A stretch of 64,000 bases of DNA from Cetorhinus maximus (taxonomy: Eukaryota): the NCBI RefSeq assembly GCF_964194155.1, contig NC_135889.1, positions 94,736,001 through 94,800,000 on the forward strand, given 5' to 3'. A program made the position numbers and the translations under genes. The notes beneath the pieces were generated by a model. That model saw only the letters and a program-made list of their open reading frames with translations. It had not been told where the DNA came from and ran no database searches. This document shows positions 1 to 64,000 of this stretch, piece after piece; within the stretch, counting starts at the first letter, position 1, and the number at the start of each line of letters is the position of its first letter.

Positions 1-587
1 TGCATACTGTAGGTGGAAATCTTTATGCCAATTGCTTTGCAGCAGCATTCATAAGAGAGTGGCATTAAGATGAGGGGAGGGGGTAGAAATCTAGACTGAT
101 TCTTTGGGAGTGGAGTAAGGTAGATATGAATGTTAACTTGGGGTGGTGGGAGGTGGGTGCCTGTGACAGCTATTTTCAAGTGTTAGTTCGCACTTGCTAT
201 TTTTCTGGGTTGACATGTATATAGAATTTTTCAAATGTTAAAGCTTTTGCAGGTGGTTAGATTAAAATGGTTTAAATAATGGCATGCACACTGATATGTT
301 TCAATTTCTAAAAACGATATGAAACCTGATTTTGCATTTTGACCTCCTATTTTTGGACTGGCAGAATTTTTTAGTCCTTTTCCCTTTTCTGAATAAGTGC
401 AAGTTGAAACTTTTTTTGTAAGCTGCTCTCCTGTCATTTAATTTGAATGCATATCAAAACTTGATTGTATAAGTTAAGTCAAGTTAACTTAAAGGTGCTG
501 CAGATGAGATGCACTAGATCAAGCTGTAGTTTAGTTCTAGCAATTGTAACAAAATATATTTTTGTGTATTAAAAAGATGAAAGACAA

Positions 588-660
588 ACTTGCATTTATA
601 TAGCATCTTTCACAACTTCAATGTCTTGAAGTGTTTTACAGCCATTAAGTGTAGTCATGT
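588..660 (-). mobile_element. SINE/L2-type 3' tail fragment
   Basis: ttgcatttatatagc is the reverse of the gctatataaatgcaa tail also seen at ~35540 and ~58430. Confidence 0.55.
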
Positions 661-839
661 TTTTTATGCAAGAATTAGATTTACTGATTTTAAATTCCTT
701 ATTGCTTTTAACAGCAAGTGAGAGATTGATAGCCTCGATTCAAACAGAAAGTGGCAGCCTGTTTGATGCATTTTGCCTTGGAACCCAGATAAGATGCCCA
801 AGATAGGGTAGCCGATTGACTATTATGGGAGAATCACTC

Positions 840-925
840 CATACCTGAAACATTAACTTGTCTGTTCTTGCCGGAGATGCTGCCGGACCTGCTGAGTGTT
901 TCCAACAATTCTTGTTTTTTCAAGT
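840..925 (+). mobile_element. Decayed Penelope 3'-end fragment
   Basis: gaaacattaac...gatgctgccggacctgctgagtgtttcca matches the 3' end of the Penelope arm at 50337-50410. Confidence 0.7.
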
Positions 926-1119
926 CTTTGAGCAGTTGTTGCTTTTTGCTATAGAGGGAATATTCATGCAATCCATCATTTTCAAAACACTGATTAAATT
1001 CCTGGTGACACTAATTTTTTTCTGTGTTTGGAGTGAAGATGTGTGTAGAGCCAGTGCTTCATTATAGCCCCCTTTGATGTGCAAAGCTGTTAATAGTAGG
1101 TTTATCTGGGGCTGCTTGA

Positions 1120-1400
1120 GCCAATCTGGTCAGTCTAGACCTTCATCTGACTCCCCAAAGCCTGTCCACTACGTACAAAACACAAGCCAGGAGTTTGGTG
1201 GAATATTCTCCACTTGCTTGGATGAGTGCAGCTCCAACAACATTCAAGAGGCTCAACACCATCCAGGATTAAGCAGCTTGCTTGATTGGCACCCCATCCA
1301 CCACTTTCAGCATTCACTCCCTCCACCACCAGTGCACAGTGGCAGGCAGCAGTGTGTACCAACTACAAGATTCTCTGCAGCAACTCACCACGCCTCATTT
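1120..1400 (+). mobile_element. CR1-clade LINE family B, 3' fragment
   Basis: ggatgagtgcagctccaacaaca and its flanks are shared with the copies at 21280-22225 and 28290-29720. Confidence 0.75.
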
Positions 1401-1403
1401 GAC

Positions 1404-1810
1404 AGTCCAACCTTAAGGTCAGGAGCCCTGGCGGGCTTCTGAAAAATCATGAAACCTCATCCACGGGTGGGATGAGGTTTCATGAAGGAATTAAAAATTT
1501 CAGAATATTTTAAAATAAAAGTTATGGACAGTGTCACATGAGGGGACATGGCAGCGACATTTTTTTCTCATCTTTAATATTTTAAACCTGAGCCGATCTC
1601 CCTGAGGCAGCACTTTGCCTCAGGGGGATCTGTGCGCTCTTTCGCGCATGCTCAGGGAATTACCCCCCCACCCTGTCCGTCCGTCACGCTGGGTGGGCCA
1701 ACTAAGGCCCGCACATGTAAAATAGCGGCGCGCCCCCAACTGGGTGCGCCAGTCGGGAACCTGGCCGTGCCTGCTCCCACACTTCCCCCTGACAGGGGAA
1801 AATGTTGCCC
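1404..1810 (+). mobile_element. Hairpin-rich MITE, partial copy (right TIR only)
   Basis: Stem-loops aaacctcatcc/ggatgaggttt and ccctgaggc/gcctcaggg; ends aaaatgttgccc, like the TIR at 55865-55876. Confidence 0.75.
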
Positions 1811-1829
1811 ATGAGATCAGAAGCTCATC

Positions 1830-3020
1830 TCTGGATTAAATGTGACACCAAGCTTGTAAGCAGACTGGCTTAATCTCAGATGGATACTAGGGAGAAGGAT
1901 GGAGTTGGTAGTTCAGGAACGGCATTTGAACTGGGGATCAAAAACAATTATTTCAGTCTTCGCAATGTTTAATTGGAGGAAGTTGCTGCTCATCCAGTAC
2001 TGGATGTTGGATAAACGGTCTGATACTGTGGAAACAGTAGATGAGTTGAGAGCATTGGTGGTGCGGTAAAGCTGGGTGTTGTTCATATGCATGTAAGAAC
2101 TAATGCAGTGCTTTCAGATAATGCCGCCAAGGGCTAGTATTTAGACAAGAAATAGGAGTGGAGGGGACAAGGATAGATTCTTGGGGACCTGAGGCAGTGC
2201 TGTGAGAATGGGAAGAGAAGCCATTGCAAATGATACTCTAGCTACAATTAGATAGATAAGAATGGAACCATGAGAGAGCAATCCCACCAAGCTGGATGGC
2301 GATGAAATGGTGTTGGAGGAGTTTGATCAAGTGTATCAAAGGCTACAGACAGGCCAAGACGGATGACATTGTCACAGCCGCATTTGAAGTCAGTTAAGGC
2401 TTAGATAAGAGCCATTTCACTACTGTGGCAGGGAGAGAAACTGGTCGGAGGAATTCAAATGTGGAGTTCTGGGAAAGATGGGCATGGATTTTGGTGGAGG
2501 GGGGAACGTGACAAAACATTCAAGGGCTTGGAAGCAGAAAGGGAGGTTCGAGATGCGGTGCGAGTTTGCAAGGACATTAGGGTTAAGGGTTGGTTTCTTT
2601 GAAGAGATGGGTGGTGACGACAAACTTAAAGGAGATTGGGACAACACCTGAAGAGAGAACTGTTAAGAATATCGGCTAACATGGCGACCAGGAGGTCTCG
2701 TGGACAAGATGAGCTCGGGGAGGGCCTGAGGAGAGATTCGAGGAAAAGCTGGAGAAAGATGCTAGTTCAGGGCTAGAATGAGGGGGGGGCTTTAGAGAAG
2801 TTTGGCCTGGTAGGTTAATAGGAGGGACCTGGCAGAGACAGTTGATAGATCGTCTCTATCTTGAGAACAAAGAAGTTCATGAGCTCCTTGCACTTTTGGA
2901 GGTCAGGGTGGAGGGGCAGAGGGATTTAAGAAGATGGTTTTTAATAGATAAAAAGCCAGGGGTTATCTTAGCATTCCAGGATGATCCTGGAACACTGAGC
3001 AGTTTTAGCTGACAAGAGCA
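1830..3020 (-). mobile_element. L2-clade LINE, decayed RT region
   Basis: The minus strand translates to KKPTLNPNVLANSHRISNLPF and IQYWMSSNFLQLNIAKTEII, typical L2 RT motifs. Confidence 0.8.
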
Positions 3021-4984
3021 TGATCAGATAGTGGTTTTATATGGTCCATCTAGATCTGGCGGTGGATGGCGAAACCACATGTTGCCTGCTGTATTCTTCC
3101 AGTCTGCTTCCCTTATAAATGCCGGTTCCAGTAAAATCATGACCGATACAAAGCATTCCCTGTTAAATTGTTTTTTTAAATTGTGATTTAGTTGTAGAAA
3201 ACGTTTGATGCACGAAGATCTAAAGGTGTATAGTAGTAGAACTGGGTTGGGCTTGAGGGGCATGTTTGATTTTTTCATAATTTGTGATTTGCTGACATAT
3301 CTATTGAGAAGTATGGGAACTACATAAAACAATCCCATTTTCCCAACTAACCCACTTCTGTTCTTTTGGAATGCACTTGGTAGTTGCATCAGCATCTTTT
3401 GTTGAAGCTGGAAATCCATAGCATGAAAATGCATAGCATGGTGTATATTGCTTTACCATGGTGCATGGCAGTGGTACACAATGAATGTAGAGTTCCTGCA
3501 CTTGAGGTGGCACACTGGAGCATGGATAATCAAGGACCTGTGCTTAATGATTTTTCTTTCACGAGTGAGGAACTGATTGGCATTCTTGTTATCCAGTTAG
3601 TTCATAGAAAGTAAAATCTTTCCAGAGGTCTTCATAGGGTGTACTTTTTAATTGACAAGTTAATGCTGTACTATTAACTCTTCTTTTCATGTATTCTTTT
3701 TAGCGTTTGTGGGAATCATGAGGTTGCAGAGAGCTTGTTTTAATTCTTATGGATATGAACTTCTCAATTCAGTTTTTTGAATGAATTAGGGCAGGACTCA
3801 AATATTGAGGGTTCGTTTTTATTTAAAAGCAAATGATGGATTTCCCATAGTGGTGGTCATGGGCAATTTAAAAAAAAAACATTGTTAGTACCTTTTATGT
3901 TTTGATATATGATTTTATTCTACTGCTCGTTCCTCTACTATTAATTTTTGAAGAGGAAGAAAACATTGAACCCATGTGTAATTTATATATGCTTAGATAT
4001 TTTTGAATGGAATTTTTATTTTGTAACTCAAGATAAATCAGTTGAAATTACTTCAGGGTGTCACTGATGTGATAAGGCAGTTATCAGAGACCATGAGCAT
4101 GACTAATGAGATGATAGTTCCGAAACTGTAAGCATAGTGCTTGGGAAAGAAAACGGTGAGAATTGGTTATCACAGAAAAGATCACCTGATTATCAGGACC
4201 AGGCAGATGTTTGTTGAATTGCCCACTTCACATAACCCGTAATTACAAGTATTGCTCGAGATCTTTCAAAAGGGGACAAAGTTACATTTATACATCATCT
4301 TACCATATTGCTCGTAAACATCTCAAAACTTCACCCAAAACAAATGATATAAAAAATAAGGCACTGTGATGGCTATTTGCACACAGTACGATCCCACAAA
4401 GTCACAAAATGAGTGACTAGTTGATCACAACAGTCAGGCTGGTGACATAATTATAGTCAATGAGGATGCTCGAGACAAATAGAATGATCACATAATCATT
4501 AGCCAATAAGATTTCAAGTAAATGTCACACAATTGTAAATGTCATATGATCAGTATTGGCCAATGAGGTTGTTGAAATGGAACATGCAATTGTTATTGTT
4601 CAATTGGTTTATGTATTCAGAAACATGGATACTTGATTAGTTCATGCATTATAAAAACTCTTATCTCAGAAGGTTTGATACCACTCCTTCTCAGTTCATG
4701 TTCAGCTTATCCATTCATTTTTTCCTTAAACCCTGTTTTAAGTATAAATTTTAACCTAGCTCCCTCACTCGTTTGTAGTTCACTGCGCAGTTTCGCAGCT
4801 TGTCTGTGCCATCTGGCGAGATGCTGAGCAGAGGAAGAAAGAGCCAAAAAGAGCAAGTCTTCCCTAGAATTGATTATCTCCAAATGTCTGACCATCAAAC
4901 AAAACTGGCAGAGGACTGGTAGGAAGTAGCTCTTGCCTTTTCAGCCAAAGATTTGGAAATGGTATGAGGAGAGGCCTTTTTAAA

Positions 4985-6500
4985 AAAAATTGTTCATGGG
5001 ATGTGGGCATTTATTACCCATCCCTTAATTGCCCCTGAGAAGTTAGTGGTGTGCTGCCGCCTTAAATCACCACAGTCATTGTGATGTTTGTATACTTGCC
5101 AGTACTGTTAGGGAAGGCGTTCTAGGATTTTGGCCCAGTGACAGTGGAGGAATGGTGTCCACTGTCAGTCAAGATCGTCAGGACCTGGAGGGGAACTTGA
5201 AGATGATGGTGTTCCCATGCATCTGCTACCCTTGTCCTCCTAGGTGGTATGGTTTGGAAGCTGCTGCTGAAGGAGCCTTGGTGAGCTGCTACAGTCCATC
5301 CAGTAGATGGTATACACTGCTGCCACTGTGTGTCAGTGGTGGAGGGAGTTGAATATTGAAGGTGGTTAATAAGGTGCCAACCAAGCCAGTTGCTTTGTCC
5401 TGGTGTTGAGCTTCTTGAGTGTTGTTGGAGTTGCACTGATCCAGGCAAGTGGAGAGCATTTCTTCACATTCCTGACTTGTGCTTTGTAGTTCATAGACAG
5501 GCTTTGAGAAGCAGGAAATGAGTTACTTGCTGCAGAATTCCCAGCAGCTGACCTGCTCATGTAGCCACAGTATTTATATGGCTGGTCCACTTCAGTTCCT
5601 GGTCAATGGTAATCTCCAGGATGGTTGATGGTGGGGGATTCAGCAATAGCAATTGAATGTCAAGGAGAGATTGTTAGATTCTCTGTCGTTGGAGATGGTC
5701 ATTGCCTGGCACTTCAGGGTGTGAATGTTACTTGCCACTTATCAGCTCAAGCTTGAATGTTGTTCAGGCCTTACTGCATGCAGGCATGGACTGCTTCAGT
5801 ATCCGAGGTGAATGGGACTGAACACTGGGCAACCATCAGCAAATATCCACGCTTCTGACTTTATGATGCAGGGGAAGGTCATTGATGAAGCAGCTGAAGA
5901 TGGTTGGTCCTAGGGCATTGACCCGAGGAACACCTGTGGCAATCCCCTGGAACTGAGATGATTGGCCACAAACTAGGTTTGACTCCAAGAATGTAGAGTT
6001 TTACCACTGATTGCCATTGACTGAAATTTTGCTCGGGCCCCTTGTTGCCCTGCTGAGTCAAATGCTGCCTTGATGTTAAAGGCAGCATTTGACTCAGCAG
6101 GGCAACAAGGAGCCCTAGCAAAATGTCAATGGCAATCAGTAATAAAGGCAGTCACTCTCTCCTCAAGACTGGAATTGAGTTCTTTTGTCCGTTTTTGGAT
6201 TAATGCTGTAATGAGATCTGGAGCTGAGTTGCCCTGGCAGAACCCAAACTGTGCATGTGAGCAGGTTCTTAGTGAGTAAGTGCTTCCTTGATAGTACTAT
6301 TGATGAGACCTTCCCTGATAATTAAGAGTAGAGTAGAATAGATGTCTATCTTGTAGATGCACTGGAACAGTTTGGCTAGGAGCAGAGCTAGTTCTGGAGG
6401 AAGTGTGCTCAGCACTGCAGCTGAGATGTTGCTATGTCTAGTGTACTCAGCTGTTTTGTGACATCACATGGAATGAATCAAATTTGGCTGAAGACTGGCA
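4985..6500 (-). mobile_element. CR1-clade LINE family B, 3' half, decayed
   Basis: Reverse complement of the 21280-22225 and 28290-29720 copies (gtagccacagtatttatatggctgg); carries an internal inverted duplication at 6006-6140. Confidence 0.85.
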
Positions 6501-6519
6501 TCTGTAATGTTGGAAATGC

Positions 6520-6812
6520 ATCAGTTTCCATGCAGCAAGGTCCCACAAACAGGAATGTGATAATAAACAGAGTAGTGATGGTATTTGCCAGAAATCATCT
6601 TCAAAATTATGCCATTGAATCATTTACGTCCACTTGAGAGGGCAGACAGAGCCTCGGTTTAATGTATCATCCAGAAGATGGTACCTTTCGACAGTGCAGC
6701 CCTGCATTACTCTCGAGGGCAGCACTGGGTGTCAGCCTAGTTTGTGCTCAAGTCTCTGGGATTCGAACCCACACCTTCTGACTCAGGCGAGATACTATTG
6801 AGTCACAGCAGT
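6520..6812 (-). mobile_element. tRNA-derived DeuSINE (SacSINE1-like)
   Basis: B-box ggttcgaatccc on the minus strand (6758-6769), followed by a Deu-like core (aaccgaggctctgtctgccctctcaagtggacgtaaa). Homologous to 62787-63145. Confidence 0.75.
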
Positions 6813-7435
6813 TGAGATTAATTATAATGGTTTAACTGTAACATAAGTGTAATATTAAAAGGTTTGTTGTGTACAGTGAAACCTTGCTATGGCTTGCATT
6901 ATGAATTATTTGTGATTCTATATGGATGATCCTCATTTGGCTAAGTCATTGGTTGTTGCCATTTTGCTACTGAACTGAGTTTCATGTTTGGTCTCAATAC
7001 TGCAATTAAGGTTGATTCAGTGACTAAATCCAAAATCATACTAGTACTGAGGTAATAAAATTCATACTCAATGCAACCAAATCAAACCTAACTCCAATTC
7101 CTTTGTGGTCGTATTTGCACAAGCAGTTTTGGGAACAGGATGTTTACAATCAACTGGAAAAGGGCCAAGGAGAACATTTAATATTGATTTTTGGCTTGCC
7201 CTGTATATTTACAGTTGTTTACAATGGAGTTTGGATTTAATTTGTATTCTATTGTGCAGTAACCATCTTATATTTAATACGTTCACTGGCTAGGATTACC
7301 ACTGATTTGTTTTCATTACATATGTTGCATTTTTGTACATTTTTAAAATGCCCTGTGTCCCAAATCAAATATTTTAAATGTGAACTTAAAGCTATTCTAT
7401 GAAAGAAACGTGCTAATATAATCCTTTGCCAAGTT

Positions 7436-10044
7436 AATCTGTATGGGTAGAGTTGAGGAACTACAAAGGTTAAAAAAAAAACCATAATGGGAGTTATGTA
7501 CAGGCGTCCGAACAGTAGTCAGGATGTGGGGCACAAGATACACCAGGAGATAGAAAAGGGGTGTAAGAAAGGCAAGGTTACAGTGATCATGGGGATTTCA
7601 ATATGCAGGTAGACTGGGAAAATCAGGTTGGTAGTGGATCCCAAGAAAAGGAATTTGTGGAATGTCTACGAGATGGCTTTTTGGAGCAGCTTGTGGTGGA
7701 GCCCACTAGGGAACAGGCAATTCTAGATTTAGTGATGTATAATGAGGCAGATTTGATAAGGGAGCTTAAGGTGAAGGAACCCTTAGGAGGAAGTGACCAT
7801 AATATGATAGAATTTACCCTGCAATTTGAGAGGAAAAATCTGGAATCAGATGTAACAATATTACAGTTGAATAAAGGCAACTACAGAGGCATGAGGGAGG
7901 AGCTGGCCAGAATTGACTGGGAGATGAGCCTAGCAGGAAAGACAGTGAAACAGGAATGGCAGGAGTTTCTGGGAGTAATTTGGGAGACACAGCAAAAATT
8001 CATCCCTAGGAAGAATAAGCACACTAAAGGGAGGACGAGGCAACCATGGCTGACTAGGGAAGTCAGGGACAGCATAAAAGCTAAAGAGAAAGCATACAAT
8101 GCGGCGAAGAGCAGTTTGGAAACCAGGGGATTGGGAAGCCTACAAAGACCAACAGAGGACAACTGAAAAAGAAATAAGGAGGGAGAAGATTAAATATGAG
8201 GGTAAACTAGCCAGTAATATAAAAGAAGATTGCAAGAGTTTTTTTAGATATATGAAGGGTAAGAGAGAGGCAAAAGTGGACATTGGGCTGCTAGAAAATG
8301 ACGCTGGAGAAGTAGTAGTGGGGAACAAAGAAATGTCGGAGGAACTGAATAGGTACTTTGCGCCAGTCTTCAAGGTGGAAGACACGAGTAACATCCCCAA
8401 AGTTCAAGAGAGTCGGGGGGGCAGAGGTGAGTATGGTGGCCATTACCAAGGAGAAGGTGCTAGGAAAACTGAAAGGTCTGAAGGTGGATAAATCACCTGG
8501 ACCAGATAGATTACACCCAAGAGTTCTGAAGGAGATAGCTGAAGAGATAGTGGAGGCATTAGTGGTGATCTTTCAGGAATCACTGGAGTCAGGGAGGGTC
8601 CCAGAGCACTGGAAAATCGCTAATGTAACCCCCCTGTTTAAGAAGGGAGTGAGGCAAAAGACGGGAAATTACAGGCCGATTAGCCTAACCTCGGTCGTTG
8701 GTAAGATTTTAGAGTCCATTATTAAGAATGAGATTTCAGAATACTTGGAAGTGCATGGTAAAATAGGGCAAAGTCAGCATTGTTTATCAAGGGGAGGTCA
8801 TGCCTGACAAATCTGTTAGAATTCTTTGAGGAGGTAACGAGTAGGTTAGACAAAGGAGAGCCAATGGATGTTATCTACTTGGACTTCCAGAAGGCCTTTG
8901 ACAAGGTGCCGCACAGGAGGCTGCACAGTAACATAAGAGCCCATGGTGTTGGAGGCAAGGTACTAGCATGGATAAAAGATTGGCTGTCTGGCAGGAGGTA
9001 GAGAGTGGGGATAATGGGGTCCTTCTCAGGATGGCGGCTGGTGACTAGTGGAGTTCTGCAGGGGTCAGTGTTGGAACCACAACTTTTCACTTTATACGTT
9101 AATGATCTAGATGAAGGAACTGAGGGCATCCTGGCTAAGTTTGCAGATGATAGAAAGTTAGGTGGAGGGACAGGTAGTATTGAGGAGGCGGGGAGGCTGC
9201 AGAAGGATTTGGACAGGTTAGGAGAATGGGCAAAGAAGTGGCAGATGGAATACAACGTGGGGAAGTGTGTGGTCATGCACTTTGGTAGGAAGAATAGAGG
9301 CATAGACTATTTTCTAAATGGGGAGAGAATTCAGAAATCTGGAGTGCAAAGGGACTTGGGAGTCCTAGTCCAGGATTCTCTTAAGGTTAACTTGTAGGTT
9401 GATGCGGTAGTTAGGAAGGCAAATGCAATGTTGGCATTTATTTCAAGAGGACTAGAATATAAAAGCAGGGATGTGCTGCTGAGGCTTTATAAGGCTCTGG
9501 TCAGACCACATTTAGAATATTGTGAGCAATTTTGGGCCCCGTATCTCAGGAAGGATATTCTGGCCTTGGAGAGAGTCCAGAGGAGATTCACGAGAACGAT
9601 CCCAGGAATGAAAGGCTTAACATATGAGGAACGTTTGAGGACTCTGGGTCTATACTCGATGGAGTTTAGAAGGATGAGGGGGGATCTGATTGAAACTTAC
9701 AGAATACTGAAAAGCCTGGATAGAGTGGACGTGGGGAAGATGTTTCCATTAGTAGGAGAGACTAGGACCCGAGGGCACAGCCTCAGAGTAAAGGGAAGAT
9801 CTTTTAGAACAGAGATGAGGAGAAACTTCTTTAGCCAGAGAGTGGTGAATCTATGGAATTCATTGCCACAGAAGGCTGTGGAGGCCAGGTCATTGAGTGT
9901 AAGACTGAGATAGATAGGTTCTTGATTGGTAAGGGGATCAAAGGTTACGGGAGAAGGCAGGAGAATGGGGTTGAGAAACTTGAATGGTGGAGCAGACTCG
10001 ATGGGCCGAATGGCCTAATTTCTGCTCCTATGTCTTATGGTCTA
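7436..10044 (+). mobile_element. CR1 LINE, 5'-truncated ORF2 (endonuclease C-half plus RT) and 3'UTR; relatively young
   Basis: Consecutive ORFs 7603-9913 give SDHNMIEF, KSPGPD, NYRPISLTS, YLDFQKAFDKVPH, QGSVL, KFADD and RPHLEYC with few frameshifts; tail tctgctcctatgtcttatggtc. Confidence 0.96.
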
Positions 10045-10934
10045 AGTGTTGTGAACTGTTATGGAGAGCTCTAAGATTAGATGGAGAGTTCTAACTTGTA
10101 ATATGAGAAAGATCTTGTATTATAATGTTGACCTTTCACTTATGGAACGTGGGTTGGCACTGAGCCCAGACTGATGAAGTTAGATTTTTTTTTCCTACTG
10201 TTGTATGTTGGAGAAATGTTTTAGTAATGTTTTAGGAATGGAAACAAATTGTTATCTTCCGTGTTGGGTCCTCGGGTTCAGCCGTTCAGCTGCATACAGT
10301 TTGAAATCCAGCTATTTATTGAGCTAGGCTATGATTTCCTTGTTATTTCCAGCTTTTGCACTGCATTAATAGTGCAGTCAATTTTGATATAGAGCATTAA
10401 GAATGCAAGATATTTTGAAGCAGAGCTTGTGCAAAAACATGTATGATGCCTTATCCAGTAATTCTGAGACTATTGATTCAAATTGATTTCAAGTACAGAT
10501 CAGTATTAGAGTAGCAATGTAGCTAGGAATTCAGATCCTGATCTGTTTCGCAAGTGTAATAAAACCAAACCATGATTAATAATTGCCATGAAGTGGTCTC
10601 GCAGCAGTTTGTTTTTGCACTAGCTGCAGTGTAACTCTAATCTGGTGATGGTGTTTTATTAGTCTGGCGCTAGTGTTTTATAAAAGTATTCAGTCAGCTC
10701 ATTAGACAGTCAGAAACGTTTAGAACTTTGTAGGACATCTCGTAACTTTGCAAGAAAGTTAACACTCGTTCTTTATTTGCTAACAGACACTAGTTTTGTG
10801 GACAGCAGTGCTCTGCTCATGTTAAAGGTTGCATTTGTAGGTGTATTTTATCATTGACTTTACAGCAGCCAATCTCTGGCAGGAAGGAAAGATTTGTGCC
10901 TCAAGCTTTCTCTGCTGGAAGGAAAGATCTTAGT

Positions 10935-12050
10935 CTCCAGGCATACCTGATGCAAAAATAGTCACCTTGTTCAAAAACAAAGGGGATTGCAGTGACTGCA
11001 ACAATTATCGAGGCAGCTCCTTGCTAAGTATTGTGGGGAAGGTCTTTGCTCGCATTGCTGTGACCAGAGTGCAGACCCTGGCATCACTTCTACCCTGAGA
11101 CTCAGTGTGGCTTAAGAGCTGGCAGATTGATAGTGGACATGATTTTCTCACTTTGGCAGTTATAAGAGAAGTGCCACAAACAGAGCAGACCACTCTACAT
11201 GCCTTCACAGACCTCATCAATGCCTTCAAACTTGTCAGCAGAGGCAGACTCTTTAAACAGCTATGGAAAATAGGTTCAGAAAATAGAAAATAGGTTCAGT
11301 TCTGTTGAAGGGTCATGAGGACTCGAAACGTCAAGTCTTTTCTTCTCCGCCGATGCTGCCAGACCTGCTGAGTTTTTCCAGGTAATTCTGTTTTTGTTAT
11401 GGAAAATAGGTTTCCTGCCTGGCCTCCTGGGTATCATTTCTTCTTTCCACGAGAACATGCATAGTTTCGTCAGTGCAATTGTACATCATTGGAGGCTTTC
11501 AAGATCATCAGTAGGGTAAAGCAGTGCTGTGTCCTGATGCCAGCCCTGTATGGAATATTTTTCTCCATGCTGCTATTGTATGCTCTTGGCGACTCAGATG
11601 AAGGTGCCTACCTGCATGCCAAAGCCAATGGCAAGCTGTTCAACTGAGCGAGACTGTATGCCAAGACCCAAGTGTCCTAGTCTGAGACTTGCTATTTCCT
11701 CATGATGCTGCCCTGGCATCCCATACTGAAATTCATTTGAAACAGTTTGTAGATTGGTTCCCCTGGGCCTGCAAGGCGTTTGGACTAACAATTAGTGTCA
11801 GGAAGACCAAAATTAAAGGCCAGGATGTAGAGACTCCACCTTCCACTAGCACTCTGGAGGTCCTTGACAGCTTCGCATACTTGGATCAACAATTACCAGC
11901 AACCTGTCCCTTGATGCTGAAATCAGCTCCAGGGTTGCCAATGCCACAGGTGTCATGTCAAAGTTGAACAGTTGAGTGTAGACCAACAGCAAACTAACCC
12001 AAAATACAAAGCTCCATGAGTAAGTCTTGTCTTCTCAGCACCCTCCTTCA
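10935..12050 (+). mobile_element. RTE-clade LINE, RT region, decayed
   Basis: DAKIVTLFKNKGDCSDCNNYRG.SLLSIVGK, FPHDAAL (FADD-like), FGLTISVRKTK, LSTLL. Confidence 0.85.
11277..11397 (+). mobile_element. Short Penelope-derived insert with hammerhead-like motif, 15-bp TSD
   Basis: TSD tatggaaaataggtt at 11262-11276 and 11398-11412; the body is closely similar to 63763-63865. Confidence 0.85.
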
Positions 12051-12051
12051 C

Positions 12052-13671
12052 CACAACCCTCTGGGGTAGAGAATTCCAAAGATTCACAGCCCTTTGAGTG
12101 AAGTAATTTCTCCTCATCTCAGCCCAAAATGATTGGCCCCTTATTCTGAGACTCTGCCCCTGTGTTTTAGACTCCCCAGCTGGCGGAAGCAATCTCTCAG
12201 CGTCTACCCTAACAAGCCCCCTCAGAATTTTGTAGGTTTCAATGAGATTGCTTCTCATTCTTCTAAACTCCAGAGAATATAAGCACAATTTACTTAGCCT
12301 CTGATCACAGGACAGCCCCCTCATCCCAGGGACCAATCTAGTAAACCTTTGCTGTACCACCTCCAATGCAAGTATATCCTTTCTTAAATGTGGAGACCAA
12401 AATTCTCTCACTATTCCAAATGTGGTCTCATTAAAGTCCTGTACAACTGGAGCTGCCTCAGGGAGATTGAATCGCCATTGAAATTATGAAATAAATGGAT
12501 AAAAAATTTATTTAAACATGTCCCATCTCATGTGACTGTGTCACATGAAATGGGACATGGTTTTTATATTTCAGAAATTCTTTTTATTTAATTCGTAAAA
12601 GCTTTAGGAAACCTCATCCCGCTCATGGATGAGGTTCCCTAAAAAAGGTGAAGGCCGCTTGGCCTTTTCGCCTGCCCACCAACTAAGATTGGATGGGCAG
12701 CGTTAACAATTATATTAATTACTTCCTTAATGGCCTTAATAGGCTGTTTAAATATCTGCAGGTGCGCGGCTGACTCCGGCACGCTCCCGCCGAACGAAAC
12801 ATCACGATGATATCGAGATGCAAACCCGATGTCATCGCGTCATTTTATGCGTCGGCGTGGCGGGGCCCGCTCCCGCACGCTGACTGAAAAATCTGCCCCA
12901 TATCTCTTTGCAGCCTCCCTGTGTCCTCCACACAGTTCACCTTCCCACCTAGCTTGGTGTTATCAGCAACTTTGATGCATTATTCTCTGCCTCTTCATCC
13001 AAGTCATTAATATAGATTGTTAGTAGCTGGGGCCCCCATACTGATCCTTGCGGCTCTCCACTATTCACTGACTGGCAACTTGAAAAAGCTCCATTTATGT
13101 TCACTCTCTGGTTAACGGATAGAAAGCAATCTTCTACCTATGCTGAAGTACTACCACCAACTCCATAAGCCCTTATCTTGCCTATTAACCTTTTGTGTGG
13201 CACCTTATTGAATGTCCTTTGGAAATCCTGGTAACATATATCTACTGGTTCCCTTTAAGTACATTGTTAAGACTTCCTTAATATATCCCAGCATTTTTCC
13301 AGAAACTGATGTTAGGCTAACTGGCTTGTAGTTCACTGTTTTCTCTCTCCCTTTCTTGAAAAGTGATGTAACATTTGCCAACTTCCAATCTAATGGGACC
13401 CTTCCCAAGTTAAGGAATGTTGGAAAATCATAGCTAGCACTTCCACTTTCTCTGCAGCTATCTCTTTTAGAACTCAAGGGTGTAGGCCATCAAGTCCTGG
13501 GGATTTGTCAGGTTTTAATCCCTCCAGTTTCGCCAATACCTTTTTTCTGCTAATATTGATTTTCTTAATTTCCTCGCTTTCTATGGCCCCTAGGTTACCA
13601 TCTATTTCTGGCATAGAACTTGTGTCTTCTACTGTGAAGACAAACACAAAATATTTGTTCAATGCATCTGC
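12052..13671 (-). mobile_element. CR1 LINE ORF2 3' part; interrupted by a MITE, continues at 17895-18245
   Basis: Minus-strand ORFs FWSPHLRKD...NLWNSLP, WKLANVT, KSPGLDGLHP; collinear with the CR1 at 60152-62170. Confidence 0.9.
12452..12898 (-). mobile_element. Hairpin-rich MITE, partial copy
   Basis: Stems ctcatgtgac/gtcacatga and acctcatcc/ggatgaggt; ends aaaaatctgccc; opposite orientation to the 55266 copy. Confidence 0.8.
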
Positions 13672-13674
13672 TAG

Positions 13675-16600
13675 CTTTACAGTGAGAGAAACAGCGTGGC
13701 CATTTACAGGGGGTGGGTGCGAGAGGAGCGGGGCCTTTAACAGTGAGAGAAGAGTGTGAGACCATTAAAGAGTGCGAAGGGGAAAAGAACGCAGAGAGCA
13801 GCAGATTGGTAAGTATTTCTAGTCTTTAAAGTAAGGTCTATAGTTTGTGTTCAGATCTCTTTTTTACTCTTTTTTCTAAAGATAGTTTGTTAAGTATAAA
13901 ATCAATACTGATGTGTATAAAAATAATTATAATAAAGTGTTAAGAGTGGGGATACTAGAGTAATTAATAAACTGAATAAAATACGATAGTGATGGCAGGA
14001 TGGGTGATGTGTTGCTGCTGCAGCATGCAGGAACTGCTGGACACCAAGGTTATCCAGAGCAAACATATCGGTTCCAAGTGTTTGCAGCTCAAGGAACTTT
14101 GGATCCGAGTTAAGAAGTTGGAGTCCGAGCTGCAGACATTGCGTCACGTCACGGAGGGGGAAAGTTACCTGGACACTTTGTTCCAGGAGGCGGTCACACC
14201 CCTCAGATTATGTAATTCAAATTTGGTCTGTGATCAGGGACAGGAGGGTATGACTGCAGGTGAAGCAGGTTTGGGGACCCAAGGAATAGCCTTCGAGGAG
14301 CCTTGGCCCCTGCAACTGTCCAACAATTACAAAGTTCTTGCAAGCTGTGTAGATGAAAGCAGGGACTGCAGGGAGGATGAGCGAACTGACCACAGCACCT
14401 TGGTACAGGAAGCCATTCAAGTGGAGGGAGGAAATAGGAACTCAGTAGTAGTAGGGGACAGTATAATTAGGGGGATAGATACTGTTCCCGGCAGCCGTAA
14501 GCGTGAGTCCCGAAGGCTATGTTGCCTGCCTGGCGCCAGAGTTAAGGACATCTCAGGGCTGGAGGGGAACTTGGAGTGGAAGGAGAGGGATCCTGTTGTC
14601 ATCATCCATGTTGGTACCAATGACATTGATAAGGCTAGAAAGGAGGCTCTGCTGAAAGCATTTGAACAGTTACAAGCTAAATTAAAAAGCAGAACTTACA
14701 AGGTAATAATCTTGCGATTGCTACCTGAGCGACAGGCAAACTGGCATAGGGTAAATAAAGTCAAGGAGTTAAATGCATGGCTCAGAGAGTGGTGTGGGAG
14801 AAATGCGTTTCAGTTCATGGGGCACTGGCACCAGTGGGGCAGAAGGGAGTTGTTCCGGTGGGACAGGCTTCACTTGAACTGTGCTGGGACCAGTGTCCCG
14901 GCGAGCTGAAAACTAGGGCTATAGAGAGGGCTTTAAATTTAATAGAGCTTTGGAAAGGGGATATGTAGGCTGACAAAGCAAAAGGACATGGCAGCCTTGA
15001 AAGGCAGCTATTTAGGTAATGATACCCAGAATTTGACAGGAAGGGAAACAAACATAAAAAAAGCGGCAAGTAGGGCCAAAAGGAGAAAAAATGGTAAAAA
15101 GGCTCCTTACTTAAATGCATGTAGCATTTGGAACAAAATGAATGAATTAACGGCACAAATGGACATTAATAGGTATGATCTTATAGCATTACAGAGACGT
15201 GGTTACAAGGAGATCAAAGCTGGGAACTAAATATTCAGGGTTATGTGACTTTTCGAAAGGACAGGCAAGAAGGAAAGGGTGGTGGGGTAGCTTTGTTAGT
15301 ATAAGATGGAATAAGCATGATAGCAAGAAAGGATCTTAGATCGGATGATGTAGAATCCATATGGGTGGAGGTAAGAAATATCAAGGGGAAGAAGATACTG
15401 GTGGGAGTTGTCTATTGGCCCTCTGACAGTAGCTAAACTGCAGGACAGAGACTAAATCAGGAAATAATGAGGGCATGTAAAAAAGGCAGTACATTAATCA
15501 TGGGTGACTTTAATCTTCATTTAGATTAGGAAAATCAAATTGGCAGAGGTAAGCATGAACAATAATTCATGGAGTGTATTCAGGGCAGTTTCTTAGAACA
15601 ATATGTTGTGAATCCAACCAGGGGTCAGGCTGTTTTGGATCTGGCAGTGTGTAATGAGGCAGGTTTAATAAATGATCTCAGAGTAAAAGATCCCCTCAGA
15701 AACAGTGACCATTTTATAATAACATTTAGCATTCAGTTTGAGAGTGAGAAATTTGGGTCGGAAACAACTGTGCTAAACTTAAATAAGGGTAATTACAATG
15801 GAATGAGGGTAGAGTTGGCTGGAATGGACTGGGAAGGGAGTTTGGCAGAAAAGATGCTTGATGAACAATGGCAGACATTTAAGAAAATAATTCATGACTC
15901 TCAGCAAAGATATATATCCCAGTGAGGAAGAAGGATTCAAGGAAGGGGATAAACCAACATGTTTAACCAAGGAAGTTAAAGACAGTATCAAATTGAAAGA
16001 AAAAACATACAATGTGGCAAAGATTAGTGATAAACCAGAGGATTGGGAAAGTTTTAAAAACCAATAGAGATGACCAAAAAGAAATAGAGGGAGAAAATAA
16101 ACTTTGAGGGTAAACTAGCAAGTAATATAAAAACAGACAGTGAGAGCTTCTTTAAATATATAAAAAGGAAGAGAGAGGCCAAAGCGAACATAGGCCCCTT
16201 AGAGAGTGAGGCTGGGGAAATAATGGGGAACCAGGAAATGGCAGAGGAGTTGAATAAATACTTTGCTTCATAGTAGAAGACACTAATAGCATTCCAAAAA
16301 TACTAATCAAGGGGGAAAAGTGGGGGAAGAAATAAATACAATAGCTATCACTAGAGAAAAAGTACGAGGGAAACTAATGGGGCTAAAGGCCTATAAGTCC
16401 CCCGGACCTGCTGGGTTGCATCTGGAAAAGTCTAAGGAGTGGAGAACAGCCAATGTAATGCCCTTATTCAAAAAGGGAGGGAGACAAAAAATAGGTAACT
16501 GTAGGCCAGATAGCTTAACATCTGTCATTGGGGAAATTGTTGGAGTCTATTATAAAGGATGTAATAGCAGAGCATTTAGAAATACATCATTAATCAAGCA

Positions 16601-17900
16601 GAGTCAGCATGGCTTCATGAAGGGGAAATCATGCCAAACAAATTTATTATAATTCTTTGAGGAGGTAACAAGCATGATAGATAAAGGAGAACCAATAGAC
16701 GTGATATATTTGGATTTCCAAAAGACGTTTGATAAGGTTACGCACATAAGGCTACTTAATAAGATAAGAGCCCATGGTTTTAGAGGTAGCGTATTAGCAT
16801 GGATAGAGGATTGGCTAACTAATAGAAGACAGAGAGTTGGGATAAGGAGGGGCATTTTCGGGATGGCTACTTGTAAGTGGTGGAGTGCCACAGGGATCAG
16901 TACTGGGGCCTCAATTATTTACAATATATATTAATGACTCATATGAGGAAAGTGAATGTATAAGTTTGTAGGGAATGTGAAGTTTGCAGATGGCACAAAA
17001 ATAGGTGGGAAGGCAAGTGGTGAGGATGATGCAAGGAGTCTACAGAGGGATATGGAAAGGTTAAATGAGTTGGCAAAAACATGACAGATTTAATATAATG
17101 TGGGAAAATTTGAGGTCATGCAATTTGGCAGGAAGAATAGAGGAGCTGAATATTACTTAAATGGAGAAAGACTGCAGAAGGCTGCAGCACAGGGATTTGG
17201 AAGTCCTTGAGCATGAATCCCAAAAAGCTAACATACAAGTTCAACAGGTAATAGGGAAGGCAAATGGAATGTTGGCCTTTATTTCAAAGGGAATGGAGCA
17301 TAAAAATAGGGAAGTCTTGCTAAAACTATACAAGGCATTAGTTAGACCACCCTTAGAATACTGTGAACAATTTTGGTCCCCTTATCTAAGGAAAGATAAA
17401 TTGGCATTGAAGGCAGTCCAGAGAAGGTTCGTTCACTAGGTTGATCCCAGATATGGAGGGATTTTCTTATGAGGAGAGGTTGAGTAGGTTGGGCTTGTAC
17501 TCATAGGAGTATAGAAGAATGAGAGGCGACCTTCTTGAAACCTATAAGATTCTTAGGGGGCTTGACAGGGTAAATGCTCAGATATTGTTTCCCCTTGTGG
17601 GAGAATCTAGGACCAGAGAGCATAATCTCAGAGGAAGGGGGCGCCCATTTAAAAGGGAGATAAGGAGGAATTTCTTCTGAGGGTAGTCAATCTGTGGAAT
17701 TCTTTACCGCAGAGGGCTGTAGAGGCTAGGTCATTAAGTATATTTAAGGCTGAGATAGACATTTTTAATCAGCAAGGGTATCAAGGGTTATGGGGAAAAG
17801 GCAGGAAAGTGGAGCTGAGGATTATCAGATCAGCCATGATCTCATTGAATTGCGGAACAGACTCGATGGGCTGAATGGCCTACTTCTGCTCCTATGTCTC
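13675..17900 (+). mobile_element. Near full-length CR1 LINE (5'UTR, ORF1, decayed ORF2, 3' tail)
   Basis: ORF1 at 13989-14909. ORF2 remnants YLNA.S, GGGVAL, MGDFN, SDH, YLDFQK.FDKV, KFAD and RPPLEYC contain many stops. Tail ggcctacttctgctcctatgtct. Confidence 0.95.
13989..14909 (+). CDS. CR1 ORF1p: Cys-rich/coiled-coil N-terminus plus SGNH esterase-like domain (TE-encoded, probably non-functional)
   Basis: 306-aa ORF with VVVGDSIIRG, CLPGARVKD, HVGTND and DRLHLN esterase blocks. Confidence 0.85.
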   Translation: MMAGWVMCCCCSMQELLDTKVIQSKHIGSKCLQLKELWIRVKKLESELQTLRHVTEGESYLDTLFQEAVTPLRLCNSNLVCDQGQEGMTAGEAGLGTQGIAFEEPWPLQLSNNYKVLASCVDESRDCREDERTDHSTLVQEAIQVEGGNRNSVVVGDSIIRGIDTVPGSRKRESRRLCCLPGARVKDISGLEGNLEWKERDPVVIIHVGTNDIDKARKEALLKAFEQLQAKLKSRTYKVIILRLLPERQANWHRVNKVKELNAWLREWCGRNAFQFMGHWHQWGRRELFRWDRLHLNCAGTSVPAS

Positions 17901-18245
17901 TGATTTTAAGGGGCCAATGTTTACTTAGCTAATCCGTTCCTCTTTATATACTTGTAAAAGCTCTTACAATCTGTTTTTACATTTCTGCCTAGTTCACTCT
18001 CCCATATTCTATTTTTTTCCCTTTATCTCAACTTTTTGCTCCTCTGCTGGTTTCTAAAACACTCCCAATCCTCAGACTTTCTACTGTTCTTGCAACATTA
18101 TAAGCCTCGTCTTTTAATCTATTACTATCCTTAATTTCCTGAGTGAGTCACAGATGAGTCGGTCTTGCTGAGTTTTTGTTTTTCAATGGAATGTATTTTT
18201 GTTGAAGATTTTGAATTGTTTCTTTAAATGGTTCCCACTGTTCAA
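17895..18245 (-). mobile_element. Continuation of the minus-strand CR1 from 13671
   Basis: taaggggccaatgtttact... aligns with 61941 onward; 13621-13671 aligns with 61845-61897. Confidence 0.85.
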
Positions 18246-18549
18246 GTGTATTCACAGGCTCACCGGTGTAGGTGCTACGCTGGAGGAGTGTTTTCTCCAA
18301 TGGGCATTTCTTAAAATTTTCTCCCATGTCTTCTCTGAAGCAATAGAAATAGATGCTCTTGTGTCAACCTCTATTCAACCATTTTACCATTTAAGGCAAT
18401 GCCAACTTTTAGTCCTTCATCTAGTTTCAGATCAGACTGAACGCAATACGATTGCTGTTGTGCATTGTTGCTATTAGTTTCACTTTGTCTCGCCTGGACT
18501 CGCATTACTTTTGTATTTTGTTTCCAAGTAATGTGTTTTTTTCAAACTG

Positions 18550-19341
18550 CCTTATTTTCAAGTGCGACTTGTCTGTGTGCTCTTCGTGATGCCCTTTTCT
18601 TGGCAGTACTGCTTTACTGTGATCAGCCTTTGATCTACATGCACACTGTATGTGTCCTTTTTTCCATAGTAGCGACAATCAGTGATTTTCCACATGCATG
18701 CTTCTGCATTATGCGCTATTCCATTACAGTGGTAACATGTTTGGAAGCGAGTATACCCTGACTTTACTATTTTAACTTGACATTGTTAGAATGCGCTTTC
18801 AAAGCTCCAGCTTGTTTCGCTGCCATTTATTTGCTCTGCGGAATCTCAAACGCTTTCTTCAGTGTCAACTCTTGCTCCACTAGCAATCTACACTGAATTC
18901 TTTCTTAGTTCACAAACCAAGCAATCACACAACACTTCTTCCAGGTAACCTTTAAAGTCAGCATTCCGCTAATTTTCTCAACTCAGCCAGGAACTGGGAA
19001 ACTGACTCACTCTGATGCTGTTCTCTTCAGTGAAACTTGAATCTGTCGGCAATAATTGCTGGTCTGGGATCGGAAGTGCTTTTTCAAACGTCGACAAGCT
19101 CTTTAAAGTTTTTATCTGCTGCCTTGTCAGGAACAATGAGATTTCTCAGTAAAGTGAAAGTTTTCATTCTGATGACTGTAAGAAACACTGAGGCCTGCTT
19201 TTCCTCTTCAATCTCATTTGCAATGAAAAAATGTTCCATTTGCTCGACATAAACTACAAAGTCCATAGTAGTTGGATTAAAAGCCCCTAATAATGATGAT
19301 CCCATCCTCTTTGCTATTTGAAGTATTTTGTCACTTAACAA
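18550..19341 (-). mobile_element. Ty3/Gypsy LTR retrotransposon gag remnant
   Basis: YVEQMEHFFIANEI...VFLTVI..KTFTLLRNL, then frameshifted SQFLAELRKLA and LTLKKAFEI, and a decayed zinc knuckle (YGKKGHI) near 18650. Confidence 0.8.
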
Positions 19342-19539
19342 TTAAGGATATACACACACACACAACTATTTGCTTCTGAGTCCCAGCTTCCTGTGTAAAA
19401 AAAAACAGAAGGTTCCTTTATTTCTTATTCTACACAAGAGGGCAATACATCTGGGACTTAGCACACTCTACTAGCAAGTTATTTTTATAGCGCTTCTTTT
19501 TAACTAAAATATCTTTTTCAAAAAAAGCATACACATTAA

Positions 19540-20010
19540 ACACAAACATCACAGTGCACCTGCGTGGAGGGATCCCCAGCATGTTTGCCCTCTTGAGTCC
19601 GCGACAGTTCTGTTGGCCAGGTCATGCATCCCCTAAGACTGCCCAAGGCGAGCTTGCTTTTGGCACGACACCAACAGGTCGCCTGCATGTGTGATACAAG
19701 GGCATCTGTAATCAAGACTTCAAGTTGACCAGGATCAGAGTTGATGCATGGGAAGTCCTTGCTCCTGACCAGAGTGCCTGGAGGCAAGGAAAAAGCAGAG
19801 AACAAAAGAACTGACCAGATGGTAGAAAACAGAGCCTGCCTGAAGGCAAGACATCAGGCGACTTTGAGCCAATGCTTCGAGCCAGCTGCGGAAGGGACTG
19901 GCACTCACAAATCGCCCTCTTTAACCACAACAAACAATGTTTAATACAGAAGTGGTATACATCCTGACCGCAGTCCATTGTCCCCTGAGATAGACGGATG
20001 CCAAAACTGC
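19540..20010 (+). mobile_element. RTE LINE 3' end
   Basis: GIPSMFALL, PTGR...YKGIC..D.K, WEVLAPDQSAWRQ and CGRDWHSQIALFNH match the RTE ORF C-terminus; followed by a short 3' hairpin. Confidence 0.8.
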
Positions 20011-20429
20011 AGCCATTAGGAATGTGCGATGGATGGCAGAATCTGGGTTTGCTGACTGCATCATATGTCGTAATTAAGTAATAACAGCCCAATGTTATTT
20101 ACAGTGCTGAAGAATGAGTATACATGCTGAACTATCTGTACAAGTGACGTAGTCAAAAGACGGGCAGTTATCCAGCTGTATTTGAAGAAATATGCCAGTT
20201 CTCAACTATTATTGCTTATTTTATTGTTTGTTTTCAAAATAGTGGTGCTGCTTGCAGAGCAGAAGAATCAAGCCCATGAAGCTTTGTATTAATTATGATT
20301 CTACCAGAATTGATAGTATTGTCAGTGCTTGTTAACTCTTTTTAAATGTTTGAAATGATGATGGCATTCATTTATTCAATTTCTAAGTAAATGTAGCAAG
20401 CTCAGGAGTCGAGGAAATGTTATATGTTT

Positions 20430-20541
20430 TTCTACCTCTCTTCAGTTCCAAAGAAGTCATATTGGATTTGAAAGGTCAATTCTGTTTCTCCCTCCACGGA
20501 TGCTGCCAGACCTGCTGAGTTTTTCTAGCACTTTCTGTTTT
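20430..20541 (+). mobile_element. Decayed Penelope 3'-end fragment
   Basis: cagttccaaagaagtcatattggatttgaaaggtcaattctg...gatgctgccagacctgctgagttttt matches 50305-50410; the ribozyme core is eroded. Confidence 0.75.
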
Positions 20542-21279
20542 CACGTTCTACGCATTGACTTGCTGGTTGATTCCATTGTCATGTGCATTCCTGAACTTAA
20601 TGGAAAAATAAACCATCTGGTAGACATTATACCATAGGCTATAATCTACTAATCCGATTTATTAAACAGTAAACAGGCATGTGAATTGAGTTTGGAATGC
20701 CTCAAACCTCCTCTTTGCCATGAAGTGAGTGAGGTATGAATATTTCTTGTTGTATATCACTTTTATCAACTTGGAGAAGAAACCTCAATACATGACCCAT
20801 TGTGGTGAGAATCTGGATCTGCAATCACTGGATTCTGAACTTGCCCTTTCTACGTTACAACACCAGAACAACTATCCATGTACTGGATTTCTGTGTGCAT
20901 GTTTGCTTTACTAGTGATGTTATGCCTGTATACCTCTAATTTGGGTGGTGTGAGAGAAAGAAATTTCATAAAAACCAGCAATGTGACAGGTGTGACCTAA
21001 TGGGTCTATTAGCATGCAACTGTGACCAAGAATATTTCTCATGAACTGTTATTCCTTTCTTCTGACCTGTGTACGATATCTCTATCTGTGTGTTGAATCC
21101 AGAGCCAATGCTGTTGTATCAACTGGTCTTTAGGTTTTTTAGATAAAATGGTGGTAAAGCCTCAGCATTGGGATATTTTACTTGGTGACTCTGAATTAAA
21201 TGTTTTTTTCCCCCCTGTACATATTATAAAATTTATTTCAAGGCCTCCATTAAATAGTCATGTTATCTATCCAGCTAGT

Positions 21280-22225
21280 GCTGCAGGAGTCCTTCAGGAC
21301 CCAACTGTCTTCAGCTGCTTCATCAATTACCTTCTCTCTAACATAAGGTCAGAAATGGGGATGTTCGCTGGTGACTGCACAGTTTTCAGTTCCATTTGCA
21401 ACTCCTCAGACACTGAAGGAGTCTGTGTGCATATGCAGCAAGCCTGGAACACATTCAGGCTTGGGCTAATAACTGTTAAGATACATTCATGTCATATAAG
21501 TGACAGGCAATGACCATCTTTTAACAAGAGAGAATCTAACCACCTCTCCTTGACATTCTATGCCATCACCATTGCTGAACACCCCACTGTCAACATCCAG
21601 GGAGGTCACCATTGACCAGAAACTTAACTAGACTAGCTCCATAAATACTGTGGCTATAAAGCAGGTCAGAGGCTGGGTATTCTATGGTGAGTGATTCATT
21701 TCCTGATTTCCCCAAAGTTTTTGTATCATCACAAGTGAGGAGTGTGATGGAATGCTCTTCTTTTTCTGGATGAGTGCAGCTCCAACAACACTCCAAAAAG
21801 CTTGATGCTATCCAGTCTTGATTGAAATCCCATCCACCCCCCCCCCCCCCCCAACCTTAACGATTCATTTCCTCCACTATCAGCACCCAATGGCTGCTAT
21901 GTGTACCATCTAGAAGATGCACTGTCACTACTAGCCAAGGCTTCTTCAACAACATGTTCCAAACCAGTGATCTCTACCACCTAAAAGGACAAGGGCAGCA
22001 GGTGTGTGAGGACATGATCACCCGAAAGTTCCTCTCCAAAGCACACACCACCCTGACTTGGCAATATATCGCTGTTCCTTCCTTGTTACTGAGTCAAAAT
22101 CCTGGAACTCCCTACTTATCAGCACTGTGGGTTTACCTACACTACATGGACTGCAGCAGTTCAGAAGGGCACTCAGGGATGGGCAATAAATGCAAGAGGT
22201 GCCCACATCCTGTGAATGAATTTTA
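21280..22225 (+). mobile_element. CR1-clade LINE family B, 3' end
   Basis: RT remnants FSCFINYL and MFAGDCTVF; 3'UTR ends cccacatcctgtgaatgaattttaaaaa. Confidence 0.85.
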
Positions 22226-22377
22226 AAAATACTTAACATTCCATCCAGAAGGCTTTAGTGTGTTCTAGTGAGTTCTCTAGTATCTTATAGAGAAGCAGTC
22301 CTCCAGTGAAGTGGTTTAAATGTAGCCAACACAGTAAAATGTTGTTACTGTATAATTACAGTAAAATCTTTAGATTC

Positions 22378-22712
22378 AAAATATACTTGTGTAAAAGTTG
22401 ATCTTGTAAAAGCTGATCCCATAATTTTTGGCCTAAAATTCTGTAATTTTTCATATACCTTGTGTGAAAGTGATCAGATTATGAATGACAAACCTTGTGA
22501 TTATTGATAAATGTTGGGTAATTGATATGAACTCTTTAGTAGTGTTGGTTTTTACTTTATTCCATTGCCTTGATCTTTTTTGGATTTCACTTGGGCCCAA
22601 ATCAAGCACGCATGTCAACCCCTCAAATGTAACTTGTGTAAAAGTCAGCCCCATGACTTTTGGTCTTGAAAATTGGTCTCAAAAAATTATACTTTTACAT
22701 GAGTATATATGG
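22378..22712. mobile_element. Tc1/mariner-pogo type MITE
   Basis: Imperfect TIRs atatacttgtgtaaaagt / acttttacatgagtatat; TA at 22713-22714; internal tgtaaaag(t/c) repeats. Confidence 0.7.
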
Positions 22713-23694
22713 TATTTGGAAAAATATTTGATTATTAAATGTTAAATTTATCTGCTGAACTGGCACCTAATCTTAAATACATATTCCTTAATCTAATAAC
22801 AGATAGATCAACTCCTCTATCAGCTCTCTGTTTTTCTGCTGGAATGCTTAGTTTCATGAGAATTTGGTTTTATGTTGAATTTTCTCTTCAATGGCCTGAG
22901 CTGAGACTGTGTTCACGTTGCCTTTGGGACTGTACATAGAAGAAGTTGTCTGAATATCTGTTCCCAACCTATTTTATTTAAGTGAAAACCAGAAAAGTAG
23001 TGAAAGACTGAAAGAGAGTGTGTACTCATTTCATTTTGTAATGTTTGGGATAATGTGGTATTTTTGATAAATATACTTGCACTTTAAATTTTAAGTATAG
23101 TGTAGGAAATAGTGAAAAGAGTATTGTGTAAAAACTTACCATTAAACATTTACCTTTTTTTCATAAACAGTATTTTTGTGTTGAATTTTATTGCAGAAGA
23201 TTCCACCTACCTACTCTGCTTTGGTACCTTTTTTTCCAGCTGTCAGTTTTTACGAGTATTAAAGTTTGGTGGTGTTCTATTTGGTCAATATAGGCATAAA
23301 AGTATAAAAATAATTGTAAAGTTTATAGCCTTAATGACTAGGAAGGGCCAACAATGTTTTAAATTTTTTTTACAATGGATCTCTTCAATGTCATACTACA
23401 AAGACAGCCTGCTTCAGGCTGAAGTCCATATAGTTAATTTCATAGCCTAGTTCACAGTGCACACAAATAACTGTAGGCCTACTTATTTAGGAAATCTGCA
23501 GGTAGGATTTTGAAACTTGAAAATTGAGCATTGCATAATGCTCATTTACTGTATAAAGTGTGCCCTGCGTACCATACTTTGCTGGAAGGGCATATATTTA
23601 AATACCTGTAACAGATGTTAAATGGCAAATCTTTTTCTGTTTCTGTGTTGTATCAAACTTGCAAGAAAACAATTCTGTGTACTTGGAAAAATAT

Positions 23695-23815
23695 AGAAGC
23701 AAATACTGCAGATGCTGGAAACCTGAGATAAAAACAGAAAATGCTGGAAATTCTCAACAGGCCAAGCAGCATTTGTGGAGAGAAAAACAGTTAACTTTTC
23801 AGGTTGATAACCTTC
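23695..23815 (-). mobile_element. Decayed Penelope 3'-end fragment
   Basis: aaatactgcagatgctggaaa...aaaacagaaaatgctggaaa is the reverse complement of the 50350-50445 type tail. Confidence 0.8.
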
Positions 23816-25274
23816 CACCTGGATGGCACTTTGAAAAGATGCTGACTAACTTTGTTTTGTATAGTCGCAAGATAAATATGTAGTAATCATTGATTAGATG
23901 ATGCAAAAAAAAAAATGGACAAATATTGGTAGAGGATTGAAATATTGCCATATATTTTTCCACAACAGCACTTATAAAATCTGACTATTCTGAAATTAAG
24001 GCTTTTCCACATTGCATTAAGGAATCCTTACTGTCTCTGTGGAAATTTTATTTAATGAACAATCACATGCATCATAATTGTACTGGTAAACTGAGAGCAG
24101 TTAGATCAATTGGAGAATGACTCTGACCTGTAATCAACCAACTTGTCTTCTCTTCGTCCATATTGTAAAAGTAAATTAATACTCTTCAGTCTTTCGTCAA
24201 TATTATAGAAGAGTTGATTCTGTGCTCCCGCTTCCATGTACTTGTCATGTTGGCCTTAAAAGGATGTCTTTCACTGCCTTTAGATGGAAGGGAGGGTTTA
24301 CCATTAAATATAGACCACTTTCCTAAAAATATTAGGAACAATGTAAAATTTAGACAGGAATACTGTGCATTTAGGCTCAAATTTATCATTTGGGGACCCA
24401 AATTCAAACTACCCTCTAATTGTTTTCGGACAGGTTCTATACTATGGTCCTCACTTGCGTTAATCTTTCTATTCATTATTTTAAAGTTCTTTTGCAATGG
24501 TTCTTGCTTCCTAGATGAGTGAGTCTTATGCTGTGCATCCTGTAGTACATATTAAATCCATTTGCTTAATTGAACAGACATTTAAGCTTCAGGGTGTGAT
24601 TCTGTTGTTTTCCTATTTTTCCAATCTGCGTTACATCCTTTTATATCAAACTACTTTTATCTTCCTCTTTAGAATGTTTGTTTCTATTTATTCTCGCGAA
24701 GTGGGCAACATTGGCATTTATTACTCATCCCTGGGCTTTTTGGAATTGCAGCAGCAAGGAATTCTGACCAACAGTGAAGGGCTGGCAATACATGCCCTAG
24801 TCAAGTTGATGTGTGTCTTAATGAATTTTCCACAACATTATTCCTCATGCCCTTCTCAGCTGGAGAAGTTGAAGGGAGGAAGATTCTTATTGGAGTAACC
24901 TTGGTGAGTTATTACAGTATATCCTGCCGATCATAGATACCACATTCGAGTGCGCCATGTTGCAGGGGGTGGATATCAAGCTCAGTAGACAGGGGCCAGT
25001 CAAGCTAACCGCTGTGTCTTGAATGTAACTTTTGAATGTTGTGACTGTTACAGCCATCTAGACAAGTGATAAGTAAAAGCATTTTTTAGAATATATCAGC
25101 AGAGATGGAAAGACAACGTAAATGTTTCAATAATGCTTTTACTCATTTACACTTACTTTCCCGTACCATCACCAGCCACTCCGCCCCCCTCTGGTCATCA
25201 TCTTGGGCTGAAACACTTTAAAGGAGCTAAACGCAGATATTTAGCCTTTGTAATTCTGCAAAGTTGAACCCTAG

Positions 25275-26500
25275 AAAGAATACAGCACTGAAGGATCCAT
25301 TCACTCCATCATGTCTGTGCTGGTTCTTTGGCAGAGCTGTTCAATTAATCTTGCTCTTTTGCTCTTTCTCCATAGCCCTCTAAATGTTTCCCCTCAATTA
25401 TTTATCCAATTTTCTCAAGTTCTTCATCCCTGGTACCATTCCAGTGAATCTCTTCTACACTTCCTCCAAGACGTCGATATCCTTTCGAAGTGTGGTGCCC
25501 AGAAATAAACAATACTTCAACTGAGGCCTAACCAGTGTTTTTATAAAGCTTTAGCATAACTCCCTTGCTTTTGTACCCCATTCCTCTGTTAATAAAGCCA
25601 AGGATCTCATATACTCTTTAACAACCATCTCAACCTGCTCTGCCACCTTCAAAGATGTGTGCACGCATCCCTGATCTCTGTTCCTGTACCTCCTTAACAT
25701 CATATAATTTATTTCACATGCCCACTATTCGTACCAAAGTCTATCAATTCACATTCAACTACACTAACTTTCACCTGCCTTCTTTCTGGCCATTTCACCA
25801 ATCCCCTGATATGTGTTATTACCCTTCTAGTTTTACTGCATTAGAGTTTCATATCATCTTTGAAATTATGCCTTGTACACCCAAGTCCAAGCCATTAATA
25901 TACATGAAAATATTTGTGGTCCTGATACCAACTCCTGGGGAAACTTTGTATACCCTCCTACTACTCAGGAAAAAAACTGTTCACCACTACTTTCAGCTTT
26001 CAGTCTCTTAACTAATTTTGTATCCATGCTGTCACTGTCCCTTTAACCATGTGGACTTTAATTTTGCAGGCAAGTTTATTTTGTGGCACCTTGTCAAATG
26101 CCTTTTGAAAGTCCATATACACAACATCCACCACACTACGCTCATCAACCCTCTCCATTGCTTCATCAAAGAACTCAATCAGGTTAGTCAAACATGATTT
26201 GCTTTTAACAAAACCTCATTGACTTTAATTTATTAGCCCATACTTGCCCAATTAGCTCCTAATTTTGTCCTAGGTTATTGTGCCTTGGTTTCTTCACCAC
26301 TGACATTAGGCTGACTGGTCTGTAGTTGAAAGTTTTATCCGTTCCCTTTTTAAAAAATATTTGTAGCATTTGCAATCCTTCAGTCTCTGACACTACCCTA
26401 TTCCAAGGAGGATTGGAAGATTATGGCCAAAACCTCTGCAATTTTGACTCATAATTCTCTCAGTAATGTAGGATGCATTGGCCGGTGAATTTTCAACTTT
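25275..26500 (-). mobile_element. Old CR1 LINE 3' part
   Basis: tggcaccttgtcaaatgccttttgaaagtccat encodes MDFQKAFDKVP on the minus strand; heavily decayed. Confidence 0.8.
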
Positions 26501-26559
26501 GAGGATTTCCCCTTCAGAGTTTGGTGCGAAATTGATGTAAAATATTTACTACTTTAGAA

Positions 26560-29500
26560 GCAGAATGAGCCATGGACAAGGAAATCTCCTAATTACCAAC
26601 TATCGTCCTCCCTCGGATGATAAATCAAGACTCCTCCATTTTGAACATCAGTTGGCAAAAGTACTGTGTGTAGCACATCATCAACAAAAGTGGCTTGGTA
26701 GCACCACTACTGACCAAGCTGGCTGAGTCCTGAAGAACATAGACTGAGCTTCTGGCAGGTGGTGTTAATTGACATGAGGGAAATGTATTCACCAATCCTT
26801 GTGACCCAGCATATCCCTCGCTCTACCATTACCATCAAGGGAATCAACTCTGTTTCAATAAAGAGCATAGAACAGCATGACCAGGAGCAGCACCAGATGT
26901 ACCTAAAAATGTGGCGCCAAACTGGTGCAGCTATCTCGTAGGTCTAAATTCTAAATGTATGTTGAACAGTGGAAACAGCATGCTATAGATAGAGCTGAGT
27001 AATCCCACAACCAACAGATCAGATTAAAGCTCTGCAGTCCCACCATATCTAGTCACAAATGTGGTGGACACTGGAACAACTTACAGGAGGAGGAGACTCT
27101 TAGAACATTTCTGTTCTCAATAATGTTGTAGCCCAGCTCACTTATTAGTGTAAAAGAAGGCTGAAGCACCCGCATCTTCAGCAGAGTGTGGGTGAACCAT
27201 CTTGGCCGCCTCCTGAGGCCGTCACGATCACAGATACCAGTCTTTAAGTAATTTGATTCACCCTACATGATCTTGTTATGACCAGAGGGGAAGGGGTGAA
27301 TTGGCTCCTCTCTCTTCAACCTGCTTGGTTGGTTACAACAAAGGCTTAAGTCTCTTTTTAACGAGGATATGCCTTTTCTGGATCCTAATGTATTTAACTA
27401 TTTATGGAGTGAGCAATAAGGAGCTAATCAAAGCGGGTTTTCTTGAGTCAGAGAGCAAATTTTATTAACCACTGAACCAGAGGGGGAAAAAAAAGTGATA
27501 TCACACACACACACACACATACACATACATCAGAAATGAGGGAACTTAGAGTCCAATAAAAAATGTTTTGTGTATTTCTGAAGAAAGAGATGGGAAAGTT
27601 TTTCGTCTTGCACTCATCAGGACACTTGGCAAGAGTACCAATTTAAGGAGAAAACAACAATTTATACTTGAGAAGAGAATGCTGATTGGTTAGCAGATGG
27701 ACTCTGTTAAAAGAATATATGGTTAAGTGTCCTTTGATTTTCCTTGAGGCATAGATTTTTAAATGTGGCTGATTTGGATTAGTTGGTTTCATGGATGTGG
27801 TCAGATGTAGGTGATGTTGCAAATATTATGAGATCTCTATTCGCTGGTATATTTCTGGTAGAGTTAGCTTCCGAGCTGGGTGGTACTTTTGTTACAAAAG
27901 AGAAAGAGCCCAGCTTTCAGCCCATTTCCTCTGCTGAAAACTTTCTCGAAATCTCTGTGTGGTGGCTGCAGCCTTATCCTGAAATACTTCACCCATTGTG
28001 TATTTCCAAGGGGTTTTGAGTGGGCCTGTTTGTGGCAGCCATTGTTTCAATATCCAGCACTTTGCATTTTTAATGTCTCTTTCTTAGACAGTGAAGAGTT
28101 TCGGTGGGCCTCTTAATTATAGGAAATGTCTCTTTCTTTGCCCTCTCCTGAGGGTGATATTTGTTTTTCACCTTCACCCTGGATGGTGACCTTGCATTTT
28201 AAAATCTGTCTTATTTCAAATTGCAAAATTTCTAGACAGTTGAAAGTTGAAAAATCATTTTTAAAAATAAGGGGCATAGCCTTGTGACCATATCAAAAGG
28301 CAACTGAACACACTGGATACAGCAAAGGCAATGAACCTTGACAACATCCAGCTCCAAAACTAGTTGCACCTCTAGCCAAGCTGTTGCATTACATTGACAT
28401 CTATCTGGCAATGTGGAAAATTGCCCAGGTACGTCTGGTCCACAAAAAGCAGGAGAAATCCAATCCAGTCAAACCGGACTACTCTCCATCATCAGCAAAG
28501 TCGTGGAAGTTGTCATTGCCAGTGCATTCAAGTGGCACTTATTTACCAATAACCTGCTCACTGATGCTCAGTTTAGGTTCCACCAAGACTACTTGGCTCC
28601 AGACCTCATGGACAGAAGGGCTGAATTCTGAGACGAGGTGAGAGTGAGTGTGCTTGACGTTAAAGTAGAATTTGACCGTGTACCCCTAGTAAAATTGAAC
28701 TAAATGGGAATTGTAGAAAACTGTCCACTGGTTGGAATGAAATAGCACAAAGGAAGATGGTTATGATTGTTTGAGGCCAATGATCTCAGGCCCAGGACAT
28801 TGTTGCAGGTGCTCCTCAGTGCAACCATTTTCAGCTGATTCATCAGTGACCTTCCCTCCACCATAAGGTCAAAAGTGGGGATGATTGCATAATTTTCAGT
28901 TCCAGTTGCGAACTCAGATACTGAAGCAGTCCTTGGCTGCAGACATCTAAGACCTGGGCAACATTCTAGCTTGGGCTGTTAAGTGGCAATTGACATACAT
29001 GCCATACAAGTACCAGGCAATGGCTGTCTCCAACAAGAAAGAATCTAATTATCTCCCTTTGACGTTCAATGGCATTACCATTGCTGAATCCCCCTCCATC
29101 AACATCCTGGGGGTCACCATTGACCTAAAACTTAACTGTACTAGTCATGTAAATACTTGGCTACGTACGAACAGATCAGATGCTGGGTATTCTGTTGCAA
29201 GTGACTCGCCCCCTGACTCCCCAGAGCCATTCCACAATCTACAAGGCACAAGTCAGGGGCATTATGGAATAATGTCATCTTGCCTAGATGAGTGCTGCTC
29301 CAACAACAAGAAGCTCAACACCATGCAGGTCAAAATGGCCTGTTTGCTTAATTTGCACCCGATCCGCCATTTAAACATTCATTCCCTGCACCATGGCTAC
29401 TGTATGTACAATCTACAAGATGCTTTGCCATAACTCTCCAAGGCTGCTTCGACAGCACCTCCCAAAGGTCACCAAAAGCTTGGGAACACCACCACTTGCA

Positions 29501-29720
29501 AGTTTCTCTCCAAGTCTCACACCATCCTGACTTGCAAATCTATCACTGCTCCATCATCGTTACTGGGCCAAAATCCTGGAACTCCCCATCAGCAATGTAG
29601 GAGAACCGTCACTACTTGGCTGCACCAGTTCAAAATAGCAACTCAATACCAGCTTCTCAAGGGCAGTTCGAGATGAACAATGCTGGCTTCACCATTGAAG
29701 CCCACATCCCATGAATAATT
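26560..29720 (+). mobile_element. CR1-clade LINE family B (EN remnant, RT, 3'UTR), split by an LTR
   Basis: WKIAQV..VHKKQEKSNP, LLSIISKV, NNLLTDAQF.F, ILGVTID.KLN; the sequence resumes at ~28291 after the insert. Confidence 0.85.
27274..28290 (-). mobile_element. Probable solo LTR (~1.0 kb)
   Basis: Begins TGttatgac, ends gtgacCA, interrupts a LINE; aataaa on the minus strand near 27461; (CA)n at ~27502-27525; no clean TSD. Confidence 0.6.
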
Positions 29721-30337
29721 CCATGAAAAAAAATGACTGATCATTATTTTTCATGTGTATGCACTCAGCAGGATGAGACTGAACATTCACACCTGCAGTC
29801 AAGTGATTTGACATTTTATTGTGTATTATGCGCAGGAGGGTCTCTCATTTAGCATATTTGGTGAGAGACAGGCAAACATAATCTTCAGATTTAAAAAAAA
29901 ATCTATTTGTGAGCTATTACCCTGAAAAGGGAGGTTTGTTGAGCATGCACTTCAAAATGACATAATTTGGCTTGTTTATTTGATCTCAAATATTTTTTTT
30001 TTAAATCTTGCAGTTTATTTGCACATAGCACAAATAATCCAAGGATCGGGAGAGTTTAAGCTTGATAGAAGTATGCTATTCAAAGGGGTGGGAAGTGGTC
30101 AGATCTGGGGTATATTAATGCAGCTTTTTGTCTCCATGGGTGTATTTTTCTTATCAAAGCCTTTGAAGATATATCAAGAACTCAAAATGAACCCTTGGAT
30201 TTCCAATTTTTCAACCCCAAATTATACAGGGGAAAATAAAAAAATAAAGTTGTGCATAGTGCAAACTATATTGTGTACGGTCACTGTTGACAGTAGACAT
30301 AACAGTGCTGGTAACTTAATCAGTTAATATGTATATG

Positions 30338-31343
30338 CAGTGGAATCACGATTATTCAAACTCCGATGAGATGAAATTCTGATTATGTCGAAGTCATCAA
30401 CCATTCCCGACAGCAGAATAGCAAATGCCATAAAACAATGTCCGTGACAGGCCGAAATTCTACACTGGTAACTCTGGATTAACCAAACTTGCCTAAGCTT
30501 GTCATGTGACCGCGCTGACGAACCAGAGGAGAGATGGACTACACAAGAGTGCAAAATCTTGAAGCGCTGTGCAAGTCATCATTTGACATCGAGATATCTC
30601 TGTGAAAGGACATGCGAAGCTTGCAAGTATGGCTAAACCTGTGAGAAAGTTAAAAGTATTGTCGATGGGAAAGAAGGTGAATTTGATACAACAAGTTGGA
30701 ATACCGTGATTTGAAGTGGAAAATGGACATCACAAAGGATGGGAGACTCCACCATCGAGCTTGTCCACCATTATCAAATACAAGGCGAACATCTTTGAAC
30801 AGTTTGACAAGTAGATATTCACTTCAGCAAGGAAGAGGACGAGAAGGGTTGCCTATCCTGATGTTGAAGAAGATCTGCTAACGTGCTTCAAGGCAGCCCA
30901 AGCAGAAAACGCTCCCATCTCTGGTCCAACCTTGCAAGGAAGGATAGTTGCCCTGACAAAGAAGCTGGGCCGCATAGAGTTCACCTGCAGCGACGGGCAG
31001 CTGGACCCGATTCAAGGCGAGGCATGCTAAGCAGAAAAAGATTTGAGGTTTTCCAGAGTGAACTCCTGACATTTTTCAATGCAAAGCTCTGGCCTTTTAC
31101 AAGGTCAGGCCATTGTAAGGTATGAACAAGCTGAATAAATACTTCACATGTTTACAGCTTTACTGTGTTTTCATTTGGCATTTAAATTTGTTGTTTTTTT
31201 GACATAGATTGCATTTGTGGACATATCAGGTTACATAGAGATGCATTCATGTGAAAACGGGGCCTCCTCACCTGTCACGAAGCTCCGCTTAGCAAAAGTT
31301 TGTGGGTGTATCCCCTGAGATTTGACTCAACGAGATTTTACTG
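30338..31343 (+). mobile_element. Tigger/pogo DNA transposon, internally deleted
   Basis: TIRs cagtggaatcacgatta / caacgagattttactg plus TA. Encodes MAKPVRKLKVLS..KKV (psq-like) and YPDVEEDLL..F......PISGPTL....F..S.G.L (CENP-B HTH); no DDE domain seen. Confidence 0.85.
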
Positions 31344-31672
31344 TAATAGATGGTACATATTTATGCAATTGTCTTTCAACATTTGGGAGTCATTACTATG
31401 ATTTGAAAATGAGATTGCACACTATCAGTTCTCACTTATGATCCACGGTACATCTCCATTTGATGTTATTGCTATTAAAAGCTACTTTAAGGGGAGCTGT
31501 TTCTGATATTTTTCACAACATGTTGGACTTTGTGCTGATATCAGAAGACTGGAAAATTGCTAATGTTCTGATTATTAGAAAGGGTCAGGACATTAGCTTG
31601 TGGATTAAAGACCTATTCATTTGACACCAATTAGGTAAATCAAAATCATGGTCAACATGAAGTTATAGAATA

Positions 31673-31850
31673 CTGTGCTGGTTAGGTGGATTGGATTAGC
31701 TACGGTGTGAGAGTGTGTGCCCTATGATGGACTCGTGTCCTGTCCTTGGTGTATAACGCCTAACGCCCATTGCCTGTCAGATTAGGCACTGACTCCCCAC
31801 GACTCTGAATTGGATGAAGCGGTCCTGGGAAAGTGAGCGAGTGAGTGAGT
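31673..31850 (+). mobile_element. 5'-truncated V-SINE-like element with L2-type tail
   Basis: gttaggtggattgg (V-domain end), then gccctatgatggact..cctgtcc..ggtgta...ggatgaagcgg and a (gagt)n tail. Confidence 0.65.
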
Positions 31851-32224
31851 GGTCAGCTTTAACTAATGTATAGTAATTTCTTGAATGGCAATTATTTACT
31901 ATTGAAAAGCGTATGGCAAATTCAATTATTACATAATAGAAGATGTACTGTTGAATAAGATGGAGCAAGTTTCTTTTGCATAGCATAGGTAACCAGATGT
32001 TAAAGGCATGGTCACCTTGTAAAACAGCAATCATCTAGGAAAAGAATATTTTAAAATCTGCAAATAGATTAAGTAATTGCCCAAAAGAGGCAATTAACTA
32101 CTCATGGCACTTCATAAAACATTGATGAAACTTCGTATGAAATATTTCCAGTGTTCATGAATTTATAGGAAGTTAATAGCAGATTCCATTTTCTACATTA
32201 CTAAATACTATGGCAGCCTTCTCT

Positions 32225-33600
32225 ATCATAAGACAATAGTTTGTGCCTTGGTCATCAACCCTGGGTTTGGCATTGCTTGGTGTGCCTTAGGAGTCCCACT
32301 CTGGCATGGCAGTCTATGCCACATTTGCTGTAGAGGGTGACAGTGGCTGAGAAAGTGCAAGATTCGCTGGCCTCTGTTTTCTCTGGGCCCTCTTCTCGGC
32401 CAGCTGAGCTTTTCGTTACTGCCCACCTCTTCTTCCAGTGCCCTTCAAAAGAGTCAGCTGCCAAAGGTCACAGCTGTCAGAGACTGTCTCCCAAGTTGTC
32501 AGTGCCAATTGACTACCATCTTCAGATCTTGCTTGCAGGTGTCTTTGTAGTGGAGGAATGGATACCTAGGAAATTGTCAGTGTCAGGAAGATATATTAAT
32601 TTTCATAATGTTATTGGAATTTATTGTCAAGTAGAACAATAATGGGGTCTCTGCAGAGTAATAGTGGGGGTGGGGTGGGGGGGGGAGGGTGTGTGTGTGT
32701 TACTTAATTGAATTAAAGGCAGCTGGTCTCAAGGCTTTGATGTATTAGAAGAGAAGCTAGATTTGTAATGTTAAGTAGGTAAACATGGGGGGACATTTTA
32801 GAATGTAAGGTGTAAAGGGAACATTTGCATTTTTAAATAAACCAAACTAGTTTGAATTCAAAAGAGGGGGGTGAAATGTTTCACCTAGCCAGGAGAAGTT
32901 AAGAAACAATGTGTTTATTTTGACCAAAGATTACTGGTAAAATTGGTACTATGAGAGATTTTTATTATTAGAGAGGTAGAGTCCAAAGAAAAAGTGAAAC
33001 AATGGGAATTTGCATTCAAAGGGGAATATATGTATAAAAGAGAGAAGGCTGTGTGTAAGGGTATGCATTCTAAGATCTAAAACAAGTATGAAACGCCTCC
33101 AGCATGTAAGCCTCACTGACTACTATGAACTGAAGTTAAAAAAACTCACTCTGAACTGGATTGTTCACGGTTAAGTGTTTTTTTGCCTGGGTCCTTTAAA
33201 ACCTGTGTCTTACTGTTGCCTTAAAGAAAGTGTAACTGGGAGTTATATTAAATAGGGGATTTAGACGTTATCATAGTTGTAATTTGTAGATCTATGTGTG
33301 CGCTTAAAATCATTTCTTCTATTAATAAAGGTTTAATTTAGTTTTGTAAGAAACCTATAAGACTCCGTGGACTTATTACTACTGAATTCAAGGCAACCAT
33401 CTCGAAATTTATACAAATTGCAAAACAGTTATGGTAGTTGTTTCAAGTTTCCCTTTGGGATTTGAGCAGCTCAGCATTTACCATCGGCTATGTCATAACA
33501 ACCAATTCGCCATACAGCAGGCCTTTGGGTCTACAGCCGTCATCCACCTGATGGAAGTGGTCAAGCCAGCGCAGATGTCATTGGCTAAGCAGTGAGTGTA
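32225..33600 (-). mobile_element. RTE LINE 3' end, split by an LTR
   Basis: DDGCRPKGLLYGEL (33501-33545), HYKDTCKQDLK (~32520-32555), CGIDCHARVGLLRH. Confidence 0.8.
32581..33500 (+). mobile_element. Probable solo LTR (~0.92 kb)
   Basis: TGtca...gtcataaCA termini, tataaaa at ~33033, aataaa at ~33324; interrupts the RTE ORF. Confidence 0.65.
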
Positions 33601-34425
33601 CGCTGATGGAATTAACACGCTCCAGAACTTCTGAACTAACAAGTGTAGCTTAATCCCTCCTTGTTGGGGAAAAACAAAACAGATTTGAGTGAATATACTG
33701 GCAAATATTTCATCTTGTGAAGGTCTAGGTATGAAGGACAGTAAATTCCGCACAGTTCATCAATATGGCAGATGTATTGAATCAGAAAATCCCAAAGCAT
33801 TACCTATATTAGTGAAGGGCAGCAGATGGTAATCCTCCTCATTTGATTTCTAAACTTGTATATACACAAATGCATATCTAGGCATTTGTATACTGTTGAC
33901 TAAATTAACTTGTTCCAGATTACCCGAGAAAAACCAGTTTGAAAGATTGTTTGTTAACCAGGCCAACCAACAGAAGGCTCACATTATCACTCAGTGAAGT
34001 GCAAATTGTTGCTTGCCAGATACATAGAGAAGTTATGAAGAATTAATTACCTTTGTGGTACATATTAATTACCATCACAAGGTAAAGTAATGGTGATCAC
34101 CGTGAATCGGCAGAATCTAAATTATTGTAACTACTCAGCTGCATGCTTCACAATATTGCATAATTAGGGTTCACCCAGTAGCAATATGGTAATTACATTG
34201 ATATCCATGATTACAGCCTTTGTGAACTTAAATTCATAGTCTATACTGATGGTCAATTTTTCTTAGTAGGCACCCAATATTAAGGCTTTCTTTTGATAAC
34301 TTGAGTAACAAGTTGAATGGCATCAAACATTACTGCTTTTGTGGTGCTTTAGGGTCACCCGGAGGACATGTCTGTGGTGAGTGTTGTTTAGTCATTTTCC
34401 TCTTCCTAATTTAACTAACTTAGAA

Positions 34426-34468
34426 TGAACTGTAACTTCCTTTGTTGAACTGTAACTTCCTTTGTTGA
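34426..34468. repeat. 20-bp perfect tandem duplication
   Basis: tgaactgtaacttcctttgt x2. Confidence 0.95.
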
Positions 34469-34724
34469 CAGTATACTGTACTTTGCTTGGTGATTTGAAA
34501 CCTAGGTTGTTGACAATGGATAGCTCTTCAAAGAGTCAACACAGTCACAATGGGCTGAATGAGCTCCTATGTTCTATGAAACCCATTTTAAACTTGCTCT
34601 GCCTTCAAAGATCCTAGAGCATTCTATCCTTTTAACCACTTTGCACATTCTGAAGTCTTCTCGTCGATTTGAGATTGTTGAAAAATAAATTCTGGGATTT
34701 GCAACTCTGAAAACTTACACTAAA

Positions 34725-35445
34725 TCATAGAAAGTTTACAGCATAGGAAGAAGCCACTTGGCCTATTGTGTCTACACTGACGAAAAAACAAGCCACCCAT
34801 CCTTATCCCACTTTCCAGCATTTGATCTGTAACCCTGCAGGTTATGGCACTTGAGGTGCCTAACCAGATACCTTTTTAAATGACTTCGGGGTTTCTACCT
34901 CTACTACCCTTTCAGGCAGTGAATTCCAGACCCCCACAGCTCTCTAATATTTCTACCAACGACTTTAAATCTATGTCCCCTAGTGACTGACCTCTCTGCT
35001 AAAATAAACAGGCTCTTCCAATCCACTCATCCAGCTCCTCACAATTTTGTACATCTCCATAAAATCTCCCCTCAACCTCCTCTGTTCCAAGGAGAACAAC
35101 CCCAGCCTTATTCAATCTTTACTCATAGCTGCAATTTCCAGTCCTGGCAACATCGTTGTAAATCTCTTACATCCTTTCTGTCATGAGGCGACCAGAACTG
35201 TACACAGAACCCAAGTTGTGGCCTAACTAATGTTTTGTATAGTTCCAGCATAACCTCCGTGCCCTTGAATTCTTTACCTTGGCTAATAAATGAAAAGACT
35301 CCATATGCCTTCTAACCACCTTATCAACCTGTCCTGACTACTTCAGGGATCTGTGCACATTCACTCCCAACGTGTCTCACTTCCTCTACAACTCTCAGTA
35401 TCCTCCCATTTATTGTGCAATCCTTTGCCTTGTTTGACCTCCTCA
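34725..35445 (-). mobile_element. CR1 LINE 3' end
   Basis: Same 3'UTR and ORF2 C-terminus as the 35974 and 37115 copies; abuts an L2 tail (+) at ~35450-35560. Confidence 0.85.
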
Positions 35446-35973
35446 TCTGCCCTAATCTCTCCTTATGTGACACAGTGGCAAATTTTGTTTGATAACATTC
35501 ATATGAAGTACCTTGCATTGTTTTACAATGTTAACTATGCTATATAAATGCAAATTGTTTTCATTTTCTTTTAATCAGTAGTGTTTGTAGTCGGCTGTTC
35601 CAATAAAAGTTACAACATCTTAGATAAAGTTTTACTATTAGTTGTCAACAATTTTGCCTCATTCTGCTCTACTTTCTACATTAACAGTGCTTTGTTACAG
35701 CTCACTGATTCCAGCCAGTTCATTTGACACGTTTGACTGACATTTTCCAGTTTTAAAACTTGCAGAGCATGTCTAAGAATCTTTCCTGTAACAGATATTT
35801 TTAAAATGTTCTTTTCTAGCTCTTGTGTCCACAGTGAAGGGTTAGTGAACTGAATTATGCTGATGGACCCACCAGGTCTTGTTTCAGTGGCATAGAGTAC
35901 TCCTTAAAATCCACCCTTGTTTTTGGCCAAATTACCTTAAGATGCCTTTACTCCACTAGAGTTTAATTAGGGT

Positions 35974-36900
35974 CATAGAGTTATACAGTACAGAAACAGG
36001 CCCTTCAGCCCATCGCGTCCATGCCGGCCATCAAGCACCTATCTATTCTAATCCCATTTTCCAGCACTTGGCCCGTAGCCCTGTATGCTATGGCGTTTCA
36101 AGTGCTCATCTAAATACTTAAATGTTGTGAGGATTCCTGCCTCTATCACCCCCTCAGGCAGTGTGTTCCAGATTCCAACCACCCTTTGGGTGCAAAAAAT
36201 TCCCTCAAATTCCCTGTAAGCCTCCTGCCCCTTACCTTAAGTCTATGCCCCCTGGTTATTGACACCTCCGCTAAGGGGGAAAGTTTCTTCGCATCTACCC
36301 TATCTATGCCCCTCATAATTTTGTATACCTCTATCGGGTCCCCCTCCGCCTTCTCTGCTCTAAGGAAAACAACTCTAGCCTATCCAGTCTCTCTTCATAG
36401 GTGAAACGCTCCAGCCCAGGCAACATTGTTGTGAATCCCCTCTGCACCCTCTCCAGTGCAATCACATCCTCCCTATAGTGTGGTGACCAGAATTGCACGC
36501 AGTACTCCAGCGTTTTATACAGCTCCAACATAACCTCTCTGCTCTTATATTCTATGCCTCAGCTAATAAAGGCAAGTATGCCTTCTTAACCACCATATCT
36601 ACTTGTGCTGCTGCCTTCAGGGACATGTACACCAAGGTTTTTCTGATCCTCTGTGCTTCCTAGGGTCCTACCATTCATTGTGTATTCCCTCCCACAATGC
36701 ATCACCTCACTTCTCAGGATTAAATTCCATTTGCTAGTGCTCTACCCATCTTACCAGCCCATCTATATCGTCCTGTAATCTAAGGCTTTCCTCTTCACCT
36801 TTTACGACACCAACTATTTTTGTGTTTCACCTGTGAACTTGCTAATCATATCTCCATGTTCACGTCTAAGTCATTAATGTACATTACAAACAACAAGGAT
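35974..36900 (-). mobile_element. CR1 LINE 3' end
   Basis: LEYCVQFWSPHYRED...LERVQR ORF at 36331-36531; the tail reads catagag..tacag.acagaaacaggccc on the + strand. Confidence 0.9.
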
Positions 36901-37114
36901 CTCTTAATCGCAATTCTTGCACAGTAGACTGTAAGCCCAAGTGTAAATGGCTCAGACTCAGCAATGGGTGATGGCAGAGATCTTTTTCATGGATTTCCTG
37001 GTCTACCGTTGGAACAAATTTTCCTCCTTGTTGGCCTCTAAACATAATGAACCGGTTCTGTGCATGTGTTTGCATCCTGACACAAAGTAGAATCATAGCG
37101 TGAACATGAAAGTG

Positions 37115-38703
37115 TCATAGAGGACTACAGCACAGAAAAAGGCCTTTCGGCCCATCGAGTCTGTGCCGGTCAAACAAGTACCTGACTATTCTAATCCCAT
37201 TTTCCACCATAGCCTTGTATGCCATGGCATCACAAGTGCACATCCAAATACTTCTTAAATGTTATGAGGGTATCTGCCTCTACCACCCTTTCAGGCAGTG
37301 AGTTCCAGATTCCCACCACCCTCTGGGTGAAAAAATTCTTCCCCTCATCCCCTCTAAACCTCTTTCCCCTTACCTTAAATCTATGCTCCCTGGTTATTGA
37401 TCCCTCCACCAAGGGGAAAAGTTCCTTCCTGTTTACCCTATCTATGCCCCTCAGAGTTTTATACACCTCAATCATGTCCATTTCAATCTCCTCTGCTCCA
37501 GGGAAAATAACCCCAGTCTGTCTAATCTCTCCTCATAACTAAAACTTTCCAGCCCAGGCAACATCCTGGTAAATCCCCTCTACACTCTCTCTAGTGCAAT
37601 CACATCCTTCCTATAATGCTGTGGCCTAATCAGCATTTTATACAGTTCTAGCATAACCTCCCTGCTCTTATATTCTATGCCTCAGCTAATAAAGGCAAGT
37701 ATCCCACATACCTTCTTAACCACCTTATCTACCTGTCCTACTACCTTAAGGTGGACATGCACACCAAGGTCCCTCTGATCCTCGGTACTTCCCAGGGTCC
37801 TACCATTCATCGTGTATTCCCGTGCCTTGTTTGTCCTGCCCTAGTGCATCACCTCACACTTATTCGGTTTAAATTCCATTTGCCACTGATCAACCCATCT
37901 GACCAGCCCGTCTACATCCTCCTGTAACCTGAGGTATCCTCCTCACTATTTACCACCCCACCAATTTTCGTGTTATCTGCGAATTTACTGCTCAACCTTC
38001 CTACATTCAAGTCTAAATCGCTTATATATACCACAAACAGCAAGGGACCCAACACCGATCCCTGTGGAACCCCACTGGACACAGGCATCCAGTCACAAAA
38101 ACACCCCTTGACCATCACCCTCTGCTTCTTACACTCAACCAATTCTGGATCCAATTTGCCAAATTGCCTTGGATCCCATGGGCTCTTACCTTCGTTATCA
38201 GTCTCCCATGCGGGACCTTATCAAAAACCTTGCTGAAGTCCAAGAAGACTACGTCAAATGCATTGCCCTTGTCTACACACCTGGTCACCTCTGAAAAATT
38301 CAATCAAATTGGTCAGACATGACCTCCCCTTAACAAAACCATGCTGACTGTCCTTGATTAATCCCTGCCTCTCCAAGTGTAGATTAATTCTGTCCTTCAT
38401 AATTGCTTCCAATAGTTTCCCCACTACTGAGGTTAGATTGACTGGCCTGTTAGTTCCCTGGTTTATCCCTTCCTCCTTTCTTGAATAACGGTACCACATT
38501 GGCTGTCCTCCAGTCCTCTGGCACCTCTCCTGTGGTCAGAGAGGTGTTGAAAATTATTGCCAGCCCCCCTGCTATCTCCTCCCTTGCCTCACCCAACAGC
38601 CTGGGATACATTTCATCCGGGCCTGGAGATTTATCTACTTTTAAGCCTGCCAGACCACTTAGAACCTCCTCCCTTTCTATGTTAATTTCTTTAATTATAT
38701 CAC
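37115..38703 (-). mobile_element. CR1 LINE RT plus 3'UTR
   Basis: SGVPQGSVLGPLLF, KFADNTK, LDFSKVFDKVPH, QHGFVKGRSCLTNL. Confidence 0.93.
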
Positions 38704-39775
38704 AATTATAAGTGTGTGGATCTGTCTTAGCATCAAATTCCTTGGCTTGCTGAATGCATGTAGTTGTCTGATATGATACAATTATCTTGGGAACATAAGA
38801 ACAGGAAAAGGATGTGCATGGCTGATCCGTCTCTTAACTCCATTTACCTGCCTTTCCTTCATATCCCTTAATAACCTTGCCTAACAAAAATCTGTCAATC
38901 TCCTCAGTTTTTAAATTTTCATTTGAGCTAGCCTCAGCAACTTTTTGGGAAGAGGGTTCCAGATTACTGCCATTTGCATGAAGAAATACTTCATGACCAC
39001 CAATGGTTTAAGCTCTAATTTTAAGTTCGTGCCCATTTGTTTGGGCTGCCCACCAATAGAAATAGTGTCTCTCCCTATCCCTTGGTGCAATGTTCCCTGG
39101 TCCATCCTCAAACCAGATGGTAGTATAAACATGTGAGAGGGCACATAGGCTGTTCTCCTGATAATGGGACAAAAATAAGCAGGCTGTAAAACGCCTTTAG
39201 TTTACTTTGTTTCAAATTATTGGCGCTGAAGTTTTGCCCATCGGATCATGATTCATCCATTGAAATGATTTTTTTTGTTTACTTGGAGCTTTTAAGCCAG
39301 TCCAAGTAATGGTTTTCTGTGGGAATAAAATGCGATGCAAACCCATTATTGAACAGTTGTTTGTAAATTGGATAGTGGAATCTAACTCCTGGTGTCACTA
39401 TCTGACAGGCAAAGATAACTTGGGAAATAGCCTCTTCTCATGCTGTGGTTTTTATCTTGGGCTGAGAAGCAAAGACTCCCCTCAAAGTTGCCTGAAGTAA
39501 TAACATAACTACATGGGACAGTTTACTTTGTTTCACTAATTATCAACTTGATCTAACAACTTGAGGTTGTTGTTCCCAACCCTGTTCAATGATGGGTTTG
39601 CTTGGTCCCAACCCTGTTGAGGTGCAACCTGTATAGGTCCCACTTCCCCCAGAACTGGTCCCAATGCTACAAGAATCTATTTCCCTCCCTCTCAAACCAT
39701 CCCTCTAGCTATGCATTCATCTGTTCTATCCTCCAATTTCCATACAGTACTATCATATGGCACAAGGAGTAATCC

Positions 39776-41349
39776 AGGGACTCTATCTCCTGCCAGTGCA
39801 AGGTGGCCGCCGACAGCACTTCTGCACATGCGTGCCTGTCAGTAAATGTACAGAAATCTACCAAGTTTGTGCGAGTGAGATATGTGTGGCATGCTTAAAA
39901 TCTAGCACGGGTAAATCAAACAGCTTGCCGATCACAATACTTCATTCTGTTCTGCATTTCTTTTTAACAGAACAGAGCTTCACTTTAACTTGTCTCAGTT
40001 TATAAGGCTATGATTTTTTCCAGAGTTTGTGGTAGATTGCTGCCAGATATTTCACAGAATCTCGCAGTGCAGAAGAGGCCATTCAGCCCATCGAGTCTGC
40101 ACCGACACGTGAGAAACACCTGACCTACCTACCTCCACCACCCTCCCAGGCAGCGCACTCCAGACCATCACCACCCTCTGGGTAAAAAGGTTTTTCCTCA
40201 CATCCCCCCCGCCCCCCCCAACGCCAAACCTCCTGCCCCTCACCTTGAACTTGTGTCCCCTTGTGACTGACCCTTCAACTAAGGGGAACAGCTGCTCCCT
40301 ATCCACCCTGTCCATGCCCCTCATAATCTTGTACCTCAATCAGGTCGCCCCTCAATCTTCTCTGCTCCAACGAAAACAACCCAAGTCTATCCAACCTCTC
40401 TTCATAATTTAAATGTTTCATCCCAGGCAACATCCTGGTGAATCTCTTCTGCACTCCCTCCAGTGCAATCACATCCTTCCTATAATGTGGCAACCAGAAC
40501 TGCACACAGTCCTCCAGCTGTGGCCTTACCAAGGTTCTATACAACTCCAACATGACCTCCCTACTTTTGTAATCTATGCCTCGATTGATAAAGGCAAGTG
40601 TCCCATATGCCTTTTTCACCACCCCACTAACGTGTCCCTCCACCTTCAGAGATCTATGGACACACATGCCAAAGTCCCTTTGTTCCTCAGAACTTCCTAG
40701 TGTCATGCTTTTCATTGAATACTTCCTGGTCAAATTACTCCTTCCAAAGTGTATCACCTCACACTTTTCAGGGTTAAATTCCATCTGCCCATTTGACCAT
40801 CCCGTCTATATCTTCTTGTAGCCCAAGACACTCAACCTCATTGTTAACCACCCGGCCAATCTTTGTGTCATCTGTAAACTTACTAATCCTACCCCCCACA
40901 TGGTCATCTATGTCGTTTATATAAATGATGAATAATCATAATTTATTATGGTTTTGTACTAGGGATAAATTATTTTTGTATTGCACCATTGTTAGGTTTA
41001 CACTTTTCGTAATTCCAAGACAAATGACAGTTCAAATAATAATGTAAACCACTGATAGGCTTTTTGATCTTTCGATATTTAAGTTATTTTATCACCAGTT
41101 GTTTTTCTTGGCATTGTTGCGCCAACCATATCAATAATGCTAGACTTGGGGTACTGAGTTTTCATACATATTTTGTATTGTCTGTAAATTGTTTTACAAG
41201 TGCTAGTAACTTAATGTTGCCGGAGCTGTGAAATTTCCAATTTCACGGCCAGTGATGACCGCAGATGTGCCCTGCTGCACATTGCGCTGCTAAAGATGGC
41301 ATCCGTGCATATGACGATGCATATGCGGCGTTGGCAGTAAATGCAGCCC
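39776..41349. mobile_element. Putative non-autonomous DNA transposon carrying a nested CR1
   Basis: Imperfect TIRs gggactctatctcctgcca / tggcagtaaatgcagccc; splits the CR1 sequence gtaatcc..|..gattact. Confidence 0.5.
40052..40935 (-). mobile_element. CR1 LINE 3' end
   Basis: 161-aa ORF MEFNPEKCEVIHFG...LVRPQLED. Confidence 0.92.
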
Positions 41350-41837
41350 TGGGGATTACTGATTTTGAAGTCCTGCATGCTAGTCTCCTTCCTAGTTTCT
41401 TAAAACCTGTCTGCAGAACTACACCCCTCCTTCTGTGTGTATTATTGATACCAATATGGACCATGTCTGCTAGCTGTCACCCTTCCCCATCAGAGTGCTC
41501 TGCAGCCACTCAGTTGCACCCTTGACCCTAGCGCCAGGGAGGCAACATACCAGCCTGGTACCACATCTGTGGCTGAAGAAACTACTGGCTTGTCCCCTAA
41601 CCATAGAATTCCTTATCATTGCTTACCCAATCTTCCTCCTGGCCCTGGACAGCTGAGCCACCCATGGTGCCTTGGACCTGGCTCTGGCTGCACTCTCATT
41701 AGCACTAGTTGGAGAGAGAGATGGACTTGGGGAATTCCTGCACGACCTGCCTGGCCCCCCTTGATTGCCTGGTGATCACTCATTGCCTGTCTGCCTGCAT
41801 TCTCTGAAGTTGCTGGGTTACCACATCTAGAAACCTG

Positions 41838-42489
41838 GGGTAGACTTTTCGGGTCGGCGGGCCTGGGAACGGGCTTCCGCCCGTGATCGTCCCCCGACTG
41901 CAATTTCACGCTGGGGGATGGCCAGTTAACAGCCAAGGCAGTGTGAAAGTCGTGCTGAGGAGCTCAACGCTGCCAGGGCGGGGGTGGGAGGAGGGCAAGC
42001 ACTGAAGTCAGTGCGGATGCGGGGGAGCACAGATGGAACGCTCCCTGAAGCTGCTTCAAGGAGCTGACGAATTTAAAATCAATAAAGACAGAATTTAAGA
42101 TCCAGAAAAAATGTCCATGAATCAGAATGAGTCACCTGTGCATGGATGTTATAAAAATTCTATGCATAGATTTTTTAAAATTTAATTATGGTCGCCTTAT
42201 CCCGCCCTTGGATGAGGTTCCCTGAAAAATGCAAGGGCTGCCTGGCTCATTCGCCAGTCTGCAAGCCATAAGGGCAGCAAAAAATCCCTGTTAATTGATT
42301 GTTAATTAATGACCCTAACAGGCCTCTTAATTGTCAGCAGGCGAGCTGCCGAATCTCGCATGCGCCCACCGACCGAAATATCGTGTGAGTGCGCAACGAC
42401 GTCAGGACGCTCGCCCGACGTCATTGCTCGCTATTTCACGCTCGAGCGTCTTGGGTGCGCACCCGCATGCCAAGCGGAAAATTCAGCCC
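41838..42489 (-). mobile_element. Hairpin-rich MITE, full copy (~650 bp)
   Basis: TIRs gggtagacttttc / gaaaattcagccc; flanks ctg/atg; inserted in CR1 ORF1. Confidence 0.8.
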
Positions 42490-43067
42490 ATGCTTGCCTC
42501 AAATCTCTGTCTCTTGAATGAAGCTCAGTGACGCTAGCTGTTGCTCAAGCTACTCCAACTGACAACACATCCTGCACTTGTAGTTGTCCGGAACATGAGA
42601 AGTGTCCTGGAGTTTCCATGTGGAGCAGGATTACAAAGAATATATGGTACAGAAACAGGCCATTCAACCCAACCAGCCCATGCCGGTGATCATCCTCCAT
42701 TTGAGCCCCCTCCCATCTTTCCTTTTCTAAATCTATCACTGTAACCCTCTATTCCCTTCTCCCTCATATGCTTGTCTAGCTTGCTCCGAAATGCATTCAT
42801 ACTATTCGCTTCAACCAAGTTCCACATTTCCTCTAATCTTTATGTAGAGAAGTTTCTTCTGAGTTCCCTATTGGGTTTCTTGGTGACTATCTTATATTGA
42901 TACCCTCTTGTTATGCTCTTCCCCACAAGAGGAAACATTCTCTCTGTATCCACTCTAAGAAAATTAATAACACTGTAAGTAAAAGGAGAAAATTAAATCA
43001 CATGCAGCTTCTTTCAGGCTCAGGTGATACAAAGAGCTTGTGTCTGTCAAGGAGGCTGAGCTGAGAC

Positions 43068-44598
43068 TCATAGACGTTTATAGCACAGAAGAAGGTCATT
43101 CGGCCTATCGTGTCCACACCAGTCAACAAAGATCTGACTACACTAATCCCATTTTCCAGCGCTTGGCCCATAGCCCTGGAGGCTATGGCAATGCAAGTGA
43201 ATAGCTAAATACTTCTTAAATGTTTCGAGAGTTTCTGACTCAACCACCCTTTCAAACAGTGAGTTCCAGACTCCCACCACCCTCTGGGTGAGAACATTTC
43301 TCAATTCCCCTCTTAGCCTTCTACCTCTTACCTTAAATCTATGCCCCTTAGTTATTGAGCCATCCAATAATGGAAAAAGTGCCTTCCTATCCACCCTATC
43401 TAAGCCCCTCATAATCTTATACACCTCTATCGGGTCCCCTCTCAACCTTTGCTGCTTCAATGAAAACAACCCCAGCCTATCCAATCTTTCCTCATAGCTC
43501 AGACCCTCCAGCCCAGGCCGCATCTTGGTAAATCTCTGCGCACCCTCCAGTGCAATCACGTCCTTCCTGTAATGTGGTGACCAGAGCTGCACATAGTACT
43601 CCAGTCGTGGCCTGACCAGCGTTTTATACAGTTCCAACGTAACGTATTCTATACCTCGGCAAGTATCCCTTATGCCTTCTTAACCACCTTATCTACCTGC
43701 CCTGATCTATGGATATGGGCACCGAGATCCCTCTGATCTTTAGTACTTTCCAGGGTCCTACCATTCATAGTGTAACCCTTGCCTTGTTAGCCCTTCCAGA
43801 GTGCATTACCTCACTTTTCTGGGTTGAATTCCATTTGCCACTGCTCTGCCCACCTGACCAGTCCATTGATATCGTCCTGCTGTTTACAGCCAACCATCCA
43901 CTATTTACCACTCTACCAATTTTCGTGCAAACTGTAAACTTCTTGACCATACCCCCTATATTTAAGTCCAAATCATTTATATACACCACAAACAGCAAGG
44001 GCCCCAGCACCGAGCCCTGTGGAACCCCACTGGAAATAGACTCCCAGTCACAGAAACATCCCTCTGCTTCTTGCCTCTCGACCAGTTTTGAATCCAACAT
44101 GCCACTTTGCCTTGGATCACATGGGCTATTACTTTCTTGACCAGTCTGCCATGAGGGACCTTATCAAAAGCCTTGCTAAGGTCCATGTAGATCACATCAA
44201 ATGCATTGCCCTCATCAACACTCCTGGTTACCTCCTCAAAAAAATTGAACACGTTTGTCAAACATCATCTTCCCTTAACAAATCCATGCTGACTATCCTT
44301 GATTAATCCGTGTCTGAGTGCAGATATATTCTGTCCCTCAGAATTCTTTTCTAGTAACTTCCCCACCACCAAGGTTAGACTGACTGGCCTGTAATTTCCT
44401 GATCTATCCCTTACTTTTTTTAATAATGAGACCCCTTATTTAATAATGGGACAACATTAGCAGCCCTCCAGTCCCCTGCACCCCATCCGTGGCCAGAGAG
44501 GATTTGAAAATTACTGCCAGGGCCCCTGATATCTCTTCCCTTGCCTCCCTCAACAGCCTGGGATACATCTCATCTGGGCATGTGGATTTATCCACTTT
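43068..44598 (-). mobile_element. CR1 LINE RT plus 3'UTR
   Basis: LVRPRLEYYVQLWSP, SGVPQGSVLGPLLF, MDLSKAFDKVPH. Confidence 0.93.
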
Positions 44599-44604
44599 TG
44601 AGCT

Positions 44605-46935
44605 GTCACTGGCTCAGCATGTCTCCTGCCCAATGCACACCCTCTGCTCAGTGTTGTCTGTCTGTCAGCCCGCTCCACACGCTATCATAATTTTAAACAC
44701 CTCTCTCTTAGATCACCCTGCAGCCCTTTTGCAGGAGAGAAGGGACCCTGCCTGTCAGTTGTTTCCTGATATGTACATCCAAGCATTTTTGATGTCATCC
44801 ATGTAAATCTTCTCTGCACCCTCTCCAGTGCCTCTGTATACTTATTACAATATGGCAACCAGAACTACACACAGTTCTCAAAGTGAGTGCAACCAAGGTT
44901 CGATACAAGTTTAACATAACTTCCCTACTTCTCAATTTTCTCCCTCTATAATTAAAGCCTAGTGCTTACCTTGCATTTTTATGGCCTTGCTAAACTGTGT
45001 CAACTTTTAGTGATTGGGGTATTTCAACTATCCTACCTAGACTCTCACCTTTCAAGAAATAAGTAACCTCCCTATTCTTCCTACTAAAATGTACTATCTC
45101 ATGTTTATCTGTGTTGAACTTCATTTGCCAATTATTTACTCATGCTGCAAATTTACTAATGTTCTCTGGTAATTTGTTGCAGTCGTCCTCAGTATTGACT
45201 ATCACCCCTAATTTGGTGTCATCCGCAAATGTAGAAATTGTGTTTTTGATTCCAAAGACCAAATTGTTACCACTCACTGCTTTCTATCTTGAAGCCAGCT
45301 AGCAATCCATTCTGCCACTTGTCCCCTGACTGCAAATTCTGTGACCTTGCTCATTAGGTCTGTTATGGGGCACCTTACTGGAAGCCTTTTGAAAATTCAG
45401 ATACACCACACCTACTGCATTACCAATGTCTCTTTTTGACGCCTCCTCAATAAACTCAAAGGTTAGTGAAACAAGATTTTCTGTTTTGAAATCCATGCTG
45501 ACTACTCATTATTATATTTTGTTTCTAAATATCCTTTAATAGGGACTCCATTATTTTTCCTACCACCGATATTAAACTGACTGATCTGTAATTCCCTGGA
45601 CATGTTCTCTGTTCACCTTCTTAAACATTAGCTATCAACCAGTCCTCTGGTGTTACACCATTTTCTAATGAATTATAAATATGTGGAATAATGCTTCTTC
45701 TGTCCCTTCCCTAGCTTCTTTTACAATACATGGATACAATTCATCCGGACTAGGGACTTTATGCTCTTTGAGTTTGTTTAGTTTATTCAATAGATCCCTT
45801 TTACTTAAAGTGCACTTATCTCGTTGCTCATCTCATCATTCAATGTTATGTCTGCCTGTTCTATCTCCCAGGTAGATACTGAGGCAAAATAATTATTTAA
45901 TATTTCTGCCATCTATCGTTGCCTATGGTATTATCCTGTCTATCCCCTAATGGTCCTATTCCTATTCCAGGCATTTTTTTATTGATCGATCTATGAATAT
46001 TTTACTATTTTGTTTATGTTCCTGGGTAATTTCATTTCATTGTCCTTCTTTGCCTTCCTAATTGTTTTTTTCCCCATATGTCTTTATTCATCCAGGGAGC
46101 CTCACTAGTGTTTAGTTTGTTTTTTCCTGTTTGTAGAATATATTCTCCCTGCGCTCTGTTGAACTGTTAAAGTTTTTTTCATAGTTGTTTGCCAATATTG
46201 TTGCCCATTTAATTTTCTCAAGTTTCATTCTCAGCCCTTCAATCAGCTTTTCCCTAATCTATTTACCTGGTTTTCATCTTTCTTATGTCCTCTATCATTA
46301 TCTTAAAGCATATATTATGGTCACTGTTGCCTCGATGTTTTCTGTACTTTTTACTTCCCTTATCTGCTTTGGTTCATTCTCCATTACTGGTTCCAATAGG
46401 GAATCTCCCCTTGTTGGACATTTGACATTTTGGGTTAGAAACGACTCCTGTACACATTGTAGGAACTCTATTCCTTTATCTCCTTTACCTGTCTCTTCTG
46501 GCCAATTCTTAATGGGGCAGTTGAAATCCCCCATGGTCACTATTCTTTGATTTTTACTCAATTCCCTAATTTGTTTGTATGTATGCACGTATTTCTTCTT
46601 CCACCTCCATTCCACCATTAGATGATGTATCTATTAGTGTGATTGATCCTTTATTATCTCTTATCTCTATCCATCTGGGTTTGATTTTGTCTTGCTAATA
46701 TTTGTGTCTCTTTTTTCTGTTGCCATTCTGCTTCCCTAATAGGTACAACTACTCCACCTCGCTTTTTTTCCACAATATCGTTTCTGATCATGTTGTACCT
46801 TGCAATGTTTAATTCCCATTCCTGATTTTTCTGTAGCCATGCCTCAGTGACCCCTGCAATGTCTGGTTCCTCCCAACATATGATTGCTTCCAATTCCTCA
46901 GTTTTATTACAGGCATTGCTGTACAGACATTTTAA
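44605..46935 (-). mobile_element. Older CR1 LINE with EN and RT remnants
   Basis: PDIAGVTEAW, RGGVVV, MGDFNCP, PTRGDSLL, YLNFQKA..KVPH. Confidence 0.85.
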
Positions 46936-47279
46936 CTTGTTTTATAAAAGGATTTATCATAATGTTTAACCATCTTTTTAGGCATCTGTTCTATAACTCC
47001 ATTCATTCCCTTACCTCCTCCCTTACTTTATTACTTTCTATGCTCTCCTGCCCAGTTTTGTTTACGTTTAGGCTACTTATGCTTCCTGTAGATCCCAAGG
47101 ATGTGCACTACACTTGAACAAGATGCCCTGCCATGCCTCTATAAATCTTAAATCTAAACAGGGTTAACAGTCAGTTGCTGTGTTATTAGTATACCCATTA
47201 TTCTGTGGGAAATCCATTTGTTAATGGCTGGCACTGCACTAACATCTCTTCAATTCTCTATGTTCCCCACACTCGATCT

Positions 47280-47870
47280 GAGAAAGACAGATTGGAATAT
47301 TTTCTAAAGGGTGAGAGATTAGGAGCTGTGGAGGAGCAAAAGGATTTAGGTGTCCATCTGCACAAAAGGGCACAAAAAGTAACCAAGAAGGCTATCTTGA
47401 GGGACTACAAATTCAGAAGAGAAAACGTGATGCTTCCGTGATATACAGCCTTCATCAGAATCCATCTGGAATACTGCATTTGAGTTTGGGCACTGAACCT
47501 CAGGAAAGATATATTCGTCTTAGGAATGGTAGGGTGCAGATTCTATAGAATAATACTAGAGTTAAACTAAGATGACAAGTTGTGTAAACCTGGCTTGTAT
47601 TTCCCTCAAGGAATTTGATAGGGTAGTTACAGAGAAAGTATTTCCTCTGGTGGAGGAATCGAGAGCAATGGAGCATTATCTTAAAACTAAAGCTACCCAT
47701 TTAGGAGTGAAATTAGAATGCACTTTTGCGCACCAAGGATAGTGGAAATCAGACTTTGCTCCCAAAAAACATCATTGCTACTGGATCGATTGGGAATTTT
47801 CAAGACTGATGGTTTTTTTGTTAGGTAAGGGTATTGAGGGATATGGAACAAAGAGATAAATGGAGTTGGT
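47280..47870 (+). mobile_element. Old CR1 3' fragment
   Basis: YFLKGERLGAVEEQKDLGV; HLEYC remnant at ~47465. Confidence 0.75.
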
Positions 47871-48339
47871 GTACTCCTGTTTAATTTTTGCAATACTGTG
47901 CTCTTGTTTAATTTGTACAATACTTCTAATGGTCAAAGTTTCTGACCACATCTTGCATCACCTGGTCTGCAAATAAAAATAGTGAAGTCGTGGTGGACAG
48001 GTGGGCTTCCACAGTGTAAATGCATAAAAAACAAAAGTAACATCAGCAATGTGCACCTGATGGCTCAGTTAATTCATCAGTGAACACTTGAACTATGTAT
48101 ATATTCCAAGGTTTGATTCCTGCACTGCCCTAAGCTAATTGATCTCAGCCAATGCAGCGAGAATGCTGCAGCAATTGGTCTTGGTGTCCTTGCTTATGGA
48201 AAATGAGCTAGATTTCATTCTTCTGATTGTTGTCTTGTGACCTTGACAGCAAAATATGAATTATCAATGTCTAGAAAGGACAAGATCAGGGTCAGCAATG
48301 GTGCATCTGGGTTTAGATGCCTGTGTAAAAATGACACAC

Positions 48340-49462
48340 AAATAAAAATTGCTGAAAAAACTCAGCAGGTCTGACAGCATCTGTGGAGAGAAAGACTGGG
48401 TTATCATTTCGCGTCCGTATGACTTCTTCAGAACTAAAGAGAAGTAAAAATGGAGTGAAATATATACTGTTTTTAAGGGGGGGTGGGACAAGTGGAGCTG
48501 GATAGAAGGCCAGTGATAGGCAGAGGCAAAGGAGAGATTGCAAAAGATGTCATAAACAAAAGGTCAAAGGGGCGTTGATGGTGGTAATACTGGCTAAAGG
48601 AGGTGCTAATGGTGACATTAAGTAGAAAGCAGGATGAGCAAGTGACAGATGGCCCTAGTGGGGGTGGGGTGGGGAGAGGGGATTGTGTGGGAGAAAAGAT
48701 CGAAATAGGCTAAAAGGTGGGAATAAAACAATGAATGCAAATACATTTTAAAATAATAATAATAGAAATAGGTGGGAAATATATATATATGTATATTATA
48801 TGTATATAAAAATTAAAAAATAAATATTGGAAAAAGGGGATCAAAAAGGTGTGAAGATGGAGGAGAGAGCTCACGATCTGAAGTTGTTGAACTCGATGTT
48901 AAGTCCGGAAGGCTGTAAAGTGCCTAATCGGAAGATGAGCTGTTGTTCCTCCAGTTTGCGTTGAGTTTCAGTGGAACATTGCAGCAGGCCAAGGACGGAC
49001 ATGTGGGAATGAGAGCAGGGTGGTGTGTTGAAATGGCAAGCGACAGGAAGGGTCTGGGTTATGCTTGTGGACAGACCGAAGGTGTTCTGCAAAGCAGTCA
49101 CCCAGTCTGCGTTTGGTGTCTCCAATGTAGAGGAGACCGCATTGGGAGCAGCGAATGCAGTAGACTAAATTGAGGGAAGTGCAAGTGAACTGCTGCTTCA
49201 CTTGAAAGGAGTGTTTGGGCCCTTGGACGGTGAGAAGGGCGGAAAGTAAAGGGGCAGGTGTTGCACCTTCTGCGATTGCATGGGAAGGTGCCGTGGGAGA
49301 GGGTTGAGGTGCTGGAGGAGTGGACCAGGGTGCCCTGGAGGGAACGATCCCTGCAGAATGCCAACAGGGGGTGGTGAAGGGAAGATGTGTTTGGTGGTGG
49401 CATCATCCTGGAGTTGGCGGAAATGGCGGAGGATGATCCCTTGAATGCAGAGGCCCCAACAA
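48340..49462 (-). mobile_element. Penelope-like retroelement 3' part (GIY-YIG endonuclease plus 3' end), left arm
   Basis: GTFPCNRRRCNTCP linker, NLVYCIRCSQCGLLYIGDTKRRL..FAEH, PVACHFN, EEQQLIFRLGTLQPSGLN. Confidence 0.93.
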
Positions 49463-49464
49463 TG

Positions 49465-50450
49465 CCTCCACACCTCAACCCCCTCGCACGGCACCTTCCC
49501 ATGCAATTGCAGAAAGTGCAATACCTTTACCCCCCCCCCCCCACCTCACTGTTCAAGGGCCCAAACACTCCTTTCAAGTGTGCACTTCCCTCAATTTAGT
49601 CTACTGCATTCGCTGCTCCCAATGCGGTCTCCTCCACATTGGAGAGACCGAATGCAGACTGGATGACCGCTTTGCGGAATGCCTTCGGCCTGTCCGCAAG
49701 CATGACCTAGACCTTCCTGTTGCTTGCCATTTCAACACACCACCCTGCTCTCATGCCCACATGTCCGTCCTTGGCCTGCTGCAATGTTCCGCTGAAACTC
49801 AACGCAAACTGGAGGAACAGCAGCTCATCTTCCGATTAGGCACTTTACAGCCTTCCGGACTTAACGTTGAGTTCAACAACTTCAGACCATGAGCTTCTCC
49901 TCCATCTTCACACCTTTTTGATCCCCTTTTCCCAATATTTTTTAATTTCATAAATATATATATTTTTTCCCACCTATTTCTATTATTATTATTTTAAAAG
50001 TGTATTTGCATTCATTGTTTTATCCCCACCTTTTAGCCTATTTCGATCTTTTCTCCCACACAATCCCCTCTCCCCACCCCACCCCCACTAGGGCCATCTG
50101 TCACTTGCTCATCCTGCTTTCTACTCTTAATGTCACCATTAGCACCTCCTTTAGTCAGTATCACCACCATCAACGCCCCTTCGACCTTTTGTTTATGACA
50201 TCTTTTGCAATCTCTCCTTTGCCTCCACCTATCACTGGCCCTCTATCCAACTTCACCTGTCCCACCCCCCTTAAACAGTATATATTTCACTCCATTTTTA
50301 CTTCTCTTTAGTTCTGAAGAAGAGTCATACGAACTCGAAACGTTAGCTCTGTCTTTCTCCCCCACAGATGCTGTCAGACCTGCTGAGTTTTTCCAGCAAT
50401 TTTTGTTTTTGTTTCAAATTTCCAGCATGCGCAGTATTTTGCTTTTATCT
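49465..50450 (+). mobile_element. Penelope-like retroelement 3' part, right arm (inverted relative to the left arm)
   Basis: ORF 49578-49892 encodes the same GIY-YIG domain; the sequence is the reverse complement of ~48340-49318. Confidence 0.93.
50310..50348 (+). ncRNA. Minimal type I hammerhead ribozyme motif (Penelope-associated)
   Basis: agtt-CTGAAGA-a-gagt(catacga)actc-GAAA-cgtt-agct: helix I 4 bp with one G-U, helix II 4 bp, palindromic ACGT in place of helix III, GUU cleavage triplet. Activity untested. Confidence 0.7.
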
Positions 50451-50859
50451 TAGTGTTTAAAAGTGACTACTGGTTGCTTGCCCCATGATTGTGGAAGGTA
50501 TTGACCACCATAGAGCCGTATTCAAAAGAAGTCGCATTTGATTCATTGGGCCTGCTGCAGGTAAAATCCATGTTTGATTTCTGCATTCTCACATGCTTCT
50601 CTCCAGAACCAATGTATATGGGGCAAATATTGTAAATGGAGAATTGAAATGAGTATAGTGGTTTATAACGTGTGTTTATGAGAACTAAATGTGGCTCTGA
50701 CCTAATATTGTTTCTGTACTTGTTAATTCCTGCAACTTTAATATGGAGTAATTTATACAATTTAGAAATTAAATTGCATAGAATTTTAACTTGAAGATAT
50801 ATTCTCCCCCTACAAATTGTCCACTTAGAAGTTGGTGATTTAATTGTGTTTCACTGCAG

Positions 50860-50915
50860 GAGAAGCCCTGAAGTTCCCTGTGGCATCTAGATTCAAAACG
50901 GCAGAGAAGCTGGCG
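50860..50915 (+). other. SPOPL: 5'UTR part of the first coding exon of SPOPL
   Basis: Acceptor ttgtgtttcactgcAG ends at 50859; 56 nt precede the ATG at 50916 (context gcgATGt). Confidence 0.75.
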
Positions 50916-50993
50916 ATGTCAAGGGTGCCAACTCCCCCTCCACCTGGAGAGATGTCTAGTGGACCTGTGGCAGAGAGTTGGTGTTACACACAG
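50916..50993 (+). CDS. SPOPL: Speckle-type POZ protein-like, coding exon 1 ([26 protein letters not shown])
   Basis: 78 nt, phase 0, donor cag|GTattg. The peptide matches the SPOP/SPOPL N-terminus. Confidence 0.95.
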
Positions 50994-51871
50994 GTATTGT
51001 ACATCCCAGTGCTTCTGTGCTTAATTATTAAATTGTAGCAGGTTGCCTAGTTTCTCTGGAAGAAATGAACAACAGATTTGAACAATGTAATATGGAGTTT
51101 ACTTTTGGCTTTAAAAATTGGAATTATCTTACTTTATATGCCAGGTGGGCAAGCAGAGAGACAGAATAACATGTAAGCCTAAGACATCGAATTTCCTGCA
51201 TGTATAAATCGGGGATTCCCAGATGCGCGCACAAGCAGATATACATTGGTCTAGAATTTAAGACTTATTGGGGCGATCACTCATTTTTCTCATCAGAGAG
51301 GTTGTTCAGAATTACTAGGGAAACATGGCAATTGCTAAGCAGATGATTCCAATGGCCACGGCTGTGCCAGTGATCGAGAACTTTGTGTGGTTACTGCTGA
51401 GGGACAGGCGAAACCAATGTAGAGCTACTCACTGGCCTCCCATTCAGCCTTTTAGGGCAACACCCTTTGTTACTGACCTCAACAAGTTAATGATTTAACA
51501 TCTCTTAGAAAATAAACCTAATTTGCACCCTTGTATCATTGTCAGGTGAAATTGCTACAGATCATTTTTTGCTTGAATCATTAGGCCTTGAATTCACTAA
51601 GTCATGAGAGTTTTTGACATGCATTGAATTCTCTCTTTTGATACCAGGAGTCTGATAACAAAGTTTTGAGCCATTAGTGGACATATTGAAACCAGACACC
51701 ATGACTGAAGTGATTTCAATATTGGGAGTAATCCTAGGATCTCTGGTCAGGGTAAAAAAAACAGTTAGAACCTTTGTCCCTCAGCCACAAACAAGGCCCA
51801 AGAGGTGTGGAGTAGCCAAGATGGATGTAAAAGGAAGAAACTGTGGTGGTGAAGCATAGACAAACCCGAGA

Positions 51872-52090
51872 GCTGAGACAAAGGCCAGAAACTTGCCTAT
51901 GTCAGGCGGGAGCGGGCGTGGAGCCGATCGGCTGCATGCCACCACTTTACATCAATTGGCCCACCCAGTGTGACACACGGCCAGTAGCGCTCAGCGCTAC
52001 TTGTGCAGGCGGGGGGAGGGGGGGAGAGTCAGGGCCTGCACTCTTTCACGCATGCGTGCAAAAGAGCATAGCGATCTCGCTGAGGCACAG
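51872..52090 (-). mobile_element. Hairpin-rich MITE, partial copy
   Basis: Starts ggccagaaactt; reverse-complementary to the 1610-1810 and 55680-55876 ends. Confidence 0.7.
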
Positions 52091-52284
52091 ATTAACAACC
52101 CTCTGAGAGGAGAAAAAAATTCTCATCTCCACCTTAAATGAAGACCTCTTACTTTTAAACTGTGTTCCCTCGTTCTAGTCTCTCCCGTAAGGGGAAACAT
52201 CCTCTCAGCATCCACCCCATCAAGTTCTCTCAAGATTTTACCTGTTTCAATAAGACTACCTCATTCTCCAAAGGAGTTTAACCT

Positions 52285-53465
52285 GTTAAGAGTTTTTTTA
52301 AGATGTAACTAGTACAGTGGATGAGAGGGAACCAAAAGATGTAGTGTATTTGGATTTTCAAAAATCATTTCTTAAGGCACCACTCCAGAGATTATTACAT
52401 ACAGCTAGAACTCATGGATTTGGGGTAATATATTAACATGAATTGAGAATTGGTTAATGGACAGAAAGCAGAGTAGGAATTTTGAGTTGGCAGGCTATAA
52501 GCAGGATACTGCAAGGACCAGTACTTAGGCCTCAACTATTTAAAATCCATATTAGATGAGGAGAGTGAGTGTAAAGTGACCAAGTTTGCCGATGATACTA
52601 AGTTTGTTGGAGATGTAAGTGGTGAGGAGGACAGAAGGAGGGCTGCTGATCAGATATAAACCTGTTGGGTGGTGGGCAAAAACTGGCAGAAGGAATACAG
52701 TGTGAAGTTATTCACTATGGTAGGGAAGGTATTTTTTTAAAAAGCAGGATACATTTCAATGACACTGGGGAACATTTCCATTCAGAGGGACCAGGGTGTC
52801 TTTGTGAATGAACCTCAAAGGTAACATGCAGGTACAGCAAGCAATTAGGAAGACAAATTACAAAGGGGTTAGAGTAAAGGAGTAAAGAAGTCTTACTACA
52901 ATTATACAGAGCATTGGTGAGGCCACATCTGGAGCAGTGGGCACAGTTTTGGTCTCCTTACCTAAGGAAGGGCATACTTGCTCGAGAGGGAGGCAAGGAA
53001 GGTTCACTAGACTGGCTCTTGGGATGAGGGGATTATCCTATGAGGAGAGATTGAATTGACTAGGCCTACAATCGCTAGAAAAATTAGATGATCTAACTGA
53101 AAAGTATAAAACGAAGGGGCTTAACAAGGTAGATTCTGAGAAAATCTTTCCTAGGGCTGAGAATCTAGAACATGAGATCACAGTCTCAGAATAAGGGGTT
53201 TACCATTAGAACTGAGATGAGAAATTTCTTCATTCAAAGCATTGTGAATCTTTGGAATGCTCTACCCCCTAGGACTATGGATGCTCAGTTATTGAGTATC
53301 TTCAAGGCAGAGATCAATAGTTTTTTGGTACTAAGGAATTAAGAGATGTGGGGACAATGTTGAAAGGTGGAGTTGAGGTAGAAGATCACCCATAATTCTA
53401 TTGAATGGCAGAACAGGCTTCAAAAGGCCAAATAGCCTACTCCTCCTATTTCTTATATTTTTATG
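52285..53465 (+). mobile_element. Old CR1 RT plus 3'UTR, preceded by a short minus-strand CR1 piece at ~52095-52270
   Basis: VVYLDFQK, KFADDTK, RPHLE remnants; tail gcctactcctcctatttctta. Confidence 0.85.
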
Positions 53466-54290
53466 CAGTTTGTTCGGCTCAACCGCTCATTGTATATTAG
53501 TCGTGTCCTCCTTCTGGTGACATTGAGCAGTCCAGAATGAAAATACACTTGCTAGTTCAGCAAGTTTTATGAAGTGTGCTACAAATATTATACCTCTGTG
53601 TTATACCTTATCATTAAGGTGTTTACCATTACCTTGTCAACCAGTGATTTATTGTTTAAGTAAATGTTGTGTTGCAGCAATGAGAGAATTACTGTAACAT
53701 TTAGGATACTGTAAACTTAGAACTGCACTGCATATTCCAGACTACTTGTGACCAATATCATGGGATACCTGCTTCTGTTCTGTAATTAATTTTTCTGTGT
53801 TCACAACTTGCAGTGTTAAATTCATTAGTCTTGTGCATGTTGTACAAAAACAGATCAATGTTTTGGTTAACATTTTTGTAGGATTTTCTTTTGCATTCAT
53901 CCAAGAAACCTGCTGTGCTCGGTTTTCATTCAGTCTCTTGTGTTACTTTATATTGTTTACCTCCAAGGTATGAGAATTTTTTGACAAATAGATGTTTACG
54001 CTTTCTAAAAGTCATCATCTAAATCTCTCTAAAGATAAATTGCGTTTGTAGTAATTGTAACCTGCAGTGACACTTGTGGGCTAGTTATGCAGGTTGAATT
54101 TTATTCAAAAATATGTTTTTTCTGGTGGTAACAGGCACATAGATCCCAAACTGGCAATTTTTTTCATAGGCTGTCCTGATTCCAACCCTTCTTTAGCAAG
54201 TTGTCATGTTTTCTGACCAACCAGTTGTCCTAATCATTTTATTATTGCTAAAATCCATTTATTTCCCTTTTTATTTTTCTTAAACTTTAA

Positions 54291-54346
54291 AGTTCAAGTG
54301 ACCCTCTCAAGGTGATTGAGTTCAAGTGACCCTCTCAAGGTGATTG
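54291..54346. repeat. 28-bp perfect tandem duplication
   Basis: agttcaagtgaccctctcaaggtgattg x2. Confidence 0.95.
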
Positions 54347-54797
54347 AATTGCAGATAACCTGAGAAGTTTCAACCTCCATATTTCATTGTGGCATTTTGG
54401 GAGGAGTGTTAGTTTTCCTTCACGCTGTGTGAATTAGCATTTATTTGAAGCAAACTACCAATTAATATTTTGCAAGCATTTGTTCCCAGGTTTTGCTGAG
54501 TTTCTTGTAGGCTTATGATGTCCTGCAAGCTTTTTGTCAGTGCTGGGAAATTCTAGATGGGGCTCTGCTTGACACCACAGGATGCTCTCTACATTTATTA
54601 GAGAAAGCTTTTTTGTGAAAATTAAATAGTAATCAGGGACAGTGGAATTGTGCCCTTTTTTCACTTTTGTTTGAGATATCACTGTTCACTTTCTGGGCAA
54701 TCTCCTTTTAACGATCCAGTTTCGATCTATATGTTCTTGATTGAGTCCTTTTATTTCTTCTTCTTTTCATCCAATTCCTTTTCTGGTTAATATTTAG

Positions 54798-54920
<123 letters not shown>

Positions 54921-55265
54921 TAAGTTTTAGTTCAACAAAATGGTCATAGCATAACACCTCTGTTATTTTGCCAATCTTAAGCAAAAAGGTTATTAGGAAT
55001 GAGTATGGGAAATGATTTAATGGAGCCGACTGTGTTTACATCTAACAGTGTAAATTTGTGAGCCTGTAATTACTTAAGGATCCCCATTAATAATGGTTTT
55101 GAAAGCTCAATTAATTTACAATGGTAGGCAACAAAAAAAGAGATTTGTTTTAAAAAAAATCAAACTATTCTTTTCCTTAGAATTCTGTCCCTCCTGTTGA
55201 TATGTATGAGTACACATTGTATATAATTGTATATATTCCAACTTAATGCACAGTTTGGAGACAAA

Positions 55266-55876
55266 GGCCAGAATTTTTTGCCTGACCCAAACGAGTGTAA
55301 AATGATGCACAATGATGTTGGACTTCATTGCGCACTTGCGCAACATTTCGGTCGGCAGACGTGCACAGGAGTCGGCAGCGTGCCTGCCGACAATTAACAG
55401 GCCTATTAAGGCCATTAAAGTACCAATTGGATTAAATTTTTTGCAGCCCGTCCAACCTTACGGCTGGCGAGCAGGCAAAAAGTCCAAGCAGCCTTTGGAT
55501 TTTTTAGCAAACCTCATCCACGGACAGGATGAGGTTTCCAACAGCAATTAAAAATTAAATAAAAGTATTAGCATTCATCAATAATATGTCCCTGCTCATG
55601 TGACAGAGTCACATGAGGGGATATGTTTTTTAACATTTTAAAATGCTTTATTTTTAATTTTTTAAATCTTCATCTCCCTGAGGTACTCTGTGCCTCAGGG
55701 AGCTTTTCCTGTGCATGCGCGAATTTGCATGCTCACACATAGGCAGTGCATGTTTCATGCTGCGCGGGGCTTAATTGGCTCACCAGTGTGAAATCATGGT
55801 CGCAGCCCGATCGTGGGCGGCGGTTAGCTTCCTGCCACCCCAGCCAAGCTCGCCCAATGAGGGCAAAATTCTGCCC
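55266..55876 (+). mobile_element. Hairpin-rich MITE, full copy (~610 bp), possibly PIF/Harbinger
   Basis: TIRs ggccagaatttt / aaaattctgccc; internal stems at 55509-55537, 55595-55617 and ~55674-55702. Confidence 0.85.
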
Positions 55877-58059
55877 GAACTGTGGGGTTGGAATCATTTT
55901 ATTGTGGAGTCACTGTGATGTATTACATCTCAATCTTCGGACCTGCTCCTGGGCTGGTCCCACTCTCATGTCTATTTGGACTCAACAGTACTATGCACCC
56001 AAGCTGCAATTCTCCCTACCCAGCCTCCCGGTCTTTCTCTATGTATTGGTTTGTCAATACATGGAATGGTTAGCATGGAACAAAATCAAATGACTTTTTG
56101 TGATTCCTGGGTGAGTAATGTGCATTGTATATTTGGGTCATAGGTTTTGCGTCAGATCTTTTGCCCAGAAGCCTGTATGGGGAAGGTTACCTTGTAGGTG
56201 TATATATAACAGCCAAATCAGCCAGTTGTTTAAAGGTGCAAGGTTCAAACCCATTTAAATGACAGGAAAGGATCTTTGTGATGCTACATTAAATGTGATG
56301 TTTTAGTGAAGCAATTTTTAAAAAATAGTAAAAGTGAATCTAAGTTGTTTGTGATAAATTAATGTTCAAATAGCTTTTCGAAAAGCTTAATAACTTAAAA
56401 AGAATTTTTAGCATACATTTGTTCATCAGCAAATATCCAAACTCCACATAGTCAGGAATTCATCATTTTATGGATTAAAAATAATACCTGTGATTTCAGT
56501 GATTTATTTTTTGTTGCCCACTGTAGCCTTTTCTGTCTATCAAATTGGGATAAAATTGTTTTTCCCTGCTTGTTAGCTAGTAATTTGTTTGATCAAGTAT
56601 ATGTTGTCGAGTCTCTAATCTTGCAGTAATAATTTCTGCATGTAACATCATTTAGGTTCTGATATTAAGTTTTTGATGAAAATTTGATCCAGTAAGCATT
56701 TGTTGATGCCTGGGTGAGGGAAATAATGGAGGATTTTTTGCCCCCCCCCCCACAACCCACTTCCCTCTATCTTTGGCAAAATTGCTTCAATACCTAGAGT
56801 ATATTTTCTTGGGATAGTCAGTTTGAACAAATTTTGGACCAATTCGTTGAAAAGTTAGCAATTGCCCGGACTACAGCAAAAATTCGATATAAGTCAACAG
56901 TTAAAAAAACTAGCCAGAAAATACAACTGGAATGTTGGCATGCTGCAGTCATCCTCAAAAATATGTACTTTCATGCAGGAATTGGAAAGTTTCACAGTAA
57001 ATGCATGAGACTCCCTATAGGAGCAAACATTTTGTTTTGTAACATTTCTATATATGTATAAATATAGTTGTATATATCATTGTTATTGTTTTTGTGCTGG
57101 TAACTTTCCTGTCATCACTGATCTGGCGGATGATAGTAGCAATATTGATAATGTACTGTATGTTGTAATCTTTGCGCAGTGCCAAGAATTTGGATGCAGT
57201 CATGATAGTCCAAAGCTGAATTTAAAGGGCATTCTCTGTTCAGCTATTCTTTGATCCAAACATTCAATTTTGGGAGAGATTTTATACAAAATGAATGTGA
57301 TTTTTTAATCAAGCAATTATATTTTAAAAATCCAAGATTCTTGGCTTTTGCACCTTAGGCTATTGAGTGCATTTAATGCTTCAGACTCCATCATTATCAC
57401 TAGTGATATTGACAGCTACTTTTCTGACAAATATAGAATTTTCATTCTGTTTTATGTACACTACAGCCTCCCAAAAAGTACAGTTCTTTATTTGATTGTC
57501 TTTAAACCATGTCAACTTCATCTATTAAATTTGTCAGATATCAGTTTAGTCATTTTAACTTTTGGAAGTGATGGTTTTTGGATTTGACTTCATGTTAGGG
57601 AGGGCATTCTAGCATTTAAAATAAGTGCCAGAGGCATCCAACCAATAATTCTTGCTGAGAAAATGAATTTCTTTCTAAATTATGGTTTAAGATTGGAATT
57701 ATTATAGGGCAGGAAACAATGGTGCTTTATGTTCAATGTAATCAAGGTCGAAATGGAACAGCATCCTCAAAGAAAATGTTTGAACTTTACCTTCTGAATT
57801 GACAACTTTATGGTACCTTACATGTTCTCCAGTAAGTAGTTTACCATACCATTATTGGGGTTATCTGTGAGACCTGGGTTGCGCCAACTCAGTGATGCAG
57901 AGACAATAGGTCACAGGGTTCAGTTTCCAAAAAATATCTGTCATCTTACAGAAACTGGTCACAAAAGAAAACTTGTTGGGCAAAGCCCAAACCTTTCCCT
58001 CTTCCCCTACGTATTTTTAAAATGATGAGAATATGGGCTACAACGGTAAGAGCTAATTT

Positions 58060-59600
58060 ATTTCCCATCTTTAATTGCTCTGTGAAGGTGGTGTTGGCGA
58101 TCTCGAAGTGCTGCAGTCCTGTGCTGATGCTTTCACAATGGGAGTAGGTAGTAAATTCCAAAATATATAGTGACATGGCAAACCATGCCCAGATCAGGGT
58201 GGTGTGTGAATTGGAGATGATGCTTCCATTACATTGCCCCATTTGTCCTCCTCATTGGTAGAGGTTGTTATGGCTGGTCTAATTCAGTTTCTGGTCAATG
58301 GTGACCAGAATCCCACACCTTCTCCGTCCCCCTCCCAGATCTTGAAAGTGAAGGATATGATAATGGTCATGCCATCGAAGGTCAAAACATTGGTGACTTG
58401 GATGTTATTTGTTAAGTTATGCAATTTGTATTTATATAGCACCTTTTTAAATTTGTAAAACATTCCAAGGTTCTTCACAAGAACATTATCAAAACAAAAT
58501 TTGACACGGAACCTCCTAAGGAGATATTAAGGCAGGTGACAAAAAACTTGGTCAGAGATGGGTTTATGCAGTGTCTTTAAGGAGGAAATGGTTAGCGAGT
58601 CAGAGAGGTTTAGGGAAGGGATTTCAGACCTTTTAGGACCTTGACAGCTGAAGGTATGATTAAAATCCAAAATGTGCAAGAGGCCAGAATTGGAGGACTG
58701 CATATATCTTGGAGGGTTGCAAGGCTGGAAGGGATTACAGAGATGGGGAGGAGTGAAGCTATGGAGAAATTTGAAACCTAAGGTGAGGGTGTTAAAACTG
58801 AGTTGTTGCTTAACCAGTGGTTTGATTGTCAGTTGCCATTTGTCAGCCCAGGCCTAGATGTTATCCATACCCTGCTATCATCTGGCAAGGTTTGCATTAG
58901 TATTAGAGGAGTTGTGAATGGAGATAAATACAGTGAACAACCCCAATCCCTGATCTTTATAATGGATGAAGTAGCTGAAGATGGTTAGGCAAAAGACACT
59001 TCTGATTAATTCCTCCAGTGATGTTCTGGGACTATGATGACTGGCCTCCCTTGTGTGTTTACCTTTATGTCATGTATGCCTCAAGTCACTGAAGCGATTT
59101 TCCTTAAACTTCCTTTGACCTTGGCTTTGCTAGGGATCCTTGGTGCCACTTTTAAGTTGAATACCTTGCTGTCGAAGGGTAGCTATTCTCAACTCTCCTC
59201 CTGGCATTCAGCTCTTGTGTCCTTTTCTTTATCAAGGTGGAATGAGTTCTGGAGGGAAATGATTCTGGTGAAAGGAGGACTGAGCATATGAGCACTGGTT
59301 ATTGGTGAATTGGAATCACATGGATGATTGGAAAGAAGCTGATAAAGGCGCTGATTGTTAGGTTAGAGTTATTCTGCTCATGTGGATTGAACATACCTGG
59401 CAATTTTTCGTATTGTTCGGTAGATACAATGGTTATTGTTGTACTGGGACAGCTTGACAAGGGGAGAGGCTGGCTCTGTTGTCCAGATCTTCAACACTAC
59501 TACCAGAGTTTTGTCAGGTCTCATAACTTGGCTGTCTGCAGTACACTCAACCACGTCTTAATGTCACGTCAAGCAATCCAAAGAGGCTGGACTGTGTAGT
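58060..59600 (-). mobile_element. Very decayed CR1 family B copy, interrupted by an L2 3' end (~58420-58815)
   Basis: cagtttctggtcaatggtgacc and gttgccatttgtcagccca match family B; the L2 tail ttgtatttatatagcacc is at ~58425. Confidence 0.65.
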
Positions 59601-60151
59601 GGTGTCTTCTACTAATATTACTGGGGATAGAAATTAGTCTGCCATTTGAGGAGGAACTAGGTGGTGAGTAGATTTCCTTCACTTTAAGCTATGAGACCTC
59701 ATTTGTTCCAGAGTCGATGTCAAGGATCACTCTATTAGCCTAGTATCATAACCACTAGGCTACAGTACTCTTTTAATATCAGCTTGGACCATGGAAAATG
59801 AGTATGAAACCCACCTGACACACAAACTGATTCAGGCTTTGAGTGATATGACTCACCTAATTTTTCTTCAAAGTCTCTGTTATATAGAGGCTTCAAAAGT
59901 GTAGATCCAAAAAAAGACACATTTCACTGTGCATTTGCTGAAAACCATGTCGATCTGGCTCTGGAAACAAATAACCTGATAGCTTAGCTCCTCACAGTTG
60001 CACTAGTATGGCTGACACACATCCCTCACTGTATTCTAGGGTACCTCAGTGCTGCCTTTCTGATCAGCAAATACTTGGTGCAGCCCAGATCAAAGCCTTG
60101 TTTATGGCATTGTGGAAAAAATAATCAGTCAATTAAGATAGTTTTGTGCAA

Positions 60152-62170
60152 GACACAAGAAATAGGAGCAGGAGGAGACCATGTGGTCTGTCGAATCTGC
60201 TCTGCCATTTCAATGCAATCATGGCTGATCTTGGGCTTCAACTTTATTTTCCCACCTGCTCCCCTTATCCCTTGATTCCCTGAGAGATCCAAAATCTCTG
60301 TAACCCAGCTTTAAATGTACTCAACGATGGAGCATCCACAACCCTCTGGGGTGGAGAATTCCAAAGAATCACAACCCTTTGAGTGAAGCAATTTCTCCTC
60401 ATCTCAATCCTAAACCATCAGCCCTTTATCCTGAGACTGTGACCCTGTGCTTTAGGTTCCCTGGCCAATGGAAACGATCTCTCAGCCCCTTCAGAATTTT
60501 GTAGATTTCGATGAGATCACCTCTCGTTCTTCTGAACTCCAGAGAATATAAGCCCAATTGACTCAGTTTCTCCTCAAATGACAACCTGGGGACCAATTTA
60601 GTGAACCTTCGCTGCACCATCTTAATGCAAGTATATTCTTTCTTAAATGTGGAGACCAAAACTGCACTCTATTCCTGATGTGATCTCAACAAAATCCTGT
60701 ACAATTGTAGCAAAACGCCTTTATTCTTGTACCCGAGTCCCCTTGCAATAAATGCCAACATGCCAATTGCCTCCCTAATTGCTTACTGTAACTGCATGCT
60801 AACTTTTTGCATTTCCTGCACACCCAAGTCTCTTTAAACAGCAAGTAAGTACAACTTGTAAGTACAAGTGTCACACCTTTTTAAAAAAAAAATTCTTACT
60901 TTTCTATTTTTTATTTTTTAGAAACTTTTCTATTCTTACAACCAAAGTGAATAACTCCATTCTCCCTACATTATACTCTATCTGCCATCTTGTTGCCAAC
61001 TCACTTAACCTGTCTATATCTCTTTGCAGCCTCTCTGTGTCCTCCCACAGCTTGCCTTCCCACCTAACTTGGTTTCATAAGCAAACTTTGATACATTGCC
61101 CTTAGTCTCTTCATCTAAGTCATTAATATAGATTGTAAATTACTGAGGCCCCAGCACTGAACCTTACGGCACCCCACTATTCTCTGCCTGCCAACTTGAA
61201 AAAGTCCAATTTATGTCCACTTTCTTTCTATCCATTAACCAATCCTCTATCCATGCTAAAATATTACCACCAACTCCGTGAGCCCTTATCTTGCCTATTA
61301 ACTGTTTGTTTGTGTGGCACCTTATTGAATGCCTTTTGGAAATTCAGGTATACTACACCGACTGGCTCCCCTTTATCTACCCTACTCGTTACATCCTCGA
61401 AAAACTCTAATAAATTTGTTAAACAATATTTCCCTTCAGTAAAATCATGTTGACTCGTTCTAATCATACTATACTTTTTTTAAGAGCATTGTTAAGACTT
61501 CCTTAATAGTAGATTCAGGAATTTTTCCAGCAACTAATGTTAGGCTAATTGGCCTGTAGCTCACACTGTTTCTTCTCTTCCCTCCTTTCTTGGAAAGCAA
61601 TGTAACATTTGCCAACTTGCAATTTAATGGATTGTTCCTGAATCTAAAGAATTTTGTAAAATTGTACATCCACTATTTCTGCAGTTGTTTGTTTTAGAAC
61701 CCTAGGGTGTATGCCATCAGGTCCTGAGGATTTGTCGGATTTTAGTCCCTTAGGTTTCTCCAATACTTTTTCTCTGCTGATATTAATTTCCTTAATTTCC
61801 TCACTCCTTTTAGCCCCTTCGTTACTGCCTATTTCTGGATGGAACTTGTGTTTTCTCCTGTGAAGACAGACGCACAATATTTGCTCAATGCTTCTGCCAT
61901 TTCCTCATTTAACCAGCATAATTTCTCCTGTCTCTGCTTCTAAGTGACCAATGTTTACTTTAGCTACTTTCTTCCCTTTTATATGCTTATAATAGCTCTT
62001 ATAATCTGTTTTTATATTTCTGCCTAGTTTATTCTCAAATTCCATTTTGTCCCTTTTTATCAACTTTTTGGTGGCCCACTGCTGGTTTCTAAAACAGTCC
62101 CAATCCTCAGACTTGCTCTTGTTTCTTTGGCAGCATTGTAAGCCTCTTTTATAGTAATGCTATCCTTAAC
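60152..62170 (-). mobile_element. CR1 LINE ORF2 3' half plus tail
   Basis: KSSGPDGIHPRVLK, YRPISLT, CLTNLLEFFE, YLNFQKAFNKVPH; tail acaagaaataggagcagga. Confidence 0.92.
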
Positions 62171-62411
62171 TTTGAGTGCTGATATCTTAAAGGGACAGTT
62201 TGTTGTTTTCTCCTTCGATGATAATTTCTCGATGTATATCATGTAGATGTTGAAGCTTATTCGGAAAACCTACAAATTGCCATATAGAGTATGTAATATA
62301 ATGTTAATGGGTATTAGTAAGTCTGTTCTTAACAAATAAAATGCAGTATTTTTGAGGTGGAAGAAAGCTCCTTTTTAACTGATGCATTTTTTAAATATAT
62401 ATATGTTACAG

Positions 62412-62563
62412 GTGCCTCAGAGTAAACCCAAAGGGTTTAGATGAAGAAAGCAAAGACTACCTTTCCTTATACTTGCTTTTAGTTAGTTGTCCCAAAAGTG
62501 AAGTTCGAGCGAAGTTTAAATTCTCGTTATTGAATGCAAAAAGGGAAGAAACAAAAGCTATGG
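62412..62563 (+). CDS. SPOPL: SPOPL coding exon 3, MATH domain ([50 protein letters not shown])
   Basis: gttacAG|gtgcctc...atgg|GTaagc; 152 nt, completes the split TG|G Trp codon. [10 protein letters not shown] is SPOPL-type (SPOP has FSILNAKGEE). The gene continues beyond the window. Confidence 0.96.
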
Positions 62564-62786
62564 GTAAGCTCTACGTATATATTGAACATTCTTTACATGA
62601 TAAAATATTTCTGTTGACCGTACTTGCCCAATAAAGTTTGAAAGTATGTTTCCCTGCATTATTTATGTTTAGTAATTTATTGACATTATTTTAGTTGGTG
62701 TGACAGTGCTGCTGGGAATTTTATGTGAATGTTTCAGCGTAAATCATCGGGGCATTGACAGTTATCCTGTTAGGTAGTGTCATCCT

Positions 62787-63145
62787 TGCTTCAGTGGTAT
62801 CACACTTTGCTCCGAGACAGAAGATCATGAGTTTAAGTCCCACTACGGAGACTTGAGCAGTTGATATTCCAGTACTAAAGGAGCAGTGTCATTCTTCAGT
62901 ACGACATTGAACTATAGTTCCATCTGCCCTCTACAGTGGATGTGAAAGATCCTATGGCACTATTCTGAAGAAAAGGGAGTCCTGATCAATCCTTAATCAA
63001 CATCTCAACAGTCCAAATTATTATTTATCTCATTATTGTGTGTGGGACCTTGTTGCCTGCTATCTTTTCCTACTTTATTATGGTGCTTATGCATCAAGAG
63101 TAATTCATTGACTGGAAAGCACTTTGAGACATTGAGGTCATGAAG
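62787..63145 (+). mobile_element. tRNA-derived DeuSINE (SacSINE1-like), decayed
   Basis: Head cagtggta...gtttaagtccc; core catctgccctct..gtggatgtgaaagatcctatggcactatt; tail aagcactttgagac. Confidence 0.75.
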
Positions 63146-63149
63146 TTTA

Positions 63150-64000
63150 TAGAAACATAAAAAATAGAAGCAGGAGTAGGTCCCTTGAGCCTGTTCCGCC
63201 ATTCAATATAATCATGGCAATATGATTGATCTCAACGCCATACTTTCGCTCTTTCCCTTTGCCCTTTGACACCCTTAGAGTCTAGAAATCTATTTCCTTC
63301 TTAAATATATTCAGTGACTTGGCCTCTACAGCCTTCTGTGGTAGAGAATTCCACAGGTTCACCACCCTCTGAGTGAAGAAGTTTCTCCTCATCTCAGTCC
63401 TAATTGGCCTACCCTGTTTCCTGAGACTCTGACCCCTTGTTCTAGACTCCCTCCAGCCAGAGGAAACATCATCCTGCATCCAGAATTGCATATGTTTCAA
63501 TGAGATCCCCTCTCCAGTGGATGCAGGCCTAGTTGACCTAATCTTTCCTCACACAACAATCCTGCCATCCCAGGAATCAGTCTGGTGAACCTTCGCTGCA
63601 CTCCCTCTATGACAAGTATACCCTTTCTTGGGTAAGGAGACCAAAACTGCACACAATACTCCAGGTGTGATTTCACCAAGGCCCTGTACAGGTACAGTAA
63701 GACATACTTGCTCCTGTACTCAAGTCATCTCACAATGAAGGCCAACATACCATTTACCTAAAAGAGTTCTGTTGAAGGGTCACGAGGACTCGAAACATCA
63801 ACTTTGCTCTTCTCCGCCGATGCTGCCAGACCTGCTGAGTTTTTCCAGGTATTTCTGTTTTTGTTTTAGATTTCCAGCATCCGCAGTTTTTTGTTTTTAC
63901 CATTTACCTTCTTAACTGCATGTTTGCTTTCAGTGGTTTGTGTAGAAGGACATCCATGTCCCTTTGTACATCAACACTTCCCAATCTATTATCATTTAAA
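63150..64000 (-). mobile_element. CR1 LINE 3' end, runs off the window
   Basis: HLEYCVQFWSPY, EMRRNFFTQRVVNLWNSLP. Confidence 0.9.
63760..63897 (+). mobile_element. Short Penelope-derived insert with hammerhead-like motif, 12-bp TSD
   Basis: TSD taccatttacct at 63748-63759 and 63898-63909; gagtt-CTGTTGA-a-gggtc(acgag)gactc-GAAA-catc-aactt. Confidence 0.88.

Follow-up and report, generated by a model that had tools for sequence, protein, structure and literature searches.

The short hammerhead-bearing insert at 63765–63897 of the window (the whole stretch of 64,000 nucleotides that was analysed) represents, on sequence comparison, the 133-base 3' terminus of an abundant coding Penelope-like element, and not a new mobile unit. 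We consider it likely, with a probability of roughly 60%, that the insert was produced by reverse transcription that started internally and ran off an RNA whose 5' end coincides with the first hammerhead base. The insertion is real and of a known kind; the claim of a new mini-SINE, put forward in the original prediction, does not stand.

The insert measures 138 bp (63760–63897, forward strand) and is enclosed, as had been predicted, by a perfect 12-bp target-site duplication (63748–63759 on the left, 63898–63909 on the right). It interrupts the ORF2 fragment of a host LINE on the reverse strand (63170–64000, left limit approximate), recognised by its translation and by empty paralogues, which we take from its resemblance to be CR1-like. 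Paralogous LINE copies have no insert at this point and carry the target sequence once (13 alignment pairs listed). The duplication is perhaps 10–12 bp long, since the first two bases of its right-hand copy (TA) also fit a continuation of the element and are possibly derived from it. The insert had been expected to start just before helix I of the hammerhead: a non-element lead is indeed present, but it consists of five filler bases ending in G (63760–63764), where long copies carry other bases, and homology to the element begins only at 63765. We define this base, an initiator-like A and a hotspot of 5' ends, as position 0, so that the element part spans positions 0 to +132 on the forward strand. 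Its last 30 nt or so (63868–63897) form an optional tail between two clusters of 3' ends, at about +100..+104 and +134..+147; the 3' ends of the family are bimodal, about 30 bases apart, which corresponds to the tail known from PMC8557442 and PMC11167929.

A minimal type I hammerhead motif occupies 63765–63803 on the forward strand, as judged from sequence, folds and family frequencies. Helix I pairs AGTT (63765–63768) with AACT (63800–63803); helix II (63777–63781 with 63787–63791) comprises five base pairs, one of them G-U; and GAAA (63792–63795), followed by C-A-U-C, places a putative cut after 63799. The fold that had been described – helix I, a 5-bp helix II, GAAA and an AUC triplet – is thus in the sequence. 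Two departures are additionally seen: the core (63769–63775) reads CUGUUGA, with A6 replaced by U, and the palindrome is broken at 63797, giving ACAU instead of ACGU. At the palindrome position 82% of 323 copies have G, and the window copy shows a G-to-A change at a CpG; the family as such possesses helices I and II, GAAA, NUH and a palindromic 15.2–16.2. At core position 6, 89% of the same copies have U and 10% have C, in a sample that the search patterns enriched for U. Young clades carry CUGUUGA, CUGCUGA or CUGCCGA in place of the canonical CUGANGA, while older subfamilies have CUGAAGA or CUGAUGA together with a covarying helix II. The canonical cores and covarying helices of the older subfamilies confirm the homology of the motif; loss of A6 across the young clade makes self-cleavage by its members doubtful. 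A natural A6C variant is reported as slow in PMC3088659. An Rfam search returned no hammerhead match either at the gathering score or at E≤10, and minimal motifs may lie outside its models.

A second, independent stub is present at 11262–11412 on the forward strand, inside a LINE that is presumably RTE-like. An insert with a similar start had been placed near 11277–11397; it proves to have its own 15-bp duplication (11262–11276 and 11398–11412) and to begin at the identical element base, position 0, as the copy at 63765. Element homology runs over 11298–11398 (positions 0..+99), with helix I broken and the tail absent, and is preceded by a 21-base filler (11277–11297). The filler partly repeats the target duplication, which suggests that slippage during joining lies behind it. 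An older subfamily is also represented in the window, by a long insertion in head-to-head arrangement (48336–50460) whose core is the canonical CUGAAGA and which has TATATA at -31. The window further harbors diverged fragments of related Penelope ends at 847–919, 20492–20541 and 23701–23781.

That the insert was mobilised by Penelope machinery was part of the original prediction and is upheld: its 133 element-derived bases match the 3' terminus of long coding Penelope-like copies, and differ from one of these (L008) at a single base. Many of the 30 best genome matches have common upstream sequence, extending smoothly to more than 1.5 kb. Longer stretches of the long copies contain broken ORFs with a reverse transcriptase domain (PF00078, E values of 3e-8 and 2e-7), and a weak GIY-YIG match (E of 3e-4; 21.5 bits, just below the cut-off of 22.6). 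Pieced together from different copies, these give the layout of an endonuclease-positive Penelope-like element – a single ORF with reverse transcriptase plus GIY-YIG at the C terminus. The translation of L036 contains a CX4CxxC linker, of the form CX2-5CxxC before GIY-YIG that, according to PMC8557442, marks the Neptune/Nematis type. By linker and domains the parent, as read from its sequence, is a Neptune-type, endonuclease-positive Penelope-like element. Partial-tandem pseudo-LTRs, an inverted truncated copy and an optional tail were all found in it; a pseudo-LTR, an inverted 5'-truncated copy and a 30–40-bp tail are described for Neptune/Nematis-type elements in the same source.

In full-length copies, located by means of the 5' part of the ORF, the body comes after a terminal repeat whose length varies, and the unit measures approximately 3.3 kb; the first ATG of the long ORF lies about 40 bases beyond the repeat. 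In one copy (L164) two terminal repeats are spaced 3291 bp apart, that is, by one full unit. In another (L323) the start of the body has been rejoined just upstream of the hammerhead via some 8 bases of microhomology, and in a third (L241, around 1500–1700) the hammerhead stretch occurs in short tandem repeats, possibly a retrozyme-like local amplification. The family is abundant: an exact 31-base end pattern occurs 3922 times, an 18-base hammerhead pattern 22,851 times and a 27-mer common to relatives 68,124 times.

In order to define the 5' ends, random 10-kb sampling was tried first (33 stretches plus the window). These stretches held too few young copies, and pattern matches were sampled in genome order instead; the main sample is the first 91 of the 3922 end-pattern matches, all on contig C1. 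The interval 0..+4 had been suggested by the initial genome matches and was then tested on these 91 loci. Counted by the sense arm, 48 ends lie upstream of position 0, 14 at 0..+4 and 29 downstream. Among the 52 inverted insertions the two arms end no more than 20 bases apart in 29 cases (Spearman 0.43), and such correlated arms are not independent. When every insertion is instead represented by its longer arm alone, 17 of the 91 ends fall at 0..+4, one at -5..-1 and one at +30..+39. The start rate at 0..+4 is 17 per 342 nt at risk, versus 17 per 4391 in -100..-1 – a 12.8-fold excess (p 3e-11) and the highest-ranking of all 5-base windows scanned. A second sample, which counts arms and comprises 98 of the first 100 hammerhead-pattern matches (a few of its loci are shared with the first), gave 21 per 429 nt, against 26 per 5249 upstream. 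The 5' ends are accordingly non-random, with the sharp peak just upstream of the core that had been foreseen and a strength of 10- to 13-fold across the two samples.

The peak does not account for all copies. About three quarters of those that reach position 0 extend beyond it, 6 of 91 continue into the element body, and a lesser bump of 5' ends is apparent at -26..-60. Eight of 91 sense-arm ends cluster at +53..+59, a cluster mostly gone under longer-arm counting. Inverted copies dominate the peak (13 of 17 are head-to-head), and in these microhomology makes its edge uncertain by about 2 bases; stubs that have duplications but no inversion begin there too, AG retained.

Position 0 coincides with promoter-like sequence, as defined by the TATA and initiator consensus motifs used for the scan. 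In 183 of 196 copies it forms the A of YYANWYY. Of 162 young copies, 126 have a TATA motif at -29, and three of five older ones have it at -31. The 3296-bp reference contains 54 initiator-like sites, among which position 0 alone has TATA[A/T] at the right distance. The box itself, TATATTT, is imperfect and lies outside the stub. From these sequence features, the peak probably marks the transcription start of the element. Against this reading, the D. virilis start site is well upstream of helix I (PMC2377424).

The bases at the junction bear on the same question. Two junction sets were selected by the base at -1 (50 with G and 41 with A; 33 and 24 of them inverted, 8 and 7 in which the duplication was not found, 1 and 2 long). 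A duplication plus exactly one extra base was seen at four of eight resolved G junctions versus none of eight A junctions (p 0.04 one-sided, 0.08 two-sided), a weak hint that the extra G is a copied cap. Genome-wide, G at -1 outnumbers A only slightly (395 vs 333), in a count confounded by inversions. Purines at -1, -2 and -3 number 728, 808 and 238 of about 12,950, which fits an edge at 0/-1; the count at -2 is dominated by AC, an excess probably due to fold-back microhomology. Assembled RNA contigs from 4 of the 24 runs listed, which by their nature cannot show ends or circles, revealed neither transcript termini nor splice joints open to interpretation, and a step in their depth close to position 0 carries no weight.

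Should transcription indeed begin at the peak, the stubs would arise as follows. A promoter in the terminal repeat would start the RNA at position 0; the enzyme would nick the target and, by analogy with the anole element, prime either about 100 or about 135 bases further downstream. When primed within the first repeat of the transcript, it would reach the capped end after 100–135 bases, leaving a stub; when primed within one of the later repeats of a tandem transcript, it would go on copying and yield long copies. The 3' end lies 3 or more bases inside the body in 15 of 65 short copies and, comparably often, in 31 of 110 long copies (10 further long copies continue fully), so that the templates of such short copies would have included the repeat–body junction of an autonomous array. 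Having neither the TATA box nor the downstream body, the stub is predicted to be an inert dead end. The anole PAc element, as reported in PMC11167929, used two internal priming sites in vitro, needed downstream RNA and could dispense with hammerhead cleavage; against the analogy, that element belongs to the Poseidon clade, whereas the present one is Neptune-type. Were the start-site reading correct, genome sequence alone would map the 5' end of the transcript together with both priming sites, and no new mobile RNA would be required to explain single hammerheads scattered by the thousands. A clade that expanded recently (the 22,851 exact 18-base matches) has lost A6 and offers a natural experiment on the need for cleavage.

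The same dead stub could also result from a pause or break in a continuous RNA: reverse transcriptase may stall at a protein-bound pyrimidine tract and AG, or fold back at a small inverted repeat (ACT-T-AGT). We regard this as a possibility to be taken seriously, though one distinctly less probable than run-off at an RNA start. The stretch at position 0 can also be read as a conserved 3' splice site, its pyrimidine tract, YAG and a TTCAC box being kept across subfamilies, and the D. virilis Penelope intron ends at helix I (PMC4209133). Linkage is unbroken across the hammerhead, as expected of read-through templates; many of the peak copies are fold-backs, and the lesser bump at -26..-60 likewise counts in favor of a pause. 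Set against this are the non-inverted stubs, which share the start and keep the AG, and the want of a common upstream exon, by eye, in the junctions inspected. A pause leaves both the TATA spacing and the extra G unexplained, and a stall caused by structure would be expected on the 3' side of the hammerhead.

A further version of run-off at the cap would make the stubs the Penelope counterpart of retroviral strong-stop DNA, with long copies arising through a jump of this short DNA to the repeat that the RNA carries at its 3' end. We hold this to be unlikely. If true, it would mean that in tens of thousands of recent broken-core copies the motif has been kept as a start-site and recognition structure rather than as a catalyst.

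Still less probable is a discrete, self-propagating mini-SINE or retrozyme family moved by the Penelope enzyme, a proposal that is largely refuted. The sharp 5' peak and the clean 10–16-bp duplications are what such a family would show, and allele frequencies do differ between short and long copies at +7, +39 and +92 (that at +7 biased by the search patterns). However, long coding copies have the identical 3' end, and the predicted private diagnostic bases were absent from the short copies in a set of 324 (122 short, 186 long) that filtering retained from 402. Nor do the short copies form a lineage of their own: their nearest-neighbor clustering is 0.40, versus 0.37±0.05 in shuffles (86 of 300 shuffles reach 0.40), in a test that compares about 95 bases and has limited power for small, young lineages. 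For 92 of 109 short copies a long copy is at least as close, all main haplotypes yield both kinds, and the 3' ends run on into the body. The stub lacks a TATA box, and its ends do not coincide with the putative cut site; where a retrozyme would consist of tandem units each with a hammerhead, it is a single copy with a duplication.

Least credible is that a full insertion recombined between its two terminal repeats and left a solo repeat behind, an origin suggested for solo repeats of a rotifer (PMC3846280) and compatible with a persisting duplication. The upstream repeats in full copies differ in length and for the most part begin well upstream of position 0, so that no peak would result; full-length copies are rare relative to stubs (the 6 of 91 above), and inverted arms show the same peak. 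Three other explanations were rejected: ribozyme cleavage as the source of the 5' end (no peak at +35, with the single end of 91 at +30..+39); a switch of template from one molecule to another at the hammerhead (linkage does not fall there, although a jump within one molecule is still compatible); and back-splicing with a donor-like CAG/GT at +84, since the GT is missing from older subfamilies.

A literature search of incomplete coverage found no report of 5' ends peaking sharply at a TATA/initiator site, nor of a shark Penelope hammerhead SINE. The closest known counterparts of the present element are those of the Neptune/Nematis type, with which it shares reverse transcriptase and C-terminal GIY-YIG, the CX4CxxC linker, partial tandems, head-to-head inversions, an optional tail and variable duplications; PMC8557442 treats truncation as general, whereas the sharp 5' peak is a feature of the element described here. 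Rotifer Pen2a has TATA and initiator-like sequence within its repeat and also forms solo repeats, but in the accessible text of PMC3846280 the spacing is 20 bp and there is no tie to insertion ends. In the anole Poseidon PAc (Frangieh et al. 2024, PMC11167929), as here, two priming sites downstream of the hammerhead bound the tail and ends at the cut site are lacking; its ORF begins inside the hammerhead, while the present ATG lies past the repeat, and its RNA 5' end is unmapped in the text available.

The motif itself resembles the minimal Penelope hammerheads of metazoans (Cervera and De la Pena 2014, PMC4209133) in its missing helix III loop, its palindromic ACGU and the base bulged before helix II. 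Those motifs are mostly single, dispersed and ascribed to truncated elements, and the same holds here; they differ from the present young clade, which has U or C at position 6, and agree with the canonical older subfamilies. Non-LTR retrozymes (bioRxiv 10.64898/2026.07.22.740005) are likewise non-coding, carry a type I hammerhead and derive from Penelope repeats. They are, however, tandem units with at least two hammerheads, whereas the present insert is single, flanked by a duplication and identical to the end of a coding element.
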